Position numbers and translations under genes: made by a program. From Candidatus Hydrogenedentota bacterium (GTDB lineage: Bacteria; Hydrogenedentota; Hydrogenedentia; Hydrogenedentales; SLHB01): a stretch of DNA of 64,000 nt. Positions 1-64,000 of the stretch are shown here, piece after piece (the stretch's first letter is position 1; the number at the start of each line of letters is the position of its first letter). The stretch is from positions 13,517 to 77,516 of the forward strand of contig JAWXCN010000032.1 in assembly GCA_034408725.1 (NCBI GenBank). The letters run 5' to 3'. The notes under the pieces are model-generated. The model was not told where the DNA came from. It saw only the letters and a program-made list of their open reading frames with translations, and made no database searches.

Positions 1-1741
1 GCAGGATCGCCGTCATGCCCGGCACGATCATCCCGTGAATGGCGCCCTGAGTTGCGATGTCCACGCATTTTGCGCTATCTGGATAGACGCCTTCCTTGCC
101 TTCTTTTAGGCCGGGGATTTCCGCGAACTGCCGCCGCACTTCGCCAATCATCGCGAATGCGCTCTTTCCGACCGCGCGGAACAGCATGGACGAAAAGAAG
201 AAGGGGACCATTCCTCCGATCAATATTCCGCTCAGAATATAAGGGTTGGAAAGCATGATCTCTTCCGGAGTCATTTTGGAAGACAAGAGGAACGCCGCGA
301 GCAGTCCGATCGCCGCAAATGCCGCCGAACCGATGGCAAACCCCTTGCCGATTGCCGCCGTGGTGTTGCCGACGGCGTCGAGATTGTCGGTAATTTTGCG
401 CACGCTTGGGTCGAGCCCGCTCATTTCCGCGATACCGCCCGCGTTGTCTGCGATGGGGCCATAGGAATCCACGGCGACAACGATACCCGTCGTAGCCAGC
501 ATGCCGAGCGCGGCGATGGCGACGCCGTATACGCCGGCGACGTCATATGCGAAGACGTTGGCAAGCGCGAGCACGATGATCGGAATGGCGACACTTTGCA
601 TGCCGATCGCGGTGCCCTCCGTTACAGTGATCGCAGGGCCCATTTGACACCCTTCGGCGAGCCGCTTGACGGGTTTGTAATCGCTGGAGGTGAAGTATTC
701 GCTCACGAACCCGACTATGGTTCCCGCACCAATGCCTAACATGCAGGCAAACAGGGGGCCATATTGTCCATAGGTTACACCGGCGAGCGTGAAAGCCTGA
801 CCATAGAAGTGCGCATAAGCGGTGATCCCCGCGAGAGTCAGGAGCGCTGCGACGTAAGTGCCGAACATGAGAGCTTTTCGTGGATTGCTTGATGCGAAAA
901 TCTTTGTGTACATAATGCCGATAATTGACGAAACGGCGCCCACTGACGCAACGATGAATGGGAATGCGCGCACGTATTCCGGGGCGGTAGTCATTGTGGC
1001 CGCAATGGCCAGCGCGGCAATGATTGAGGCCACGTAAGATTCGAGCAAGTCCGCGCCGAGGCCCGCAACATCGCCGACGTTATCACCGACGTTATCGGCA
1101 ATTACAGCGGGGTTTCGCGGATCATCTTCCGGAATTCCAGCTTCCACTTTTCCAACGAGGTCCGCGCCCATATCGGCGCCTTTGGTGTAAATGCCGCCAC
1201 CGGAGCGCGCGAACAGGGCCACGAGGGACGCGCCCATGGCATAGCCATTGACTATTTGCGACTCGCCGTTAAAGTACCAGTACACGATAATGAGCCCAAG
1301 AAGGCTGATTCCGACAACGCCCATGCCCATCACGGCGCCGCCGCTGAGCGCAATGTCCAAAGCCGCCTTTACGCCGCCGGTGCGCGCTGCTTCACAGGTG
1401 CGAGCGTTCGAGCGGGTGGCGATGTACATTCCGAGAAAGCCTGCGAGCGTGCTTGCAAGCGCGCCGGTCCAGAAAGCGAATGTCGTTCTCTTTCCCAACG
1501 GAAGATCGGGGCGGCTTTCGCCGACGATCCAGATGAAGATTCCAAGCACGAGGACAGTGCCGAGAACATATTGGTACTCACGGCGCAAGAAGGCCCCCGC
1601 GCCTTTTTGAATGAGCGCCGAGATGTCGGCCATTTTCTCGGTGCCTTGCGGCTTGGAGAGCACATAGCTCGCCAGGTACGCCACAAAGAGCAACGAGCAA
1701 AGGCTTGTAATACCCGTGATATCCAGAAATCCGATGTCCAT
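1..1741 (-). CDS. hppA: Membrane-bound ion-translocating pyrophosphatase (M-PPase), partial; C-terminus runs off the window start
   Basis: It is not in the ORF track because there is no stop in the window. Reverse-strand reading from the ATG at 1741-1739 gives MDIGFLDITGITSL... In frame it contains GGIYTKGADMGADLVGKVEAGIPEDDPRNPAVIADNVGDNVGD (approx 1070-1201), DSYGPIADNAGGIAEM and GNTTAAIGKGFAIGSA, which are hallmark M-PPase motifs. Ala in GNTTAA is the state associated with K+-dependent enzymes. Plus-strand ORFs 52-1765 are shadow ORFs. Confidence 0.9.
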   Translation of the reverse strand, partial: MDIGFLDITGITSLCSLLFVAYLASYVLSKPQGTEKMADISALIQKGAGAFLRREYQYVLGTVLVLGIFIWIVGESRPDLPLGKRTTFAFWTGALASTLAGFLGMYIATRSNARTCEAARTGGVKAALDIALSGGAVMGMGVVGISLLGLIIVYWYFNGESQIVNGYAMGASLVALFARSGGGIYTKGADMGADLVGKVEAGIPEDDPRNPAVIADNVGDNVGDVAGLGADLLESYVASIIAALAIAATMTTAPEYVRAFPFIVASVGAVSSIIGIMYTKIFASSNPRKALMFGTYVAALLTLAGITAYAHFYGQAFTLAGVTYGQYGPLFACMLGIGAGTIVGFVSEYFTSSDYKPVKRLAEGCQMGPAITVTEGTAIGMQSVAIPIIVLALANVFAYDVAGVYGVAIAALGMLATTGIVVAVDSYGPIADNAGGIAEMSGLDPSVRKITDNLDAVGNTTAAIGKGFAIGSAAFAAIGLLAAFLLSSKMTPEEIMLSNPYILSGILIGGMVPFFFSSMLFRAVGKSAFAMIGEVRRQFAEIPGLKEGKEGVYPDSAKCVDIATQGAIHGMIVPGMTAIL

Positions 1742-1792
1742 GCAAAGCTCCCTCACGGCCCTTGATGATTCGACTACCGGCCATTCAGCCCA

Positions 1793-2509
1793 CTACGAGC
1801 GAATGACGCCCTCTCGAGTTAACGCAGCACGTGCGGCGTTCTGCTCTGCCTCCTTCTTGTTCAACCCTGAACCCCTACCGGCAGCAACTCCCCGAAGGAT
1901 GACTTCCACCTCGAAAAGTTTTTGATGGTCAGGGCCGTCCGACCGAACCAATTCGAATCGAGGCAGCGGAATCTTTTCAGCCTGGCAATAGTGTTGCAAA
2001 CGGGATTTATGGTCCCAGCCCGTGTCCGTGCGCGTCGCGTGTTCGAGTTCGGCGCGAAATACACTCACGACCAGCCGGTGCGTGGCATCCCAACCTCTTT
2101 CGACGTAAACCGTCCCAATGAGTGCTTCCAGACAATCCGCCAGCAAAGCGGACCGGTTTCGCCCCCCGGACATTTCCTCGCCCTTCCCCAAACGAATCAC
2201 GGGAGCGATCTGGAGCCGCTCCGCGACTTGCGCGAGGCATTGTTGATTAACCAGGCTCGCGCGCATCCTGCTGTACTCACCCGGTGACCGGTCCGGCGCG
2301 TGCGCGAACAGATAATGCGCAACTGCCAGGCTCAACGCCGCGTCTCCCAGAAATTCCAAAGATTCATAATCGTACGAGGGGCCGCTCTGTTCGGACTGAA
2401 TTGACGCATGCGTTAATGCGCGGTCAAGCAGTTCAATACTTTCCAGGCCCAGTTCCAGGCGTGTGGTCAGCGAACGTAACTCGATTTCGCGCTCAGCGGA
2501 TACCGTCAT
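1793..2509 (-). CDS. rnc: Ribonuclease III
   Basis: Lies within ORF 1793..2545. It has the RNase III signature ESLEFLGDAALSLAVAHYLF and a C-terminal dsRBD-like region. The codon at 2545 is TTG and the first ATG is at 2509 (MTVSAEREIE). It overlaps the fabF stop by 17 nt. Confidence 0.9.
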   Translation of the reverse strand: MTVSAEREIELRSLTTRLELGLESIELLDRALTHASIQSEQSGPSYDYESLEFLGDAALSLAVAHYLFAHAPDRSPGEYSRMRASLVNQQCLAQVAERLQIAPVIRLGKGEEMSGGRNRSALLADCLEALIGTVYVERGWDATHRLVVSVFRAELEHATRTDTGWDHKSRLQHYCQAEKIPLPRFELVRSDGPDHQKLFEVEVILRGVAAGRGSGLNKKEAEQNAARAALTREGVIRS

Positions 2510-3731
2510 ATTGCCTAAACAAGAGTGATGCGTTGTGCCCGCCAAACCCTAGCGAATTGGACATTGCGATTGCAACCTTCGCTTCGCGGGCCTCGTTTGC
2601 AATGAGATTCACCATGCACTCGGGGTCAGGCGTTGCGTAGTTGATGTTCGGGGGAAGTACGCCATGCTCGATCGCAAGCAGGCAGATAATTGCTTCGACG
2701 GCCCCGGCGGCGCCGAGCAGATGCCCGATCATGGATTTTGTCGAGCTCACGGGAGGCATTTCCTCGCCAAAAATCGTGCGCAGCGCAAGCGATTCGCTCG
2801 CGTCATTGTGTTTCGTGCTGGTCCCGTGCGCGTTGAAATAGCCTACTTCGGATGCGTCAATTTTCGCATCGGCCAGCGCAGCGCGCATTGCCCCCGCGGC
2901 CCCGGACCCGTCCGGCCGGGGCGCGGTAATGTGATAGGCGTCGCACGTTTCGCCGGAACCCGCGATCACGCCGAGGATATTCGCGCCCCGCTTGCGCGCG
3001 TGCTCTTCCGATTCGAGTACAAGCACGCCCGCGCCTTCCCCCATGATGAACCCGTCGCGATTCAAATCAAATGGCCGGCTTGCATGTTTCGGGTCCTGGT
3101 TGTTGCGCGACATGGCCTTCATCGCGCAAAAGCCTGCCATGGCAAAGGGCGTAATCGATGCTTCCGCTCCGCCGCAGACCATTACGTCCGTAATGCCGGA
3201 TTGAATCGTCCGCGCGGCTTCGCTGATGCTTTGTGCGCCTGTCGCGCACGCAGTCACAATGGATTTGTTTGGCCCGCGCAATCCAAGCCGGATGGCGACT
3301 TCGCCCGCGCCGATGTTGGCGATCAATTTTGGAATCGTTAGCGGGGACAGCGCGCGATAGCCGCCGCTCATGAACTTTTCGTGACTCTCTTCCAGTGTTT
3401 GGATTCCCCCGATACCGCTGCCTACGATTGTGCCGCAACGTTCCGGATTCTCGGCGTTGATATCCAACCCGGAATTGTTCCATGCCTGTTCCGACGCGTA
3501 CATCGCATAGATTGCATACAGGTCGCGCCGTCGCAGGTCCTTGGCTGACATGCCGGCCAACTCGACCGGAGGCGCGAGGCCGGCGATCTGCGTCGGCAAC
3601 GCGGCGGGATCCCAGCGGGTAATTGTGTTCACGCACGACGTGCCCTCGCAGATATTTTTCCAAAATGTTGGGACATCATTGCCCGCCGGCGACACGACTC
3701 CCATTCCCGTAACGACAACAGTGGTTTGCAT
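2493..3731 (-). CDS. fabF: 3-oxoacyl-ACP synthase II (KAS II)
   Basis: Lies within ORF 2493..3821. MQTTVVVTGMGVVSPAGN is a typical KAS II N-terminus (ATG at 3731). It has the active-site Cys context VTACATGAQS, the His motifs HGTSTKHND and GHLLGAAGAVE, and the C-terminal SNSLGFGGHNASL. Confidence 0.93.
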   Translation of the reverse strand: MQTTVVVTGMGVVSPAGNDVPTFWKNICEGTSCVNTITRWDPAALPTQIAGLAPPVELAGMSAKDLRRRDLYAIYAMYASEQAWNNSGLDINAENPERCGTIVGSGIGGIQTLEESHEKFMSGGYRALSPLTIPKLIANIGAGEVAIRLGLRGPNKSIVTACATGAQSISEAARTIQSGITDVMVCGGAEASITPFAMAGFCAMKAMSRNNQDPKHASRPFDLNRDGFIMGEGAGVLVLESEEHARKRGANILGVIAGSGETCDAYHITAPRPDGSGAAGAMRAALADAKIDASEVGYFNAHGTSTKHNDASESLALRTIFGEEMPPVSSTKSMIGHLLGAAGAVEAIICLLAIEHGVLPPNINYATPDPECMVNLIANEAREAKVAIAMSNSLGFGGHNASLLFRQYDGIR

Positions 3732-3841
3732 GACATTTCCTGATAAAACGAAACACCCAGCCGGCGGCGATTGTGCCACGGGCTGGGTGCGTCGAGCAAA
3801 GTGCGTATACCAACGCGCCAAATATCCGGCGCGGAAGAATC

Positions 3842-4078
3842 CTATTGAAGCTTCGTCTCGATATACTTGACCGCGTCGCCGACGGTCTGGATTTCATTTG
3901 CTTCGTCGTCGATCTCGATGTTGTATTCCTCCTCGAGGGCCATCAACAATTCGGTGAGATCGAGCGAGTCCGCTCCCAGGTCGTCAATAAAGCGCGCTTC
4001 AAGCGTCACTTCCTCGGGCTTGCGATCCAGCTTTTCGACTACGATCTTTTTCACCATCTCCGCGACGTTGTTCGCCAT
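3842..4078 (-). CDS. acpP: Acyl carrier protein
   Basis: 78 aa and acidic, with the phosphopantetheine attachment motif [12 protein letters not shown]. It lies directly upstream of fabF. Confidence 0.95.
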
Positions 4079-4288
4079 TCCGCATCACCTCCATTTCGGC
4101 GTAGTATTCCCGTGACATGTATAGACTGCCGCGAGTGGGCGGGAGTATACCAAAGGTGGGAAACCCATTGCCAATCCCATGTTTGGACGTTGCAAGCGGG
4201 AGCGAGATCGTGCTGATACCCAAGCGACAGCACGGTTCTACCTACTTACTATTTCACCTACTGCGTTGCACCAATGTCCGGGTTGGCT

Positions 4289-4330
4289 GGAAATTAATTC
4301 AAGGGGTATTGATGGAAATGCGCAGTATGG
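4289..4330 (+). repeat. 42-nt AT-rich conserved intergenic block, copy 1 (copy 2 at 55662-55703)
   Basis: GGAAATTAATTCAAGGGGTATTGATGGAAATGCGCAGTATGG matches 55662-55703 at 36 of 42 positions on the same strand. It lies in the 417-bp divergent acpP / ECF-sigma intergenic region. Confidence 0.7.
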
Positions 4331-4399
4331 TCTTAATTGTGTCAAGCATTGCAGGCTTACGCTGTGTTTTACGTGTCTGCCGGGTCTATCGGAGCGGTC

Positions 4400-4435
4400 G
4401 TGGACAAAGTGGACTTCGTGGACGTAGTGGACGAA
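4400..4435 (+). repeat. Period-9 tandem array (GTGGACNNN) x4
   Basis: GTGGAC starts at 4400, 4409, 4418 and 4427, an exact 9-nt phase. The array is 61 nt upstream of the ECF sigma ORF. Confidence 0.8.
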
Positions 4436-4495
4436 TCAACCGAGGCAACCGTAGGTTATGATGCGACGCAGCATTGCAAAAACTGAACCGCGCGG

Positions 4496-5107
4496 GTGGG
4501 TATGACGTATTCTACACGTGAGAATGATGCGACGGAGAGCGACGAGGCGTTGATGGCGGCGGTATGCGACGACGCGCCGGGCGCATTCGATCGGCTGGTG
4601 CGGCGGTATGAGTCGCCGTTGTTCAACTATGCGTGTCGCTTGTTGGAGGATCGCGTCGAGGCGCAGGACGTGTTTCAGGAGGCGTTTTTGCGGGTTTATC
4701 AACATCGCGCGCGATACCGGCGGGGCGCATTGGTTCGGCCGTGGGTGTACCGGATTGCGACAAACCTGTGCCGGGACCGGTTGCGCGCGCGCCGTCGCCG
4801 GCGGAATGCGTCGTTCGACGCGCCTGTGTCGGGTGTTGCGGGTTCGCAATCGTTTGCGGAGACGCTCGCGGATGTGCATCCCAAACCGGACGCGATCGCG
4901 CGTGCTAACGAAGTAGAGCAGCGCTTGCGCACGGCTATACGGAAGTTGCCGGTGAAACAGCAGACGGTGTTTCTGATGGCGCGGTATCAGGACATGCCCT
5001 ATGGTGAAATCGCGCGTGCGTTGTTTATTCCGGTGGGTACGGTGAAGTCACGGATGAACAAGGCGGTTACTTTCTTAATGGACGAGATGAAGGACTTTCT
5101 GCCATGA
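4496..5107 (+). CDS. ECF-type RNA polymerase sigma factor (sigma-70 family, group 4)
   Basis: Region 2-like motifs FDRLVRRYESPLFNYACRLL..DRVEAQDVFQEAFLRVY and WVYRIATNLCRDRLR. Region 4 helix-turn-helix MPYGEIARALFIPVGTVKSRMNKA. GTG at 4496, first ATG at 4502. Confidence 0.9.
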   Translation: MGMTYSTRENDATESDEALMAAVCDDAPGAFDRLVRRYESPLFNYACRLLEDRVEAQDVFQEAFLRVYQHRARYRRGALVRPWVYRIATNLCRDRLRARRRRRNASFDAPVSGVAGSQSFAETLADVHPKPDAIARANEVEQRLRTAIRKLPVKQQTVFLMARYQDMPYGEIARALFIPVGTVKSRMNKAVTFLMDEMKDFLP

Positions 5108-6033
5108 CGCCGCGGGATGCTAAAGCCCTTCGCCTGCTTCGCGGGTATTTGCTCGGGACTTTGTCGCAGGGAGATCACGCGGAAGTAGAGCGGCTGATTG
5201 CGCAATCCGATGAATGGCGGGTGGCGTTGGAATCGGAGCGACAGGCAATAGCACTGTTGGATGGTTTGCCGCATGACGAGCCGCCGCCGGGGCTTGCCGC
5301 ATCGGTCGTTGCCGCCGCGATGGAAGGTGATCGCGCGGTTCCGCGGGCGCTGTATGCGCGGCGGCAGTGGATCGCCGTAATCGCAACAGCGTGTGTTGTC
5401 GCAGTAATTGGCGCGGTAGCTTTGCCGTGGCTTTCGCGTGCCCGGGAGGCGGCGCGACGCGCGAGCAACGCGAATAATCTTAAGCAGTTGGGGATCGTCT
5501 TCAAGATGTACGCAAGTGAATCAAGAGACATGTATCCCCCGATTGCGTCGTATGTGGACGTGTGGATGTTCGATCTGCGTGCTGTATACCCAAAGTATTT
5601 AACGGATCTTTCCGTTTTGGTGAACCCATCCCTCCCGGATGCGGAAGAAATGGTGGAACAATTGAATGCTTTCGCGGCAAAAGAGCCTATTGATTGGGAA
5701 GCGATGACGCGCATTGCGGCACGGAGTTATACGTACACGGGTTGGATGATTAAGGACCCCTCCGAATTCACGAAACTTGCCGATGCGCGAAGAAGCGTGG
5801 GTAACGCACAACTGGATAGTGACATTCAGGTTGACGGGAAACGATTCGTCAGGCTTCGGGAGGGTGTCGAGCGGTTCCTGATCACCGATATTAACGATCC
5901 GACGCGCACGTCTGCCTCGCGATCAGATGTGCCGATCCTGTTCACTACATCGCCGCTGGATAACCGGTCGGGCCTCACTTTATATATGGACGGCCATGTG
6001 GACGCTGAAAATTTTCCGCCAATTGTAGAATGA
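5104..6033 (+). CDS. Anti-sigma-like N-terminal domain + TM helix + DUF1559/pseudopilin-like extracytoplasmic domain
   Basis: The ATG overlaps the sigma gene stop (ATGA 5104-5107). The N-terminus LRLLRGYLLGTLSQGDHAEVERLIAQSDEWR is anti-sigma-like. The TM helix is WIAVIATACVVAVIGAVALPW. It is followed by SRAREAARRASNANNLKQLGIVFKMYA and a C-terminal LYMDGHVD motif, as in DUF1559 proteins. Confidence 0.6.
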   Translation: MTPRDAKALRLLRGYLLGTLSQGDHAEVERLIAQSDEWRVALESERQAIALLDGLPHDEPPPGLAASVVAAAMEGDRAVPRALYARRQWIAVIATACVVAVIGAVALPWLSRAREAARRASNANNLKQLGIVFKMYASESRDMYPPIASYVDVWMFDLRAVYPKYLTDLSVLVNPSLPDAEEMVEQLNAFAAKEPIDWEAMTRIAARSYTYTGWMIKDPSEFTKLADARRSVGNAQLDSDIQVDGKRFVRLREGVERFLITDINDPTRTSASRSDVPILFTTSPLDNRSGLTLYMDGHVDAENFPPIVE

Positions 6034-6112
6034 ACCTTTCTCCTCCGACGGCGTATTGAGCTACGCCGGCGGACACACAGCCCGCCGGAACGACAGCCGG
6101 GAGGGCCCTCCG

Positions 6113-8377
6113 ATGCGACGCGTCACCGCAGTTACTTTACTTGGATTTTGCTGCGCATATGTTAGTGCTGATGCACAAGAGCCGAGCGTGCTGCCTGCAA
6201 TGCCGCAAGCGACGATGCAAATGCCGTGGTCCGAATTTCGCGCGATGTGGGACGCGCTCGAAACCGCGGAAGCGGAGACGGCGGCAGTCGTTCCGAAACC
6301 ACCGGTCCAGTGGTCTGTCGTTGAGGCGGACTACGCGGCCGAGGCGCGCGCAGACAACGCGAGCGTGAAAATTACAGCGCGGTTTCACGTGCAGATTTGG
6401 GAACCAGTGGAATGGGTGCGCATCCCGCTGATCGGCGATGGCGTTGCAGTGACGGAAGTCACGTTCGACGATGCGCCAGCCAACCTGACGCCAGATGAGC
6501 AAGGGCGGTTGACGCTGTTGCATCAGGGGTCGGGCGAACACACCGTGACCATGACGTTCTACGTAACGACTGCCGAAAACGAAGGGGTCGTTAGTTTCGA
6601 GTTTCCCTGCCAGGAAAGCGCGGTCACGCGGATGATGTTGCGCGTGCCGGTGAAAGACGCGCGCGTACAGGCCTCGGCCGCGAGCAATACGGAACTGAGG
6701 GCGACGGAATCCGGCGTCGAAGCGGAACTGGCCTTTCCCAAGACGCAAAAATTGGCGGTGAGTTGGACCCTGCCCGCGAAATTGCCCGCGACGGCGACGT
6801 TCATTGAGCCACGCGTGGCGTGTACGTCGTGGACGCTTGTCTCGCTTGCGGAAACCTATGTGTCGTGTGCGACGCAGTTGCGGTTTCAGTTGCTGCGCGG
6901 CGCGGTGGACAGTTTCGCTGTGGACTTGCCGGGCGACGTGAACGTGCTGGACGTGGCGGGGCAAGGGTCGGCGTGGTCACGGCAAGACGCCGATGGCAAA
7001 CAGCGCATCCAAATTAAGACAAATCATCAGATTAGCGACAGCTACGACGTCATCATTTCGTATGAGCGTCCATTCTCGGGTGAACTTGTGGACGTTCCCA
7101 TCGCGCGCGTTTCAGATGTCGTGCGCGAGACGGGATACGTGGGGATTTCGGCGCGCGGCAATGTCGAGGTAAGTCCCGCCGCGACGATCGAAGGGCTCAC
7201 GCGGCTCGACGCGGCGGAGTTGCCGGTGGAATTACGCGCGATGTCGCCCACGCCGGTATTGCTGGCGTTCCGGCATGGCGAGGGCGAACGGCTGCTCGCC
7301 GTTGATGTGCGGCGGTTGGAGGATGTCGCCGTGCCGGATTCAACAATTGAATATGCCAGCATCACGACACTCGTCACCGAAGATGGTATGGCGGTCACGC
7401 GCGCGTCATACGAAGTGCGCAACAGCGTGCGTCAGTTTTTGCGGGTGCGCGTTGACGAGAAAGCGGAGATTTGGTCCGCGCTCGTGGGTGATCGCGTTGT
7501 GAAACCCGCGCGCGACGCGACAACGGGCGAAATTTTGATCCCACTGTCGAAGTCGGTCGAGGTTGATCGCCGGTTGGGCAGTTTTCCTGTGCATTTGTTG
7601 TATATGGAACGCATCGCCGCACCGAAGGGATTGTGGAGCACCACAAACCTTTCAGCACCGGCAACGGACATTTTCGCAAATTCGGTGGAATGGGAAGTGC
7701 AACTGCCGGAACAGCGACCTTTGTACCGCGCGACGGGTGATTTAGAGCGGATTGATGTCGCGTCGGGCGGAATTTTGGAATCGGCGCGCGAGCAAGTGCG
7801 TCCGGTGTCCACGACACGTCAGGAGAGACTGCATCGATTGCGGGAAGGCGTGCAGCGCTTTTTGATCACGGATATCAATAGCCCGATCGCAACCTCAGAA
7901 GGAAATGTTGATCGATATTCGGGCCAGAAGCTCAGTCCCGAGCAGACCGGGGCGGGTAAGGCGTCGTCATCAATCGCAGGCGTGCTACCGGTGTCGATTT
8001 CATTGCCGGAAGCGGGTTACTCCTACAGGTTCGGCACGATTTTGGCAGAACAGGGCAAACCGCTGTCGCTGTCGTTGACGACGCTGCCACGCGCGATTCC
8101 GTTGACGCTTCGATATACAGTCTTGGGGTTCGCGTTGTTACTGGGCGTGACCCTGGCCAGGCTCGCTGTGACCAGCGCGTACCGCAAGAGATTCGGCAGG
8201 CGCGCTGCAACCGTACTTGCAGTTGGAATTGGAACAGTTGCCTGCGCGGTGTATGTCGACGGCGTCTCACTACTGGAAGCGACGGTAACAATTGCGGGCT
8301 CGTTTGTGTTGGTGCTGTTTGCTGCGAGGGCGCGCTCACAATTCCTCTTGGTTCAGCCGGCGCCGGAAGTGCGTTAG
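6113..8377 (+). CDS. Large secreted/membrane-anchored protein of unknown function
   Basis: Lies within ORF 6056..8377. The ATG at 6113 is preceded by GGGAGG at about 6099-6105. The signal-like N-terminus is MRRVTAVTLLGFCCAYVSADAQ. The long middle region carries no motif I recognise. There are hydrophobic C-terminal helices (VLGFALLLGVTLARLAV, VLAVGIGTVACAVYV, IAGSFVLVLFAA). Confidence 0.6.
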   Translation: MRRVTAVTLLGFCCAYVSADAQEPSVLPAMPQATMQMPWSEFRAMWDALETAEAETAAVVPKPPVQWSVVEADYAAEARADNASVKITARFHVQIWEPVEWVRIPLIGDGVAVTEVTFDDAPANLTPDEQGRLTLLHQGSGEHTVTMTFYVTTAENEGVVSFEFPCQESAVTRMMLRVPVKDARVQASAASNTELRATESGVEAELAFPKTQKLAVSWTLPAKLPATATFIEPRVACTSWTLVSLAETYVSCATQLRFQLLRGAVDSFAVDLPGDVNVLDVAGQGSAWSRQDADGKQRIQIKTNHQISDSYDVIISYERPFSGELVDVPIARVSDVVRETGYVGISARGNVEVSPAATIEGLTRLDAAELPVELRAMSPTPVLLAFRHGEGERLLAVDVRRLEDVAVPDSTIEYASITTLVTEDGMAVTRASYEVRNSVRQFLRVRVDEKAEIWSALVGDRVVKPARDATTGEILIPLSKSVEVDRRLGSFPVHLLYMERIAAPKGLWSTTNLSAPATDIFANSVEWEVQLPEQRPLYRATGDLERIDVASGGILESAREQVRPVSTTRQERLHRLREGVQRFLITDINSPIATSEGNVDRYSGQKLSPEQTGAGKASSSIAGVLPVSISLPEAGYSYRFGTILAEQGKPLSLSLTTLPRAIPLTLRYTVLGFALLLGVTLARLAVTSAYRKRFGRRAATVLAVGIGTVACAVYVDGVSLLEATVTIAGSFVLVLFAARARSQFLLVQPAPEVR

Positions 8378-8379
8378 CC

Positions 8380-9129
8380 ATGTTCAACAACGCATGGCGC
8401 AGAATGCGCACCGTGGAATTTGTTGCTTTGTTCGGCATTATGCTTGTCGCGCTGCTGGTGTGCGTGCCGCTGCTGACACGCGCGCGCGAGGCGGCGCATA
8501 GGGCTTCGTGCCAGAACAACCTGAAGCAGATGGGAATTGTCTTCAAAATGTACTCTTCGGAGAATAAGGATTACTTCCCGCCTTTGAGTCCAATCATCGA
8601 CAATTGGATGTTCGATACCGGAGCCGTAATTCCGGAATATCTGACTGACGTACATATTCTGATCTGCCCGGACAGCCCGTTCAGCAGACCCGAAGTTTTC
8701 GATTCGTCGCGTAATAAAAGCAGCGCCGACGCGAGCTGCGTTTCCTCGCTGTTTTACATCTACACCGGCTACCTTATTTACAGCGATGAACAGGCGCAAG
8801 GGTTGTTCAACGCATATATGCTCGATCCGATGAAGGTCATCACGGGTAACTCGGTCGAGGTCCACGTACCGGTCTGGCCAGATTCAACTCGGGTGACGGG
8901 TTTGGTGGGCGATGGCGATATTCCGCTCATGTGGGACCGGGTGCCACTCGGAGAGGATGAGTTCACGCACAACCCCGCGGGGGTGAACGTCCTCCATTTT
9001 GACGGTCACGTGGAATTTGTGAAGTACAGCTTTTATAACTCGTCAAACTTTTTTCCCGCGACGCGTGTTGGGGCGGAGACTTTTGGCAGCGTTTTGCCGG
9101 AACTTCCGAATTACTGCGTTTACCAGTAA
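8380..9129 (+). CDS. DUF1559-type pseudopilin-like (H-X9-DG) protein
   Basis: N-terminal hydrophobic helix followed by [37 protein letters not shown]-terminal NVLHFDGHVEFV motif. It starts 3 nt after the upstream stop. Confidence 0.75.
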   Translation: MFNNAWRRMRTVEFVALFGIMLVALLVCVPLLTRAREAAHRASCQNNLKQMGIVFKMYSSENKDYFPPLSPIIDNWMFDTGAVIPEYLTDVHILICPDSPFSRPEVFDSSRNKSSADASCVSSLFYIYTGYLIYSDEQAQGLFNAYMLDPMKVITGNSVEVHVPVWPDSTRVTGLVGDGDIPLMWDRVPLGEDEFTHNPAGVNVLHFDGHVEFVKYSFYNSSNFFPATRVGAETFGSVLPELPNYCVYQ

Positions 9130-9422
9130 CCGCCGGCGCACGCTCTTTCGCGCGCAATTCGATTCCGCGATAGTTATTGTTTCGATAGTGTCGCGACTCT
9201 TTGATGATGTCTCCCTTGTTAACTCGCTAGAAATGTCCCTTTAGTGTAGCTGCCCAATGGAGGCGGCTATATGAAGGCGTCATTTTCAACCTGGAACGGA
9301 GGAACCGGTTTTGCCGGCCTTGCCTGCATACGTAATTGTATTGGAGCGGTTGCCGCATTAGACTGGCGCGACTTACATTATCAAGGCTTGCGCAGTCTCA
9401 TTCGGAAAGGACATTACACATC

Positions 9423-10799
9423 ATGAGCACACACGAATCGAATGCCACGGCTACGAACAATTCCACTACGCGGCGGTCATTTCTTCGTTCGTCCGTCATT
9501 GCCGCGGGCGCAGCGTTGGGCGCGCCCGCCATTGTACGGGGACAGAACCTAAACAGCCTCCTGAACATTGCGGTCATCGGCTGCGGCGGACGTGGTGGCA
9601 GTAACCTCCAGGAAGTCTCGTCCGAGAACATCGTGGCCCTTTGCGACGTAAACGGAAACAATCTCGACAGCGCCGCGGCGAAATTTCCGAAGGCCGCCAA
9701 GTTCACCGATTTTCGCAAACTGTACGACAAACCTGATCTGTTCGACGCGGTCGTCGTCAGCACCAGCGAACATACCCACGCGTTTGCGACGTTGCCCGCG
9801 TTGCACGAGGGCAAACACGTGTATTGTGAAAAACCGCTTACCCACAATATCTGGGAAGCCCGCATCATTCGCGAGGCCGCGGGGAAGGTGAAGGTCGCGA
9901 CGCAAATGGGGACGCAGATTCACGCGGGCGACAACTACCGTCGCGTGGTCGAGTTGATTCAGTCTGGCGCCATCGGCCCCGTGCGCGAAGTCCATGTTTG
10001 GGTTTCCCGCACGTGGGGATGGCAGGCGACGGAGGAGGAATCCAAAGCCGCGCAGGATATCGTGTTCACCAACGAACGGCCCAGCACGGCCGATCCGGTT
10101 CCCGAAGGGCTTGATTGGGATCTTTGGTTGGGACCCGCCCCCGAGCGGCCGTTCAGCAACGTGTACTTTCCGGGACCCAAATGGTATCGCTGGTGGGAGT
10201 GGGGCAACGGAACCATGTCCGACTTGGGCAGCCATTGGAATGATCTGCCTTTTTGGGCGCTGAATCTTAAACATCCAGTTACTGTCGACGCAGGCGGACC
10301 CGCTGTCCACCCGGACATCGCGCCCGCTTCCATGTGGGCCGCATATGAGTATGGCGCGCGCGGTGACATGCCTGCCCTCAAACTGACCTGGTATCAAGGC
10401 AAAGAAAAGCCCGCGCGTTGGACCGATGGCACAATTCCAAAATGGGACGATGGCGTGCTTTTCGTCGGTGACAAAGGAATGCTGCTTTCCGACTACAGCA
10501 AATACGCGCTGCTGCCCGAAGACCAATTCAAGGGATTCACGCCACCACCGCAGACGATTCCCGCGTCATTGGGACATCACAAGGAATGGCTCCACGCCTG
10601 CAAGACTGGCGAGCCGACGACGTGTAATTTCGAGTATGCGGGTTGGCTCACGGAGGCCAACCACTTGGGCAACGTGGCCTATCGAACCGGTAAGAAGCTT
10701 GAATGGGATGCAGTGAAACTGAAGGCCACGAATGCCCCTGAGGCCGACCAATACATCAAACGCATCTATCGCAAACCGTTCGTCTTTGACGCCAATTAA
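9423..10799 (+). CDS. TAT-signal Gfo/Idh/MocA family oxidoreductase
   Basis: Lies within ORF 9336..10799. The ATG at 9423 gives MSTHES...[25 protein letters not shown], a twin-arginine signal. It has the Rossmann motif [15 protein letters not shown] and the EKPL motif ([10 protein letters not shown]). Confidence 0.85.
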
Positions 10800-10838
10800 G
10801 TTGCACGTAGACTCTTTGTTCGAGTAAAGTACCTGCCC

Positions 10839-11411
10839 ATGGGGCGCCACACGGTTCAATTTAGTTGTCATCACTGCAACCATTGCTGTACGGAAGTGAT
10901 TTGCCTTCCGACGCCGTGGGACGTAATCCGTATTGCGCGGGATACGGGTCAAGACCCGTACAAGTTTCTCGACTTCGTCACTCCTGAAGACATTGACGAA
11001 GTCGACGAATTTGATCCGACTTGGTTATACGTCGGCGACCAGCGCTATATGATGGCGCTGCGCCGCTACGACCATGGCTGCCACTTCCTCGACAAGAAGA
11101 CGAAGTTCTGCACGATTTACGAATCGCGCCCGATCCTTTGCCGGTTGTATCCGTTCAAAGTAACAGAGTTCCGCGATGGAACTTTCAAAGGGTTCACGTT
11201 GCACGATGACGTAGGGTGTCCACGGCACCGGGACGGTTCAACGCCGGTAAAGCCACTATATGAACTATATATGCAGGACACTGAGCACCAGGAAGATTAC
11301 GAGTCGCTTGTCAAGGTATTCAATCAAAAGGACCATGCATCGAAAAAGCCCGAGGACTTCATAGGGATGTTTATCGTCAAAGACGTCGTGGCCGGCGCAG
11401 TGCGGGTTTGA
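10839..11411 (+). CDS. YkgJ-family cysteine-cluster protein (UPF0153)
   Basis: CHHCNHCC (CxxCxxCC) near the N-terminus and the second cluster FCTIYESRPILCRLYPF. Confidence 0.75.
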   Translation: MGRHTVQFSCHHCNHCCTEVICLPTPWDVIRIARDTGQDPYKFLDFVTPEDIDEVDEFDPTWLYVGDQRYMMALRRYDHGCHFLDKKTKFCTIYESRPILCRLYPFKVTEFRDGTFKGFTLHDDVGCPRHRDGSTPVKPLYELYMQDTEHQEDYESLVKVFNQKDHASKKPEDFIGMFIVKDVVAGAVRV

Positions 11412-11496
11412 TTGGATTTTGTGATTCTACACGACCCGGCCGTTTGCGTAAAATGAACAGAATCAGCACTTTATGAATGTATTCGCGTATTTTCGT

Positions 11497-11525
11497 TTGA
11501 CTTCACCCCTACCCCGTGCTATACT
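11497..11525 (+). promoter_or_regulatory. Near-consensus sigma-70 promoter TTGACT-17 nt-TATACT
   Basis: TTGACT at 11497-11502, a 17-nt spacer, and TATACT at 11520-11525. It lies about 130 nt upstream of the M23 peptidase ATG (11657). This is a sequence match only. Confidence 0.5.
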
Positions 11526-11656
11526 CCGCAAACTTGGTGGGAATCCCTAGGGTGGTATTCGGGGATTACAGACAGCGGGATTAGCCATTTGACTGTAACG
11601 GAATGCTGTGTGGCCCTTGTCCCCTGCGTTGTTGTGATGAGCTCGGAGCACTTTTA

Positions 11657-12688
11657 ATGAAGCGCTGGACGGTTATGCTCATTCCCCATGGGCAGGGGAA
11701 TACCAGAAGCCTGAATCTTTACTCGATGCAGTTATACGTCTTGGTATCGGCGTTTGCCGTACTGGCGTTTACCGCAGCCTACACCTATCAATCCGCCCGA
11801 ATCGCAAGCAAGGACGTGGAGCGGCTCGAACGCGAGAAACGCGCGCTTGGAGCGATGGCGGCCCCGCTAACGCAGCACCCCACGGCAATTTTAGCCGATG
11901 ACGAACGCCTGACCATAGAGCAAAAAGTGCGCGAGGAATACGAAGGGCGCATGGTCGCGATTACCAGCGAGCTAAGCGAGCTCTATGACGTCGAGAAGAA
12001 CTTCCGCAAGAACAACGGGTTACCGCCGCGCACGAAGACCCCGGCGGAATTTGTTGAGAATGTCAGCGCGGAACAGGGTGGAAAAGGTGGACCTCCCGGG
12101 TCCGATCCGGGGGACGACGCGCCATTGGCAAATGATGCGCTGGTACGGCCACCATCGGTGATCGATGGGCTGGCGAATCCGAGCGCGGACCTCATCGTTC
12201 AGGAAATCAACATCCGCACGGAGAGCCTGCGGGAATACAACGAGTTGTACCTCGCGGCAAGCCAGGCCAAGAAAGAAGAAATTGATCGCACGCCGGGCAT
12301 TTGGCCGGTCTCCCGCACGAAACGATCAATAGTCACATCACGGTTTGGACACCGCAAGGACCCATTCACACGGGACCTTAGTTTCCATGACGGGCTCGAT
12401 ATCGGCGCGCCGTATGGCACTTCGATTATTGCAACGGGCAAGGGGACCGTTATATCCTCGGGCTGGGACAAGTACCTTGGGAACCATGTCCGCATCGATC
12501 TTGGGGCGGGTATGGTCACGGTATACGGACATATGCAGAAAACGACGGTATCAGTTGGCGAACTCGTCGAGAAGGGCACGGAAGTTGGAAAGCTCGGCAG
12601 CACGGGACGCAGCACGGGCGCGCATTTACATTACGAAGTTCGAATCAACGGCAAGTCGGTGGACCCTGAACGCTACCTTGTCGAATAA
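11657..12688 (+). CDS. M23 family metallopeptidase (LytM-type), membrane anchored
   Basis: Lies within ORF 11603..12688, with the ATG at 11657 (MKRWTVMLIPHGQG). It has a TM helix and a coiled-coil-like linker. The HxxxD motif is FHDGLDIGAPYG and the HxH motif is GSTGRSTGAHLHYEV. Confidence 0.88.
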   Translation: MKRWTVMLIPHGQGNTRSLNLYSMQLYVLVSAFAVLAFTAAYTYQSARIASKDVERLEREKRALGAMAAPLTQHPTAILADDERLTIEQKVREEYEGRMVAITSELSELYDVEKNFRKNNGLPPRTKTPAEFVENVSAEQGGKGGPPGSDPGDDAPLANDALVRPPSVIDGLANPSADLIVQEINIRTESLREYNELYLAASQAKKEEIDRTPGIWPVSRTKRSIVTSRFGHRKDPFTRDLSFHDGLDIGAPYGTSIIATGKGTVISSGWDKYLGNHVRIDLGAGMVTVYGHMQKTTVSVGELVEKGTEVGKLGSTGRSTGAHLHYEVRINGKSVDPERYLVE

Positions 12689-12697
12689 GAAGCAGGC

Positions 12698-13153
12698 ATG
12701 TTAGACGCAGCAAAAAAACGAGTATACGGTGATACCAAAGTGGTAACAGTCATTGGGCAAGGCACAACAATCATCGGCGAAATCAAGTCGAAGGGCACTA
12801 TCCGCGTCGAGGGCGTGGTGTCTGGCCGAATCCACAGTGAGGATTCGATTGTCGTTCAGGAAACTGGGCGAGTGAAGGCCGATCTGTATGCCGGCCAGGT
12901 GACGATTGCAGGAGAAGTGGAAGGCAATATCTTCGCGCAGGACCGCCTCGAGATCGCGACGAACGGCAAGCTGCTCGGCGACATCGTCGCGCCGCGCGTG
13001 AGCATTGCCGAAGGCGTCCTTTTCGAAGGCAAGTGTACGATGAAGCCGCCCAACGCTACGGCCCCGCAACGCGTCACCGAAGATGGCGTGCAACAGGCCG
13101 CGCCACAGCGCCAGCCGCAGACGCCGCCCCAGGAGCCCTCGCAGCGCACGTAA
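12698..13153 (+). CDS. Bactofilin (polymer-forming cytoskeletal protein, DUF583)
   Basis: Repetitive beta-helix pattern IIGEIKSKGTIRVEGVVSGRIHSEDSIVVQETGRVKADLYAGQVTIAGEVEGNIFAQDRLEI, followed by a Pro/Gln-rich tail. Confidence 0.88.
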   Translation: MLDAAKKRVYGDTKVVTVIGQGTTIIGEIKSKGTIRVEGVVSGRIHSEDSIVVQETGRVKADLYAGQVTIAGEVEGNIFAQDRLEIATNGKLLGDIVAPRVSIAEGVLFEGKCTMKPPNATAPQRVTEDGVQQAAPQRQPQTPPQEPSQRT

Positions 13154-13181
13154 TCATTTCTCAAAATCGTGTAAAATATGG

Positions 13182-13212
13182 GGGCGGCCAACGATGGCCG
13201 TCCTATTTTTTT
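13182..13212 (+). terminator. Rho-independent terminator candidate
   Basis: An 8-bp stem (13182-13189 pairing with 13196-13203, one G-U pair) with a 6-nt loop, then TATTTTTTT (a T7 run at 13206-13212). It lies 29 nt after the bactofilin stop. It also argues for the mnmA start at 13218 rather than 13194. Confidence 0.6.
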
Positions 13213-13217
13213 GTGCT

Positions 13218-14324
13218 ATGACAAATTCAAAACAAACAAATTCAAAGTCCCAGCGCCGCGTGCTTGTCGCGATGTCCGGCGGAGTGGACAGCTCTGTCGC
13301 CGCGGCCTTGCTCGTCGAGCAGGGCTACGACGTCGTGGGCATGACCATGCGCGTTGCGTCCGGCGAAGGCCGTGAGGTGTCGGACAAAGCCTGTTGCACA
13401 CTGGATGCCGCACAGGATGCGCGCCGGGTCGCCGACAAACTGGGCATTCCGCACTACGTTATCAATTACGTGCAGCGGTTCGAGCAGGAGGTCATTCAGG
13501 ACTTCATCGGCGAATACCTCGCGGGCCGCACGCCGAACCCGTGCTCGCGGTGTAATCAGCGCGTGAAGTTTGGCGCGCTGTACGAGAAGGCGCTCGCCAT
13601 TGAAGCGGACGCAATCGCCACGGGACATTACGCACGGCTTGAGCGGCGCGGCGATCGTGTCGCGCTGCTTCGCCCCGTGGACAAGAACAAGGACCAAAGT
13701 TACACGCTTTCCGGTTTGGGCCAGGCGCAACTCGAACGCGCAATGTTCCCCTTGGGCGAAATGTCGAAGGAGCAGACGCGCACAATTGCGCGATCGTTGG
13801 GTCTCGTTACCGCGGACAAACCGGAGAGCATGGAAATTTGCTTTGTGCCGGGCGACGATTATCGCCGGTTTCTGGCGACGCGCGTGCAGGCTCCCACCGC
13901 GGGCCCCATCGTGAACTTGCAGGGAGAACTGGTTGGCCATCATTCCGGCTTGGTGAACTATACCGTGGGTCAGCGAAAGGGCCTCGGCATTGCCGCGGCC
14001 AAGCCGTATTACGTCGTGAAACTCGACATGCAGCGCAACGCATTGGTCGTCGGGCATGATGATGAAGCAACCGTGGGCGGATTGGCAGCAAGTCAGGTGA
14101 GTTGGTGCGCGCTTCCGCCGCAAACTGATCCCTTCGATTGCTTCGTGCAGATTCGGTACAAGAGCGCGCCCATTCCATGTACGGTGACGCCAGGCGCGGA
14201 TGGTTTTTCCGTCGCGTTCCACGTCCCGCAACGCGCTGTCTCTCCTGGGCAATGGGCGGTGCTCTACGACGGGGACACCGTGCTGGCGGCGGGGATTATT
14301 GATCGGCCCGAGGTCGGCGGGTAG
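13218..14324 (+). CDS. mnmA: tRNA 2-thiouridine(34) synthase
   Basis: Lies within ORF 13083..14324. It has the PP-loop RVLVAMSGGVDSSVAAALL, and the motifs CCTLDAAQDARRVADKLGIPHYV and NPCSRCNQRVKF. The ATG at 13218 (MTNSKQ) was chosen. Confidence 0.92.
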   Translation: MTNSKQTNSKSQRRVLVAMSGGVDSSVAAALLVEQGYDVVGMTMRVASGEGREVSDKACCTLDAAQDARRVADKLGIPHYVINYVQRFEQEVIQDFIGEYLAGRTPNPCSRCNQRVKFGALYEKALAIEADAIATGHYARLERRGDRVALLRPVDKNKDQSYTLSGLGQAQLERAMFPLGEMSKEQTRTIARSLGLVTADKPESMEICFVPGDDYRRFLATRVQAPTAGPIVNLQGELVGHHSGLVNYTVGQRKGLGIAAAKPYYVVKLDMQRNALVVGHDDEATVGGLAASQVSWCALPPQTDPFDCFVQIRYKSAPIPCTVTPGADGFSVAFHVPQRAVSPGQWAVLYDGDTVLAAGIIDRPEVGG

Positions 14325-14325
14325 C

Positions 14326-15018
14326 ATGTATTCTACCGAAGAAAACGAGTATGCCGACGAATCCGAGATGCTTGAAATCAAGAGCAATGCTCCATTGAAC
14401 CGCAGCCTGCGCAAAGGACATCGGGACGCGGCGGAAAAACGAGGGCGTTACGCTGGACAACCTATAGATTTTTCTACCCACCCTGTAATCGTATCCGTGA
14501 GCTTGAACGCGGCGCATTGCATCAGCAAACAAAACCAGCCAAGCATTCGTCTCATGACTGGCCTCGGTGTCGAAGGCGACGCGCATTGCGGCGAGACGGT
14601 CAAGCATCGTTCGCGCGTCGCGCGTGATCCAAGCCAACCAAACTTGCGCCAGGTGCATTTGATTCATAGCGAGCTGCACGACGAATTAAGGAAAAAGGGT
14701 TTCGAAATTCTTCCGGGGCAAATGGGGGAGAACATCACCACGCGCGGGATTGATTTGCTGGCGCTGCCGGTCGGAACAAAATTGCGCATTGGTGATTCCG
14801 CCGTTGTCGAGATTACCGGCTTGCGCAATCCCTGCTCGCAGCTTGATGGACTATATGACGGGCTCATGGTCGCGACAGTGCGCCGCGCAAAAAACGGGGA
14901 CCTCATTCGAAAGGCGGGGATTATGGGCGTTGTGCGCGCAGATGGGGAAATCCGCCGCGGCGATTCAATTCGCGTTGAGCTTCCCGCGGAACCACATCGT
15001 CCGCTCGCTCCTGTCTGA
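14326..15018 (+). CDS. MOSC domain-containing protein
   Basis: Lies within ORF 14200..15018. The ATG at 14326 is 1 nt after the mnmA stop. MOSC-like core GENITTRGIDLLALPVGTKLRIGDSAVVEITGLRNPCSQLD, with the conserved Cys. Confidence 0.75.
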   Translation: MYSTEENEYADESEMLEIKSNAPLNRSLRKGHRDAAEKRGRYAGQPIDFSTHPVIVSVSLNAAHCISKQNQPSIRLMTGLGVEGDAHCGETVKHRSRVARDPSQPNLRQVHLIHSELHDELRKKGFEILPGQMGENITTRGIDLLALPVGTKLRIGDSAVVEITGLRNPCSQLDGLYDGLMVATVRRAKNGDLIRKAGIMGVVRADGEIRRGDSIRVELPAEPHRPLAPV

Positions 15019-15023
15019 ATTCC

Positions 15024-15743
15024 ATGATTCGAGCCGTGCTATTCGATGCCGCCGGCACCTTGTTGCATATTCATCCTTCCGTAGGCGATGTCTACGCCTC
15101 CGAAGCTGCGTTGATGGGTGTCAACGTATCCGCGCATGCATTGAATGATGCGTTCAAAAGCGCGTGGGGGAGTCTCCGGCCACCAGACGGCGCGTCGCCG
15201 TTCCACACCTCCGAATCGGTTGAGCGTGAGTGGTGGCGAAATCTTGTCCGGCAGGTTTTTGGCGAAGCCGGCGTGTTGGATCAATTTGGCGAGCAATTCG
15301 AACTTTTTTTCGACGCGCTATACGAAAGATTCGAACAGCCCGGCTGTTGGCGGCTGTATGACGATGTCATTCCCGCGTTGGATGCGCTTGACGCGAGAAG
15401 GGTACCGTTTTCTATCGTTTCCAATTGGGATTCACGTCTTCCGCGATTGTTGCGCGCGATGGGAATCGCGGAACGCTTCCGATTCATCCTGACTTCCGCC
15501 GAAGTGGGCGTCAGCAAACCCGATGCCGAAATTTTTGCGCAGGCAGTTCGCAGATTGGGGTTTCCAGCCAGCGATGTGCTGCATGTGGGTGATTCAGTCG
15601 AGGAAGATTTAATGGCCGCGCAACGCGCCGGGCTTAAAGGCGTGTTAGTCTCGCGCAGGGAAACCATTCCGGCCAAACACGGGGCCATTGGAAATTTGTT
15701 GCAGATAATCAATGTATTGGAGGCATCCATAGCGACGCCTTGA
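15024..15743 (+). CDS. HAD-superfamily hydrolase (subfamily IA-like)
   Basis: Motif I is VLFDAAGTL. Motif III/IV is VSKPDAEIF and HVGDSVEEDLMAAQRAG. Confidence 0.8.
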   Translation: MIRAVLFDAAGTLLHIHPSVGDVYASEAALMGVNVSAHALNDAFKSAWGSLRPPDGASPFHTSESVEREWWRNLVRQVFGEAGVLDQFGEQFELFFDALYERFEQPGCWRLYDDVIPALDALDARRVPFSIVSNWDSRLPRLLRAMGIAERFRFILTSAEVGVSKPDAEIFAQAVRRLGFPASDVLHVGDSVEEDLMAAQRAGLKGVLVSRRETIPAKHGAIGNLLQIINVLEASIATP

Positions 15744-15870
15744 GGGCCGCCGCAGTCCCAACAGGCTTCTTCCTATAACGTCGTTTTGGGAGAAGGACCA
15801 CTTTGGGAGAAGGACTATTTGGACTGCGGTGGCGGAGCGGGTAGCGCAAACACCGCTTTGGCTGTTTATG
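15736..15870 (+). repeat. ~135-bp intergenic direct repeat, copy 1 (hairpin-forming)
   Basis: It aligns with 15931-16065 over its whole length with scattered mismatches. The internal stem is CCGCCGCAGTCC (15747-15758) pairing with GGACTGCGGTGG (15821-15832), with one G-U pair if read as plus-strand RNA. Confidence 0.8.
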
Positions 15871-15930
15871 GGAGAGGGCGTCGTGCGTGCAGGGTAAGGG
15901 TAGACCAACTGTGATAGACAGCCAAAGCGG

Positions 15931-16065
15931 CGCCTTGGGGGCCGCCGCAGTCCAAATGGGCTACTTGTTAGGACGTGGTTTTGGGAGAAGGACCTCGCTG
16001 GGAGATGGACTATTTGGACTGCGGTGGCGGAGCGGGTAGCGCAGACACCGCTTTGGCTGTTTATG
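15931..16065 (+). repeat. ~135-bp intergenic direct repeat, copy 2 (hairpin-forming)
   Basis: Same unit, offset by 195 bp. The 16-bp stem is 15942-15957 pairing with 16012-16027. An extra inverted pair CCGCTTTGGCTGT (15853-15865) / ACAGCCAAAGCGG (15918-15930) bridges the two copies. Confidence 0.8.
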
Positions 16066-16250
16066 ACCAACAAACTGCCCACAACGCCATTCACACCGCT
16101 TCGGAAGGAATCTCCGGCGGTGATCTCATGCATGCGTTTTTAGGCGTCTACCAAAATCCATGTTTAATCCCAGAGGGGGTTGTGGCGCGCAGCCCAGGGT
16201 TACGACGTGATGCGCGGCGCTAACGCTGGGGGAAAACTGACTGACTGTCA

Positions 16251-16598
16251 TTACAGATTACCCTTCGGCATCTTGGGTTCTCGCAAGGACAATTCCTGCG
16301 CCAGATTCTTCACTTCCGTTTCCAACCGCGAAATCTTGACGCTAAACTGCAAACACAACGTCACAACAAAGAATATCCCGAAGAAAAACAGCGTTGATGA
16401 TGTCCAACCCGCCCCAATGAGTTTGGTGATCCATTCCAGAAGCGCGTAGTTGAGCCCCACAACGACAATCGCAAGGCCCGCGCAAATCCACAGCCACGAG
16501 TATTCCACACGCAGTTTTCTGCGCCGAACCAATTCGATGATAAACGCCAACAACGTGATACCGAAAACTGCCGCGAGTATTTTTTGTCGAATGTCCAC
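16251..16598 (-). CDS. DUF2304 family small membrane protein
   Basis: 115 aa with three hydrophobic helices, the motif RRRKLRVEYSWLW and a C-terminal coiled tail. It lies downstream of a GT2 gene, which is the usual DUF2304 context. Confidence 0.75.
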   Translation of the reverse strand: MDIRQKILAAVFGITLLAFIIELVRRRKLRVEYSWLWICAGLAIVVVGLNYALLEWITKLIGAGWTSSTLFFFGIFFVVTLCLQFSVKISRLETEVKNLAQELSLREPKMPKGNL

Positions 16599-16660
16599 TG
16601 TAGGCTCCGTGGTGTGTTTGACGATCTGTCGGATCAGTCCGATCAGCCGGATTTTTGGTA

Positions 16661-17365
16661 TCAGCCGTCTCCGCGCCGTATGAGATTCAGCGGAATATCC
16701 AACCCCATCCGGAACAGGTAATACAACGGGCGCAACCCCGCGTGCATAGATTTACCAGCGCTTGGAAACATTGTCACCGGCAATTCCGCGATCCGCACGC
16801 CATGCCGGTGCAGCATCACGATGACATCCACGTCGGGATAATCAACGGGATAAGAGTCGTGCGCATACAACTCGAGTACGCGCCGGTTCATGGCCTGAAA
16901 GCCGCTCGTCGGATCAGTGATGGTTTGGCCAAGCAACAACGACGCGAGCCGGCGGAACACAAACATTCCCGCGCGCCGCGCAAGCGGTATCGCGTAAGTG
17001 CCACCTTCGAGAAATCGCGACCCGATGCACAAATCACTTTTGCCGTCACGGACGTATTCGAGCAACCGCGGCATGCAGGCGGGATTATGTTGTCCGTCTG
17101 CATCAAGCTGCACTACGTATTGGAAACCCGCGCGCAACGCGTACTTGTATCCCGTCTGCAATGCCACGCCGTAACCGAGATTGTAGGGCAGCGACAGGAC
17201 GATTGCGCCTGCTTCAAGCGCGCGGTCCACGGTCGCGTCGCGTGAGCCGTCATCGATTACAACTATTGTGGTATTTGGGAGGGCATCGTGCACGAGCGCT
17301 ATGACACGGCCAATGTTGGATTCCTCGTTAAAGGCAGGCAGAAGAATCAGGGTGTCGTTGCGCAT
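16661..17365 (-). CDS. Family 2 glycosyltransferase (polyprenol-phosphate sugar transferase-like)
   Basis: Lies within ORF 16661..17425, with the ATG at 17365 (MRNDTLILLPAFNEE). It has VVIDDGSRDATV and the QLDADGQH DxD-type motif. Confidence 0.85.
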   Translation of the reverse strand: MRNDTLILLPAFNEESNIGRVIALVHDALPNTTIVVIDDGSRDATVDRALEAGAIVLSLPYNLGYGVALQTGYKYALRAGFQYVVQLDADGQHNPACMPRLLEYVRDGKSDLCIGSRFLEGGTYAIPLARRAGMFVFRRLASLLLGQTITDPTSGFQAMNRRVLELYAHDSYPVDYPDVDVIVMLHRHGVRIAELPVTMFPSAGKSMHAGLRPLYYLFRMGLDIPLNLIRRGDG

Positions 17366-17537
17366 GGCGGAAGTGTAAACCGGGGGTAACCAATCGTCAA
17401 CCGTCGCGGCTATATGTTGCTGCACGATGCGGCCGCGTGAGTCTAGGTATTGCCTGAACGCAGCGATTGACGGGGATAAGTTTGGAGTTGAACCTGCCGC
17501 GCCAAAACCGATGAATTCGGCGCTATGCAGCGCGGTT

Positions 17538-18983
17538 TTATTGAATGTACGGTGTGATTTCCAGGTCCCATCGACTTAATGTGACTGATTCAACATGCCC
17601 GTCGAGAAAAACTACCCCCCGCGCGGGCTGGTGTTCTGGCATTGCCGGCAGCAATTCGCGTGAAACCGCAACCGGCACGTCGCTGGCCAGCCTTGAGCGG
17701 CTCCAGGAGGGCATTTCGTCCCAAACAAGTGGAGCATTCTGTGGGTCTATCTCTGCGGCGAACTCGATCAATTCACGTTCGGTTCGCGCGGGAGTTATCA
17801 AGTCGTAAGACAGATTTCCCTCTGCGACCCAAGGCGAATGCAGTATGTAAGGGTCCGCAAGATATTCGGGATATAGGGAGAACCATCCAGCGGGAAGATA
17901 GCCATTGTGCTCCCCCTGGAACATTTTCAGGGCAAGTCCAAGCAGTTTGAGGTTCATGAATTCCTGATTGCGCAATTCCTCCTGGGTAACGCCTTGCGCG
18001 GGACGCTCTTCGCCTGATAGCGGGAGCTGCGCGTCGCCTCGGTCCGTGGCCAGAAGGACCAGCGTCGGATTCTCAAATTCAATCTGCGCGATCGGCTTGT
18101 AGACTGGCGTCTCTCCGCCCCAGACTTCCCGTAGCCGCCGCTCCAGTTCAGTGAGGTTTTCCGCCGTTGGATTCTTTCGCAGTCCGAGCAGTTCTTCTTT
18201 CGGAAGACTCACCGTACTGCCTCTCTGTCCCGCCGCGAGATAGGTGATTTTCCGGCCGGGTTGATTGTCGAGGATCGATGGATCATCCAGAAAATCAGGC
18301 ACGAGTTGGTTCAAGGAGACAGGAAAGGAACCATGATGCGCGGCAGCAAAATCCAACAATGCCTGCGCGAGTTTCGTGACTTCGGACATGCGCCGCGCTC
18401 GCAGATCGATGGCTTCCTGTTCTTGTAGTATTTGCGCTTCCGGGAGTCTGATCAGTTTCATCCCTCCGTCGTCCATGGAGTAAAACTCCCCATTGAACGT
18501 GAACCAGCTTTGGCCGATGGCTTCGGTCAACGTTGGGTTGAGTTGTCCCTCGAACACGCGGGCAATGTTTTCCCGGGGTTCAAATGTGAGGATCAGTCGC
18601 AGCCCTGTTTCAACCTTTGCTTTTGCGCTATCGGAATTCCCGCCAGTTACATTGAGCACGGCGCCATCGTGTTTGAATTGAAGCCGTCCACGTGAAAATT
18701 CCTCGCCGGTATCAGCGATGGTGAAACGTTCCCACGTTCCATCAAGTTTGGGTGCAATGTCGAGCTCTTCGGCTGCCGTAGGCTCCTCGACTGGTAGCGC
18801 GGCCGCGGGCATCACCGTTGGCGCGGCTTGTGGCGGTAGTTCCGGCGGGGTCGGGGCTGGTGCTGGCGATGCACTTCTGGAAGCGACTGGCTTGATTGGA
18901 GTTGGAGCGTCATCGGTCCGCGCGACGAAGTAAACCGCGACGCCGGCTACAACAGCCAGAACCAATATTTGGATGGACTTCAT
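17538..18983 (-). CDS. Membrane-anchored protein with degenerate DUF1559-like modules
   Basis: Lies within ORF 17538..19100. The likely start is at 18983 (MKSIQILVLAVVAGVAVYFV, a TM helix) or at 19010. It has a Pro/Ala-rich linker. LKLLGLALKMFQGEHNGYLPAGW and C-terminal VVFLDGHVESV echo the DUF1559 motifs. Confidence 0.6.
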   Translation of the reverse strand: MKSIQILVLAVVAGVAVYFVARTDDAPTPIKPVASRSASPAPAPTPPELPPQAAPTVMPAAALPVEEPTAAEELDIAPKLDGTWERFTIADTGEEFSRGRLQFKHDGAVLNVTGGNSDSAKAKVETGLRLILTFEPRENIARVFEGQLNPTLTEAIGQSWFTFNGEFYSMDDGGMKLIRLPEAQILQEQEAIDLRARRMSEVTKLAQALLDFAAAHHGSFPVSLNQLVPDFLDDPSILDNQPGRKITYLAAGQRGSTVSLPKEELLGLRKNPTAENLTELERRLREVWGGETPVYKPIAQIEFENPTLVLLATDRGDAQLPLSGEERPAQGVTQEELRNQEFMNLKLLGLALKMFQGEHNGYLPAGWFSLYPEYLADPYILHSPWVAEGNLSYDLITPARTERELIEFAAEIDPQNAPLVWDEMPSWSRSRLASDVPVAVSRELLPAMPEHQPARGVVFLDGHVESVTLSRWDLEITPYIQ

Positions 18984-19110
18984 GATCGCGCGGACTGGTG
19001 GAGTGATCATAGAAAACTCCCTGTATTGTTTACTGTAAATGGCGGCAGGGGTGTAAAGCGATCTATTGGTTGGCGACGGGACATGCTGGTCTTTTGGCAA
19101 ACGAGGCGGT

Positions 19111-19325
19111 GCGAACGCGGATTATCGAGCAACGATTGCGATGACCAGCACGAGCAGGAAAAAATAGGACGAGTATGAGGGATTGGGTGAATGGAGACCC
19201 TACGGTCGGGGGGAGTGGCGCGGTCGGAGACCGGCCACAACGGCAGTACGTGGCGAACGCCGATTATCGAGTAACGGGCACGAGCACGAGCCGAACACGA
19301 GCCGAACACGATCGAGAGCACGAGG
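19111..19325 (+). repeat. Composite intergenic repeat locus A (24-nt direct repeats + ACGANN hexamer tracts + double-hairpin element 19191-19240)
   Basis: GCGAACGCGGATTATCGAGCAACG (19111-19134) and GCGAACGCCGATTATCGAGTAACG (19253-19276) are each followed by ACGA-phased hexamers. The central ATGGAGACCCTACGGTC...GTGGCGCGGTCGGAGACCGGCCAC matches the elements at 31800, 38886 and 39146. Confidence 0.8.
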
Positions 19326-19379
19326 ATATACTAAATTCCGATCGGGGGCTTTTGTGCGAGGTAGCTGGAGGAGTCGATT

Positions 19380-20105
19380 GTGAGTGGTACATTGAATCGT
19401 GAGCCGGTGCGTTACGTCACGGTCGAAGAAATGCGCGAGGCGGACCGGCGTTGCATCGAGGACATCGGCATTCCTGGCGCGGTGTTGATGAACAACGCGG
19501 GGGCCGCAGTGTTTCGCGAGGTGGATTCCGGGCCGGTGGGCATCGTGTGCGGGAAGGGGAACAACGGTGGCGACGGGTTCGTCGTCGCGCGGCTGGCTTT
19601 ATTGGCGGGGTACGGCACGCGCGTAGTTCTCGTTGCTGAACCTGAGTCCATTAGCGGCGATGCCGCGACCTTCATGCGGGTGTACGAGCGGCTGGGCGGC
19701 AGAATTGATGTCGCCCTGACTGAACTGAAAGCGGCGAATGAGCTGACCGCGTTGTCGTCGTGCCATGTCTTGATTGATGCGCTGTTGGGCACCGGCATGC
19801 AAGGCGACGTGCGCGGACCCGCGCGCGCGGCGATTGACGCCTGGCCCGACGTTAGGACTATCGCAGTGGATTTGCCGTCGGGGCTTCACGCGGATACGGG
19901 AGAAATTTGTGGTGCGTGTGTGCGCGCTGATGTCACGGTCACGTTTCAGTACCCGAAACGGGGATTCCAGAACCCAGCGGCGGCAGAGTATGTGGGCCGG
20001 TTGGCGATCGCGGATATAGGAATTCCGGCCAGTTGTATCGAGGGAGGAAGGGGGGAAGGCAGGAAGCGAGGAAGCGAGGAAGTTAGGAAGCAAGAGTGTG
20101 AGTAG
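19380..20105 (+). CDS. nnrE: NAD(P)H-hydrate epimerase (YjeF N-terminal domain family)
   Basis: GTG start. It has VTVEEMREADRRCIEDIGIPGAVLMNNAG and CGKGNNGGDGFVVARLL. The last ~20 aa (GGRGEGRKRGSEEVRKQECE) are encoded by a purine-rich octamer repeat and may not be a conserved part of the protein. Confidence 0.85.
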   Translation: MSGTLNREPVRYVTVEEMREADRRCIEDIGIPGAVLMNNAGAAVFREVDSGPVGIVCGKGNNGGDGFVVARLALLAGYGTRVVLVAEPESISGDAATFMRVYERLGGRIDVALTELKAANELTALSSCHVLIDALLGTGMQGDVRGPARAAIDAWPDVRTIAVDLPSGLHADTGEICGACVRADVTVTFQYPKRGFQNPAAAEYVGRLAIADIGIPASCIEGGRGEGRKRGSEEVRKQECE

Positions 20106-20115
20106 GGAATGTCGT

Positions 20116-20364
20116 TTACTTCCGAACGCTAATCCATCCAATTTCTATTTCCTCGAATACAAGCTCGGCCGGTATGGGTACGGATGATCCCGCAACGAAG
20201 TCGTTATGACGACGTTCGACTTCATCAGCCCACGTAGCATCGATTTCAGGATCGATACCCGACGTATCGGGTAGCGAATCAAGTAAATGCGCAACGAGTT
20301 GGAATCTGTCGTATTCATCCAATAGAAGGGCTTCATTTTTCAGATCGTCCAGTGTGCGCGGCAT
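20116..20364 (-). CDS. Putative addiction-module antitoxin component (TIGR02574-like), orphan
   Basis: Lies within ORF 20116..20442, with the ATG at 20364 (MPRTLDDLKNEALLLDEYDRFQLVAHLLDSL...WADEVERRHNDF). There is no toxin ORF downstream on the same strand. Confidence 0.6.
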   Translation of the reverse strand: MPRTLDDLKNEALLLDEYDRFQLVAHLLDSLPDTSGIDPEIDATWADEVERRHNDFVAGSSVPIPAELVFEEIEIGWISVRK

Positions 20365-20395
20365 TTCAACGGACCTCCAGACAGAAAACCGATTG

Positions 20396-21175
20396 CTACA
20401 CGTAAACCGTGCCTTCCGAGTATAGCACGGCGTTTCCTGCAATCGACACGCGAGCGCCGCGGTCTTCGCACCAGATTTCGCCGGTGCGGGCGGAGATTTG
20501 GCGGGCGAACAATGTTTTCTTTTTCAGCCGTTGTGACCAGTACGGGATTAGCGTGCAATGCGCGGAACCCGTCACCGGGTCTTCGTTGATGCCTTGGGCG
20601 GGCGCGAAAAAGCGGGACACGAAATCGCAGTCCTTGCCTGGGGCAGTGGCGATGACGGCAAACCGGTCGAGGCCATTCAGTAGTTCGAAATCCGGGGAAA
20701 GTGCGCGGACCTGATCCTCGTTGTCGAAGACGCAAAAGTAGTCGCGCGCCGCGAGGGTTACACCGGGTTGCGCGCCGAGTCCCGAAACGAGATTTGGGTG
20801 TGGTGCGCACGGTTCCGGCGGACGGCTCGGGAAATCCATCTCGAAATTGTCTCCACTCTTCGCGACGACCAGTTCGCCGCTGGCGGTTTGAAAGCGTATT
20901 GATTCGCCGCTGAATTGCAGATGGTTGAACAAAACGAATGCACTCGCCAGCGTGGCATGTCCGCAAAGGTCAACCTCGACCGCCGGGGTGAACCAGCGCA
21001 AGCGGAAATGGCCATTCTCCGGAACGAAGAACGCGGTTTCCGACAGGTTGTTTTCCGCCGCGATGGCCTGAAGTGTGGAATCTTCCAGCCATGTTTCGAG
21101 CGGACAGACGGCGGCGGGATTTCCGCTGAATGGTTGCGTGGTGAATGCGTCTACGTGATATACCGGAATGCGCAC
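20396..21175 (-). CDS. PhzF family isomerase
   Basis: MRIPVYHVDAFTTQPFSGNPAAVC..., ETAFF, GHATLA and DPVTGSAHC are typical PhzF/DAP-epimerase-fold motifs. Confidence 0.85.
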   Translation of the reverse strand: MRIPVYHVDAFTTQPFSGNPAAVCPLETWLEDSTLQAIAAENNLSETAFFVPENGHFRLRWFTPAVEVDLCGHATLASAFVLFNHLQFSGESIRFQTASGELVVAKSGDNFEMDFPSRPPEPCAPHPNLVSGLGAQPGVTLAARDYFCVFDNEDQVRALSPDFELLNGLDRFAVIATAPGKDCDFVSRFFAPAQGINEDPVTGSAHCTLIPYWSQRLKKKTLFARQISARTGEIWCEDRGARVSIAGNAVLYSEGTVYV

Positions 21176-21266
21176 AGGAGTTCTCCAATCGGTAGTTGTC
21201 TAATGGCTCCGCATGCGCACCATATTAGTCCGTTTCGTTGTTTTTGCGGCCAAGGAGTGATAGACT

Positions 21267-21275
21267 TGCTATAAT
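21267..21275 (+). promoter_or_regulatory. Extended -10 promoter candidate TGcTATAAT
   Basis: TGCTATAAT at 21267-21275, about 180 nt upstream of the FAAL start. There is no good -35 element. This is a sequence match only. Confidence 0.3.
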
Positions 21276-21455
21276 CTTGCTCTAACGTTATGCAGCGGAG
21301 TTGGTTAGCGCGTATGCCCGGAGCAGGGATTCCAAGGGATTCGCGTGATACAAGTCCGCAACCGTGCAGCGAATTCCGCAGTCTAAGGATTTGCAGGAGT
21401 CTGTCCGAGGGACGACGGCTTCCTCCTTAATGAGGATCGGTACGGAGTATATCGA

Positions 21456-23261
21456 ATGACGACAGCATCGGCAGCCGTAGCGTGGGCGCCACAAACCAGT
21501 GAAATTGAAAGCCGGGCGCAAAATGCCGGTATTCCCATCCATGCCAACACCGTGGACGAAGTATTGCGCATTCGTGCGGAAGCGCATCCGGACGAGATTG
21601 CCTACGTCTTTCTCGAAGACGGCGAAGTTGAAGGCCCTTCGTATACCTATGCGCAGTTGGACCGCCGCGCAAAGGCGATCGCCGCGTATCTGTTGGAGCA
21701 ATGCAACCCGGGCGACCGAGCGCTGCTGATTTTCCCGCCTGGCCTGGATTATATGGCCGCATTTTTTGGGTGCTTATACGCGGGCGTCGTGGCGGTGCCC
21801 GTGTATCCGCCCGATCCGGGCCGGTTAAACCGGAGCCTTCCGCGACTAAAAGTTATCGCGAACGACGCGGACACGCATATCGCGTTGACGACGAATTACG
21901 TGATGCCGTTGTGCGAAATGTTTTCCGCGCAGGACCCGGACTTCGCAAAGTTCACTTGGATGCCGGTGGACTCCATTCCGGATGAGAAGGCTGACAGTTG
22001 GCGCGGCGAAATCTCGAAGTCTGACAGCGTCGCGTTTCTACAGTACACTTCCGGATCCACGGCGGACCCGAAAGGCGTGATGGTCACGCATGCAAACCTC
22101 CTCTACAACCTTTGGGATTTGAGCTATCTCTGGCATAGCGAAATGGCGCGGGGACGGCTGGTGACGTGGTTGCCGGCGTACCACGACATGGGGCTGATCT
22201 TTGGTCTGTTGTATCCCATGTATCTGCGGTGGCCGTGCTACGTGATGTCGCCGCTTGCGTTCTTGCAGCATCCAGTTCGATGGTTGCAGGCGATTGCCAA
22301 GTACAAGGCGACGTACAGTTGCGCGCCGAATTTCGCGTTTGATTTGTGTTCGCGAAAGGTTACCGCGGCGCAAAAGGCGTCCCTTGATCTGTCGTCATGG
22401 AGTGTTGCGGGAAACGGGTCCGAACCGATCCGGCCTGAAACGCTTGAAAGGTTTGTCGAAGCATTCAAGGAATGTGGCATAACGCCGAGCCTATTCAAAC
22501 CCGGTTATGGTCTTGCCGAAGCCACGTTGAAGGTGTGCGGCACGCGACCGGACGAAATGTACTGGACACTGTCGGTTTCGGGTGAAGAACTTGAGCACCA
22601 TCGTGTAGTCATTGTTGCGCGCGACACTCCTGGCGCGCGCACGCTCGTGGGCAACGGCCGCTCGCATCTCACCACGCGCACGATCATAGTTGATCGCGAC
22701 ACGGGCATTCAGTGCAAACCGGATACGGTCGGCGAAATATGGGTCGCGGGGCCGACAATTGCCAACGGCTATTGGAACCAGCCTGAAGCGACGGATGAAA
22801 TTTTTAATGCGCGGCTGTCGGACACCAACGAAGGGCCGTTCTTGCGCACGGGCGATCTGGGATTCCTTCACGATGGGGTCGTGTACGTCACGGGTCGAAT
22901 CAAGGACCTGATTATTGTCGACGGCGCGAACCATTACCCGCAGGACATCGAAATCGCGGTCGAGAAAAGTCACGCCGCCATTCGGCCCGGGTGCGTCATT
23001 GCGTTCTCAATTGTGGAGAACGGCGAAGAAAAACTGGTCGTCGTGGCCGAGGCCGGCGGCATCCCTGAAGGGGACAACGAAGCGAAGCCGGTCATTACGG
23101 CTGTGCGCAAAGCCGTCGCGCAGGAACACAATTTGCGGGTCCATAAAGTATGTTTGATCCAGCCGCGCTCAATCACAAAAACCAGTAGCGGAAAGTTGCA
23201 GCGGCAAGCGTCGAAGCGCGGCTACCTGGAAGACACACTCGACGTCATTGCGGTCGGATAG
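21456..23261 (+). CDS. Fatty acyl-AMP ligase (FAAL), stand-alone loading enzyme
   Basis: Adenylation core motifs LQYTSGSTADPKGVMVTH, GYGLAE, LRTGDLG and SSGKLQR. The FadD32/FAAL-like N-terminus is IAYVFLEDGEVEGPSYTYAQLDRRAKAIAAYL. It lies immediately upstream of a PKS that begins with an ACP. Confidence 0.88.
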   Translation: MTTASAAVAWAPQTSEIESRAQNAGIPIHANTVDEVLRIRAEAHPDEIAYVFLEDGEVEGPSYTYAQLDRRAKAIAAYLLEQCNPGDRALLIFPPGLDYMAAFFGCLYAGVVAVPVYPPDPGRLNRSLPRLKVIANDADTHIALTTNYVMPLCEMFSAQDPDFAKFTWMPVDSIPDEKADSWRGEISKSDSVAFLQYTSGSTADPKGVMVTHANLLYNLWDLSYLWHSEMARGRLVTWLPAYHDMGLIFGLLYPMYLRWPCYVMSPLAFLQHPVRWLQAIAKYKATYSCAPNFAFDLCSRKVTAAQKASLDLSSWSVAGNGSEPIRPETLERFVEAFKECGITPSLFKPGYGLAEATLKVCGTRPDEMYWTLSVSGEELEHHRVVIVARDTPGARTLVGNGRSHLTTRTIIVDRDTGIQCKPDTVGEIWVAGPTIANGYWNQPEATDEIFNARLSDTNEGPFLRTGDLGFLHDGVVYVTGRIKDLIIVDGANHYPQDIEIAVEKSHAAIRPGCVIAFSIVENGEEKLVVVAEAGGIPEGDNEAKPVITAVRKAVAQEHNLRVHKVCLIQPRSITKTSSGKLQRQASKRGYLEDTLDVIAVG

Positions 23262-23300
23262 GCATTTGGCCACCTTGGCCTGAATTTAGGATGGTTTCCA

Positions 23301-26300
23301 TTGCAGAGTAAAGAAGCGATTCAAGCCTGGATCATCGCCCACCTTTCGGAAGAGACGGGCATTGATGCGCGCGAGATCGATCCTAACGCGGCATTTGATG
23401 ATCTCGGTGTCGCCTCGCGCGACGCGGTGACCCTGTCGGGCGATTTGGAAGATTGGCTTGGCCGTACGTTGTCCCCGACGTTGTTGTGGGACCATCCGTC
23501 GATTGCGGCTCTGGCCGAACATCTTGCGGGCGGAGCGCCTCTGGCTGGAAGCGCAACGGCGCACGTGCTCGTGGCGGAAGTTCACGAACCCATTGCAATC
23601 ATAGGAATTGGCCTTAAGGTTCCGGGTGCGTCATCGCCATCTGAATTTTGGTCAATGTTGATCGAGGGCCGGGACGCCATTGGCGCCGTGCCCGCGGATC
23701 GCTGGGACAACGCGGCCTATTACGATCCCAACCCCGGCACGGCCGGAAAAATGTACACGGAACGCGGCGGTTTTCTCGATCGCGTCGATTTGTTTGATGC
23801 CGATTTTTTCGGAATCCCGCCGCGCGAAGCGGCGCGTATGGATCCTCAGCAGCGGTTGTTGATCGAGGCGGCGTGGGAAGCACTCGAAGACGCGGGCATC
23901 GCGCCGCCGAGTCTCGCGGGCAGCGACACGTCGGTGTTCGTTGGCATCAGTTCGAGCGATTACGCGCAGCTTCAAATGAGCGATCCATCCCTGGTTGATG
24001 CCTACGCAGGCACGGGAAACGCGCACAGCCTCGCGGCAAACCGGATTTCATATTTCCTTGATCTGCGCGGGCCGAGCGTTGCGATTGATACGGCGTGTTC
24101 GTCGTCCTTGGTCGCAGTGCATCAGGCCGTGGGTAGTTTGCGTAAGGGCGAGAGCAGTATCGCGCTCGCGGGCGGAGTCAACGTGCTGCTCTCACCAGAA
24201 GTGAACATGGTGTTTTCGCATGCGCGCATGATGGCGCCGGACGGACGTTGCAAAACTTTTGACGCAACCGCGGACGGATATGTGCGGGGCGAGGGTTGCG
24301 GCGTCGTGGTGTTGAAACGCCTTTCCCGCGCGGTGGCCGATGGCGATTCGATCTATGCCGTGATTCGCGGTACCGCTATCAACCACGATGGACGAAGCAA
24401 TGGCATTACCGCTCCGAACGGGTTGGCGCAACAGGACGTGATTCGCCGCGCACTGGCCGATGCGGGCCTGCAATCAACCGACGTGGGATATGTCGAAGCA
24501 CACGGCACGGGCACGTCGCTCGGCGATCCCATTGAAGTCGAGTCTTTGAAAGCGGTGCTGTTGCCGTCGCGCGACGCGAATGCGCCGGTCGTGCTTGGCG
24601 CGTTGAAAACAAATATAGGCCACCTTGAGGCCGCTGCGGGGATTGTGGGTTTGATTAAGACCGCGCTGGTGCTCGACAAAGGTGTGATACCCGCGACGCT
24701 GCACGTGCGCGAGGTGAACCCGCTGATCCAGTTGGACGGCACGCCGATGCGAATCGCTGTCGAACAGGAGCCGTGGCCGCGGGGAGCGCGTCCGCGTATC
24801 GCCGGCGTCAGCTCATTCGGGTTCGGCGGTGCGAACGCGCACGCGGTGCTTGAAGAAGCGCCAGAAACCGCAAACAAGAAACCGGCACATGAAGACCGTC
24901 CGCAGCACGTGCTTGCGTTGTCCGCAAAGACTGAATCCGCGTTGCGAACGTTGGCGGGCTCATACGCAAACGAATTGAACACGCATCCGGGTTCTTTTCC
25001 GGACTTTTGCTACACCGCGAACATTGGCCGCTCGGGACTCGAGAATCGCGCGTCGATACTTGGCTCGAACGCGGCGGACGCAGTCGCTGCGCTTCGGGAA
25101 ATTGCCCAAGGCGAAACGCCGAAACCGGTGGTGGCCGGCACGGCGCCGCGCGGCGCTTCAACGCCGGTTGCATTTTTATTTACGGGCCAGGGTTCGCAGT
25201 TTGTACAAATGGGCCGTGGATTGTATGAAAGCAACCCGGTATTCCGGCGCGTCATGCAGGAATGCGACGAAGTACTGGGCACGCGGCTTGACAAGCCACT
25301 GTTGGACATCATCTATCCACGCGAGGGCGAGACTTCGCCGTTGGATGAAACGGCGTATACCCAGCCCGCGTTGTTTGCAATTGAATATGCGTTATCCGAA
25401 GTCTGGCGTTCATGGGGCGTCACGCCCGCGTGCGTGATGGGCCACAGCGTGGGCGAGTACGTCGCCGCGTGCGTCGCGGGCGTGTTCACCTTCGAGGACG
25501 GCTTAAAACTTATCACCGAGCGCGCGCGCCTGATGGGCGCGATGCCGCCGGGCGGAACGATGGCCGCCGTGCTTATAGATGCGGAGACGGTGAAACTTGG
25601 ACTTGCCGAACATGCCGGCGCGGTGACGATCGCTGCCGTGAACGGACCTGCGAACACGGTCATATCCGGTGCGGAAGAACTGGTTGATGCGATTTGCGCG
25701 CAGTTCAAAGCGCAGGGCATCAAATCTGTCAAGCTGGCGGTATCGCATGCGTTTCATTCGCCGCTGATGGACCCGATGCTCGAGCCGTTCGAAAAGTTTG
25801 CCGCGGGATTCACGTTTAAGCCGCCGCGTATTCCGCTCGTATCCAATCTGATTGGACAGATTCCTGCCGCGGATTTTGCGTTCGATGCAGCCTACTGGCG
25901 CAAACACCTTCGCGAAGCGGTGCAATTCCATGCCGGCATTCAGTCGATGGTGAGCCGCGGCTACACAACATTCGTCGAGGCGGGACCGCAGGCAACGCTG
26001 TCGAGTATGGCTGCGCGATGTGTCGAAAAGGACGCCGCCGCGTGGTTGCCGTCGCTTGCGAAAGGCCAGGACGATTGGCACGTAATATTGCGGTCCCTGC
26101 AAACGCTGTATGTAAAGGGCGCATCGATAAACTGGAAAAGTTTCGATGCCCCCTATTCGCGCGCGCGCGTTCCGATTCCCACGTATCCGTTCGAGCGTAA
26201 GCGGCATTGGCTTGATGTAAATGCGCAAGTCGCGGGCGCACCGGTTAAAAAAACGCATCCGATGCCAACACGCTTGCCATCAAAGGACATGGGCGATTGG

Positions 26301-29300
26301 CTGTACCACGTGCGGTGGATCGAGCAACCTCGCCAACCGGCGACTACGGCTACTCCCACGCACTGGATTTTGCTCGCCGACACGAAAGGCGTCGCCGATG
26401 CGCTTGCGCAACGCATTCGCGCGCGCGGTGGCCGTGCGGTTCTCGTTCGACACGGCGCGAGTTATATCGCAACAGGGTCCGATGAGGTGATTCTTGATCC
26501 CGCGAGCGACATACAGTTCGATCAACTGTGGAACGAATTCGGGACTGGGTGCGGTCGCGTAGTCCATTTGTGGTCACTGGATGCGCCGGCGCTGGAGGAA
26601 GCGACATTGGCGGCACTGCATCGCGCGCACGTGTTGGGTTGCGGCGCTGCGCTGCATTTGATTCAGTCCATCACCGCGTCCGGCGAACAGAGCGGGCGAA
26701 ATGCGGCAAGTCATCCGCGGCGGCTGTTGTGGTGCATTACGCGCGGCGCGCAGGTTGTCGCGGCATCTACCGCCGGTGTGCAGGCCGCGCAAGCGCCGCT
26801 GTGGGGATTTGGCCGCAGCGCGGCGTTGGAAAACGCGGCGCTCTGGGGCGGCATGATCGATCTCGATCCGCTCGCGGATGCGAATGATATCGAAGCATTG
26901 CTTTTCGAACTCGACGCGCCTGACGCTGAAAACCAGATGGCGTTGCGCGGAGGCGCACGTTATGTAGCAAGGTTCGCGCGGATCAAGGACGCACTTCCCA
27001 CAAACGGAATTGGCCACATCAAGTGCCGCGAAGATGCGACGTATGTCGTTACCGGCGGATTGGGCGGATTGGGCTTGCAAGTGGCGAAATGGCTTGGTGA
27101 TCGCGGCGCGAAACATATCGTGTTGTTCGGACGCACGCCACTACCGTCACGCGACCAGTGGGAAACATTAAGCGATGACGCGCGCGAGCGCGTCGATGCC
27201 GTGCAGGCGCTTGAGGCGCGAGGCGTTGCGGTGCGCTGCGAGCCCGTGGATGTTTCCGACGAGACGGCCCTTCAATCGTTTATTGATGCGCATGCGCGGA
27301 ACGGAATGCCCGCGATCCGCGGCATCGTACACGCCGCGGGCGTCATTGACGATCATACCGTGAACGAGCTCAGCATGGACTCGCTGACGGCCGTGATGCG
27401 CCCAAAAGTGGACGGAACGATGCTGTTGCACCGTCACTTTGGCGGGCACGGCAACGGTTCGGGCGATCCGCTTGATTTTTTTGTGATGTTTTCGTCGGTG
27501 GCATCCGTGATGGGATCGCCGGGCCAGGCCAACTATGCCGCGGGCAACGCGTTCATGGACGCACTAGCCCATCATCGGCGCGCGCAAGGGCGCACCGCTC
27601 TGAGCATCAATTGGGGGCCTTGGGCTGAAGTCGGGATCGCTTCTCGTGGCGATATTCAAAAGCGGTTGTCGATGCAGGGCATCGGCTGCATCCAACCTGA
27701 AGACGGAATTGCCGCGCTGGATTCGCTTTTGTCCGCGGATGCGGAACAGGTGGGCGTGTTGCAGGCGGACTGGGACAAGCTGGTCACGCGCGCGCCCGGC
27801 ATTGCCGAGTCCCCGCTGTTCGCGGAACTGTTGAACGGACACGCAAAACGGGCGGAAGCAGCACCCGGCAAGCCTCTGGGCCGTGGGGTGGCAAGCGACG
27901 TTGAGGCGATCGAAGCATTATTGCGGCGGCAGGTCGCGCAGATTCTTTATCGCGACGAGGAAGAGATATCCGTTGATCGCAATTTCGGCGAACTAGGCCT
28001 TGATTCGATCATGTTGATGGAACTCGTGAACAGCGTCGAACGCGACATTGGCGTGCGGTTGTTTCCGAAAGAACTGTTCGATCGGCCGACAATAGCCGCT
28101 CTTGCGCCTTATTTGGTCGGCGAAGTCGCTAAGTACGAAGCGCGCGTGGAGGGTAAGGCCCCTTCGACCGGCGCAGGCGTGCGCGTCGCATTGCCGGCGG
28201 TACGGTTGAAAAAAATCGGCCCCGCGGTGCGCAACAAACCGATTGCATTTCTGTTGTCCGCGCCGCGTTCCGGTTCTACGCTTTCGCGCGTGATGCTCGC
28301 CGGACACAAGGACCTGTTTTGCCCGCCAGAATTGCACTTTCTGCAATGCAACAGCATGGGCGAGTGGCGCGAAGGCATTGGCGCGACATATATCAGCGAA
28401 GGACTGCAACGCGCGTTGATGGAATTGCATAACCTGGATGCGGATGCGGCGCGGGTGATGTACGAGCAGTGGGTGCGCGAAGATTGGCCAGTGGAAAAGG
28501 CTTACGCGGCGATTCAGGAAGCGGCGGGCCCGCGCTTGCTCATTGACAAGTCACCTTCGTATGGAACGGACATCGAAGTGCTCGAACACGCTGAACGCCT
28601 GTTCGACGGACCGAAATATATTCACCTGGTGCGGCACCCCTATTCCGTGATCGAATCTTTCATGCGCAATCGCTTCGAGAAAATACTCGGCGATACCGAT
28701 GCCGAGCCGATGGCGTTGGCGGAAGAAGTCTGGACTTTGATGAATGCAAACATCAGCGATTTCTTATCCACTATCGACGACAAACGGAAATGCCTGGTTC
28801 ATTACGAAGACATCGTCGCGAAACCCGAAGAGACGATGCAGCGCCTATGCGAATTTCTCGATGTGCCATACGATCCCGCGGTCATCAAACCCTACGAAGG
28901 TGAACGCATGACTGACGGCATTCACAACAAATCGATGGGCATTGGGGATCCGAATTTCCTCAAGCACAAGGAAATTGATCCGTCGCTGGGCGAAGTGTGG
29001 AAACGCATTCGGCTTCCGCGCAAGCTGGGCGGGTTCGCGCGGCGCGTCGCAGCCGAATTGGAATATGTTTTGCCAGTGGAAACGCCGGGGTCGATCAACG
29101 CCGATCTGGGTATTTCGTCAACCGTCCCGCACGTTGTCGCAATCCAGCCCAAGGGAGATCGTCCGCCGTTTTTCTGTTGCGCGCCCGCGGGCGGCATGAC
29201 GTACATGTACTTCCATCTACCGCGCTACCTCGGCGATGATCAACCCATCTACGGTTTGCAAGACCCTGCGCTGAATCCGCTGTTCGACCCGCACACGACA

Positions 29301-30065
29301 ATGGAATCGTTGTGCGCGGAACAGGCGAAAGCGATCCGCAAGATTCAACCGAATGGACCGTATTACCTTGGTGGTTGGTCGTTCGGCGGCGCGGTCGCGT
29401 TCGAGACGGCGCAGCAGTTGATGGCGGCGGGCGAACAGGTCGCCTATCTCGGAATTATCGATACGGAGGCCCGCATCGAAAAGCATCGCGCGAAAACCTG
29501 GAAGGATCGGCTGAGGTTGGCCGGAGGCCAGCTCAAGATGTCGTTTAAGGTCATCGGACATTGGGGGCCTTATGCGAAGGATTTCATTTATATTATTCTT
29601 CCGTCCGCATTGAAGAAAAAGGACAAGGCGGGTGAGCCGTCGTTGTGGGAGTACATCACGTTTGCATGGGCGGACGCGATTCGCCACACGCTGGTGAAGC
29701 GCGCGGACATTGCGAACGTGGTTACGCGTGACAGCCGGGTGTTGTTGGTGAAGCAACCCGCGACTCGCCGCACCCTGAAAGTATTGAAGGCGAATTTACG
29801 CGCATTGCTTGCGTATAAACTCAAGCCGTATCCGGGAACCATCACGCTCTTGCGCGCCGAGGACCAGACAATCATGCACAAGCTCCACGAGGACTGGACC
29901 CTTGGTTGGGGAGACCTGGCACAGGGCGGATTGGACGTCGTCGAAGTTCCGGGCAATCACGCTGTGCTGTTAAGCCCGCCTTATATCGAGCGTGTGGGCG
30001 AAGTGCTGCGCGAGGGCATCGACAAGGCAATGGCCAAGTACGGCGCAACTCCGGACACCGAATAG
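23301..30065 (+). CDS. Type I polyketide synthase, ACP-KS-AT-KR-ACP-sulfotransferase-thioesterase (Ols/CurM-type olefin synthase module)
   Basis: 2254 aa with a TTG start. ACP1 has GVASRD (Ser codon 23415-23417). KS has DTACSSS (Cys codon 24096-24098) and GFGGANAH. AT has GHSVGE (Ser codon 25446-25448) and the malonyl-type HAFHS. No DH motif was seen. KR has TGGLGGLG (27051-27074) and NYAAGNAF. ACP2 has LGLDSI (Ser codon 28005-28007). ST has the PAPS-loop PRSGST (28263-28280). TE has GGWSFGG (Ser codon 29379-29381) and VPGNHAVLL. Confidence 0.92.
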   Translation: MQSKEAIQAWIIAHLSEETGIDAREIDPNAAFDDLGVASRDAVTLSGDLEDWLGRTLSPTLLWDHPSIAALAEHLAGGAPLAGSATAHVLVAEVHEPIAIIGIGLKVPGASSPSEFWSMLIEGRDAIGAVPADRWDNAAYYDPNPGTAGKMYTERGGFLDRVDLFDADFFGIPPREAARMDPQQRLLIEAAWEALEDAGIAPPSLAGSDTSVFVGISSSDYAQLQMSDPSLVDAYAGTGNAHSLAANRISYFLDLRGPSVAIDTACSSSLVAVHQAVGSLRKGESSIALAGGVNVLLSPEVNMVFSHARMMAPDGRCKTFDATADGYVRGEGCGVVVLKRLSRAVADGDSIYAVIRGTAINHDGRSNGITAPNGLAQQDVIRRALADAGLQSTDVGYVEAHGTGTSLGDPIEVESLKAVLLPSRDANAPVVLGALKTNIGHLEAAAGIVGLIKTALVLDKGVIPATLHVREVNPLIQLDGTPMRIAVEQEPWPRGARPRIAGVSSFGFGGANAHAVLEEAPETANKKPAHEDRPQHVLALSAKTESALRTLAGSYANELNTHPGSFPDFCYTANIGRSGLENRASILGSNAADAVAALREIAQGETPKPVVAGTAPRGASTPVAFLFTGQGSQFVQMGRGLYESNPVFRRVMQECDEVLGTRLDKPLLDIIYPREGETSPLDETAYTQPALFAIEYALSEVWRSWGVTPACVMGHSVGEYVAACVAGVFTFEDGLKLITERARLMGAMPPGGTMAAVLIDAETVKLGLAEHAGAVTIAAVNGPANTVISGAEELVDAICAQFKAQGIKSVKLAVSHAFHSPLMDPMLEPFEKFAAGFTFKPPRIPLVSNLIGQIPAADFAFDAAYWRKHLREAVQFHAGIQSMVSRGYTTFVEAGPQATLSSMAARCVEKDAAAWLPSLAKGQDDWHVILRSLQTLYVKGASINWKSFDAPYSRARVPIPTYPFERKRHWLDVNAQVAGAPVKKTHPMPTRLPSKDMGDWLYHVRWIEQPRQPATTATPTHWILLADTKGVADALAQRIRARGGRAVLVRHGASYIATGSDEVILDPASDIQFDQLWNEFGTGCGRVVHLWSLDAPALEEATLAALHRAHVLGCGAALHLIQSITASGEQSGRNAASHPRRLLWCITRGAQVVAASTAGVQAAQAPLWGFGRSAALENAALWGGMIDLDPLADANDIEALLFELDAPDAENQMALRGGARYVARFARIKDALPTNGIGHIKCREDATYVVTGGLGGLGLQVAKWLGDRGAKHIVLFGRTPLPSRDQWETLSDDARERVDAVQALEARGVAVRCEPVDVSDETALQSFIDAHARNGMPAIRGIVHAAGVIDDHTVNELSMDSLTAVMRPKVDGTMLLHRHFGGHGNGSGDPLDFFVMFSSVASVMGSPGQANYAAGNAFMDALAHHRRAQGRTALSINWGPWAEVGIASRGDIQKRLSMQGIGCIQPEDGIAALDSLLSADAEQVGVLQADWDKLVTRAPGIAESPLFAELLNGHAKRAEAAPGKPLGRGVASDVEAIEALLRRQVAQILYRDEEEISVDRNFGELGLDSIMLMELVNSVERDIGVRLFPKELFDRPTIAALAPYLVGEVAKYEARVEGKAPSTGAGVRVALPAVRLKKIGPAVRNKPIAFLLSAPRSGSTLSRVMLAGHKDLFCPPELHFLQCNSMGEWREGIGATYISEGLQRALMELHNLDADAARVMYEQWVREDWPVEKAYAAIQEAAGPRLLIDKSPSYGTDIEVLEHAERLFDGPKYIHLVRHPYSVIESFMRNRFEKILGDTDAEPMALAEEVWTLMNANISDFLSTIDDKRKCLVHYEDIVAKPEETMQRLCEFLDVPYDPAVIKPYEGERMTDGIHNKSMGIGDPNFLKHKEIDPSLGEVWKRIRLPRKLGGFARRVAAELEYVLPVETPGSINADLGISSTVPHVVAIQPKGDRPPFFCCAPAGGMTYMYFHLPRYLGDDQPIYGLQDPALNPLFDPHTTMESLCAEQAKAIRKIQPNGPYYLGGWSFGGAVAFETAQQLMAAGEQVAYLGIIDTEARIEKHRAKTWKDRLRLAGGQLKMSFKVIGHWGPYAKDFIYIILPSALKKKDKAGEPSLWEYITFAWADAIRHTLVKRADIANVVTRDSRVLLVKQPATRRTLKVLKANLRALLAYKLKPYPGTITLLRAEDQTIMHKLHEDWTLGWGDLAQGGLDVVEVPGNHAVLLSPPYIERVGEVLREGIDKAMAKYGATPDTE

Positions 30066-30080
30066 GCGCGCGCCGGCCGC

Positions 30081-31001
30081 ATGATTCCACACCTGTTTGC
30101 GCTGCACCCCGCAGGTTCAAAACTGCCTTTTTTTCTTTGCGCCCCGGCCGGGGGCGTTTTGTTTCCGTGCTACAACGTGCTGAATTATTGGGACGTGGAA
30201 CGTCCTTTTTACGCGTTGCAGGATCCCAGTCTGAACAAGGATACGCCTTTATTTCAGACGGTCGCGGAACTGGCGCGCGCGAATCTTGATGTGCTGAAAT
30301 CGTTTCAGCCGGAAGGGCCGTATTTGATCGGGGGCTGGTCTTTTGGGGCGATGGTGGCATTGGAAATGGCGCATATACTGAGCGCCGCGGGCGAAGAAGT
30401 TGAACTCATCGTGCTCGACATGCGCGTGAACGGTCCGGGGCGCGAATCACCGCTTGCGAACCTAACGCCGATTCAGAAGGCCGTGGTGATTCCCCGGCTT
30501 ATCGTGGCGGTGTTTAGCCATACGGGACCCTATTTCCGTGACGGTTTCTATGTACTGTTTGGCGACATGATTCGCCGCGGATCGAAAGCGTCACCGTTGC
30601 TGACGTTGATCATGAAGCTGATGGGCCGAGCGCCGATTGCGGACATCATCGAGCAGCGACCGCATCTCGATGGCATTCAGCCGCCGGGCCTGTTCAGGTG
30701 TCTGCGCGTGCTTGGCGCGAACATGCGGGCGTTTCGCAACTATGTGCCGAAACCGTTGGATATTCATGGCGCGTTGATCAAGGCCAGTGACAGCGCGTCG
30801 CTCGGGTTGCACGACCCGGATCCCGCAATGGGTTGGACGAGCATCACGACAAGCGGGTTGGATATTTATGACACGCCGGGCAACCATGTGACGCTGATGC
30901 TGGAACCGGCGCTTGGGGTCGTGGGGAAGTGCTTGAATGACGCGCTCGAAAACGCCGAACAACGGTTGTTGATGCCTGACACACTGACCGGCACGGACTA
31001 A
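30081..31001 (+). CDS. Stand-alone thioesterase / alpha-beta hydrolase, paralog of the PKS TE domain
   Basis: PFFLCAPAGGVLFPCYNVL...PFYALQDPSLN...GPYLIGGWSFGAMVALEMA...TPGNHVTLML aligns motif for motif with the PKS C-terminal TE (PFFCCAPAGGMTYMYFHL...PIYGLQDPALN...GPYYLGGWSFGGAVAFETA...VPGNHAVLL). Confidence 0.8.
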   Translation: MIPHLFALHPAGSKLPFFLCAPAGGVLFPCYNVLNYWDVERPFYALQDPSLNKDTPLFQTVAELARANLDVLKSFQPEGPYLIGGWSFGAMVALEMAHILSAAGEEVELIVLDMRVNGPGRESPLANLTPIQKAVVIPRLIVAVFSHTGPYFRDGFYVLFGDMIRRGSKASPLLTLIMKLMGRAPIADIIEQRPHLDGIQPPGLFRCLRVLGANMRAFRNYVPKPLDIHGALIKASDSASLGLHDPDPAMGWTSITTSGLDIYDTPGNHVTLMLEPALGVVGKCLNDALENAEQRLLMPDTLTGTD

Positions 31002-31043
31002 CACAGACCGCTGTGTTGTTGGGTGAGGGTGGAGGAAACGGTG

Positions 31044-31775
31044 ATGTGGGAAAGCCCTCAACAATTTCCCGAATTGCGCGCGGGTGACGTCCATGTCTGG
31101 AAGATACCGCTTAACCAAACCCCGGCTGTGATCTGCGCGCTTTCGCGCGCCCTTGCCTCCGACGAACGCGAGCGGGCGGCGCGATTCCATTTTGAAAAAG
31201 GCCGACAGCAGTACATTGTTTCGCGCGGGGCGTTGCGAGAATTGCTGGGCGGATACCTGGGTGAAAGCGCGGCAGCGATTCGTTTTGATTATTCACCGCG
31301 CGGCAAGCCTGGACTCGACACAGCGCACGCAAGCGATATTGCCTTTAATCTGACGCATTCGGGAGCGCTGGCGTTGGCGGCGTTCGCGCGCGGGGCGCGG
31401 GTTGGCGTGGACATTGAGCGTATGCGGGACGAATTCGATAGCCAACGCATCGCGGACAGGTTTTTCACGCCGGAGGAGTCCGCGGCGTTGCGCGGCGCGG
31501 ATGAATCGGAACGGCTATTGCGCTTCGCGGAGCAGTGGACCCGGAAAGAGTCATTTATCAAGGCGCGTGGCGAGGGCTTGTCGTTTCCGCTGGATGCGTT
31601 TTCGATTCTGCTCGAGGGGGAGGAACTTGCGCTGCGCATTGCGCAGAGTCCAGTGGAAGCGGGGAGGTGGACGGTGCGCGATCTGGAAATTGATGAAGGG
31701 TATGCGGCGGCGTTGTGTGTTGAAGCGCGGGGGAGTGGGATGCGCGGGTTTGTTTGGGAGGGGATAGAGACCTGA
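31044..31775 (+). CDS. Sfp-type 4'-phosphopantetheinyl transferase
   Basis: Lies within ORF 31023..31775. The ATG at 31044 is 9 nt after GGAGG. Motifs are FNLTHSGALALAAF, GVDIERMRDE and WTRKESFIKARGEGL. Confidence 0.88.
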   Translation: MWESPQQFPELRAGDVHVWKIPLNQTPAVICALSRALASDERERAARFHFEKGRQQYIVSRGALRELLGGYLGESAAAIRFDYSPRGKPGLDTAHASDIAFNLTHSGALALAAFARGARVGVDIERMRDEFDSQRIADRFFTPEESAALRGADESERLLRFAEQWTRKESFIKARGEGLSFPLDAFSILLEGEELALRIAQSPVEAGRWTVRDLEIDEGYAAALCVEARGSGMRGFVWEGIET

Positions 31776-31799
31776 GGAAGGTTGGTGTGGCGCGGGGGG

Positions 31800-31849
31800 A
31801 TGGAGACCTGTCGGTCGTGGGAGTGGCGCGGTCGGGAGACCGGCCACAA
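31800..31849 (+). repeat. Double-hairpin intergenic element, copy B
   Basis: ATGGAGACCTGTCGGTC, then GTGGCGCGGTCGGGAGACCGGCCAC (31823-31847). The second part forms a 10-bp helix with a 1-nt bulge, capped by the GGGA (GNRA) loop. It lies 25 nt after the PPTase stop, in sense orientation. Confidence 0.8.
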
Positions 31850-31872
31850 CAAAAGGAGGGAACCTGCCACAA

Positions 31873-31918
31873 CGTGCTCGTGCTCGTGCTCGTAATCGTA
31901 ATCGTAATCGTAATCGTA
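31873..31918 (+). repeat. Hexanucleotide microsatellite (CGTGCT)x3 (CGTAAT)x4
   Basis: A perfect period-6 array, the reverse complement of the GAGCAC/GATTAC units seen at 42713. It is followed by forward-oriented units CGATTGCGATGACAATTACG (31930-31949). Confidence 0.9.
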
Positions 31919-32058
31919 TGTCGTTGGCTCGATTGCGATGACAATTACGAAGAAGAAAATTCTGAATTCAATTGCGATCCTCCTACGCCCTCCGAAGCGG
32001 CAGGGCTGCGAAGGACGGTTTGCGATTACGGGTTGGGGGTGGTCGACGGGACTGAAGG

Positions 32059-32463
32059 TTATGGATTTGGCCAAACCCACGTCGTGCGGGTTGCGACTTC
32101 AAGATCGTTTCCAGCGGGATCGCGGAAATAGATCGAATGACCGCCGCTTGGCCAGTCTACTTCCGATTCTATTGCGACGCCATTGCCCAATAGATGTTTG
32201 CGCCAAGCGTCCACTTCGTCGTCGCCAATTTCGAAGGCGGCGTGTCCCGCGCCACGCGCGCCATGTCCTCCGAAGGGCGAATCCGGGTCGCTGGTTGATT
32301 CCGGATTAAACAAAAGAAACATCGTTGTGCCGCAACGGAAAAAGACGTGGCGGCCTTCCTGTTTTGCATAAAAATCGAGACCGATCATGTCCCGGTAAAA
32401 TCGGTCGGCGGCTTCGAGGTTATCGACATAGAGGCAGGTTTCGAGAATGCGCGTCGCTTTCAT
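32059..32463 (-). CDS. VOC (glyoxalase/bleomycin-resistance/dioxygenase) family protein
   Basis: Lies within ORF 32059..32502, with the ATG at 32463 (MKATRILETCLYVDNLEAADRFY). It also has HAAFEIGDDEVDAW and SIYFRDPAGNDLEV. Confidence 0.8.
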   Translation of the reverse strand: MKATRILETCLYVDNLEAADRFYRDMIGLDFYAKQEGRHVFFRCGTTMFLLFNPESTSDPDSPFGGHGARGAGHAAFEIGDDEVDAWRKHLLGNGVAIESEVDWPSGGHSIYFRDPAGNDLEVATRTTWVWPNP

Positions 32464-32981
32464 GGTCCGACTTCCTTTTGAATCTCCAGCGCCGGACGAC
32501 AAAGTTTATCGAAAATCGCCGGTTCCACTGATTGCAGTCTCGAACCTTGAGGTTTTCCTTCGCGCGTCGTGAGATATAGTGCTTCGCCATTTATCGAAAA
32601 GGCGCTAAGTTTACCGTCGGTTTCGATAAGCAATTCCGCAGAGCCGTAGAACCCTGATATATCCCTTTGAGATCTAACCGATATCCTTGCTGGTGTTGGG
32701 ACTGGATCGCCTATATAGCGCCGACTGTAGTAAAGAATGCGATTGCTATTGAGTGTGCAGATGCTATCAGGTTCTCGCGAAAACAGCACTACAATTTCCG
32801 CTTCAGTCATACCCAACATTAAGCGCTGGTAACTTGCGTGGAACGCTCTTACGTCTCTGAGCATCCACGGAAAGTGAAGGATTGGAAGACCGGCAATTAG
32901 AAGGACGATGAGTAGGGAGGATACTAGAATCCCGCGCCGTGATAGCCGCTTGTTCAGGATCCTAATCAATCTTTTTATCAC
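32460..32981 (-). CDS. Hypothetical membrane-anchored protein
   Basis: 173 aa with one N-terminal TM helix (ILVSSLLIVLLIAGLPIL). ATGA overlaps at both ends (32460-32463 and 32978-32981) imply operon membership. GC is locally lower (about 48% in one sampled line). No recognisable motif. Confidence 0.5.
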   Translation of the reverse strand: MIKRLIRILNKRLSRRGILVSSLLIVLLIAGLPILHFPWMLRDVRAFHASYQRLMLGMTEAEIVVLFSREPDSICTLNSNRILYYSRRYIGDPVPTPARISVRSQRDISGFYGSAELLIETDGKLSAFSINGEALYLTTREGKPQGSRLQSVEPAIFDKLCRPALEIQKEVGP

Positions 32982-33802
32982 GGAAACAAATATTCCATCA
33001 ACGCTTCATGCTCGCCGAAGTCAGGCACCAGTATATCCGCGCCGGCGCGTGTGAGGCGCTCGCGTTTTTCTTCGCTCCAGCCGTGGCCGCGTTCTTCGTC
33101 GGAGCAGACGCCGACGGATACGCAGCCGTGTTCACGCGCAAGCCGGATTTCGACCGGGCCATCGCCGACTACCAGTACTTCGGAACCGTGGAGGTCGTGG
33201 TTGGCGATGATCTGTTTGATGATCATCTCCTTGTTGCTTTCCTGGTACGTGCGCATCGCGCCCCAGATTTCGGAGAAGTGCGGCGCCACCCCGACGAGCG
33301 CGGATTCGTTGCGCACGTCGTCGCGGTCGGTGCCGCTGAAGATGTACATTTGCAGACCGCGCGCGGCGAGTGCGCTGACGAACTCGATCGAGCCGCGAAC
33401 GGTGACTTGTTCGAGCGGTAGCGTGCCCGCGCGGAGTTGGGCGATGCGTTCGCTGACGCGCACCATGAGCCGGTCATTGTAAATCTGCTTGTATCCGTGC
33501 GCATCAAGGATTTTGCCGCTGGGTACTAGGCCGTAATCCCGCACCATTTTCACCAGGTGTTCCATCTGTAAGATGGTGTTGATGCCTGTGGATTCATCGA
33601 TATAGTCTGCGCAGGCCTTTTCAATTTCAGGCGTGGGTTGCGCATCGCCGCAGATCATTTCGATCATGAGCGGGCCCATCACCTGTTGCCAGCCTTCACG
33701 CAACAGACTCACGGTGCCGTCGAAATCGAACAGCGCGTACTTGAAGCGTCCACGTTCCGTTTCGCGAATGACCTGGATATTCTTAATTGTCAGCGTTGCC
33801 AT
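32978..33802 (-). CDS. HAD-superfamily hydrolase-like protein
   Basis: Motif I is YALFDFDGTVSLL. Late motif is LVVGDGPVEIRLAREHG. Confidence 0.7.
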   Translation of the reverse strand: MATLTIKNIQVIRETERGRFKYALFDFDGTVSLLREGWQQVMGPLMIEMICGDAQPTPEIEKACADYIDESTGINTILQMEHLVKMVRDYGLVPSGKILDAHGYKQIYNDRLMVRVSERIAQLRAGTLPLEQVTVRGSIEFVSALAARGLQMYIFSGTDRDDVRNESALVGVAPHFSEIWGAMRTYQESNKEMIIKQIIANHDLHGSEVLVVGDGPVEIRLAREHGCVSVGVCSDEERGHGWSEEKRERLTRAGADILVPDFGEHEALMEYLFP

Positions 33803-33811
33803 GAAAAAAGA

Positions 33812-34333
33812 TTACTCCACCATGAATTCTACAAGTGAATGGACCTGATGCGGGGCGAGCCGTGCTCGCCCTTTTAATGGAGGCAACTCGACGACAAACG
33901 CGATCTCTTCGATATTGGCGCCGAGCCGCTCGACGAGGTTCACCACTGCGCGCATCGTCCCGCCAGTTGCGAGTAGATCATCGATCAAGACAACGCGGTC
34001 CCCGCTTTTAAGCGCGTCACGATGTATTTCGAGCGTCGCCGTGCCGTATTCCAACTCGAAGTCTTCCGAGATCGTATCGGCGGGAAGTTTGCCTTTTTTT
34101 CGCGCGAGCACCAGCGGCAAACCCATCGCGTAGGCGAGCGCGCCACCGAACACGAAGCCACGGGCATCCGCGCCGACGATTGCGGTAATCCCCTTCTGCT
34201 CATACCGCGTCTTCCAGCCATCTGTGATGTAGCGGAAAGCGTCGGGATTGAGCAGCAGCGTCGTGATGTCCTTAAACTGGATGCCGGGAATGGGAAAATC
34301 CGGCACGTTCCGGATTAGCGACGCCAAATCCAT
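33812..34333 (-). CDS. apt: Adenine phosphoribosyltransferase
   Basis: DFPIPGIQFKDITTLL, GADARGFVFGGALA, and the PRPP motif VVLIDDLLATGGT. Confidence 0.95.
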   Translation of the reverse strand: MDLASLIRNVPDFPIPGIQFKDITTLLLNPDAFRYITDGWKTRYEQKGITAIVGADARGFVFGGALAYAMGLPLVLARKKGKLPADTISEDFELEYGTATLEIHRDALKSGDRVVLIDDLLATGGTMRAVVNLVERLGANIEEIAFVVELPPLKGRARLAPHQVHSLVEFMVE

Positions 34334-34354
34334 GGGCGAAAGTTCTCCTTCGTA

Positions 34355-35185
34355 TCAGCGGTCGAAATCGTCGCTGCGCTCGACGACGAACTTGCGCAGC
34401 CGCTTCATGACATCATTTTCAATCTGGCGGATGCGTTCTCGCGTGAGATTGAAATACCGGCCCGTTTGCTCGAGGGTGTGCGCATGACCGTCGGTGAGGC
34501 CATAACGATACTTCACGATATTCTGTTCGCGCGTATTCAGTTGTTTCATAATTTCTTCGAGTTGCTGATCGAGTTCGATCTGCGCGATGGCCTCATTCAC
34601 CTGGCGGGGTTCGATGATCTCCGGGATGCCGTGGCCTTCGTCGTCGTCCATGTATTCGGGGTTGCCCAGCGGGGACACCTCGTCGACGAACGATTGCAAT
34701 TTGAGCGCTTCGGCTTTCTTGATGCCCATCGCCTCGGCGACTTCTTCCGGGTCGGGTCTGCGGCCGTTCTTGATGTAAAACTCTTCCGAGGTTTTCTTGT
34801 ATCGGGAAATGTTGTCGGTAACGTAGACCGGAATGCGCACGGTGCGCCCGTAGTTTGAAAGCGCGCGGGTGACGGCCTGGCGAATCCACCACGTGGCGTA
34901 TGTCGAGAACTTGCAGCCGCGCGTCCAATCGAAGCGGTCTACCGCTTTCATGAGGCCGATGTTGCCTTCCTCGATCAAGTCCTGGAGTGGCAGGCCGAAG
35001 TAGAGGTACTTTTTTGCAATGCTGACGACAAGGCGCAGATTCGAGACAATGAGTTTTCGCCGCGCTTCCCCGTCGTCCTTCTGCGCAAGCTGCGCAAGAC
35101 GCACCTCCTCCGCGGAGGACAGCAGCGGGATGCGGGAAATTTCGGCGAGATAGGTGCTCAACCCGCTCTCACGTAGGTCTGACAT
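34355..35185 (-). CDS. Sigma-70 family RNA polymerase sigma factor (RpoD/RpoS-like, compact)
   Basis: Lies within ORF 34355..35236, with the ATG at 35185 (MSDLRESGLSTYL). Region 2 is NLRLVVSIAKKY...LIEEGNIGLMKAVDRFD...FSTYATWWIRQAVTRAL. Region 4.2 is TLEQTGRYFNLTRERIRQIENDVMKRL. Confidence 0.88.
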   Translation of the reverse strand: MSDLRESGLSTYLAEISRIPLLSSAEEVRLAQLAQKDDGEARRKLIVSNLRLVVSIAKKYLYFGLPLQDLIEEGNIGLMKAVDRFDWTRGCKFSTYATWWIRQAVTRALSNYGRTVRIPVYVTDNISRYKKTSEEFYIKNGRRPDPEEVAEAMGIKKAEALKLQSFVDEVSPLGNPEYMDDDEGHGIPEIIEPRQVNEAIAQIELDQQLEEIMKQLNTREQNIVKYRYGLTDGHAHTLEQTGRYFNLTRERIRQIENDVMKRLRKFVVERSDDFDR

Positions 35186-35447
35186 CCGCTCTCCTATGAT
35201 AATGAAATTCCGCTGACGCGATACGCCCCCGAGCACCTTGGGGAAATGCGTTCATCCCCGAAGACGAGCGCAGCCACCGTTGTCACGGGCCAATTCTAGC
35301 CGTCCATGCCGGGACGGTTCAACAAATACCCTACGGTATCGCCTGAAATTGCCGGTGTTCCGGCGCGCGCGGGAAAGTGAGTTGATTTGACAAAAGCGGA
35401 TATGATTGCGCGAACGCGGGATACAACTAAGATTCGAGGGGTAAAAT

Positions 35448-36359
35448 ATGCGAATGCAGGCAGCGGTGATTTGTGCGGCCCTTTGTCTGGCTGGTGCGGC
35501 AAATGGAGAGGACGACATTTTTGATCGTGTCAAACACGGGTACGCGGAAAACCAGGGAGTGAAAGTTCATTACGCGTCGCTGGGTGAAGGCCCGCTCGTA
35601 ATTATGATCCACGGATTCCCCGACTTCTGGTATTCGTGGCGGAGCCAAATGGCCGCGCTTTCCGACCAGTTTACGCGCGTCGCAATGGACCTTCGCGGAT
35701 ACAACCTCAGCGATAAGCCTGCGGGCAATGAGAATTACGCGATGCCGCATATCCTCGGCGACGTGGCCGCGGTGATCAAGGCCAACGGCGCGGAAAAGGC
35801 GACAGTCGTCGGCCACGATTGGGGCGGGGCGATTGCGTGGCAATTCGCAATGCACATGCCGCAGATGGTCGAGCGCTTGGTGATTTGCAATCTGCCGCAC
35901 CCTCGCGGGTTCATGCGCGAGATGGCCAACAACCCGGAGCAGCAGAAGAACAGCGCGTACGCCCGCGGGTTTCAAAAGGAAGGCGCGGAAAAGGGATTGA
36001 GCGCGGAAGGCCTGGCGGGATTCGTCGCCAAGGGAGATCCAGCGGTGACGGCGCGATACGTAGAGGCGTTCAAACAGTCCGACTTCACGGCGATGCTCGC
36101 TTACTACAAGGTCAACTATCCGCGCGAACCGTATCAGGAAGATTCGGGGCCGGTGATTCGCATCGCTGTTCCGGTGCTCGTGTTTCACGGGTTGAAAGAC
36201 ACCGCGCTCGGCGCGAAGGCATTGAACGATACGTGGGATTGGCTCGACGCAGACCTTACGCTGGTAACCGTGCCGAATGCCAACCATTGGGTACATCACG
36301 ACGCGCCGGAGCTGGTGTCGAAGACAATGAAATTCTGGTTGGCGCGGGACGCGAAGTAA
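35448..36359 (+). CDS. Secreted alpha/beta hydrolase (epoxide-hydrolase-like)
   Basis: Signal peptide [31 protein letters not shown] and the nucleophile elbow [12 protein letters not shown]. Confidence 0.82.
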
Positions 36360-36383
36360 CTCGAATCGAGGAATAGAAAAACG

Positions 36384-38072
36384 GTGGCAACGGCCATGAT
36401 GTCCGCGTTACTACCGATGTCCGCGCTGTTGCGGCGGGAGCTTTTGCGGCACGTGCGCCGCGTGCGGGTGTTTCTCGCGGTTGCGGCGTTGCTGTGCATC
36501 TGCGGGTGGGTCATCTGGTCGTATTGGCCTGATGCACCTATCCCAGTACTGGAGGTCGCCGCCGAGCGAGGTGGTCTGACGACAACGTTGTTGGCCGTGC
36601 TTCTGGCGGCATCGTTTGTGATTGTCCCTGGCTACGCGGCGATGGCCATTCGCGCTGAGCGCGACAACGACACGTATGAGTTGATGCGGCTCACCCTGTT
36701 GACGCCGCTTTCGATTCTGCTCGGCACGCTGCTCAATATCACCGGAATGTTTGCGATAGGACTTGTCGCCGCGCTCCCGTTTTTGTATACGACGCATTGG
36801 ATGGGCGGGTTGCCGTGGCACTATCTGCCGATCAGGCTTGGGATCATACTTTCGTCCACGGTGACCGCGGCTTCGATAGGTGTACTGGCGTCCACGCAAC
36901 GCCAGAAGACCTCAGACGCCGTCGGTTCAGCCTTCATTTACACGATGTTGCTGCAACTTGGCGTATTAACTCTGCCGCTGCGCCTCATCGCGCTCCTTGT
37001 TGACGAATATACGCAGTTGCAAGGTGTGGCAGATGCCCTCAGAACAACCGCGTTGCACAGCTCACCGATATGGGCGATTGGAATGCGCACTGGGTTGGGG
37101 TCGTCGTTGATTTGCATTGCATCACAAGTTGTGTTTTCGGCCGTGATCCTGTTCATTGCCTGGAAGCGGCTGGGGGATTTTGAGTTCAAGACTGCCAAAA
37201 ATAAATCGGTACAGTCTTGGTTCGCGCCTTCCGAACTGCGTGCGAAGTATCGCCGCGCGCACACATATCCTGATGGGAAGAATCCGGTGTTTGTGCGCGA
37301 ATTCCACGACGCGATGCAACGGGCACAAGTTGACGTGACCAGTAGCTTGTTCGCCGTCTTGTTTACCGCATCAGCATTTGTCGTTGCTTTTGTGCGTATG
37401 TGGGTTCTGGCGAAGTCAAAATCGGGCCCCTATGGTCTTGACGAACTGACATATTATTTCATGGGATGTATTTTTCTCGGCGGGATACTGATTCCCGGGT
37501 TGAGCACGCCTACGTGGATCAGCGAGCGCAACACGGAAGCGGAAGAATCGCTTGAGATGAGCCTGCTCACGAGGCGGGAGCGGTTTTGGGGTAGGGCCAG
37601 CGCGGCGGCGGCGCTCCCGGTGATCGTCATCACATGCTGTCTCGTTGGCGCATCGCCCGTGTTGATGGCGGTGCCGCGTATCCCCGGCGGATATGTCGGC
37701 GCGTTGGCAGGGTATTTCGCCGTTGTCGCGACGGTGGTGGTGTTGCTGGCGGTGGGCCGCGTGATCGCGCGACTCCCGATCAGTGCGGTATCCGCGGTTG
37801 CGCTCGCGTATGTTGTGTCCATCGCCTACATGGGATTGCCGGTATTGGCCGCGGGATGGTCGCAAGAGAACTCCCGCGATGTGATGGGGAACTTTGTCGC
37901 GAGCATTAGTCCGATTACGGGATTCTTGCGGGTTCTTCAGTCTCGCGCGATGGGAGTTTGGTACGACGGGCCGGTTTTCAAATGTGCCGTGTTCATAATG
38001 GTGCAATCTGTGATTACGGCGGCGCTGTTGTGGACAGATTTGAAGGCTGAGCGAAAACTTCGGAATCGATAG
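36384..38072 (+). CDS. Polytopic membrane protein, ABC-2-type permease-like (no ATPase gene adjacent)
   Basis: 562 aa with at least 10 hydrophobic helices. The N-terminus LLRRELLRHVRRVRVFLAVAALL resembles ABC-2 permeases. The family call is tentative. Confidence 0.45.
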   Translation: MATAMMSALLPMSALLRRELLRHVRRVRVFLAVAALLCICGWVIWSYWPDAPIPVLEVAAERGGLTTTLLAVLLAASFVIVPGYAAMAIRAERDNDTYELMRLTLLTPLSILLGTLLNITGMFAIGLVAALPFLYTTHWMGGLPWHYLPIRLGIILSSTVTAASIGVLASTQRQKTSDAVGSAFIYTMLLQLGVLTLPLRLIALLVDEYTQLQGVADALRTTALHSSPIWAIGMRTGLGSSLICIASQVVFSAVILFIAWKRLGDFEFKTAKNKSVQSWFAPSELRAKYRRAHTYPDGKNPVFVREFHDAMQRAQVDVTSSLFAVLFTASAFVVAFVRMWVLAKSKSGPYGLDELTYYFMGCIFLGGILIPGLSTPTWISERNTEAEESLEMSLLTRRERFWGRASAAAALPVIVITCCLVGASPVLMAVPRIPGGYVGALAGYFAVVATVVVLLAVGRVIARLPISAVSAVALAYVVSIAYMGLPVLAAGWSQENSRDVMGNFVASISPITGFLRVLQSRAMGVWYDGPVFKCAVFIMVQSVITAALLWTDLKAERKLRNR

Positions 38073-38124
38073 GGAGGGCGCGCGTCCCCGCGCGCCTTGG
38101 TTGAAAAAGACCGTGCCGACACGC

Positions 38125-38148
38125 GTCCACGTTGTCCACAACGTCCAC
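38125..38148 (-). repeat. Period-9 array (GTGGACNNN) x3, reverse orientation
   Basis: GTCCAC on the plus strand at 38125, 38134 and 38143. This is the same unit and phase as 4400-4435. Confidence 0.7.
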
Positions 38149-38260
38149 TCATACGCGCGCTTTGGGTTGGAAATGACTACTACATCATGAGCGCACGAGG
38201 ACGCGTGCCCTCCCGTGTGTGATAAAGTTCTCTTGGTGCAAAAAAACGGAGGTGCCTTAT

Positions 38261-38860
38261 ATGTCTTCGCAACCTTCACGAATCAGCGGTATGGCGATCG
38301 CGAGTTTTGTGCTCGCGCTTCTGTTTTGTCCATTTTTATTGCTGGCTTCCGTACCGGCGATTATTCTTGGGCATGTTGCGCACTCGAAAATTCGGGCATC
38401 GAACGGTCAATTGCGCGGCTCGGGATTGGCTATTGCGGGGTTCACAATTGGTTATCTGGGTATCGCGTTCACTATTTTTATTTTGCCCGCGATCATGTTG
38501 CCGGCGCTAGCGCGTGCGCGTGAAGCGGCGCGGGCCTCGAGTTGCCAGAACAATTTGAAGCAAATCGGCATTTGCAACGCGATGTATGCAGGGGAACATG
38601 GGGGCGCGTTTCCCGCGAACTTGCAGGCGCTATATCCCGAATATATGAGCGAACTCAGCGTGTTTGTGTGTCCATCTGACATTACGGAGATTGGCGATTC
38701 GGCGAGCATCAATGCGTGGACCAGTTATGAATATATTCCGGGCGCGACAGAGGAAAGCGGCGCAACGGTGGCGGTGTGCCGTGACAACGACCATATACAT
38801 CTGCGGGGGATGCGCAATGTGCTGTACGCGGACGGTCATGTTGAGCGGACGACGGAGTAG
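38261..38860 (+). CDS. DUF4190-like N-terminal membrane domain + DUF1559 pseudopilin-like protein
   Basis: Lies within ORF 38219..38860. The ATG at 38261 is 8 nt after [22 protein letters not shown]...[10 protein letters not shown] is DUF4190-like. It is followed by [27 protein letters not shown] and C-terminal [10 protein letters not shown]. Confidence 0.72.
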
Positions 38861-38885
38861 CAAGAGAAGATGATTACGAATACAT

Positions 38886-38937
38886 CGTTGTGGCCGGTCT
38901 CCCGACCGCGCCACTGCAGCAGACCGAAGGTCTCCAA
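38886..38937 (-). repeat. Double-hairpin intergenic element, copy C
   Basis: The reverse complement reads TTGGAGACCTTCGGTCTGCTGCAGTGGCGCGGTCGGGAGACCGGCCACAACG. Confidence 0.8.
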
Positions 38938-38953
38938 CTTATTCGATTAATTT

Positions 38954-38989
38954 CGTGCTCGTGCTCCTGCTCGTCAACGTAATCGTCAC
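38954..38989 (+). repeat. Degenerate hexamer tract (CGTGCT/CGTAAT type)
   Basis: CGTGCTCGTGCTCCTGCTCGTCAACGTAATCGTCAC, with CGT at a 6-nt period. Confidence 0.7.
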
Positions 38990-39062
38990 TCGCTAATCAT
39001 TCGTTCGCACTGCTTCGCTTTACTGATGTGTCGACGAAGTTTCAATAAAAAGAATTCAAGCC

Positions 39063-39099
39063 ACGATTACGATGACGAGCACGAGTACGAACACGACGA
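39063..39099 (+). repeat. Degenerate ACGANN hexamer tract, left arm of inverted-repeat locus D
   Basis: ACGATTACGATGACGAGCACGAGTACGAACACGACGA, with ACGA every 6 nt. The reverse complement of 39211-39236 matches it apart from one extra hexamer unit. Confidence 0.8.
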
Positions 39100-39145
39100 A
39101 AAAGTCCGATTAGGATTGCGAGGACTCCGCTGTGGCCGGTTACTG

Positions 39146-39196
39146 CGTTGTGGCCGGTCTCCCGACCGCGCCACGACCCCGACTGAAGGTCTCCAA
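39146..39196 (-). repeat. Double-hairpin intergenic element, copy D
   Basis: The reverse complement reads TTGGAGACCTTCAGTCGGGGTCGTGGCGCGGTCGGGAGACCGGCCACAACG. It lies about 50 nt downstream of the DUF1080 gene stop, in sense orientation. Confidence 0.8.
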
Positions 39197-39210
39197 CTAT
39201 CCAATTTACT

Positions 39211-39237
39211 TCGTGCTCGTCATCGTCATCGTAATCC
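39211..39237 (+). repeat. Hexamer tract, right arm of inverted-repeat locus D
   Basis: TCGTGCTCGTCATCGTCATCGTAATCC. Confidence 0.8.
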
Positions 39238-39247
39238 TAGCTCGAAC

Positions 39248-39982
39248 TTACCTGGGCCTGATCACAACATTCCGATACCAAACCTCACCGCCATGATCCT
39301 GCAACGCAATATTTCCTTCCAATGGTAGATCGTTATACGCAATCGGAAATTTTCCCACCGGCGTCGTCAATTTACTGAAATCCGTGTCGATCACCTTCCA
39401 CCCGTTCATATTCACCGACACATTTTTCCCCACGACAGAAATATCAAACGAATTCCATTCCCCTGCGGGCCGGGAGAGGTTGTACATCGGCGTGACAACG
39501 TCGTAGATCGCGCCCGCGCCGTTTTTCGTAGGGGGCTTTCCATAATCATCGAGCACCTGCACTTCGAAGCCGCGGTTGACCGCGTCGTTGGGATCGGTTC
39601 GGAGGAACACGCCGCTGTTCGCGCCGCGCGCGACCTTGTATTCCAGATGTAGATCGAAATCGGAAAAGGTCTGGCCGGTGTAGGTGACGTATCGCAACGG
39701 GTAGACTGTGCGGCCGTAGACGTGGAGCATGCCGTCTTCGATCACGAAAATGTCATGGTCGTCGCCGACATTTTTCCAGTCGGGCGCGTTGTCAGTGGAC
39801 AGAAGGTCGAGCCAACCCTCGCCCTCTGGCCGGGAAGTGGGGGAGCCAATGGGCACGGGATTGCGATCGAGCAGGCCACCAAAATATGGACGCGAAAGAC
39901 AGCCTGCTGCAAAGGCACACGCTACCAATAGCATGTAACGAATCACTGCCCACGTGCGGGTTTTGCTTGAAGCGTCGGTCAT
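39248..39982 (-). CDS. DUF1080 domain protein (3-keto-disaccharide hydrolase family), probable lipoprotein
   Basis: Lies within ORF 39248..40012, with the ATG at 39982. The lipobox-like sequence is LLVACAFAAGC. Motifs are SGVFLRT, FEVQVLDDYG, GAIYDVV and GNIALQDHGGEVWYRNVVIRP. Confidence 0.82.
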   Translation of the reverse strand: MTDASSKTRTWAVIRYMLLVACAFAAGCLSRPYFGGLLDRNPVPIGSPTSRPEGEGWLDLLSTDNAPDWKNVGDDHDIFVIEDGMLHVYGRTVYPLRYVTYTGQTFSDFDLHLEYKVARGANSGVFLRTDPNDAVNRGFEVQVLDDYGKPPTKNGAGAIYDVVTPMYNLSRPAGEWNSFDISVVGKNVSVNMNGWKVIDTDFSKLTTPVGKFPIAYNDLPLEGNIALQDHGGEVWYRNVVIRPR

Positions 39983-40104
39983 CTGTTCCATCTCCATCGT
40001 CACCGGAAGCATGACTGAGAAGTGGATCGCATGGCAACAGGGGCGGTGGACGCATCGTTTCGGTTACGATGGATTGAATTCCCGGCGTTCAGGGCGAAGC
40101 CATA

Positions 40105-41372
40105 TTGGAGGAACATATATTGTCGTATCGACCTGTATTGCGTACCGCCAGGACGACTATATTCTTATGCGGACTATTGGTTGCCGCATGCGACTATACG
40201 TCGCCTTCGAGCTCTGATGTTGCGGGAGAGGATGATCTGCCAGTCAGTTTGGAAGAACTGAGTTCCTGGTACTCCGCGGTTCCTGAAGCGGAGAATGCCG
40301 CGCTATTGCTGATTCGCGCTGGCGACTCACATCGCGATCCGGATGCCGCGTCGAAGCCGGGTCTCCCATTGGCAGGCGATGCGAAACTTCCGCCTCCGGG
40401 CATGCCATTAACCAATGATATGCGGGCCGCGATTGGTCAATACCTTGTGAGTAACGATATTGCGCTTGGGACAATCGCGCGCGCTGCCAAGCTGGACAAA
40501 AGCAGATTTCCTATTGATCTGACAAAGGGTATGGACACGGATTTGGCTCATCTCGCTTCTTGCAGGACCTTGGTTCGATTGCAATGCCTGAGTGCCGTCG
40601 CCAAGGCCAATTCCGGGGATGCGGCCGCGGCCCATTCTCGGTTGCGAGACGTTTTAGTAACCAGTAACGCGCTGCGTTATGAACCGCTCTTGATTTCGCA
40701 ATTGGTCCGTATTACATGTCATTTGATAGCGGCGGAGTCAATCGAGTACAGCGCTGACCGCGTGGATTTTACGGAGGCGCAGTTGGCGGAACTCCAGAAG
40801 TTGGCCGGAGAATGGGAGGACCCAGAATTGCTTTACCGCGCATACGTTGGCGAACGGTGCTTATCGGTTTCGTGGCTGAGCGACCCAGCCAACGCAGAAA
40901 GGGATGATGGGCCCAATGTTCAGTTACCGCCGGAGATGTATTCAAAACGCGGTGTTGACGCAGTCATAAAGCATTATCAAATGTTGTTCTCTGCATCGAA
41001 GCTCCCTTCGCGCGAGCGTCGAGAGGAACTGTCCATATTGGCCGATGCAGGGCCGGAACCCAGAAGTGACAGCTTTGATGATTTAACTGCCGCGAGTCTA
41101 AGTCCCATAGCGGCTGTCCACCAGGCACACGACGCGGATACCGCCACCTCGCGCACAAGAAGTATCCGGATTCATTGACAGAACTTGTCCCAACCTACAT
41201 AACCGCGGTGCCCGAAGATCCTTTTACCGAGCGGCCTCTGCTCTATAAACGCGATGGCGTGAACGCAGCGGTCTACAGCATTGGTCGTGATATGAACGAC
41301 GATCAGGGGCGGCCGCCGGTTGAGGGCAGCACACCGCCGGATGGGGATATCGTTTTCCGCTGTTTGAATTAA
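40105..41372 (+). pseudogene. Frameshifted paralog of the 41400..42710 gene (or assembly error)
   Basis: ORF 40105..41178 (frame 1) and ORF 41175..41372 (frame 3) together align with the neighbouring 436-aa protein. At the N-terminus LEELSSWYSAVPEAENAALLLIRA aligns with LAELDAWYPSVPEERNAALLVLRA. At the C-terminus YPDSLTELVPTYITAVPEDPFT...YSIGRDMNDD...DIVFR aligns with LPKTLDALAPSYLESVPLDPFD...YSVGVNELDE...DIVLR. The frame switch is needed near 41120-41140. Confidence 0.55.
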
Positions 41373-41399
41373 ATCCGGCAACCGCAAACGGAGTGGCGT

Positions 41400-42710
41400 A
41401 TGTCCGAGCAGCACCGATCGGGATGGGGGCGCCTGATCTTCAGGGTTATCGTCGTCGCTTGCTTTCTGCTGCTCGGTGCCTTCATATGGTTCACCTTTAG
41501 AGGTAGCGAAATTGAGGAGGTGATTCGCGCTAAAGGCGAGCCTGTCACCCTGGCGGAACTCGACGCGTGGTATCCGTCGGTGCCGGAAGAACGCAATGCC
41601 GCGCTGCTCGTACTGCGCGCCATCGGTTATGTACAAGAACCACCTGTCCATCCCCCGATCTATGAGTGGTTGGGTAAAAAGGGTCCCATACCGGACGACG
41701 TAAAATCGGCCATGTCAGAATTCCTCACGGCGAACAAGAAAAGTCTCGACCTTATCGAGCAGGCATCGGCGTTTCCGGAAAGTCGATACCCTATCTCCGC
41801 GACCACCACTTTCGGTGGCCCTATGGCTCATCTTTCAGGTCTCCGCAAGCTGAGCCGACTTCAGCATCTAGACGTCTATTTCCGGGTCCATACAGAGGAT
41901 TTGGTTGGCGCGACTGATTCGGCCATTAATTTTATGAAGTTGACGGAAACCCTCAGGAACGAACCCTTCATGCTTTCGCAGTTCACGCGAATTGGTTGCC
42001 GTCAGGTGGTTCATGGCGGCATTGACGATTTAATTCAGGGCGGGCCATTGGCGGAAAAGCAATTGAGCGCGCTTAATGATCAGCTTTGTTCGATGGAAAA
42101 CTCTGACGCCATGTACAGGGCGATGGTGGGAGAACGTTGCTACTTGATGAATATTCCTGTTTCCTATCAAGAAGGCGGGATAAAGGGCGTGCTGCTATCG
42201 AACTTTAGAGGTCCCAGCGCAAGGCTTTGCACTTTGGCCGTTGATGCAAGCCGCCTGTCCGGCGTTGAACGCAGAGAGCAGATAGTACAGTTAGAGAGCG
42301 AATTCTCCGTTCCGGGCTCTTCAGAAATGCGGTTGTCACTAAATCCGCTATCTCTGATTCTATTCCCTGCTTGGGAATCAGTCGCAGAGGTTTTTGATGT
42401 TGAAACGGCGCAACTGCGCGTGCTTATCGCAGTGGTTGCAATCGAACGCTATCGCGTGGCTAACGGCAATCTACCCAAGACGCTTGATGCGTTGGCGCCA
42501 AGTTACCTTGAATCGGTGCCCCTTGATCCGTTCGACGACAAGCAGATTCGATATGTGCAGTCCGAAGTCGGGTATGTAGTCTATAGCGTCGGCGTGAATG
42601 AATTGGACGAGAAGGGCAGTCAGGCATCGGACAACAGTCAGGCATCGGACAACAGTCAGGCATCGGACAACTTGTATGGCAACGATATTGTTCTGAGGGT
42701 AGCGCGGTAA
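41400..42710 (+). CDS. Membrane-anchored protein of unknown function (intact paralog)
   Basis: 436 aa with the N-terminal TM helix LIFRVIVVACFLLLGAFIWF. It carries the (SQASDN)x3 repeat near the C-terminus. No catalytic motif recognised. Confidence 0.65.
   Translation: MSEQHRSGWGRLIFRVIVVACFLLLGAFIWFTFRGSEIEEVIRAKGEPVTLAELDAWYPSVPEERNAALLVLRAIGYVQEPPVHPPIYEWLGKKGPIPDDVKSAMSEFLTANKKSLDLIEQASAFPESRYPISATTTFGGPMAHLSGLRKLSRLQHLDVYFRVHTEDLVGATDSAINFMKLTETLRNEPFMLSQFTRIGCRQVVHGGIDDLIQGGPLAEKQLSALNDQLCSMENSDAMYRAMVGERCYLMNIPVSYQEGGIKGVLLSNFRGPSARLCTLAVDASRLSGVERREQIVQLESEFSVPGSSEMRLSLNPLSLILFPAWESVAEVFDVETAQLRVLIAVVAIERYRVANGNLPKTLDALAPSYLESVPLDPFDDKQIRYVQSEVGYVVYSVGVNELDEKGSQASDNSQASDNSQASDNLYGNDIVLRVAR
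42618..42671 (+). repeat. Perfect 18-bp x3 in-frame tandem repeat (SQASDN)3
   Basis: AGTCAGGCATCGGACAAC is repeated exactly three times (42618-42635, 42636-42653, 42654-42671). Confidence 0.95.
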
Positions 42711-42712
42711 TT

Positions 42713-42776
<64 letters not shown>

Positions 42777-42841
42777 GGGGAAACGATTGGGTCCCTTGGC
42801 GGAATTTGACAACCCGTCTTACTGAACCCACAATCGCGGGC

Positions 42842-43339
42842 ATGCTTGACGACAATTCACGATACATGCAGTACGCGATCCGCGAGGCGATGCGGGCGGA
42901 GGAGGAGGGTGAGGTCCCTATCGGCTGCGTGATCATTCACAACGGCGAAATCATTGGCAAAGCGCACAACCAGCGGGAGCGCTTGCAGGACCCGACTGCG
43001 CACGCGGAAGTGCTCGCGATCACGCAGGCGGCAAACCACCTCGGCAGTTGGCGGCTGGAGAATACAAAACTTTTTGTGACGCTGGAGCCGTGTCCGATGT
43101 GCGCGGGCGCGATTATTCTGTCGAGGATCGCGGAAGTATATTTCGGGGCGTATGATCCGAAGGCGGGGGCGTGCGGCACGTTGATGAATTTGCTGGAAGA
43201 CAAACGGTTCAATCACCAGCCGGTGGTCAAGCCGGGGTTGTGCGCGGACGAGTGCGGCGCGTTGCTGACAAATTTTTTCCGGCGGATTCGCGGGCAGGCG
43301 GTGCTTGGCGCGGATGATGTGTTTAAGAGAGATAATTAA
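42842..43339 (+). CDS. tadA: tRNA adenosine(34) deaminase
   Basis: Lies within ORF 42806..43339 (TTG), with the first ATG at 42842. Zinc motifs are HAEVLAI and PCPMCAGA. GAYDPKAGACGT is also present. Confidence 0.92.
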   Translation: MLDDNSRYMQYAIREAMRAEEEGEVPIGCVIIHNGEIIGKAHNQRERLQDPTAHAEVLAITQAANHLGSWRLENTKLFVTLEPCPMCAGAIILSRIAEVYFGAYDPKAGACGTLMNLLEDKRFNHQPVVKPGLCADECGALLTNFFRRIRGQAVLGADDVFKRDN

Positions 43340-43399
43340 GAAGCCATAGCCGCACAAAAAAACGCAATACGCGCAAAAGAAATTTTGAGTAATCTATTA

Positions 43400-43444
43400 A
43401 CGAGTACGATGACGAGCAAGAGCACGACAAGAACCGATCACGAG
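43400..43444 (+). repeat. Degenerate ACGANN hexamer tract
   Basis: ACGAGTACGATGACGAGCAAGAGCACGACAAGAACCGATCACGAG. Confidence 0.7.
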
Positions 43445-43473
43445 TCGGGAAAACTCTATGGCTAGTATTAACT

Positions 43474-45627
43474 ATGGCTAGTATGAACCGTCGAACATTT
43501 CTGAAGTCCTCCGCGTTGGTTGCTGGAGGGGCGTTTACGTTGCCCGCTGGCGCGGCGGAGGGCGTCGTGGCTTCATCAGTGCCGTGGTACAGGACCGCGT
43601 ATCGCCGCAATGTCATTGACATGCACATCGCGGATTGGAACCCGGAGTTTTTGTCGAAGTTTGAATCAGCGGCGTATGTCGAACGGTTGCGCACAGCGAA
43701 TGTGAAATCGGCGGTAGTATATGCGCATTCGCACGTCGGGCTTTGTTATTTTCCAACGAAGGTGGGGAAGACGCACGCGGCATATCAGGGCAAGGACCAC
43801 CTCGATCGCACCGTTGCAGGGTTGCGCAAGAACGGCATCGCCGTCGTCCTGTACATGAGCCTGATTCATGACACGTGGGCGTATCGCAATCACGATGACT
43901 GGAAAATTCTTCGCGCGGACGGCGCGGGCGCTTCGGAGGGTAGCCGTTACGGCATCTGTTGTCCAAACTCGCCGTATCGCGATTACATAGCGTCGCTCGC
44001 GACAGAAGTGTTCGAACAATTCGAGTTCGATGGTATCCGGTTCGACATGACGTTCTGGCCGCGGGTGTGCTATTGCTCGCACTGCAAGAAACGGTTCGCG
44101 GACGAAGCGGGCGGAGAACCTCCGCGCATTGTAAACTGGGACGACCCGAACTGGGTGAAGTTTCAACGCAAACGCGAGGCGTGGCTGGTCGAATTTGCGT
44201 CGCACATGACGCAGACGGTAAAAAAACTCAAGCCCGAAGCAACGGTCGAACATCAGGCTTCAACCTTTACGGCCAATTTCCGGTTGGGCGTGACTGAACC
44301 CCTCGCCGCGCAGAATGATTTCTTACAGGGCGACTTCTACGGCGATGCGGTGCAGGGTTCATTGATCCGCAAACTCTTTTACAATCTCAGTCCCAACCAA
44401 CCCTATGCATTTGAGACCAGCGTAATGCTGACTTTGCAAAACCATACTGCGCTCAAGCCCGAGTCCCTGCTCGAGGCCAAAGCGTCTGCTTGCATCGCCG
44501 ATGGCGGGGCGTTTGTGTTTATTGACGCCATCGACCCCGCGGGCACAATTCACGCCGCGCCGTACGAGGCGATGGATAGGGTGTTCGAGAAAACAAATCC
44601 CTACGAAGCGCATCTGGGTGGGGAACTGGTGCAGGACGTGGCGGTGTACTTGAGCACGGAATCGAAATTCGATCCCGCGCAGAACGGCAAGGACGTAGAG
44701 GACTACAGCGCCGAGGGCATGCCGCATATTGACGCACTGTTGGGCGCGTGCCGGGCGCTGCGCGCGAACCATATACCGTATGGCGTGATTACCAAGAAAG
44801 ACCTTGCGCGTCTTGATCGGCACAAAGTCCTGGTTCTGCCGAACGTTCTAATGATGGACGAAGAAGAAGTCGCGGCGATTCGCGCATGGGTGAACAACGG
44901 CGGCGCGTTGTATGCCAGTCGCGAGACCTCGCTTGCGGGAAAAGACGGCACGCGCTACACAGACTTTTTATTGTCAGACGTGCTGGGCGTTTCGATGACG
45001 GGTGTCACGGCGGAACGCGTGACGTATATGGCGCCGGTGGTCAAGGACATTTTTGGGCCGTACACGGCGGCATCCCCATTGATGGTCGGCGCGACGCAGC
45101 GCACGATTCGCGCGCATGAGAATGCGGAGGTGCTTGCGACAGTTGTCTTGCCGTACTCGAACCCGGACGATGCGGAACAGTTTGCATCGATACACAGCAA
45201 TCCGCCGGGTGTTCCGACAGAAAACCCGTGCGTGGTATTTCACAAATCGGATAAGGGCACAGCGATTTATGCCGCCGACGCTATTGAGGCGTATGAGTAC
45301 TGCGAAGCGACATTCATCAGGCTCCTGCGCAGGTTGGGGCAGAAATTTTCAATTGAAGCGGATGGCCCCGCATGTGTTGAGATTACAACCTTTCACCAGC
45401 CTGAACGAAATAGATTCGTAATCGGCGCGGTGAATTTTCAGCGGGACCTACCAAACATTCCTGTCGATGGTGTGCGTGTTCGTTTGGACCTTAATGGGCG
45501 CGCGTTGTCGGGAGTCGAGTTATTGCCCAAAGGTGAGGTGATCGAAGTTAGCGGACGCGATGGCCGCGTGGAAATCCCGCTTCCGCGCATCGAAACCTTG
45601 TGCATGGTAGCCGTCAAATACGGATGA
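43474..45627 (+). CDS. TAT-signal glycoside-hydrolase-like protein (GHL6/GH42-like; family tentative)
   Basis: MASMNRRTFLKSSALVAGGAFTLPAGAAEG is a twin-arginine signal. TIM-barrel-like segment VVYAHSHVGLCYFPT...GIAVVLYMSLIHD...FDGIRFDM. The C-terminal part resembles a beta-galactosidase trimerisation-type domain. This was judged by eye only. Confidence 0.5.
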   Translation: MASMNRRTFLKSSALVAGGAFTLPAGAAEGVVASSVPWYRTAYRRNVIDMHIADWNPEFLSKFESAAYVERLRTANVKSAVVYAHSHVGLCYFPTKVGKTHAAYQGKDHLDRTVAGLRKNGIAVVLYMSLIHDTWAYRNHDDWKILRADGAGASEGSRYGICCPNSPYRDYIASLATEVFEQFEFDGIRFDMTFWPRVCYCSHCKKRFADEAGGEPPRIVNWDDPNWVKFQRKREAWLVEFASHMTQTVKKLKPEATVEHQASTFTANFRLGVTEPLAAQNDFLQGDFYGDAVQGSLIRKLFYNLSPNQPYAFETSVMLTLQNHTALKPESLLEAKASACIADGGAFVFIDAIDPAGTIHAAPYEAMDRVFEKTNPYEAHLGGELVQDVAVYLSTESKFDPAQNGKDVEDYSAEGMPHIDALLGACRALRANHIPYGVITKKDLARLDRHKVLVLPNVLMMDEEEVAAIRAWVNNGGALYASRETSLAGKDGTRYTDFLLSDVLGVSMTGVTAERVTYMAPVVKDIFGPYTAASPLMVGATQRTIRAHENAEVLATVVLPYSNPDDAEQFASIHSNPPGVPTENPCVVFHKSDKGTAIYAADAIEAYEYCEATFIRLLRRLGQKFSIEADGPACVEITTFHQPERNRFVIGAVNFQRDLPNIPVDGVRVRLDLNGRALSGVELLPKGEVIEVSGRDGRVEIPLPRIETLCMVAVKYG

Positions 45628-45696
45628 ATCCTCGCCCCCGCGCATGCTACACTATTCCTTTCCGGTTGTGTGCCTAATTACTAAACAGGTTGCGTT

Positions 45697-46461
45697 ATGT
45701 CCGATCTTGTAAAGCAGTTGGTTGAAATGTCCCGGTATTTGGGCGATCCCTCGAAGGGGTACGCAATGCTGGGGGAGGGCAATACTTCCGCCCGGATCGA
45801 TACCGATTCGTTCTATGTGAAGGCGTCGGGCACAACATTGGCGACGATTGGCGCGGATGGCTTCGTCCGGCTCTCGATATCCAAGGTGTTGTCGATCATT
45901 GATGACGAGTCCGCGGGCGACGAAGATGTTACTAGGGTGTTCAAAGAGGCGCTCCTTACCGAAGGTGAAACGCGGCGTCCGTCCGTCGAGGCGATGCTTC
46001 ACGCCATTTTGCTTGGCATTCCTGAATACAGTTTTGTTGGGCACACCCATCCGATCTACACCAATGCAATTCTGTGTTCCATGCACGCGGAAGAAGCGGC
46101 CAATGGCCGGATTTTTCCGGACCATGTCGTTTCGATGAAACATAAATCCGTGTTTGTGCCGTACGTCGATCCGGGTTTGGTCTTGGCGCGCGAGGTGAAG
46201 CGGCGATTCGAGGAATTTGTCGAGCGCGAGGGCGTTCTGCCTTCCGCGATCATGATGCAGAACCACGGGTTGATCACAATGGGCTCGACGCCCAAAGCGG
46301 TGACAAGCTGCACCGACATGGCTGAGAAGGCATCACAAATTATCGTCGGCGCCTATGCCGTTGGCGGGCCGCGCTGGATGTCCCCGGAGGATGTAGCGCG
46401 AATCTTTACCCGTCCTGACGAACACTACCGTTTGCAAAACATTGCCGGCCGCAGGTCATAG
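45697..46461 (+). CDS. Class II aldolase/adducin family protein
   Basis: MLGEGNTSARID..FYVKASGTTL and FVGHTHPIYTNA, as in the aldolase half of bifunctional rhamnulose-1-phosphate aldolase/dehydrogenases. Confidence 0.8.
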   Translation: MSDLVKQLVEMSRYLGDPSKGYAMLGEGNTSARIDTDSFYVKASGTTLATIGADGFVRLSISKVLSIIDDESAGDEDVTRVFKEALLTEGETRRPSVEAMLHAILLGIPEYSFVGHTHPIYTNAILCSMHAEEAANGRIFPDHVVSMKHKSVFVPYVDPGLVLAREVKRRFEEFVEREGVLPSAIMMQNHGLITMGSTPKAVTSCTDMAEKASQIIVGAYAVGGPRWMSPEDVARIFTRPDEHYRLQNIAGRRS

Positions 46462-46474
46462 TGGAGGAAATACT

Positions 46475-48097
46475 GTGTCTTCATTGAAAGAATATCGTGC
46501 GGCAGAGGAACCACTGCCTCGCGAATACCAGGCGTGGCAGATTTTCGGATCGGGATTCGAAAACGTCGGCAAAGACGGCAAGCCCGTTACGCTGCCATTA
46601 CGCGAACCGGCAGACAATGAAGTGATGCTGCGCGTCGATGCGTTGGGGTTATGCCAGTCCGACATCAAAATCATCAGCCAGGGCAGCAAACATGCGCGCC
46701 TGCGAGGACGCGATCTCGCGACCGAACCGACTGTGCTTGGCCACGAATGCGCGGCGACGGTGGTGAAGGTCGGGAAGAATTGGGAGAATAAATTCAAGCC
46801 CGGCGAACGATTCATTGTTCAGGCGGATATTTATTACAAGGGCATTGGATACGCGTTCGGTTACTTGATCCCTGGTGGATTGGGACAATACTGCTATCTT
46901 GACGAACGTGCGCTCGATGGTGACGAAGGCTGCTATCTTCTTCCCGTGCGCCCCGACACGGGCTACAGCCAGGCCGCGTTGTCGGAGCCGTGGGCCTGCG
47001 TCGAGATGTCGTACAACCTGATCGAGCGGCTGGAACCCGGCGACGGCGCGGTGTTGATTGTGACTGACATCGAAGCCGACCAATGGCGCGCCGAGTTTCC
47101 AAAGGCGCATGTTGTTTCACGGAGTCTGCAAAACCTGCCGGCGGGCGAGTTCGACGATATAATTATCCCGATGCCCTCGCAGGAAATTGTGAATGCACTC
47201 GCGTCGCGTCTGCGAAAAAAAGGAATCATGTTCCTGTTGGGGATACCTTCGACGGATGATGCGGTGTCTTTGGACATTGGCCGTATACATTATGAAGACG
47301 TGCGCTACTACGGCGGCGGAACCGATCTCGGCTCAGTGAAGCAATCCAACGCGCGCCACGATTTGCAGCCTGGCGGTTCTGCGTTGTTCATGGGAGCCGG
47401 GGGGCCGATGGGGCAGATGCATGTGCAGCGCGCTATCGAGATTGCGAACGGCCCCGAGTTGGTCGTCGTGACAGACCTTGATCGCGGGCGACTGGATCAT
47501 ATCCAACGCCGGTTCGGCGATATTGCAAAACATCGTGGCGTCAAACTTGTGACGCTTGCGGCCAGCGAGTTCGATTCCGCCGAAGCTATGAACGCGCGCA
47601 TCGCCGGACTCGCCAAGGGCGGATACGATGATGTGGTCGTAATGGCGCCGGTAGCCAAGCTAGTTCCCCAGGCGATGGGATTCGCGGCGGACAACGCGGT
47701 GGTCAATGTATTTGCAGGCGTGGGCATTGGTTCGATGGCGGACATCGCACTGCGCGATCTGTGTCGGGGCATCAAGATTATTGGGTCGAGCGGCTCGCGC
47801 ATCAGCGATTTGCGCAAAGTGCTTGAGATGGTCGAGCGAAGCGAGTTGAACACCAACCTCAGCATCGCGGCCATTGGCGGGCTTGGCGCGGCGCGCGAGG
47901 GGCTCGAAGGAGTGAACACCGCGCGCTACCCCGGCAAGACCGTCATTTACCCGCAGATTCCAAACCTTCCTTTGATGCCGGTCGAGGAAGTGGAAGAGCG
48001 AATCCCGGAACTCAAAGGCAAGCTCGGCCCGCACGCGGCGTGGACGAAAGAAGCCGAGCAGGCGTTGCTGGAGAAATATGTCAATGGCGCGTCTTGA
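46475..48097 (+). CDS. Zinc-type medium-chain alcohol/polyol dehydrogenase
   Basis: Lies within ORF 46442..48097. The GTG at 46475 is 7 nt after GGAGG. Motifs are GLCQSDIKI and VLGHECAATVVKVG. The Rossmann motif is ALFMGAGGPMG. Confidence 0.8.
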   Translation: MSSLKEYRAAEEPLPREYQAWQIFGSGFENVGKDGKPVTLPLREPADNEVMLRVDALGLCQSDIKIISQGSKHARLRGRDLATEPTVLGHECAATVVKVGKNWENKFKPGERFIVQADIYYKGIGYAFGYLIPGGLGQYCYLDERALDGDEGCYLLPVRPDTGYSQAALSEPWACVEMSYNLIERLEPGDGAVLIVTDIEADQWRAEFPKAHVVSRSLQNLPAGEFDDIIIPMPSQEIVNALASRLRKKGIMFLLGIPSTDDAVSLDIGRIHYEDVRYYGGGTDLGSVKQSNARHDLQPGGSALFMGAGGPMGQMHVQRAIEIANGPELVVVTDLDRGRLDHIQRRFGDIAKHRGVKLVTLAASEFDSAEAMNARIAGLAKGGYDDVVVMAPVAKLVPQAMGFAADNAVVNVFAGVGIGSMADIALRDLCRGIKIIGSSGSRISDLRKVLEMVERSELNTNLSIAAIGGLGAAREGLEGVNTARYPGKTVIYPQIPNLPLMPVEEVEERIPELKGKLGPHAAWTKEAEQALLEKYVNGAS

Positions 48098-48872
48098 GGG
48101 CAAACGCGCAATTGTTACTGGCGGCGCGCAGGGTTTGGGCGAAGCGATAGTCCATCGTCTCGCAAGTGAAGGGTGTTCCGTCGCAATTTGGGACATCAAC
48201 GCGGACAAGTCGAACGAAGCCGCGGCGCGTATTGCAAATGACACGGGGCGAACGGTAATCGGCGCCCAGGTGGATGTATGCGACGCAGCGGCCGCGCGCA
48301 ATGCGATGGACGATGCGGCGGCGCGGCTCGGAGGACTTGAAGTGTTTGTATCGAACGCGGGCATTTTGAAATCCGGTGATTCAATCACGTTCGAGGTCGA
48401 GCATTGGCGGCGTGTAATTGACGTGAACCTTACTGGCTATTTCATCTGTGCTCGCGAGGCCGCGCGCGTGATGGTGCAGGGCGGTAGCGGGTCCATCATT
48501 CAGATCAATTCCAAATCCGGCAAGAAGGGCAGCTTCAAGAACTGCGCATACGCCGCGTCGAAGTTTGGCGGCATCGGCGTCACGCAAAGTCTGGCATTGG
48601 AATTCGCGGAACACGGCGTGCGCGTGAACTCGATTTGTCCCGGAAATCTGCTCGATTCGCCGCTGTGGAAAGACAGCCTTTTCAAACAGTATGCCGCGAA
48701 CCAGGGCATCAGCGAAAACGAAGTGCGGAAAAAATACGTGGACCAGGTGCCGATGAAACGGCCATGCACGTATCACGACGTGACGAATGTGGTGATGTTT
48801 CTTGCATCCGACGACTCGTCGTACATGACCGGACAAGCGATAAACGTCACTGGCGGGCAGGAGATGCGGTAG
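48078..48872 (+). CDS. Short-chain dehydrogenase/reductase (sorbitol-6-P dehydrogenase-like)
   Basis: TGGAQGLG cofactor motif, NAG, and the catalytic YAASKFGG (YxxxK). The alternative ATG is at 48084. Confidence 0.88.
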   Translation: MSMARLEGKRAIVTGGAQGLGEAIVHRLASEGCSVAIWDINADKSNEAAARIANDTGRTVIGAQVDVCDAAAARNAMDDAAARLGGLEVFVSNAGILKSGDSITFEVEHWRRVIDVNLTGYFICAREAARVMVQGGSGSIIQINSKSGKKGSFKNCAYAASKFGGIGVTQSLALEFAEHGVRVNSICPGNLLDSPLWKDSLFKQYAANQGISENEVRKKYVDQVPMKRPCTYHDVTNVVMFLASDDSSYMTGQAINVTGGQEMR

Positions 48873-48982
48873 CGAACGGGACTGTCACCGCCGCGGTGGC
48901 TGTCCCGGTTTTGGTGTTGACTGGCGGTGGTGTGGCAAAGCGGTGACAGCCACCGCGGCGGTGACAGTCCCCGGGGGGTGCG

Positions 48983-50581
48983 ATGCCGGACACGCGATAC
49001 GTACTTGCCATTGATCTCGGCACGGGCGGGCCCAAGGTTGCGCTCGTGTCAACGCGCGGCGAAATTTTTGCCCACGAAACCGAAGACCTTTCCATTACTT
49101 TCCTCGAAGATGGCGGCGCGGAACAGGATGCGCGCGACTGGTGGGATTCGATTGTGCGCGCGACGCGCCGGATTCTCGCACGCACCAGCATTCCACGCGA
49201 AAATATCATCGCCGCGAGCGTGACCACGCAATGGTCGTTGACCGTCCCGGTCGATAAAAACGGCGAACCTCTGATGAATGCCATTTGTTGGATGGACACG
49301 CGCGGCGCGCGGTATTGCAGGGCGTTGAAAGACGGTCTCGTGAAAATCGCGGGTTGCGAAGTGACGCGCTTGATTCGATGGCTGCGACTCACCGGTGGAT
49401 GCCCCACTGACACCGGGTTCGATTCCCTCGCGCATGTCCTGTTTATCAAGAACGAACGCCCCGATGTTTACAAGGCCACGTATAAATTTCTTGAGCCGAT
49501 GGATTACATCAATCTACGGCTGACGGGAAAGTTTGCGGCGTGTTATAGCGGCGTGTTTTCGTTGTGGCTCGCGGACACGAGAGACATTGGCAAATTGAAA
49601 TATGACGAAGGGTTGCTGCGGCTGGCCGGATTGGACCGCGAAAAGTTCGCGGAACTGACGCCGCCATTAACGGTTTTGGGGACAATTACTCCGGGCGCGG
49701 CTGAGGAACTTGGGTTGCACACCGGCGTTCAGGTGATCATCGGCACGGGAGACAACCATTCCGCGACGGTCGGCTCTGGCGCGACCCGGGACTACGAGGG
49801 GCACTGCTACGTTGGCACAACGTCATGGTTGTCCGCGCATGTGCCGTTCAAGAAAATTGATATCTTCCATTTGATCACCTCGATGCCGGCGGCTGTTCCT
49901 GGAAGAAATATCGTGCTGGCGCAGCAGGGCACCGGTGGTGAATGCTTCAAATTCCTGAAAGAAAATATTCTGTATCGCGACGATGTGTGCGCCACCGGGT
50001 CCGCTCCAGAGGACGCATACGAGCGGATGAACGAGCTGGCGAAGACGGCGCCACCGGGGAGCGATGGCCTGATGTTTACCCCATTTCTCACGGGTGCCAT
50101 GACGCCCATTAACGAGCGGCACACCCGCAGCGCGTTTGTGAACCAGTCCTTGAGCACGAACCGCGCGCATTACGTGCGCGCGGTAATGGAAGGCGTCGCG
50201 TTTAACCTGCGGTGGCTGCTGCCGTATGTTGAAAAGTTCATTGGCCGGCGATTCGAATCGCTCAACTATATTGGCGGCGGCGCGCAATCGGGCACTTGGT
50301 GCCAGATTATGGCGGATGTGCTGGATCGGCCCATTCATCAGATGGCCGAGCCGCGGCAGGCGAATGTTCGTGGCGCGGGGTTGCTGGCGTCGCTTGCGCT
50401 TGGAATCATTCGGATGGACGAGGTTCCTGGGCTTGTGCCGGTAATGAACACGTTTGCGCCAAATGCGGAGAATCGCGGGATATATGATGAAATGGCGCGG
50501 GAGTTTATCAAGTTTTCTACGCGGAACCGGGGCATGTACAGAAGACTGAATCGGGATGGCGGGCAATTCGCGAAGAAATGA
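48983..50581 (+). CDS. FGGY-family carbohydrate kinase (xylulokinase-like)
   Basis: YVLAIDLGTGGPKVALV, GTGDNHSATVGSG and YIGGGAQSGTWCQIMADV. Confidence 0.88.
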   Translation: MPDTRYVLAIDLGTGGPKVALVSTRGEIFAHETEDLSITFLEDGGAEQDARDWWDSIVRATRRILARTSIPRENIIAASVTTQWSLTVPVDKNGEPLMNAICWMDTRGARYCRALKDGLVKIAGCEVTRLIRWLRLTGGCPTDTGFDSLAHVLFIKNERPDVYKATYKFLEPMDYINLRLTGKFAACYSGVFSLWLADTRDIGKLKYDEGLLRLAGLDREKFAELTPPLTVLGTITPGAAEELGLHTGVQVIIGTGDNHSATVGSGATRDYEGHCYVGTTSWLSAHVPFKKIDIFHLITSMPAAVPGRNIVLAQQGTGGECFKFLKENILYRDDVCATGSAPEDAYERMNELAKTAPPGSDGLMFTPFLTGAMTPINERHTRSAFVNQSLSTNRAHYVRAVMEGVAFNLRWLLPYVEKFIGRRFESLNYIGGGAQSGTWCQIMADVLDRPIHQMAEPRQANVRGAGLLASLALGIIRMDEVPGLVPVMNTFAPNAENRGIYDEMAREFIKFSTRNRGMYRRLNRDGGQFAKK

Positions 50582-50605
50582 AGATGAAAGTGAATAAGAA
50601 TCCGG

Positions 50606-50661
50606 TTACGATTACAAGTACGACACGACAGACAAGTCCGAGTAGGAAAACGAGCAGGAGC
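50606..50661 (+). repeat. Degenerate ACGANN hexamer tract with AAGTCCGAGTAGGA tail
   Basis: TTACGATTACAAGTACGACACGACAGACAAGTCCGAGTAGGAAAACGAGCAGGAGC. The tail matches AAGTCCGATTAGGA at 39103-39116. Confidence 0.65.
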
Positions 50662-50717
50662 CTGACCACTGCGCTCCTTGCTTTCTGGATTTACTCGATC
50701 AATTTGGAGAACTGGTG

Positions 50718-52139
50718 ATGGCAATTGTTGAAAAATCCGGCCCCGTCGATCTCGAGCAGAAGCTGCATCCGTACCGGGGAAAATTCAGCAGCTATACTCA
50801 ACTTCCGAAATCGGGACGCGACCGCGCCGATATTCTCGAAGAAATGCGGAAGGTCGTTGCGCTCGAGGAAAACCGATGGCGCGAGGGCTACGCATCTGGT
50901 TCTGTTTACCACGGCGACAAGGAACACATCGATTTCCTCAATGAAGTCTATGCGCTCAATTCCCAGTCGAACCAGTTGCATGCAGACCTGTGGCCCAGCG
51001 CGTTCAAGTATGAGGCCGAAATTGTCTCAATGACCGCACACATGCTGAACGGCGGTTCCCCGGACGCCCCAGTGGGCAGCGAGAATGGCGTGTGCGGCTG
51101 CGTATCGTCCGGCGGTACGGAAAGCATCATGCTCGCGATGAAGACGTACCGCGACTGGGGCCGCGCCGTGAAAGGGATCACGCAACCGGAGATGGTGCTC
51201 CCCATTTCCGCGCATCCCGCGTTTGACAAGGCGGCGCAGTATTTTTGCATCAAGCAGGTGAAGGTTCCGATTGACGATTCGTTTCGTGCTGACGTGAATG
51301 CGATGGCGGCAGCCATTACTCCCAACACGATCGTGATGATCGGTTCGGCGCCCAATTTTCCGTATGGCACGATCGATCCTATTGTGGAACTGGCCGCAGC
51401 CGCACAGAAACACGGCGTGGGATTTCACACTGATTCTTGCCTTGGCGGATTTCTGCTGCCGTGGGCCGAGAAATTGGGCTATCCCGTCCCCGCATTCGAT
51501 TTTCGGGTGCCAGGCGTGACATCGATGTCCTGCGATACGCACAAATACGGGTATGCGGCGAAAGGCACGTCGGTTGTGCTGTATCGTGGAATGGAATTGC
51601 GCCGCTACCAATACTTCACGACATCCGACTGGCCGGGGGGGTTGTATCATTCACCGACATTCGCGGGTAGCAGACCCGGCGGTCTCAGCGCGGCGTGTTG
51701 GGCATCAATGGTTTCGATGGGAGAAGAAGGCTATTTGCGCGCCGTCATGTCGATTCTCTCGGCGGTCGATACGATGAAGAAGGGCATCCAGTCAATTCCT
51801 GAATTACAATTGATGGGCGAATCCGTGGGCGTATTCGCGTTTGGCTCGAACGGGGTTAACGCCTATGAATTGCTCGACGCGATGTCCGCGCGCAGTTGGG
51901 CGTTGACAGGGTTGCAGCACCCCGCGGGCATTCACGTTAGCCCGACGTTGCGCCACGCCCAACCAGGCGTCGCGGAACGGTTCGTCAGCGATTTACGAGA
52001 GGCCGTTGCACAGGTGAAAGCGAATCCGAATCCGGATGGCGGCATGGCGCCGATTTATGGATTGGCAACGACAGTGCCGGACCGCAGGGTGGTGCACGAT
52101 TTGTTGAAGAGTTTTATGGATATGTACTACCAGGTGTAA
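50718..52139 (+). CDS. PLP-dependent decarboxylase-fold enzyme, sphingosine-1-phosphate-lyase-like
   Basis: Lies within ORF 50715..52139 (GTG), with the ATG at 50718. Motifs are [14 protein letters not shown] and the PLP-lysine context [16 protein letters not shown]. The overall pattern resembles bacterial S1P-lyase homologs. Confidence 0.7.
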
Positions 52140-52172
52140 TCTGCACCGTCAGCTCCATACTGGAGAATCGCC

Positions 52173-54092
52173 TTAATTACGAAGTGTGAATGAGTCGCTG
52201 TTGTCGAGAATCGAGGAATCAGCGACTGATGAGACACGCACAAAGTAACCGCCGCCGGTCGCGAGTCCCAATGGTATGTTCCATGCGACTTTTCCATCAT
52301 TCTTCGTGTTCGTCTTGATTGTTTGGACGAAGTCCCCGTTCAAATACAAGGCAACTTTAACTGTCGCTCCGATATTTCCCTCCGAGTTCCATTTGATCCT
52401 TTTTTTCGTTCCGACACGCCAGGACTTTTCAGAATTCGGGACCGTGACTTCAACGCTCCCGTCAATTGTTGTATCCGGGTTTAGATACTGCTCGATCAGC
52501 GGATAGCTGACATCGAAACGTCCGTAGTAGTCGAGTTTGTCTTGCGCCGTACACGACGACGGCCCGCCCCAGAGTTGGCCGATGACTTGTTGAGTGCTTT
52601 CGATGAACAAGGGGGAGCCGGACGAGCCTGGTTCCGTCACGCCAAGATTCGGCCGCCACGTGGACTGGTGGTAACGGGTGCGCGGGCGAATGTCCAACAA
52701 CGATTCGCTAACGTTTGTCACGTCTCCAAAAGTCAGGCGTTTAAAATCCCCACTCGGATGGTGTACGCAAGTCGTTGGCGTTCCAATTCCAGCCGCCGCG
52801 CTCGCCCAACCCAGATAGTTCACGCCCGCGGGAACGTTGTTATTTAGCCGCAAGAGCACGAAATCCGTGCCTGTGCTCGCGTTCGTAGTCGCAAGCAATT
52901 CCGCGCCGCCCGTAGTGCGAGGCACGGACGACAGGTTTGGAGGCGCGCCATTGCAGGACGCCGTCTGGTACAGCCAATAGACTTCAATATTGGATGCGCT
53001 CCCCTGCGTGCCGACGCAATGGTTTGCCGTCAGGAAGTAGGGCTCGTTGGTGCTGGCGTCAGTGTCCGCCAACAGACTGCCGGTACACCAGATACTTCCC
53101 GATGCGCCAATACTTCCAATCCCGGCCACCCCTTTGGCAGCTTCGGCCCACGCGGAGTAGCATGCGATGTCGAGGTTGCATGAACCCGCGCCCTTCGCCA
53201 TCGCGAGCATGCCAAACGGAACGTAATTGTGGGTAACGCGATCAATGGTGAGGCGCACCGCGCCGAGGTCGGCGCTATCGGGAACATAGCATTCGACGAC
53301 AACCGATTCACCGAACACTGTGGCGCTCCACAAATCGTCCGCATCCGGCGCCGGCCCAAAATAGGGGCCGTAGGCCTCCTGCGCATCGTCGCCGTTGTAC
53401 ACCACGACTCGAGCGCCGACGGGTAATGTTAGGTCGGAAAAATGTACCCGCATGCCAAGCGCGTCGGGGGAAAGCATGGCAAACGACCACAAAGACCCGC
53501 CTCCCGCGACCGGCGCCCATGAACCTGAGGATACCGTCACGCCAGTTACTACCACGGGTTCTAGCAAGTCCAGGAATACGCCGATACGGGTCGCGCCTTT
53601 TCCCTCATCCGTGCGAAGTTTGTCCTCACGCGCGATCTGTGCCCAATCGATTTCCGGCAGGATTGTCCCGCCGCGAGGGCTGATGGATTTCGCGACACCC
53701 ACAGGAGTTGGCGTCGACGGAAGCCATTTCGTATCCGACGCGGGCGTTTCTCCGATTTTTCCGGCAGGAGGCAGGTCCCAATTCTTGGGGTGAATTCCCA
53801 GGGCGGCGACTTCAGCCGCCCGGAGCAGGTTGCCTTCTCCGTCGCTGTAAAGATCGAAAGGAGCGCTTCCAGCGGGCTTTACGTGATAACCTGTTACAAA
53901 CTGGTCCGAACCGTCGTGCGCGCGCTCGCTCCAAGAGAGCAGGACCGTATGCTCGGATGCCGGGTATCCCTCGGCGCTCAGAAATTCTTCGGCGTCTGGA
54001 AATTGGACGTCTGAGCACGATTCACACGGAGGTTCTGCCTGCGTCGGGAGTACGAGGATTGAAACAAGTAGCGCGAAAACAATTGCTCGCAT
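52173..54092 (-). CDS. Secreted trypsin-fold (S1) serine endopeptidase with C-terminal Ig-like (Kre9/KNH-like) domain
   Basis: Signal peptide MRAIVFALLVSILVLPTQAEP. The catalytic His is in FLTANHCV, the Asp in TDFVLLRL and the Ser in EPGSSGSPLF. The C-terminus is SWRVGTKKRIKWNSEGNIGATVKVALY...GGYFVRVSS. Confidence 0.8.
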   Translation of the reverse strand: MRAIVFALLVSILVLPTQAEPPCESCSDVQFPDAEEFLSAEGYPASEHTVLLSWSERAHDGSDQFVTGYHVKPAGSAPFDLYSDGEGNLLRAAEVAALGIHPKNWDLPPAGKIGETPASDTKWLPSTPTPVGVAKSISPRGGTILPEIDWAQIAREDKLRTDEGKGATRIGVFLDLLEPVVVTGVTVSSGSWAPVAGGGSLWSFAMLSPDALGMRVHFSDLTLPVGARVVVYNGDDAQEAYGPYFGPAPDADDLWSATVFGESVVVECYVPDSADLGAVRLTIDRVTHNYVPFGMLAMAKGAGSCNLDIACYSAWAEAAKGVAGIGSIGASGSIWCTGSLLADTDASTNEPYFLTANHCVGTQGSASNIEVYWLYQTASCNGAPPNLSSVPRTTGGAELLATTNASTGTDFVLLRLNNNVPAGVNYLGWASAAAGIGTPTTCVHHPSGDFKRLTFGDVTNVSESLLDIRPRTRYHQSTWRPNLGVTEPGSSGSPLFIESTQQVIGQLWGGPSSCTAQDKLDYYGRFDVSYPLIEQYLNPDTTIDGSVEVTVPNSEKSWRVGTKKRIKWNSEGNIGATVKVALYLNGDFVQTIKTNTKNDGKVAWNIPLGLATGGGYFVRVSSVADSSILDNSDSFTLRN

Positions 54093-54242
54093 TAAATCCG
54101 TCCTATGCCCGCTGCCTTGCGCGAGGCACGGCAGTTAGTGCCGAATAATCAGTTGTGCCACTGACAATTGTACCTAATCTCATTGACATTATTACAAATA
54201 CAAAAACCGCACTAAATACATAAAACACTACGCCGTATATAG

Positions 54243-55310
54243 TTACCATGAGTCTGGAAATGTTACGTAATATCCCGAAATACGGCCACCTTCCGTACGA
54301 ATCTCGTAATCAATAATTAACCTTACTTTTCCGGCTACCTGTACACTGCAAGGGTAACTCCCATCCAATATGGCGCTGCCATCGGCCATGTATTGATAGC
54401 AATTTCCCTTCGAATCCAAATCCCAACTGACAAACGTGGGATCACTCGTTTTCACGGCACTCACCGACACCATCCGCTGATCGCTATAGACCAGCGTCGG
54501 CGTGTTGCCGTGCCAGCTCAATTGTGGTGGTGACGGAAAACGCTGGCTTTGAACATTGGTTTTTTGCGGTATTGACCACGTTTTGCCGCGGTCCTTGCTT
54601 TCGGTTACCCAGAAATAACCATCGGACTGCGGGATATTGTTCCGCGAGATTCCAATGATATGTTTTGACTCAAGTTCGAGGGCATCCCACTCGTCCCCGA
54701 CGAATCCGTCGGTATCGGGGATTGCGAATGATTCCCAGTTCCGACCGTTGTTGTACGAGAGCGCGGCGATCGCGCCGTTGCCGGGGGCCTTGTACAGTGG
54801 TAACAAGACGTCGCCGTTAGAAAGTACGACGCCGGCAGAGCGCGTGCGCGTATTCGGCACGCCGACGGACTGTGGCGCGGACCACGTTTTTCCGCCATCA
54901 CCGGATCGGGCGGTCATCGCCAGGGACACCTCGTCTCTGGTATACGAATTATAGGAGAGGAGCAATTCGCCGTTCGGCAGTTCGACAATGGCGACGTTAC
55001 GATCATCGACACCGGGCTCATCGACAATTACGCTGGCAGATGACCATGTGCGGCCCTTGTCCGAACTCGTTGCAAGCATGACGCGCCCTTCAGCGGAGAA
55101 CATGTGTTCGGTGCCTTCGCGCCACACGCAATACAACGTGCCGCTGGCTCCGGCGGTGATCCACGGCCAACCCGGGTACTTGCCTTCGTAGATGATGACG
55201 TCGGGTTTTGTGCGCTGGAACGCATCAGTCGATACCTGCGCGAAACTGCCCGCGCCGATGCCCGCCATTCCCGCCGCGGTCAATGCCAGAAAACGTCGTC
55301 GTGTGTGCAT
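54243..55310 (-). CDS. BNR-repeat exo-alpha-sialidase-like protein with TAT signal
   Basis: Lies within ORF 54243..55388, with the ATG at 55310 (MHTRRRFLALTAAGMAGIGAGSFA). There are three Asp-boxes: SSDKGRTWS, SGDGGKTWS and SKDRGKTWS. Confidence 0.82.
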   Translation of the reverse strand: MHTRRRFLALTAAGMAGIGAGSFAQVSTDAFQRTKPDVIIYEGKYPGWPWITAGASGTLYCVWREGTEHMFSAEGRVMLATSSDKGRTWSSASVIVDEPGVDDRNVAIVELPNGELLLSYNSYTRDEVSLAMTARSGDGGKTWSAPQSVGVPNTRTRSAGVVLSNGDVLLPLYKAPGNGAIAALSYNNGRNWESFAIPDTDGFVGDEWDALELESKHIIGISRNNIPQSDGYFWVTESKDRGKTWSIPQKTNVQSQRFPSPPQLSWHGNTPTLVYSDQRMVSVSAVKTSDPTFVSWDLDSKGNCYQYMADGSAILDGSYPCSVQVAGKVRLIIDYEIRTEGGRISGYYVTFPDSW

Positions 55311-55398
55311 TACGCCCTCTCCCGATTTCAGTGAGGGAACATTATACCCAATGGTACCGCAGGCATTTAGTAGCGCCGCAATTGCCAAGGGCGGCGGG

Positions 55399-55424
55399 TG
55401 TAGCGCTGAATTCCGATTCGGCGC
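55399..55424 (-). repeat. 26-nt repeat, inverted copy
   Basis: TGTAGCGCTGAATTCCGATTCGGCGC is the exact reverse complement of 55837-55862 and 56372-56397. Confidence 0.9.
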
Positions 55425-55661
55425 GTGCCGGAGAGAACGACCACATCAGGTTCGAGCGAGTGAACATGTTCAATAACCCGGACCGCAAACAAAGCACCCC
55501 AGTCGCATCCTCCGCGCCACCGACTCCGGAGCACGCCGCGTTTGGCAAACGAGGCGCTACCTGGGAATGCGCGCAGTCCCACGCTCCAAATTTGCGTGGA
55601 GTCTTATTCGTGCTGATGGGTCATTCCTTTATAGATTAGGCCGAGACGTTGCAGTGGGGTT

Positions 55662-55703
55662 GGAAATTAATTTAAGGGGTATTTATGGATTTGCGTAGAA
55701 TGG
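55662..55703 (+). repeat. 42-nt AT-rich conserved intergenic block, copy 2
   Basis: GGAAATTAATTTAAGGGGTATTTATGGATTTGCGTAGAATGG matches 4289-4330 at 36 of 42 positions. Confidence 0.7.
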
Positions 55704-55738
55704 ACTGACACGGACTGATATGGACAGACACGGACAAA
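55699..55738 (+). repeat. Period-10 array of NGGAC units x4
   Basis: ATGGACTGAC ACGGACTGAT ATGGACAGAC ACGGACAAAA, with GGAC at 55702, 55712, 55722 and 55732. Confidence 0.75.
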
Positions 55739-55836
55739 ATGAATTGGGTTCGGGATGTTCGGCACCACCATTCAACCGTCCGGCCGCGACTGGAACACAT
55801 AGGCGACGCGCATCGGGCTTGGTCGACCTTCCGACT

Positions 55837-55862
55837 GCGCCGAATCGGAATTCAGCGCTACA
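55837..55862 (+). repeat. 26-nt repeat, direct copy 1
   Basis: GCGCCGAATCGGAATTCAGCGCTACA. The 28-nt version TGCGCCGAATCGGAATTCAGCGCTACAT is identical to 56371-56398. Confidence 0.9.
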
Positions 55863-55919
55863 TGGTTGCTCTCAAACGATACTTTACCTATCATTGATCA
55901 ATTAGGAGGCTATCCGCCC

Positions 55920-56138
55920 ATGGACGTTGTCATACCGCTCGACAAAATGTCGGTCGCAGAAAAATTGCGCGCAATGGAAGAGTCCTGGGACGACCTTCAA
56001 CGCGGATCGGGCGAGGTACCCTCGCCTGCCTGGCATGAAGACATTCTCCGCGCTCGAGAAAACCGCGTCAACGAAGGTGTGTCCAATTATGCTGACTGGT
56101 CCGAAGCAAAAGATAGGATTCCTCGTCAGACCCAATGA
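55920..56138 (+). CDS. Putative addiction-module antitoxin component (TIGR02574-like)
   Basis: Lies within ORF 55866..56138. The ATG at 55920 is 10 nt after AGGAGG. MDVVIPLDKMSVAEKLRAMEESWDDLQR...PAWHEDILRARENRVNEG...WSEAKDRI fits the family pattern. Confidence 0.65.
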   Translation: MDVVIPLDKMSVAEKLRAMEESWDDLQRGSGEVPSPAWHEDILRARENRVNEGVSNYADWSEAKDRIPRQTQ

Positions 56139-56209
56139 GGGTTCAAATCCTTGAAGCTTCTGTTGGTTTGCGGGTGGCGAGTTCAACTTCTGCGATGGAG
56201 GGGTTGTGA
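56135..56209 (+). pseudogene. Possible truncated RelE/ParE-like toxin remnant
   Basis: The ATG overlaps the antitoxin stop (ATGA 56135-56138), the usual TA coupling. MRVQILEAS is a ParE/RelE-like start, but the frame stops after 24 codons. I could not convincingly recover the rest in other frames. Confidence 0.3.
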
Positions 56210-56371
56210 GGCCACAGGACTGCACCGCTCTCACGCGAGCGAGACACTACTTTGCAGCCCGTTATCTCCGGTATAGCGACTGCGCGACATGCGTTTACCG
56301 TAGGTCTACCTATGTTACGCTGATCTCCGATGGGGAATTTTTTGATCGAGCCGTGGGTATCGGTCATGCAT

Positions 56372-56397
56372 GCGCCGAATCGGAATTCAGCGCTACA
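56372..56397 (+). repeat. 26-nt repeat, direct copy 2
   Basis: GCGCCGAATCGGAATTCAGCGCTACA, identical to 55837-55862. Confidence 0.9.
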
Positions 56398-56529
56398 TCA
56401 GTGGGATTGGAGATTATTTGAAGCGGAATTTATGAGTTCGTGCAAAATTGATGAACATAAATGGAAGAGGAGTGCACCTAGCAGGGTGGAAACAGAAGTA
56501 ATAAAGTTTTCCAGAGAGCTTTTGCGTTT

Positions 56530-57591
56530 TTACATTTCTCGGTTGGCAAAACTTATCTCGAAAAATTTATCCAAGTCAAGCCGATAAACCCGTCTGCAGC
56601 CACTTGTGTATTGTTCGGGATGTGCGAACTCACGCGGTGTGGGATAGGCAATAGTAATGTCGTCCATAAATGCGCGAAAAATACCCACTGCAACAGCCTG
56701 CATTTTACTGCCGGTGGGCGCTACTATAATTCGCTCAAATTCGCCGTGCGCGTTGTATATATTTGAAAGGTTATCAATGGTCTCACCGTATTCCAATGTG
56801 CTGGCATAAAAATCCTCTCTCGACGCCAAAGAATTCGTGTTATTCAATTCTTGAATCGCCTTTAATCGCCATATATTTTCCTCCGCTGGAGGAATTCCAT
56901 GAATCAAAGTAATTGCTGATGGCTGAGTTTCATTTCTTAGTGCTGATAGTTGATCAACATTGAAAGAGGGGAAAAATACTAATCTCGTTGGTTGTCCTTG
57001 AAGTGCGACGGACGACAATTCCGGTATAATGGCAACTTCAATCACGCCCTTTGACAGAAATAATATATCATAGGGATTATACCCCCTGTCGGCAATTCTT
57101 CTGGCAACCTCTTTTTGATCAGGCGGGTACTTTTCTGCTTCGGTATAGATAACAGTGCAATTGCTAAAGCCCATCGAATGCTTACCGACAGCCGCTAAAA
57201 TCTGAACAATGAGCAATTTCGACATTGCAGATATATCAATGAATAAACGCCCTTTGCCGGACCTGATACTTTCAAGAAGTTCTTCGCCGAACCACGCTGG
57301 ATCTTCTCTATCGTAGACTCCTGACATATTATTTACGGCACGGTTATCCGCAAAGAGTTCTATCTCTGCAGATCTATTTTGAACCAGACTGGGAGAGTAA
57401 ATGATTTTAAACACCGTGATATCGTTTGGGCACTTCGTCGCGACCAAACTTGGTACATAGTGAGCTCGATCCTCAAATCCGGCGCAATAGACAAGCTCGT
57501 CGCCTGGCTCAAGAGCCAAGTCAGCAATAGAAGTGAGGCGGGGCTTGTCAACCTGGCAAAGCAACTGGTCGATTCTGAGGACAGTATGCAT
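56530..57591 (-). CDS. Island gene C: 353-aa protein of unknown function, tandem Rossmann-like alpha/beta segments
   Basis: The ATG (57591-57589) directly abuts the TAA stop of gene B (57594-57592). There are strand-then-polar signatures GRLFIDISAMSKLL (aa 114-127) and ERIIVAPTGSKMQAVAVG (aa 286-303). No PD-(D/E)xK, HNH, PLD, TIR or SIR2 motif was recognised. GC is low. Confidence 0.75.
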   Translation of the reverse strand: MHTVLRIDQLLCQVDKPRLTSIADLALEPGDELVYCAGFEDRAHYVPSLVATKCPNDITVFKIIYSPSLVQNRSAEIELFADNRAVNNMSGVYDREDPAWFGEELLESIRSGKGRLFIDISAMSKLLIVQILAAVGKHSMGFSNCTVIYTEAEKYPPDQKEVARRIADRGYNPYDILFLSKGVIEVAIIPELSSVALQGQPTRLVFFPSFNVDQLSALRNETQPSAITLIHGIPPAEENIWRLKAIQELNNTNSLASREDFYASTLEYGETIDNLSNIYNAHGEFERIIVAPTGSKMQAVAVGIFRAFMDDITIAYPTPREFAHPEQYTSGCRRVYRLDLDKFFEISFANREM

Positions 57592-60090
57592 TTATATATC
57601 CTCTTCTTTAGTATCAGTAAACTCCAATTGCACGTCATCGGTGCCCATCCGAACGGATGGCCCATACTCCGAAAAAGGTTTGCGAAGGCGATAGGCATCC
57701 TCAAATTTATTTGGATTGAGTAAAAGGCCTTCAATTTCGCTTGGTTCTAACTCAACCGAATCTCTCCGACTAAACGTGAGGCCAAAATGTGGAAGTAAGC
57801 ATCGACGCAAATACAAGCGGGGAACCACTTTGCCGCGTCGACTTTTTCCACGCGGATCTTCAATGAATAAAGAATATCGAAGCAACTCTCTATAAACGCT
57901 CAACGCCTCTTTTCCTAAATTTAAATCCTCATATGGTTCGATTCGAGATGCCAAATAGGGTGGCGATGAACTTTCATTCTTGCTGTCCCGAAACTTAAGA
58001 TAGGAAAAGGCGACAACTGCGAACGCGGTCACGACATGAACTAAATGCTCGCCGTTGCTAGTGCCGCGCAAACCCTGCAAAAAACTCCCAGCTTCAGAGC
58101 GAATTGCATCGGCTTGTATCTCCTTCCGAAGTTTCGGTACTGCTGGCGATGTTTTAAGGGCAGACGCTCCTCCGGCGTCCTCGATCATGCGGCCAACCAG
58201 TCCAATCAGATAGAAAACATCTCCGCTACACAATTCAGAAAGTGAATGTCGGCCCCAAACGTTAAGTTTTTTGTCGTTTCTGATGGCACGTGCTATATCG
58301 TTGTAGCTCCTTGAGTCTGACTCTCCTAGAAGCTCTAATAGAGTTTTAACAGGATATCCTTCGACGGCACCAAATCTTCTTGCAAACACATCTTCAATAA
58401 AAGCCAATTTTTCGTCTGGCTTAGCATGCAGAAAAACAAGACCCAAGTTTAATAGCTGAAACTCACGTCCTTCAACGTATGATTTCCCGTCGATATCGGA
58501 ACGCGCGTACGAAACGGGGCTTTCAGTAGAAAGTTTAAAAAAACAACATGATGTTCGCTGCATAAATAGTCTGTTAAGATTCTTTTGCAAATCGAGGGTG
58601 ATCTTGGGCATCGAGTAATCATCAACAAAGAAATAAAATGGGCGGTTATCAAGGCTCGGAAACTGCCTTAGAATCGCAGCGCACACAGTAGGCAAGATAT
58701 CTGGACCCCAAAGGCCTTCCATTGGGTGGTCATAGGTAAATCTATGTTTTAATCTAGCGCGTTTACGCTGCTTTGCCATAGCAAACTTTAGCGCTTCGAA
58801 AGTATTGCCACTTGGTTCAGTTATCGGATTTAGCTCAAGAAGTTTCAACAAATCGGAAGTCAGCTTTGATTCCAATTCCCGGAATTGGTCGGGAAAACTG
58901 ACACTGGTCCATTGTTCAATTGTTTCCAATACCTGTGAAATCAGAGTGGCCGATATGAAGTGCATGGGTAAATCTATCGCTTCGGTTCTCGAAGGTATTT
59001 CGTAACGTGGAAATGTTCCGTACAAGTCATCGCATCGATAGTAAATGCCAATATACGGAATGGTCGACAAATACTCGTCGCTTACCAATAATCGGTGCTG
59101 TAAGCTAAGACTCTTGAAGACAGTTGTCTTTCCACAGCCTCTAGGTCCAGTTAGTACCAAATTATTCCTATCTTCGATTTGGGTGACGCCTAGAAATTTG
59201 TTCGAATAAAGGGATCGCAATAGGCCATGGGAATCTCCTATTTGTTCACAACTCAAATAGTCGAACGGACTCGATAGGGAAACTTTCGTTTTTACCTGAG
59301 CCTCGCGGTGAAACGCCGTTGGGATATCTAGGAGTTTATGGTAAAGACCTTCGGGATTGCGGGCCAATTGATCGCGCGTGCGATCCCTTTCAGTCAAATG
59401 CCGAGCCAGAAAATGCGTATTTAGGACGTTATAGGTGTATCTTTCGAGTGGACTACAGTCTTGATAGTTAATATTTGCAAGGAGTTCCTGTAAGATGAGA
59501 GCCGTCTGATCATAATCGTCGCGGGCTTGGGACTCGCTCGTTGCTGATGTTACACCAAAGTCTGTTACGCGTATTCGATAATCCGGACCACCGAGTTGGC
59601 CAGTGCAATCTTCTACGAGAACATTCCCAGCGTGTATATCACCATGCCGAACGTGCATTTGTTCCATGTTGTGGAGCAACGCGAACATTGCCTTTAAAAA
59701 GTCCTCTATGAAGCCAACGCGGATCTGGTGCAGATGCTGTTTAATATACTCGCGTAGATCGATGCCTGGAATATATTCAAAGAAAAGAAGAACACAATCT
59801 ATATCGTTTGCTTCATCGAGCCAGGCCGTCATGGTTTGGAATCGTACCGCCACTGGCGTACTTAAGATGGCAACTTTTCGTATTTCGTCGAGCCATTGCG
59901 ATTCTTGAGCATTGACAAGGTTCACACGAGGAATTATTTTGCAAGCGACGGTATGTGAAGTGTTGGTGGCGAACGCTTCAAACATTAGTCCATTTAGTCC
60001 ACTTTTAATCAACCGTACAATTTTATAGTCGTCGCGACCCGGTATCGTGTGTTGTAGAAAAAATTCCGGTTTTGGAAGATTGCGTTTCAT
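57592..60090 (-). CDS. Island gene B: protein-kinase-like domain fused to P-loop NTPase with long C-terminal region
   Basis: 832 aa. Kinase-like core: GLNGLMFEA...HTVACKI (Lys51), HGDIHAGN (59623-59646) and DFG (59554-59562). Walker A is GPRGCGKT (59125-59148). Walker B-like is FYFFVDD (58618-58638). About 340 further residues carry no motif I recognise. The start overlaps the gene A stop (ATGA 60087-60090). Confidence 0.85.
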   Translation of the reverse strand: MKRNLPKPEFFLQHTIPGRDDYKIVRLIKSGLNGLMFEAFATNTSHTVACKIIPRVNLVNAQESQWLDEIRKVAILSTPVAVRFQTMTAWLDEANDIDCVLLFFEYIPGIDLREYIKQHLHQIRVGFIEDFLKAMFALLHNMEQMHVRHGDIHAGNVLVEDCTGQLGGPDYRIRVTDFGVTSATSESQARDDYDQTALILQELLANINYQDCSPLERYTYNVLNTHFLARHLTERDRTRDQLARNPEGLYHKLLDIPTAFHREAQVKTKVSLSSPFDYLSCEQIGDSHGLLRSLYSNKFLGVTQIEDRNNLVLTGPRGCGKTTVFKSLSLQHRLLVSDEYLSTIPYIGIYYRCDDLYGTFPRYEIPSRTEAIDLPMHFISATLISQVLETIEQWTSVSFPDQFRELESKLTSDLLKLLELNPITEPSGNTFEALKFAMAKQRKRARLKHRFTYDHPMEGLWGPDILPTVCAAILRQFPSLDNRPFYFFVDDYSMPKITLDLQKNLNRLFMQRTSCCFFKLSTESPVSYARSDIDGKSYVEGREFQLLNLGLVFLHAKPDEKLAFIEDVFARRFGAVEGYPVKTLLELLGESDSRSYNDIARAIRNDKKLNVWGRHSLSELCSGDVFYLIGLVGRMIEDAGGASALKTSPAVPKLRKEIQADAIRSEAGSFLQGLRGTSNGEHLVHVVTAFAVVAFSYLKFRDSKNESSSPPYLASRIEPYEDLNLGKEALSVYRELLRYSLFIEDPRGKSRRGKVVPRLYLRRCLLPHFGLTFSRRDSVELEPSEIEGLLLNPNKFEDAYRLRKPFSEYGPSVRMGTDDVQLEFTDTKEEDI

Positions 60091-61370
60091 TTTTTCTTAA
60101 GAACCAATATTCGTTCTTGGCGCGTACCTGCGCAGTCTTTTCTGGAGCGGCGTATGTCGGGGATGTTGTCAAGGAACGAATGCTGCAAAGTTAACGAAGG
60201 CGCGAATTGTGCGAAAATGGCAAGCGTTATGTCGCTTGGATGTAATGTACCTCTTCGAGTGACGGTTTCCCCAACAATAAGAACACAGTGTCCATTGGAA
60301 ACCAAACCTCTTTCTGCACACGCAGCTAACTTTTGAATCGCCTTGCGAAAATCGTCTTCGTTCCGGGTCATACTATTATCTGTAACGGTCTCGGCATCTT
60401 GTGTCAAGAACCATAGGCGCAGGCGATTATCTCGGACATAATCCAGCGCATTCATATAAGGCGGACTACTCACGATGCAGTCAAAACTCTGCGGGAAGGC
60501 CAAGGCGCGTATCTCGCTGCGGCGAATCGTCCATTTTGGTATTTGTCGTGGAAGTTTCATTCGTTTATAAGCGCGAGTGATCTTTGCATGCATCCGCGGC
60601 ACGATTTCGCGATACTCGTACAAGTCGGGATGTTGTTCGCGGGGAAATCTTACGTTGCGAAGGTATGGTACGAGATGACTGCTCGGGTATGATAAAAAAC
60701 CTGGCCTTTGGTGGTGCAGGATGCCGAGCAAGCAAGCTAGTGTGAAATGGTCTCGCTTTTTCCTGCAAACTGTCGCAAGCCGAATCGCACTCTTAAGGGT
60801 ACGCGGGTGAAAGAAACGCCGCACCCAGATGGGAACTTGTCGTAAATCTGGTTCCGGAAGGAGTAATGATTCGCTATAAGCACAATCGAAATTTAGAATC
60901 GCCGATTGAAGATTTATAGGAGCTGCTAGCTTGGCGCAGGTAAGTACGGTCGCATATTGGCTTACGTCCGATGCGAATATACGCCGTCCAAGTCGTATAG
61001 CTTCAAGTGGTATGGTTCCCGCGCCGCAAAACGGATCGACGATGAGATTTCCATTTTTCGTATACCTGGAAATTAGGTCCGAAGCAATGGAACTTTTGAG
61101 TTTTCCTATGTATGGGGATAGTTGATGCAAGGTGCATTCTGAATTTGCACATGAGTCGCTCCAATGGCGCGGAGCCAATTTAGTCTCTGATTGACGGGGT
61201 TCAGATTGTGTTTTTAACGGCTTTTTTTTCTCGTATATCTGCGCAGTGCCAATTGTTGCCGTTGCTTGGTTGTATTTCATACGCATGCTTTTCATTATAA
61301 CCCCCAATAAGTTAACACATGAGGTAAGCCCTTCGCGAGGTCGGCCGTTAAAATGAATAACCTTGTGCAA
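60087..61370 (-). CDS. Island gene A: SAM-dependent DNA amino-methyltransferase (SPPY catalytic motif, motif I upstream of motif IV)
   Basis: Motif X/I is LHQLSPYIGKLKSSIASDLISRYTKNGNLIVDPFCGAGTIPLEAIRLGRRIFASD (VDPFCGAGT at 61014-61040). Motif IV is FDCIVSSPPY (SPPY at 60456-60467). An alternative start is at 61295 (MKSMRMKY), 7 nt after GGGGG. Confidence 0.82.
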   Translation of the reverse strand: MHKVIHFNGRPREGLTSCVNLLGVIMKSMRMKYNQATATIGTAQIYEKKKPLKTQSEPRQSETKLAPRHWSDSCANSECTLHQLSPYIGKLKSSIASDLISRYTKNGNLIVDPFCGAGTIPLEAIRLGRRIFASDVSQYATVLTCAKLAAPINLQSAILNFDCAYSESLLLPEPDLRQVPIWVRRFFHPRTLKSAIRLATVCRKKRDHFTLACLLGILHHQRPGFLSYPSSHLVPYLRNVRFPREQHPDLYEYREIVPRMHAKITRAYKRMKLPRQIPKWTIRRSEIRALAFPQSFDCIVSSPPYMNALDYVRDNRLRLWFLTQDAETVTDNSMTRNEDDFRKAIQKLAACAERGLVSNGHCVLIVGETVTRRGTLHPSDITLAIFAQFAPSLTLQHSFLDNIPDIRRSRKDCAGTRQERILVLKKK

Positions 61371-62059
61371 CGCCCCGGGCTATTCTGTAGAGGCATTCAA
61401 CAATGAACACTACAGACACCCGACCACTTGACGCCCGAGCCATCGCCGATCCCTTGTCCCTCCCGACGCATCTCCGGGAGCAGTTCGAGCGCCTGCGCGC
61501 CGATCGTGGGCCCAATGCGGACAGCGGGACGCCGTCTGTCCGTTGCACGCCCCTCGGCACACCCTGCTCCCGGTTGTGGGATGAGGTTCGGCGCGTGTGC
61601 GATCCTCCATTATGGCCATCCGCACCAATCGACTGAAACGGCACAACCAGAATCACACGCCGACACTTGGCCACCCCCTTGCACCCCAGCACCCAGGCTC
61701 CCTGTCCATTGCTTCAACCTCCGAGTGCTAACCTCAATTCAATCTTCGACTTGCCCGGAATACCGCACGACGCTCATGCTCGTGGCGGGACGCTACACCC
61801 CCCCTTGTATCGTCAAAAAAAGTTTTGTACACCCCCTCAAACCCTCTTGACCTCCGCAATCCGTCGCGCTTCACGCTGCCGTGTACTGCAACAGACTGGG
61901 CGAATGAGTAAAGGCGCATAGCCAATCACGAGCAACGGCTGGTCGCCATTTACATGATTCGCTATTTTCCAGCATAACCCTTGATCGATTACGATTACGC
62001 CCGCGCGCGGGGGTATAACGCGCACACGAAGCGGAAGGTTAGCCAGGGGAAAAGCAAAA

Positions 62060-62818
62060 ATGAATCCTGCGAAAGTTGTCGGCATTATTCCATCACGATT
62101 TGGTTCTTCCCGGTTGCCGGGAAAGCCGTTAAAACCAATTCGAGGTAAACCGATGATCCAGCGCGTTTATGAGCGCGCGAAGCTTGCGCGGCACCTGGCG
62201 CAGGTCACCATCGCTACCGACGATGAGCGCATCGCGCGCGTGGTGGAAGCATTCGGCGGTACATACGTGATGACGTCGCCGGACCATCCGAGCGGCACGG
62301 ATCGCCTCGCGGAGGCCCTTGACCAGATTGACGCGGCTATCGTCGTCAACATTCAGGGGGACCAGCCGTTTCTGGACCCGATGATGATCGAGGAGGCGGT
62401 GCAACCCTTGCTAGACGACCCTGGCCTGAACATGTCTACCCTGATGCACCCCATCGCGCGCGAGGAAGATTTGATCGATCCAGCAGTTGTAAAGGTCGTG
62501 ACAAATTTGAAAGGCGATGCGCTGTATTTCTCGCGGTCACTAATCCCATATCCCCGGCAGGACGCCGGGCAACGGGTTTATGAACACGTGGGCTTGTACG
62601 TGTATCGCGCGGAGTTCCTGCGCAGGATTGCGGCGTTGCCGCCTACACCGCTAGAGTTGACGGAGTCGCTTGAGCAATTGCGTGTGCTCGAGCACGGGTA
62701 TTCGATTCGCGTGATCGAAACCAAGGTGCATGACAACGCGTTCAGCGGTTTCAGCGTGGACACCGAACAGGACCTCATGCGCGCCGAAGAAATGCTGATC
62801 GAGCGGGGAATGGAATAA
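62060..62818 (+). CDS. kdsB: 3-deoxy-manno-octulosonate cytidylyltransferase (CMP-KDO synthetase)
   Basis: VGIIPSRFGSSRLPGKPL, IATDDERI, SGTDRLAEA and NIQGDQPF. Confidence 0.93.
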   Translation: MNPAKVVGIIPSRFGSSRLPGKPLKPIRGKPMIQRVYERAKLARHLAQVTIATDDERIARVVEAFGGTYVMTSPDHPSGTDRLAEALDQIDAAIVVNIQGDQPFLDPMMIEEAVQPLLDDPGLNMSTLMHPIAREEDLIDPAVVKVVTNLKGDALYFSRSLIPYPRQDAGQRVYEHVGLYVYRAEFLRRIAALPPTPLELTESLEQLRVLEHGYSIRVIETKVHDNAFSGFSVDTEQDLMRAEEMLIERGME

Positions 62819-62820
62819 AC

Positions 62821-63999
62821 ATGCCGATAGACAGCGCCGCGCTGGACACGCTGGAAGCTGATCTCGATCACGTTGTACGCGAACGCATCCACCGGACCGC
62901 GGACTTGATTGTTGCCGCGAAAGAGCGCGGGCGCAACGTCGCGGTAATCACGGGGAGCGGCCCGAACATTCACGAAGGGGTCACCACGCTGCTCGCCGAG
63001 TTGATGCGCGTTGGCATCGTGGATGGCATTACGACGAGCAGCGCCGTCATCGCGCACGAGATGGGGGGCACGCTCGATCGGGTGAAGCGTTGCGCGGGCG
63101 AGCCATTGGATATCGATCCAGCTTGGCTCCCGCGCGGTGGGGATTTCGAATTGACGGAACTCGATCCCGCGGCGCTAGCGGAGATCGAGATGCAAATGCC
63201 GATCGACCACGCGCTGATTGAAAGGATCAAGTCTGCGCCCGGTAAAAGCATTATCAAGGCCGCCGGAAATCTTGGCTATCCGATGGGGTTGTGGCTTGAA
63301 AAATTTGCAATCGAGATTCTCGCGTTGGCGCATGTCCACAAAAAATCTTTCGAGGAGATAGCCGGACTTGGCGCGGATGCGCGCACGATGATCGGCATTG
63401 GCGCGCGTGCTCGGAAGCCCGTCATGGTGACGATTCCGCAGCTTGTCGGCGGCGGAATGATCGGACTGTGCATTGGTGACAGTATTTCGCTGGTTGAACG
63501 CGCCACGCGACTTGCACACATGCTCGATGCCGCGGATGTGATCATCGAGTCCGGCGTTGCGCTCACGCAAGAGATTCACGACGGGCCGTTCGAACTCTAT
63601 ACCGGCCACGGCATTTGGTCCGCGTGGCAGGACCATTTTGCGTACACCCTCGAGGGCAAATCCTTGATTCGCATTGATCTCGATCCTGCGTTGGAACAGG
63701 TCTGCGCGATTGAACGCGAAGCTGGAGGGGTGCAGGAAGCGATCACGGACGGGCTACCGAAAACAAAGCTGTTCAAGGTGCCGTTTCGCATGGAAATGTC
63801 CGGCTTCGCGCGGCACGAAGGCAGCATTCCAATCATCGAAGACATCGGGGTCGTATGGCCGCTCATCGCGCGGCGGGTCGCGTACAAGCTCGGTATAGAA
63901 CTGGATTTTATGTCATACCCCCAGCAAACGCGTCCTGGTATGGCGATGCGCGAATGGATTGTCAGCGAGGTCAGGCCGATGAGCCGTTCACGCATGCTG
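62821..63999 (+). CDS. Conserved protein, partial (runs off window end); possibly deoxyhypusine-synthase-like fold
   Basis: It is not in the ORF track because there is no stop in the window. The ATG at 62821 is 3 nt after the kdsB stop, and the frame is open for 393 codons to 63999. VAVITGSGPNIHEGVTTLLAELMRVGIVDGITTSSAVIAHE loosely resembles the DHS family. The functional call is weak. Confidence 0.6.
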   Translation, partial: MPIDSAALDTLEADLDHVVRERIHRTADLIVAAKERGRNVAVITGSGPNIHEGVTTLLAELMRVGIVDGITTSSAVIAHEMGGTLDRVKRCAGEPLDIDPAWLPRGGDFELTELDPAALAEIEMQMPIDHALIERIKSAPGKSIIKAAGNLGYPMGLWLEKFAIEILALAHVHKKSFEEIAGLGADARTMIGIGARARKPVMVTIPQLVGGGMIGLCIGDSISLVERATRLAHMLDAADVIIESGVALTQEIHDGPFELYTGHGIWSAWQDHFAYTLEGKSLIRIDLDPALEQVCAIEREAGGVQEAITDGLPKTKLFKVPFRMEMSGFARHEGSIPIIEDIGVVWPLIARRVAYKLGIELDFMSYPQQTRPGMAMREWIVSEVRPMSRSRML

Positions 64000-64000
64000 A

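Follow-up and report, generated by a model that had tools for sequence, protein, structure and literature searches.

A three-gene operon in the 64,000-nucleotide stretch of Hydrogenedentes DNA analyzed here (the window) encodes a predicted DNA amino-methyltransferase (gene A), a kinase-like domain fused to an ORC-CDC6-like AAA+ ATPase (gene B), and a protein of the CARF superfamily (gene C). Judged by sequence comparison, this triad is best described as an abundant, split and methyltransferase-linked variant of a family that has been catalogued and is uncharacterized; its kinase–ATPase–CARF core had previously been noticed only as a rare fused protein. A defense role is likely, and we give a probability of about one half to the proposal that the triad is a horizontally mobile, self-contained module acting against phages or other mobile genetic elements (MGEs), in which a DNA mark would be coupled to a kinase output.

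Organization, acquisition and spread of the operon

The three open reading frames are all on the minus strand (A at 60087-61295, B at 57592-60090 and C at 56530-57591 in the ORF listing) and, as an earlier note on this DNA had reported, they have no intergenic space. The A stop codon overlaps the B start (ATGA, 60087-60090, minus strand) and the B TAA directly abuts the C ATG (TAAATG, 57589-57594, minus strand). Across 70 homologous loci the A–B and B–C junctions both have modal gaps of -4 to +3 nt, and the tight packing is thus not a chance feature of the Hydrogenedentes genome.

The operon occupies a low-GC island (56400-61400), with a GC content in the composition profile of about 0.45-0.48 over 56-61 kb versus about 0.54-0.61 on either side; genome GC is ~57%, and that of the operon island 45-47%. 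On one side of the island is a BNR-repeat gene (54243-55388) and on the other a cytidylyltransferase gene (62060-62818), which we take to be KdsB-like. The window contains no CRISPR array. A 26-nt repeat is present in three copies (55399, 55837 and 56372) and nowhere else in the window, all of them downstream of the operon, which is therefore not bracketed by repeats as had been proposed; the open reading frame at 55921-56138, previously read as a toxin-antitoxin remnant, has no Pfam or NCBIfam support. The three-gene operon has been acquired horizontally.

There are 108 matches among 185,579 species genomes, with a patchy distribution across many bacterial phyla and one metagenome-assembled genome carrying an archaeal label; none of its relatives was found on viral contigs. 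Among ~75 species loci the A-B-C order holds wherever the contig is long enough to show it, with a single exception (L034), in which B and C are intact and an adjacent A is absent, arguing against a strict requirement for A beside B and C. The genes also keep this order where C is a distant homologue and where B belongs to a second clade, of ~900 aa, and the association of B, C and a methyltransferase that the earlier proposal implied is found in essentially every testable locus. Mantel correlations are 0.90 for B-C, 0.78 for A-C and 0.76 for A-B, with 0 of 999 permutations as high. A, B and C are passed on together as a single closely packed unit and evolve in concert, and a horizontally mobile, self-contained module is the best explanation of the triad. 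The catalytic residues of the methyltransferase, the kinase and the ATPase are invariant across phyla, indicating that all three activities are under selection.

Predicted products of the three genes

For gene A (60087-61295, minus strand) the most probable start is the ATG at 61295, giving a 402-aa product: a GGGGG run (61301-61305) precedes that codon by 5 nt, and the alignment with homologues begins no earlier than residue ~60-66 of the 427-aa reading. The same two observations disfavor the TTG start at 61370 chosen earlier, which would give the 427-aa form and add 25 unconserved residues. The product matches Pfam N6_N4_Mtase and UPF0020 in profile scans and PADLOC MTase_II (6e-20), and a profile search of the PDB matches it to beta-class DNA methyltransferases with the two halves in swapped order; the motifs align with those of TTHA0409, the N4-cytosine methyltransferase 8s9n, M.MboIIA and M.RsrI. 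The SAM-binding motif I, DPFCGAGT (aa 87-94 of the 402-aa form; 61014-61037, minus strand), stands just after an HQLSPYIGKLK block, corresponds in the alignment to motif I of both TTHA0409 and an N4-cytosine methyltransferase, and has its F, G and G invariant in 40 homologues. The catalytic motif IV, SPPY (aa 277-280; 60456-60467, minus strand), is invariant in 40-73 homologues and aligned to TSPPY of the DNA cytosine-N4 methyltransferase 8s9n; SPPY is commoner in N4-cytosine enzymes. Both SSPPY and DPFCGAGT are invariant, giving the beta-class combination of motif I and (S/D/N)PP(Y/F), although the motif order is permuted, with I preceding IV by ~190 residues in place of the IV...TRD...I order of PF01555.

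The likeness of A to DNA methyltransferases comes mostly from the SAM-binding block in the PDB profile search, and the RNA-methyltransferase families UPF0020 and Trm14 also score on it, although its best-scoring relatives are DNA methyltransferases, ahead by several orders of magnitude. The best NCBIfam score for the motif I region is with the DUF1156 anti-phage model. A also carries an invariant 23-residue insert and has no clearly hypervariable target-recognition domain (TRD), which is odd for a self-marking enzyme expected to diversify in specificity. By these profile comparisons A is a DNA amino-methyltransferase-type enzyme, related to the beta-class N4-cytosine and N6-adenine enzymes.

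Gene B (57592-60090, minus strand) encodes an 832-aa protein with more than 785 homologues of equal length and ~50% identity, and its AlphaFold model has a pLDDT of 78. The kinase domain spans approximately aa 19-270 (59281-60036, minus strand; Pfam Pkinase, 5.5e-13); its profile matches in the PDB include PknB, ULK1 and DAPK, and Foldseek gives a probability of 1.00 to PknB, WNK and GAK over 240-290 columns. No profile match to a Zn-ribbon was found at the N-terminus, the kinase beginning at about residue 19. The Hanks-type set is present, with the beta3 Lys (K51), the alphaC Glu (E69), HxD...N (H149-G-D151-x-H-x-x-N156) and DFG (D177-F-G), of which K51, H149, D151, N156, D177 and F178 are invariant and E69 and G179 nearly so (at least 90%). 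The catalytic loop, HGDIHAGN, has a His at the Lys position of the protein-kinase HRDxKxxN pattern, and the helix after DFG begins only ~12 residues on, with no APE-type activation loop. A His in place of Lys and a short segment after DFG recall atypical kinases, and together they suggest that the substrate of the B kinase may be something other than protein.

The kinase is followed by an ORC-CDC6-like AAA+ module (approximately aa 302-782; 57745-59187, minus strand) that matches nearly the whole PF24389 profile, at positions 26-318 with an E value of 8.5e-39 and, when the C-terminal piece is scanned by itself, at positions 415-571 with an E value of 2.1e-08. The ~340-aa C-terminus, earlier suggested to be a separate sensor, is thus the rest of this single family. 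The Walker A motif, G315-P-R-G-C-G-K321-T-T (59122-59148, minus strand), has an Arg within the P-loop and is invariant in the family, as is the Walker B pair D490-D491 (in FFVDDYS; 58618-58623, minus strand). Column entropy identifies a basic stretch predicted to form a strand-turn-strand, DPRGKSRRGKVVPRLYLRR (57802-57858, minus strand), as the best conserved C-terminal segment; values at aa 741-780 (0.69-0.70) are the lowest in the C-terminal half, and R, G, K, S, R, G and R of the hairpin are invariant. It is a putative nucleic-acid-binding wing, in a region where the model has a pLDDT below 50. The catalytic motifs of B named in the earlier note (Lys51, HGDIHAGN, DFG and Walker A/B) are all present and, like SPPY of A, invariant across 36-73 homologues, and its assignments of A as a methyltransferase and of B as a kinase with a P-loop agree with both profile and structure comparison. 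At the level of sequence, B is shown to be a catalytically intact kinase fold joined to an ORC/Cdc6-type AAA+ ATPase.

Gene C (56530-57591, minus strand) encodes a 353-aa protein with two tandem Rossmann-like domains, each of beta-alpha-beta type in an AlphaFold model with pLDDT 85 and pTM 0.90. Its best match to the PADLOC CARF6 models has an E value of 5.8e-21 over aa 30-344, and Foldseek relates it with probability 0.99-1.00 to the CARF domains of Card1 (6wxw), Csa3 (6w11/2wte), Csm6 (8jbb), Sis0455 (7z55) and Cam1 (8t66). The window protein itself has no Pfam match, and its distant relatives have weak Pfam CARF_Card1 matches over domain 2; more than 866 homologues were found, and the relatives form 1108 representative clusters. 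Right after strand 4 of domain 1 is D119-I-S121-A-M-S-K125 (57217-57237, minus strand), whose D, S, M and S do not vary and whose K/R almost never does; the CARF signature is defined as [DN]x[ST]xxx[RK] with a conserved basic residue directly after strand 4 (PMC4012209). Strand 1, at whose end CARF domains carry a polar S/T residue, is followed by an invariant G-F-E-x-R, which is polar and acidic and not S/T. The invariant loop P-T-G-S-K296 following a domain 2 strand (56704-56718, minus strand; P, G, S, K and Q invariant) is a second candidate ligand-contact motif. In the model C ends directly after the second Rossmann-like domain, and no winged helix-turn-helix (wHTH) was seen beyond the CARF part. 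The earlier view of C as an unrelated Rossmann-like protein therefore gives way to an assignment, from sequence and model, to the CARF superfamily (CARF6), with ligand binding predicted. Its reading of C as lacking a nuclease motif is matched by profile scans, which return no nuclease. The triad as a whole contains no nuclease or other classical effector, an observation that counts against a defense reading.

Genomic setting and proposed function

The triad usually sits among restriction and defense genes, and its settings are defense-island-like. Among the neighbors counted at triad loci alone, ResIII (9 of 122), SNF2, DUF1156 methyltransferase, NERD, HsdR and integrase/recombinase genes appear enriched. 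In 12 of the ~75 loci it is found nested directly beside either DUF1156 methyltransferase/SNF2-NOV_C genes or a large DNA methylase gene with a ResIII helicase, and 8 loci have a dedicated ThyX. Most loci, including the window with its BNR-repeat and cytidylyltransferase flanks, have no nearby restriction-type partner, and no neighbor family is constant across loci. Neither the triad nor its recurrent neighbors, from which PglZ is also absent, include a cyclase or another enzyme that would make a CARF ligand, and no Cas10 or other cyclic-oligoadenylate synthase is linked to triad loci among the neighbors or in the window. The dip in GC content, the patchy spread, the restriction and MGE neighbors and the nesting at 12 loci together indicate a defense or MGE context.

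We propose that A methylates host DNA, at N4-cytosine or N6-adenine, and would so mark it as self. B would bind nucleic acid through its ORC/Cdc6-like ATPase and basic C-terminal hairpin and act as an ATP-driven switch, its N-terminal kinase being turned on by unmarked foreign DNA or an infection cue and then phosphorylating host or phage targets so that infection is stopped. A comparable mode of action is ascribed to single-gene kinases such as Stk2 and PD-T4-6 and to PglW, the kinase of Pgl. C would bind B and gate it on a nucleotide-derived ligand, much as CARF domains gate fused effectors. In relatives, a C-like part and the B architecture form one fused protein, and in one variant (P0366), with the triad otherwise identical, a C-like domain stands at the input position of a histidine kinase; this variant, together with the CARF signature and fold, supports a sensor role for C. 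A stronger form of the proposal, which we advance tentatively and at appreciably lower odds, is that the triad is an autonomous immune system in which a cyclase-free CARF sensor and a methylation-discriminating ATPase switch on an infection-aborting kinase. C would then read an infection-derived nucleotide or nucleic-acid cue and ThyX would be an optional fourth gene; if true, epigenetic self-marking, CARF signaling and phospho-signaling would be joined within one three-gene module.

Three other accounts merit consideration. CARF domains normally answer to cyclic oligoadenylates made by Cas10 (PMC4012209), and given that the triad has no signal synthase it could be an accessory or regulatory module, with C sensing a nucleotide signal made elsewhere (by type III CRISPR, CBASS or another system of the same cell), or with the triad plugged into neighboring restriction systems that have a helicase-nuclease and a methyltransferase, and the B kinase modulating those or host physiology. 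The nesting at 12 loci and the DUF1156 score of the A motif I region are in keeping with this, but most loci lack such a partner and there is no constant neighbor, the window has no CRISPR array, and the triad comes with a methyltransferase of its own and moves between genomes as one piece; we regard this account as rather unlikely. It is improbable that the triad is instead a signaling or epigenetic module unconnected with defense, in which A acts on a fixed substrate (an RNA, one of the proteins, for example B or C, or a single regulatory DNA motif) and the kinase/ATPase and CARF proteins control host physiology. The conserved insert of A and the absence from it of a plainly hypervariable TRD speak for a substrate that stays the same, and the UPF0020 and Trm14 matches, the histidine kinase fusion and the ThyX at some loci point the same way; however, a rare, patchy spread and a host-foreign composition are atypical for core regulation, the top relatives of A are DNA methyltransferases by a wide margin, and restriction-type and mobile-element genes dominate the neighbors. 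Least probable is a selfish, toxin-antitoxin-like addiction module, in which B, alone or together with C, would poison the cell unless its target has been modified by A, and post-segregational killing would ensure persistence: translational coupling with the putative protective enzyme first, mobility with loci in islands or by recombinases, and a likeness to Pgl, described in PMC4365076 as toxin/antitoxin-like with methyltransferase, kinase and ATPase activities, would fit it, but L034 keeps B and C intact with no adjacent A, a frameshift in B. quebecense hits the kinase-ATPase and spares A and C, whereas loss of an antidote would select for the reverse, and addiction and defense can in any case coexist, as in restriction-modification (R-M) systems.

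Relationship to known systems

The defense module proposed here matches, from its sequences, no named system, be it BREX/Pgl, MADS or R-M. In its logic it recalls BREX type 2/Pgl, described as having a DNA methyltransferase, a Ser/Thr kinase, an AAA+ ATPase of the ORC/Cdc6 clade and presumed self-marking by methylation (PMC12839542; PMC4365076); the triad shares the methyltransferase, the Ser/Thr kinase and the ORC/Cdc6-clade ATPase, as well as the absence of a classical restriction endonuclease. It differs in having no PglZ, BrxD or BrxHI, in a methyltransferase that is a permuted PF01555/UPF0020 relative and not of PglX type, in an ATPase that is a ~480-aa PF24389 module on a kinase and not a ~1200-aa BrxC/PglY protein, and in its CARF protein, which has no BREX counterpart. 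PglW is described with NERD nuclease and pseudokinase parts (PMC12839542); B has the kinase and neither of these, and there is no PglW among the PADLOC matches listed. No match to PglZ was obtained from A, B or C with Pfam, PADLOC or NCBIfam, nor any system-level match to PglW, BrxC, PglY or PglZ with PADLOC and NCBIfam, a P-loop match to BrxL (1.8e-4) standing alone.

These scans bear out the earlier separation of the locus both from Pgl/BREX type 2 and from standard R-M systems. A type I-III R-M assignment was rejected, the operon having no cognate endonuclease or helicase-nuclease subunit; profile scans of B and C return no nuclease, Res or HsdR match, and at other loci such genes are variable neighbors only. 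MADS (the methylation-associated defense system) likewise combines a methyltransferase, a kinase and an ATPase, and PADLOC matches mad6 to the B kinase (2.7e-15), mad2 to A (1.1e-6) and mad8 to the P-loop (2.8e-3), but the likeness is at the level of domains (with the NCBIfam MAD6 equivalog NF047741, which has a cut-off of 460 bits, B reaches 21), and MADS has eight genes (mad1-mad8) to the triad's three, the other mad genes being absent. The anti-phage Ser/Thr kinases PD-T4-6 and Stk2 use a Hanks-type kinase fold as a defense effector, as B would; however, both are stand-alone, with no ORC-CDC6-like ATPase, methyltransferase or CARF partner, and the PADLOC PD-T4-6 models match B at aa ~20-190 (up to 3.8e-12), covering the kinase N-lobe and catalytic core only. 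With the CARF effectors of type III CRISPR systems (Csm6/Csx1, Card1/Can2, Cam1, Cad1 and Csa3) C shares the fold, the signature after strand 4 and a coupling to enzymatic output, although in the triad that output is a kinase/ATPase on another polypeptide and C has tandem Rossmann-like domains.

The nearest relative is a fused Zn-ribbon–kinase (Ser/Thr/Tyr)–AAA+–CARF–wHTH protein family reported by Makarova et al. in 2014 (PMC4012209). B and C match collinearly the PADLOC model PDLC01925 'CARF6--CARF_STK_AAA' of 1187 positions, aa 12-649 of B on positions 34-672 (1.1e-24) and C on the C-terminal positions 877-1179 (9e-7), and the order is the same in both, from kinase to AAA+ with an Arg in the P-loop to CARF. 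This collinearity and the existence of the fused family (PMC4012209) support a functional link between B and C. In the triad CARF is encoded by its own gene, translationally coupled to that of B, and is not part of the same polypeptide; no Zn ribbon was seen at the N-terminus of B, which ends in the basic hairpin, nor a wHTH after the CARF part of C, and there is an obligatory methyltransferase partner that the accessible part of PMC4012209 does not mention. The earlier description of the locus as undescribed thus holds in part: there is no match to a named system, and the literature that could be searched yielded no mention of the link to a methyltransferase, of the split operon, of how abundant it is or of any experiments on it, but the fused family and its PADLOC model were already on record. 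That family is called 'small' in PMC4012209, whereas the split form is abundant, as the numbers of B and C homologues attest.

The operon, its junctions and its borders

The three minus-strand genes A (methyltransferase; 60087–61370, 427 aa from TTG), B (kinase–ATPase fusion; 57592–60090, 832 aa) and C (CARF-type protein; 56530–57591, 353 aa) are all recovered in the ORF listing, in agreement with the earlier note. The two couplings it described are also present in the sequence: the A stop overlaps the B start at ATGA (60087–60090), and the B TAA directly abuts the C ATG (TAAATG). Gene A had been read from the TTG at 61370; it probably starts at the ATG at 61295 (minus strand), since GGGGG stands 5 nt ahead of that codon and alignment with homologues begins only at about residue 60–66 of the 427-aa reading. 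The low GC content attributed to the locus is borne out by the composition profile, which dips to 0.45–0.48 across 56–61 kb vs ~0.54–0.61 in the flanks. In a family scan of the neighbours, the genes flanking the island are a BNR-repeat gene on one side and a cytidylyltransferase gene, presumably KdsB-like, on the other. An identical copy of C is annotated in a Candidatus Hydrogenedentes MAG.

The ~650 bp between the A start and the cytidylyltransferase gene (61400–62060) have an intermediate GC content (0.53) and contain only short overlapping ORFs with no family matches; the promoter of the operon and the upstream junction of the island presumably lie here. Promoter and terminator scans give matches at chance level, and the window, island borders included, has no tRNA gene, Rfam family or CRISPR array.

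The 26-nt sequence GCGCCGAATCGGAATTCAGCGCTACA is repeated exactly at 55399–55424 (minus strand), 55837–55862 (plus) and 56372–56397 (plus), confined to ~1 kb just 3′ of C and absent elsewhere in the 64-kb window (chance expectation 0). One copy is inverted relative to the other two, and the three together bracket a small plus-strand ORF at 55921–56138. The repeat could represent a REP- or MITE-like element or scars at the border of the island; as all three copies sit downstream of the operon only, the repeat-bounded junction proposed earlier does not hold. The small ORF (71 aa) is preceded by AGGAGG and shares an ATGA overlap at 56135 with the next short ORF. Its product may be antitoxin-like, and the next ORF resembles a truncated RelE/ParE start; Pfam and NCBIfam give no credible match, which leaves the suggestion of a toxin–antitoxin remnant unconfirmed. 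The intergenic region that separates the BNR-repeat gene from the small ORF has ~3.6 tandem copies of a 10-nt unit at 55700–55735 (ATGGACTGAC / ACGGACTGAT / ATGGACAGAC / ACGGAC).

Domain composition of the three proteins

Residues ~19–270 of B constitute a complete kinase fold (Pfam Pkinase, 5.5e-13), with profile matches in the PDB to PknB, ULK and DAPK and a Foldseek probability of 1.00 across 240–290 columns. No variation is seen at K51, H149, D151, N156, D177 or F178, and E69 and G179 are nearly invariant (≥90% of sequences). The catalytic loop has the sequence HGDIHAGN, and only a short stretch follows the DFG; both features are atypical, so the substrate may be something other than a protein. 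The second part of the fusion has an invariant Walker A that contains an arginine (GPRGCGKT) and an invariant Walker B DD. The proposed joining of a kinase core to a Walker A/B NTPase is borne out by profile and structure comparisons. Residues ~302–782 span nearly the whole of the Pfam family ORC-CDC6-like (PF24389; profile positions 26–318 and 415–571 of 571), so the ~340-aa C-terminus previously set apart as a possible sensor belongs to PF24389. Conservation in the C-terminal part is highest in a basic strand-turn-strand, DPRGKSRRGKVVPRLYLRR, which we read as a putative nucleic-acid-binding wing, model confidence being low there. A PDB sequence search with the ATPase part returns P-loop-level or chance matches only, with no close solved structure, and the Foldseek match list for whole B is dominated by kinases.

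Gene C had been described as a Rossmann-like protein; that reading stands, and C can further be placed in the CARF superfamily. There is no match in Pfam or NCBIfam, and C matches the PADLOC 'CARF6--CARF_CARF_CARF' models at 5.8e-21. In the PADLOC model 'CARF6--CARF_STK_AAA' (1187 positions), C aligns at positions 877–1179 and B at 34–672. The AlphaFold model of C (pLDDT 85, pTM 0.90) has two tandem Rossmann-like domains, matched by Foldseek at ~1.0 to the CARF domains of Card1, Csa3, Csm6, the ring nuclease Sis0455 and Cam1, with looser whole-length matches to tandem-USP-like folds. C carries the CARF signature as D119-I-S121-A-M-S-K125, corresponding to the pattern [DN]x[ST]xxx[RK] after strand 4 in Makarova et al. 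2014 (PMC4012209), and a second invariant loop, P-T-G-S-K296, follows a strand in domain 2. A PDB sequence search with the C profile yields P-loop-level or chance matches only, and Foldseek against viral structures yields generic Rossmann folds only. C-like domains are also found fused, at their C-terminus, to other outputs: to a histidine kinase (HisKA and HATPase_c) in the 670-aa protein P0366 (loci L089/L090), within an otherwise normal methyltransferase–kinase/ATPase–C operon, and to a calcineurin-like phosphoesterase in the 724-aa P0322 (L086, a short contig).

Pfam matches to A are limited to the SAM-binding end of N6_N4_Mtase and UPF0020, and the PADLOC matches are type II methyltransferase models (best 6e-20). 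A 40-sequence profile finds beta-class DNA amino-methyltransferases in the PDB, with TTHA0409 at 2e-8 and further matches to the DNA cytosine-N4 methyltransferases 8s9n and 8s9m and to M.MboIIA, M.RsrI and DpnA. The two halves align to the beta-class enzymes in swapped order, which confirms the description of A as a permuted DNA amino-methyltransferase. Invariant among homologues are DPFCGAGT, SSPPY and a 23-residue insert, LGILHHQRPGFLSYPSSHLVPYL; residues 141–180, 261–300 and 321–400 are variable, and the homologue alignment contains no obvious hypervariable specificity domain. As matches to RNA methyltransferase profiles (Trm14 and related) are poorer by several orders of magnitude, the substrate is most likely DNA (m4C or m6A).

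Conservation, distribution and neighbourhood

More than 785 homologues of B and more than 866 of C were found, each of constant length and with ~45–55% identity, and an exhaustive profile search gives 1108 representatives of C relatives. Among 185,579 species genomes there are 108 matches, from which 80 loci were kept; four metagenomic contexts were compared as well. B and C co-occur with the methyltransferase, in A-B-C order, in every locus where the contig allows this to be seen except one, and junction gaps are modally −4 to +3 nt. Pairwise identity matrices are strongly correlated (Mantel r 0.90 for B–C, 0.76 for A–B and 0.78 for A–C; none of 999 permutations reached these values). Distant relatives of C keep the gene order too, as does a second clade, made up of ~900-aa kinase/ORC-CDC6 proteins that NCBI names 'ORC-CDC6 family AAA ATPase'. 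The 80 loci include members of Acidobacteriota, Verrucomicrobiota, Nitrospirota, Myxococcota, Pseudomonadota, Planctomycetota, Omnitrophota, Chloroflexota, Actinomycetota, Clostridia, Spirochaetia and Bacteroidota, and one MAG labelled as an archaeon; cultured carriers are Citreicoccus inhibens M34, Ferriphaselus sp. R-1, Bradyrhizobium monzae and B. quebecense. No relatives were found in viral contigs, and just one plasmid copy was found.

The exception to the gene order, L034 (9998–13512, a Pirellulaceae MAG), retains B and C intact (824 and 347 aa), but the 10 kb upstream contain no A homologue, and a ~770-bp gap lies at the expected site; it is the sole A-less case among the testable loci. 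A 1366-aa 'A' at L052 is an over-extended ORF, not a fusion. The plasmid copy, L093, is a second-clade locus in a cultured strain (B. quebecense plasmid pBq66S1MBc, NZ_CP088025.1 69538–75559); a restriction endonuclease is annotated two genes upstream of it, and a recombinase is close by. The kinase–ATPase gene of this copy is frameshifted into 246 and 652 aa. That it might be an ancestral arrangement of four genes, kinase and ATPase being separate, is ruled out by a 97%-identical fused 898-aa B. monzae orthologue; the two parts sum to 898 and identity stops at about residue 229, pointing to a recent frameshift.

No constant fourth gene is present among the neighbours. The commonest families among 122 proteins at most two genes from the triad in 31 loci (raw counts without a matched control set) are ResIII (9), DEAD (6), Helicase_C (6), SNF2 (4), N6_N4_Mtase (3) and DUF1156 (3), with NERD, NOV_C, UvrD and rve_3 rarer; PADLOC matches include REase_III, DrmD, ZorD, BrxH-like helicases and HmaA/B. 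Clustering of all flanking ORFs reveals a large DNA methylase in nine loci, a ThyX subfamily in eight, a ~850-aa ResIII helicase in six and a DUF1156 methyltransferase in six. Other contexts include MmeI-like restriction–modification genes, PD-(D/E)xK, DUF4365, PIN toxin–antitoxin genes, ImmA/IrrE-HTH, ArdC and serine recombinases.

The ResIII helicase (type III Res-like) directly adjoins the triad in L041, L050, L071, L074, L077 and L083, most of which also carry the large DNA methylase. The DUF1156 methyltransferase does so in L044, L047, L066, L068, L080 and L084, often with a SNF2-NOV_C helicase, a pairing that constitutes the BREX-related DUF1156/DUF499 system. Nesting inside other restriction-type systems is therefore a recurrent feature of the triad, and some of these loci probably go back to a single transferred island. 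The ThyX genes (flavin-dependent thymidylate synthase, Pfam Thy1) abut the triad in the same orientation, preceding A or following C, at L003 5685–6668, L015 1348–2244, L017 7840–8733, L039 1362–2273, L073 7737–8612, L058 14659–15450, L093 9905–10828 and L094 10828–11784. Their products are 56–70% identical (47–50% for the L058 copy), their hosts are Myxococcota, Acidobacteriota and Alphaproteobacteria, and both second-clade loci examined have one. ThyX looks like an optional fourth gene of the triad; there is none in the window.

Candidate function and relation to known systems

The triad is a co-inherited, tightly coupled operon of a methyltransferase, a kinase/ORC-Cdc6-type ATPase fusion and a CARF protein, horizontally mobile and located in defence neighbourhoods. 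We give a probability of about 0.5 to a role in defence, in which A would mark self DNA, and B would bind nucleic acid and use ATP to switch its kinase on in response to DNA that lacks the mark or to a cue of infection. C, found fused to the B architecture in relatives, would gate B on a nucleotide-derived ligand, and the kinase output would block infection. This proposal is weakened by the lack of a signal synthase for the CARF domain and of a classical effector, by the missing hypervariable domain in A and by the atypical kinase site. A role as an accessory module for other systems or signals seems unlikely. Less probable still is a signalling or epigenetic module unrelated to defence, whose methylation substrate would be fixed. 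An addiction module is the least probable.

If the triad is a working defence system, a widespread module (at least 108 species-genome matches across many phyla, and >1000 representative protein clusters) joins the bacterial immune repertoire. The role so far established for CARF sensors is almost exclusively that of receptors for cyclic oligoadenylates made by Cas10; a defence role would mean that these sensors can work cyclase-free, linked to methylation and with a protein-kinase output. It would also offer a compact three-gene model for self/non-self discrimination without a nuclease, one that cultured carriers make directly testable.

The triad has no name and no experimental work in the searchable literature, which excludes Makarova's 2020 CARF census, where 'CARF6' is probably defined. 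Searches on CARF6, on ORC-CDC6-like/CARF with kinase and methyltransferase, and on MADS give no description of the operon, which is also absent from work on BREX diversity, the 2025 update of CRISPR-Cas classification and reviews of CARF. PADLOC and NCBIfam matches to MADS, PD-T4-6, Mokosh, BrxL and DUF1156 are domain-level only, and these assignments were rejected. Like BREX type 2/Pgl and MADS, the triad joins a methyltransferase, a kinase and an ORC/Cdc6-type ATPase, and it shares with BREX, Pgl and MADS the question of how these three cooperate. Unlike BREX type 2/Pgl, it is without PglZ, a PglX-type methyltransferase and BrxC; unlike MADS, its B scores 21 bits against MAD6, vs a cut-off of 460. 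Having no nuclease, it is not a restriction–modification system either, and the earlier exclusion of both BREX/Pgl and standard restriction–modification stands.

The closest known entity is the 'small family' of fused Zn-ribbon–kinase–AAA+ (with Arg in the P-loop)–CARF–wHTH proteins in Makarova et al. 2014 (PMC4012209), captured by PADLOC PDLC01925 and, within the searchable literature, described only there. The window has a split form with an obligatory methyltransferase partner. The earlier view of the locus as undescribed thus holds for the split, methyltransferase-linked operon and not for the fused architecture: the kinase–AAA+–CARF family is already catalogued, and what is new is its abundant, split, methyltransferase-linked variant.

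Follow-up and report, generated by a model that had tools for sequence, protein, structure and literature searches.

The locus lies in a 64,000-nucleotide stretch of a Candidatus Hydrogenedentota bacterium contig (JAWXCN010000032.1; hereafter the window) and comprises three genes read from the minus strand. Gene A (60087..61370, minus strand) encodes an amino-methyltransferase, recognized by motif I (DPFCGAGT), motif IV (SPPY) and matches to N6_N4_Mtase, UPF0020 and MTase_II. Gene B (57592..60090, minus strand) begins with ATG and encodes 832 aa, as defined by ORF translation, Pfam, PADLOC and an AlphaFold2 (AF2) model; the opposite, plus strand of this interval gives a translation riddled with stops. 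Gene C (56530..57591, minus strand) encodes a tandem CARF-like protein of two Rossmann-like halves. The stop codon of gene A overlaps the start codon of gene B (ATGA), the TAA of gene B directly adjoins the ATG of gene C (TAAATG), and the three genes are translationally coupled. A promoter and terminator scan gave signals no better than those in shuffled sequence. The true start of gene A probably lies downstream of the TTG at 61370, because homologues cover the protein only from aa ~45-60 onwards.

Gene B is intact and fuses a pared-down protein kinase (aa ~15-270) to an ORC/Cdc6-like AAA+ ATPase (aa ~300-650) and a predicted DNA-binding, basic winged helix (aa ~706-800). An earlier note, made from the sequence alone, had read it as a single polypeptide joining a kinase-like domain to a P-loop NTPase; the Pkinase and ORC-CDC6-like profile matches described below and the intact catalytic residues bear this out, and translation places every motif at the residue that the note had given (GLNG 31, VACK 48, WLDEIRK 66, HGDIHAGN 149, DFG 177, GPRGCGKT 315, FYFFVDD 485). 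The structure prediction that it had proposed was made with AF2 and resolved the domains well (pLDDT 89.8, pTM 0.80). Across 64 full-length homologues the kinase residues G31, H149, D151, N156, D177, F178 and D192 and the ATPase residues G315, R317, G320, K321, D490 and D491 are invariant, while K51 and E69 are kept in all but one (63/64).

The ePK-like kinase domain (59281..60048, minus strand) is delimited by the Pkinase profile, Foldseek and residue conservation. Pfam PF00069 matches aa 22-196 with 49.4 bits against a cut-off of 31.7 (E 5.5e-13), although only positions 1-160 of the 263 in the profile are covered. When the complete gene B model was compared with the PDB by Foldseek, the best 50 matches were all protein kinases, headed by WNK, PknB, GAK and Stk1 (E 3e-9 to 1e-7), with ~260-290 columns covered. 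The catalytic set is complete, comprising the Gly loop, the β3 Lys, the αC Glu, the HxD...N loop (HGDIHAGN, 59623-59646, minus strand), DFG (59554-59562, minus strand) and the αF Asp; the coordinates of both motifs were checked. What the domain does not have, in either its sequence or its AF2 model, is an activation segment with APE and a P+1 loop: merely 12 residues separate DFG179 from D192 of αF, and the APE motif, of which the earlier note had seen no clear instance, occurs nowhere in the protein. The N-terminal part of gene B is a minimal Hanks-type kinase, with its catalytic apparatus intact and apparently active. Because the peptide-binding activation segment is missing, its substrate might be non-protein. 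The earlier note had also considered that the N-terminus could prove to be a small-molecule kinase; the profiles instead assign it to the protein-kinase type, with APH (13.9 bits, cut-off 23.2) and Kdo (14.1 bits, cut-off 21.3) far behind Pkinase. ABC1 reached a borderline 23.0 bits against its cut-off of 22.9, and its E-value of 5e-5 compares poorly with the 5.5e-13 of Pkinase. A conserved linker follows the kinase (aa 271-305, PFDYLSCEQIG...LYS; 59176..59280, minus strand; entropy in the alignment 1.34 bits).

The AAA+ core (aa 306-550; 58441..59175, minus strand) is defined by Pfam PF24389, AF2 strand order, conservation and hhalign. The PF24389 (ORC-CDC6-like) match reaches 134.2 bits against a cut-off of 27 (E 8.5e-39, aa 302-592), and nearly all of the at least 120 gene B homologues listed carry this annotation. 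Walker A (GPRGCGKT; 59125-59148, minus strand), with the invariant Arg317 inside the P-loop, and the conserved Walker B (FYFFVDD; 58618-58638, minus strand) are both intact, which supports the prediction of an active NTPase; T522/E523 and R542 are candidates for sensor-1 and the Arg finger, respectively. The unusually wide spacing between the two motifs had led the earlier note to suspect an inserted domain, and the AF2 model contains one. The 169 aa between the Walker A Lys and the Walker B Asp arise because a four-helix insert (aa 354-476; 58663..59031, minus strand; helices 374-398, 400-417, 431-450 and 465-476), delimited by AF2, entropy and spacing, sits between β2 (347-352) and β3 (485-490). 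Since the distance stays at 169-174 aa in all 64 homologues, the wide spacing is a family trait. The insert is conserved in presence and evolving fast: with a column entropy of 2.30 bits, compared with 1.3-1.4 for the core, it varies more than any other structured part of gene B. Similarity to known initiators is limited. A PDB sequence-profile search with aa 285-832 gave weak P-loop matches only, the best being Rad17 (E 9.2e-5); hhalign against 13 archaeal Orc1/Cdc6 proteins aligned 46 columns only (β1-P-loop-α1-β2, probability 85%); and TIGR02928, the NCBIfam profile of bona fide Orc1/Cdc6 initiators, does not match at E <= 0.1.

The C-terminal region, which the earlier note had taken for a long, sensor-like extension, resolves differently in the AF2 model: the final 280 aa are an AAA+ lid, a helical region and a winged helix that ends at aa 800, ahead of a disordered tail. 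The lid, or helical bundle (aa 551-650; 58141..58440, minus strand), rests on AF2 and on the Rad17 profile, a weak second stretch of which spans a conserved CSGD (aa 621-624) resembling box VIII of clamp loaders. The helical region and winged helix (aa 651-800; 57691..58140, minus strand; AF2, entropy and conservation) have an entropy of 0.84-0.91 bits and include a basic β-hairpin wing (aa 741-780; R747, K749, R752, R758, R762, R763) that is the most conserved, lowest-entropy stretch of gene B. Such a winged helix presumably binds DNA.

This architecture bears on whether gene B is a STAND/Avs-like sensor, in which the NTPase and C-terminal region would recognize a phage protein, oligomerize and activate the kinase, the methyltransferase being incidental. 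The layout of an N-terminal enzyme before a central NTPase, on which the earlier note had drawn its parallel, does stand; the insert is helical and variable; and within AAA+ the STAND NTPases are placed in the same ORC-Cdc6 subclade (10.64898/2026.10.19.760177). The remainder of the parallel does not hold. The AF2 model of gene B shows lid and wHTH at the C-terminus, and neither repeats of the TPR, WD40 or LRR-like kinds nor another dedicated sensor domain. No STAND profile rises above its cut-off, and nSTAND3 (15.6 bits, cut-off 27.2, E 0.013), AAA_16 (19.9 bits, cut-off 32.6) and ATPase_2 match around the P-loop only; the PADLOC matches listed for gene B include no Avs model. Moreover, no testable locus lacks the methyltransferase, which co-evolves with gene B, and this obligate partnership indicates discrimination based on DNA modification rather than recognition of a phage protein. 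We regard a STAND/Avs-like sensor as very improbable.

Among related genomes the cassette is a coherent unit. The order of methyltransferase, kinase-ATPase and tandem CARF on one strand holds in essentially all of 78 related loci, drawn from more than 20 bacterial lineages of many phyla as well as archaea. As the earlier note had anticipated, genes A and C accompany gene B homologues wherever the contig allows (71/78 and 75/78, respectively), the exceptions being contig ends and one decayed copy; the 78 loci share no fourth conserved gene and no conserved nuclease. Relatives of gene B form 337 clusters at 50% identity with E <= 1e-30, and 1120 with E <= 1e-10; none was found in phage records, and one only in plasmid records. 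Pairwise-identity matrices correlate most strongly between kinase-ATPase and CARF (r = 0.94), followed by methyltransferase and CARF (0.80) and methyltransferase and kinase-ATPase (0.78), so that the three proteins, to judge from these sequence comparisons, co-evolve. Their modules are split or fused according to lineage: a Bradyrhizobium plasmid carries methyltransferase, 246-aa kinase, 652-aa ATPase and CARF as separate genes, and triple kinase-ATPase-CARF fusions of 1219-1244 aa, together with an ATPase-CARF fusion, were also recovered. This interchange argues that kinase, ATPase and CARF act as one complex. The flanks of related loci carry type I and type III R-M, BrxH, SngC, MADS, DUF1156, DUF499 and Mrr genes, a defence-like context in line with the earlier note. 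A linkage to thyX was also seen.

Within the window, by comparison, no defence island surrounds the cassette, which is flanked by kdsB, a gene for a BNR-like protein and toxin-antitoxin (TA) remnants. It sits on an insertion of ~6.8 kb (55236..62026) defined by tblastx synteny and GC content. In two congeneric genomes tblastx finds the BNR-like gene and kdsB ~220-230 bp apart with the site empty; GC falls to 45-46% over genes B and C (56-60 kb bins) and 50% over gene A, compared with ~57% in the flanks; and no cassette orthologue occurs in 30 relatives. On the strength of this low-GC island, the empty congener site and the absence from relatives, the cassette is a horizontally mobile unit.

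The partner proteins present features of their own. Gene C is modelled confidently (pLDDT 91.1), matches the PADLOC CARF6 models (E 5.8e-21), including 'CARF6--CARF_CARF_CARF', and resembles Csa3, Csm6, Cam1, Can2 and Cad1 in Foldseek (probability 0.9-1.0). Its halves do not align significantly with each other by hhalign (probability 0.5%), so that the case for a tandem duplication comes from the fold and the parallel β4 motifs (DISxMSK / PTGSK) and not from sequence. It has no effector domain; no nuclease or other classical effector occurs in the cassette, no signal synthase is linked to it, and neither SMODS nor a Csm1 or Cmr2 cyclase was found in its own genome. In gene A, aa 221-240, where a target-recognition domain would sit, are strongly conserved (entropy 0.42 bits), whereas typical R-M and BREX methylases have a variable specificity region.

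Some of these features would suit a selfish epigenetic addiction or stress-signalling module, in which loss of methylation, or RNA damage sensed by the CARF protein as in RtcR, activates the kinase, and in which the methyltransferase possibly acts on RNA. Autonomous horizontal spread of the cassette fits, as does a genome without a cyclase; gene A has a conserved presumptive recognition region and, among Pfam families, matches UPF0020, a family of RNA m2G methylases, marginally best; and CARF domains outside CRISPR loci can, according to PMC4012209, sense RNA ends. Nevertheless, MTase_II, a DNA methyltransferase model in PADLOC, scores far better on gene A (E 6e-20), the wHTH and ORC-like ATPase of gene B indicate DNA, and R-M-type defence genes are enriched beside the cassette in other genomes. 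An addiction phenotype and defence are, moreover, not mutually exclusive. As an explanation of the cassette in its own right we consider such a module improbable.

Taken together, our findings tip slightly towards gene B as the enzyme at the centre of signalling in an autonomous, horizontally mobile three-gene module, likely directed against phages or other mobile genetic elements, that relies on modification-based self-marking and employs no nuclease. The case for defence is contextual and consists of the mobility of the cassette, its patchy distribution and the defence genes beside related loci. In such a module the methyltransferase would mark host DNA, and the ATPase-wHTH part of gene B, through its insert and wing, would engage DNA and act on unmarked DNA as an ATP-dependent switch or oligomerizer. 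The CARF protein would supply a second input, a small nucleotide or RNA end not made by a cassette-encoded cyclase, or could alternatively serve as a regulatory subunit. Once activated, the kinase might be released or clustered and would phosphorylate host or phage proteins, such that replication is stopped or the infection aborted. It is tempting to speculate further that the triad is a full immune system, with methylation as the self-mark, two sensors that act on a single enzyme, namely an ORC-like ATPase/wHTH that reads DNA and a cyclase-independent tandem CARF that reads a nucleotide derived from infection or metabolism, and protein phosphorylation by the minimal kinase, which has no activation loop, as the output; this more specific proposal is tentative, and we would not call it probable. 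If true, such a two-sensor triad would represent restriction without any nuclease, an immune logic so far undemonstrated.

The cassette is carried by hundreds of lineages of bacteria and archaea and unites themes that are usually studied separately, namely self-marking by modification, signalling by a kinase and CARF-based nucleotide sensing with no cyclase linked to it. Its mechanism would reveal what CARF domains sense outside CRISPR or CBASS contexts, and whether an ORC/Cdc6-like ATPase can sense DNA in a methylation-sensitive manner and thereby drive a kinase. With only three genes, the cassette is compact enough for ready testing in a heterologous host.

Of the known systems, type 2 BREX/Pgl invites comparison as a methyltransferase-linked system whose core lacks a dedicated classical restriction nuclease. 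It suggests an exclusion mechanism in which the ATPase-wHTH itself blocks replication of unmethylated DNA, and the kinase, rather than being the effector, is only regulatory, autophosphorylating or governing the methyltransferase or the CARF protein. The presence of a methyltransferase and absence of a nuclease, as in BREX, agree with this, as do the exceptional conservation of the putative DNA-binding wing and the position of two related loci next to MADS genes; PglW, too, is a single polypeptide in which a Ser/Thr kinase is combined with wHTH modules and a P-loop domain of ORC-Cdc6/STAND-like type (PMC12839542). However, PglW contains a NERD nuclease and a pseudokinase, and its P-loop domain is inactive, whereas gene B has a single kinase and an intact ATPase. 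Profiles for PglW gave no significant match to gene B, PglZ was likewise unmatched, and BrxC/PglY, DUF2791 and DUF499 found no match at E <= 0.1 in Pfam or PADLOC; nor did the KAP NTPase profile at that threshold, and the BREX-related PADLOC matches amount to BrxL at the P-loop only (E 1.8e-4). The proposal in the earlier note that gene B fuses the roles of PglW and PglY consequently stands as an analogy only. The cassette has no PglZ, BrxC, helicase or phosphatase partner, and BREX has no CARF partner. In gene B, furthermore, the kinase catalytic residues are conserved as strictly as those of the ATPase, and the kinase is retained even where it is encoded separately. We consequently rate BREX/Pgl-like exclusion as unlikely, if worth keeping in mind.

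The methylation-associated defence system MADS also brings a methyltransferase together with a protein kinase (mad6) and an ATPase (mad8). No defence-kinase model fits the gene B kinase domain better than that of mad6 (E 2.7e-15), and mad8 matches at the P-loop only (E 0.0028). Membership of MADS was rejected: with NCBIfam MAD6, gene B reaches 21 bits where the cut-off is 460, on the kinase domain only, and the other mad genes are absent from the three-gene cassette, MADS having eight genes and no CARF. Defence kinases of the PD-T4-6 and Stk2 type have the Hanks-type domain in common with gene B (PD-T4-6 models, E 4e-12 to 1e-6), with phosphorylation as the proposed output. They are, however, single-gene systems that have no ATPase, wHTH, methyltransferase or CARF partner, while gene B lacks the activation segment.

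The closest precedent is computational. In the passages concerned with kinase, AAA+ and methylase domains, Makarova et al. 2014 describe a 'small family' of fused Zn-ribbon, S/T/Y-kinase, AAA+, CARF and wHTH domains (PMC4012209). As described there, it has in common with genes B and C the kinase, the CARF domain and an AAA+ with a P-loop Arg, but includes a Zn ribbon and a fused CARF; here the CARF is a separate gene, the Zn ribbon is absent and, unlike in that fusion, the wHTH lies inside gene B, ahead of the CARF module. Those same passages mention neither a methyltransferase partner nor a three-gene cassette. A single PADLOC profile, PDLC01925 ('CARF6--CARF_STK_AAA'; 1187 positions), spans both genes, its N-terminal part corresponding to gene B and its C-terminal part to gene C, with aa 12-649 of gene B matching positions 34-672 (E 1.1e-24) and gene C positions 877-1179 (E 9.1e-7). 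The kinase-ATPase-CARF family is thus so far catalogued by computation only (Makarova 2014, PADLOC), and no experimental study of the cassette was found in the literature searched.

Lastly, the ATPase half recalls Orc1/Cdc6 and Rad17/RFC in its succession of AAA+ core, lid and C-terminal winged helix. Its helical insertion after β2 occupies the place of the initiator-specific motif, and hhalign pairs the 'v.vNC' of Orc1/Cdc6 β2 with the '...YY.C' of gene B. The insert of ~120 aa nevertheless far exceeds the short motif of the initiators, and compared with Orc1/Cdc6 and clamp loaders the N-terminal kinase is unique to the gene B family.

Gene B, the kinase-ATPase gene of the cassette, occupies 57592-60090 on the minus strand and encodes 832 aa from an ATG start; read on the plus strand, the same interval contains many stops. 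The earlier note had described its product as a kinase-like domain fused to a P-loop NTPase with a wide Walker A-B spacing, an observation that is confirmed here. GLNG (31), VACK (48), WLDEIRK (66), HGDIHAGN (149), DFG (177), GPRGCGKT (315) and FYFFVDD (485) all lie at the positions claimed, the coordinates were verified, and the APE motif is indeed lacking. The Pfam Pkinase profile matches aa 22-196 with 49.4 bits against a cut-off of 31.7 (E 5.5e-13), bearing out the kinase-like N-terminus; a small-molecule kinase identity was rejected, APH, Kdo and ABC1 scoring far below Pkinase. An AlphaFold2 model from an alignment of 52 sequences is confident (pLDDT 89.8, pTM 0.80), and in a Foldseek search of the PDB its residues ~15-270 align over 260-290 columns with the full Hanks-type kinases WNK, PknB, GAK and Stk1 (E 3e-9 to 1e-7). 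In the model the αF aspartate D192 follows DFG (177-179) after a gap of just 12 residues, which leaves the kinase with no activation segment, P+1 loop or APE. Rio/Bud32-type minimal kinases likewise lack these elements, and Bud32 matches gene B weakly in a profile search. The active site itself is intact: G31 of the Gly-loop, H149, D151, N156, D177, F178 and D192 are invariant in all 64 homologues; K51 and E69 each occur in 63. Judged from these residues, the kinase looks active, with an unusual substrate-binding mode.

The ATPase is recognized by the Pfam model PF24389 (ORC-CDC6-like) over aa 302-592 (134.2 bits against a cut-off of 27, E 8.5e-39), one of the affinities the earlier note had raised. 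Likeness to true archaeal Orc1/Cdc6 is remote: the alignment spans 46 columns, at the P-loop and β2 (probability 85%). The AAA+ core comprises β1 (311-314), β2 (347-352), β3 with Walker B (485-491), β4 (516-521) and β5 (544-548), with an invariant Arg317 within the P-loop of Walker A. The two Walker motifs lie 169 aa apart, and 169-174 aa apart in 64/64 homologues, because four helices (374-398, 400-417, 431-450 and 465-476) are inserted between β2 and β3; the suspected inserted element is thus real. It occupies the same place as the helical insertion that follows strand 2 in ORC/Cdc6-clade ATPases (PMC12839542). By column entropy across aligned homologues, in which low values denote conservation, no structured part of gene B varies more than the insert (2.30 bits versus 1.3-1.4 for the core), and no stretch is better conserved than aa 741-780, the winged helix's basic hairpin (0.84-0.91 bits). 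A lid at aa 551-650, with a CSGD motif resembling clamp-loader box VIII, is followed by a helical region and this winged helix; the best PDB sequence match to aa 285-832 is Rad17 (E 9.2e-5). This domain anatomy bears on the proposal that gene B is a STAND/Avs-type protein sensor. An enzymatic domain does precede a central NTPase, but profile searches with STAND, BrxC/PglY, DUF499, DUF2791 and KAP models returned no match beyond the P-loop; we regard such protein sensing as very improbable.

Gene A (60087-61370) encodes an amino-methyltransferase with an SPPY motif, as identified by profile searches. The TTG at 61370 probably lies upstream of the true start, since homologues align only from aa ~45-60. 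The part of the protein that separates motif I from SPPY, in which a target-recognition domain would be expected, includes one of the best conserved stretches of the methyltransferase (QRPGFLSYPSSHLVPYLRNV, 0.42 bits); the observation concerns aa 221-240 and 301-320. Such conservation of the expected recognition region points to a single, unvarying target throughout the family. Gene C (56530-57591) matches PADLOC 'CARF6' models (E 5.8e-21). Its model (pLDDT 91.1) has two Rossmann-like halves that match the CARF domains of Csa3, Csm6, Cam1, Can2 and Cad1 in a structure search (probability 0.9-1.0), with no detectable sequence similarity between one half and the other (hhalign probability 0.5%), and no effector domain. 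GFEDR after the first strand is invariant, and both halves keep a polar motif directly after the fourth strand (D119-I-S-x-M-S-K/R and P292-T-G-S-K296). SMODS, Csm1 and Cmr2 are absent from the host assembly (92% complete), which makes it unlikely that the CARF protein relies on a canonical cyclic-oligonucleotide synthase.

The three genes abut at ATGA and TAAATG junctions within an insertion of ~6.8 kb (55236-62026), which also holds TA-like remnants and a gene-less gap of ~690 bp. That this is an insertion follows from two congeners, in which only ~220-230 bp separate the BNR-like gene from kdsB, versus ~6.8 kb here. No integrase is visible. In 2-kb bins, GC content is ~57% in the flanks, falling to 50% over gene A and to 45-46% between 56 and 60 kb, where genes B and C lie. 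Gene B has no orthologue in 30 of 30 related genomes and no homologue in phage genomes. A 99% identical near-copy of 822 aa (P0004) lies on a 4.8-kb contig in the protein collection; the next best homologue, from a Hydrogenedentales MAG (L002), is 57% identical, and no close donor lineage has been sampled.

A scan of species-representative genomes yielded 78 cassette loci from many bacterial phyla and, among archaea, from Bathyarchaeia, Halobacteria, Methanoperedens and Thermoplasmatota. Methyltransferase, kinase-ATPase and CARF genes form an obligate triad, sharing one order and a single strand in every locus whose contig reaches far enough, with one decayed haloarchaeal copy as the sole exception; clustering of all flanking ORFs revealed no fourth conserved gene. 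The proteins co-evolve, their pairwise identity matrices correlating at 0.94 (kinase-ATPase with CARF), 0.78 (methyltransferase with kinase-ATPase) and 0.80 (methyltransferase with CARF). When the ATPase-wHTH profile was used in a full HMMER scan, 337 representative clusters passed E <= 1e-30 and 1120 passed E <= 1e-10. The modules are shuffled among lineages in Rosetta-stone fashion: kinase, ATPase and CARF are fused in proteins of 1219-1244 aa, ATPase and CARF in one protein of 922 aa, and on a Bradyrhizobium plasmid the kinase (246 aa) and the ATPase (652 aa) are encoded separately, with the methyltransferase and CARF genes on either side. The kinase-ATPase gene is two ORFs in several genomes (L056, L060, L066, L031, L040, L043, L046, L070, L074 and L077); in the first three the pieces lie 0.8-5 kb apart with methyltransferase and CARF genes retained, which suggests insertions in, or decay of, the central gene.

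Elsewhere the cassette is flanked by type I and type III R-M genes, BrxH helicases, SngC, MADS genes, DUF1156 and DUF499 proteins, PD-(D/E)xK ATPases and one Mrr nuclease. Across loci that include L025, L030, L044, L046, L028, L041, L050, L054 and L032, its recurrent neighbours are type III R-M genes, DUF1156 and DUF499 'BREX-related' genes, AAA-ATPase_like/PDDEXK_9 proteins and, in two loci, the MADS genes mad2 and mad5. Separately, five unrelated loci have thyX, for flavin-dependent thymidylate synthase, immediately beside the cassette: in L009, L010 and L045 it is upstream of the methyltransferase gene, and in L037 and L083 (8905-9828 of the latter locus, on Bradyrhizobium plasmid NZ_CP088025) it is downstream of the CARF gene. 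The arrangement hints that the cassette is connected with pyrimidine or nucleotide metabolism.

Taken together, the cassette is probably a defence or anti-MGE module. How it might work is a narrower judgement, on which we lean only slightly towards one picture: the methyltransferase would mark self DNA; the ATPase, through its insert and wing, would bind DNA and, where that DNA is unmarked, serve as an ATP-driven switch or oligomeriser; the CARF protein would either add a second input of nucleotide type or be a regulatory subunit; and the kinase would be the output. The conserved methyltransferase region at the expected recognition-domain site weighs against this reading, as does a kinase without a peptide-binding segment. 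A BREX-like direct block, in which the kinase is merely regulatory, we consider unlikely. A role outside immunity, in addiction or stress signalling and possibly directed at RNA, seems quite improbable.

Comparison with known systems places the cassette more closely. Makarova et al. 2014 described a 'small family' of large proteins combining Zn ribbon, S/T/Y kinase, AAA+, CARF and wHTH, the AAA+ ATPase being distinctive for an arginine in the P-loop (PMC4012209). Genes B and C match its PADLOC-DB counterpart, 'CARF6--CARF_STK_AAA', as a split version, and the cassette is therefore a new member of a family catalogued by computation. Likeness to MADS is limited to generic kinase and P-loop similarity. 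The resemblance to PglW and PglY drawn by the earlier note holds as architecture and fails as kinship: PglW of type 2 BREX, with a NERD nuclease, pseudokinase, kinase, three wHTH modules and an inactive ORC-Cdc6/STAND-like domain (PMC12839542), is a parallel to gene B and no relative. For 'HINPO' systems, a recent preprint (10.64898/2026.10.19.760177) proposes that ORC-CDC6/STAND-clade ATPases sense DNA beside a second nucleotide sensor, which is also the logic that we infer for this cassette.
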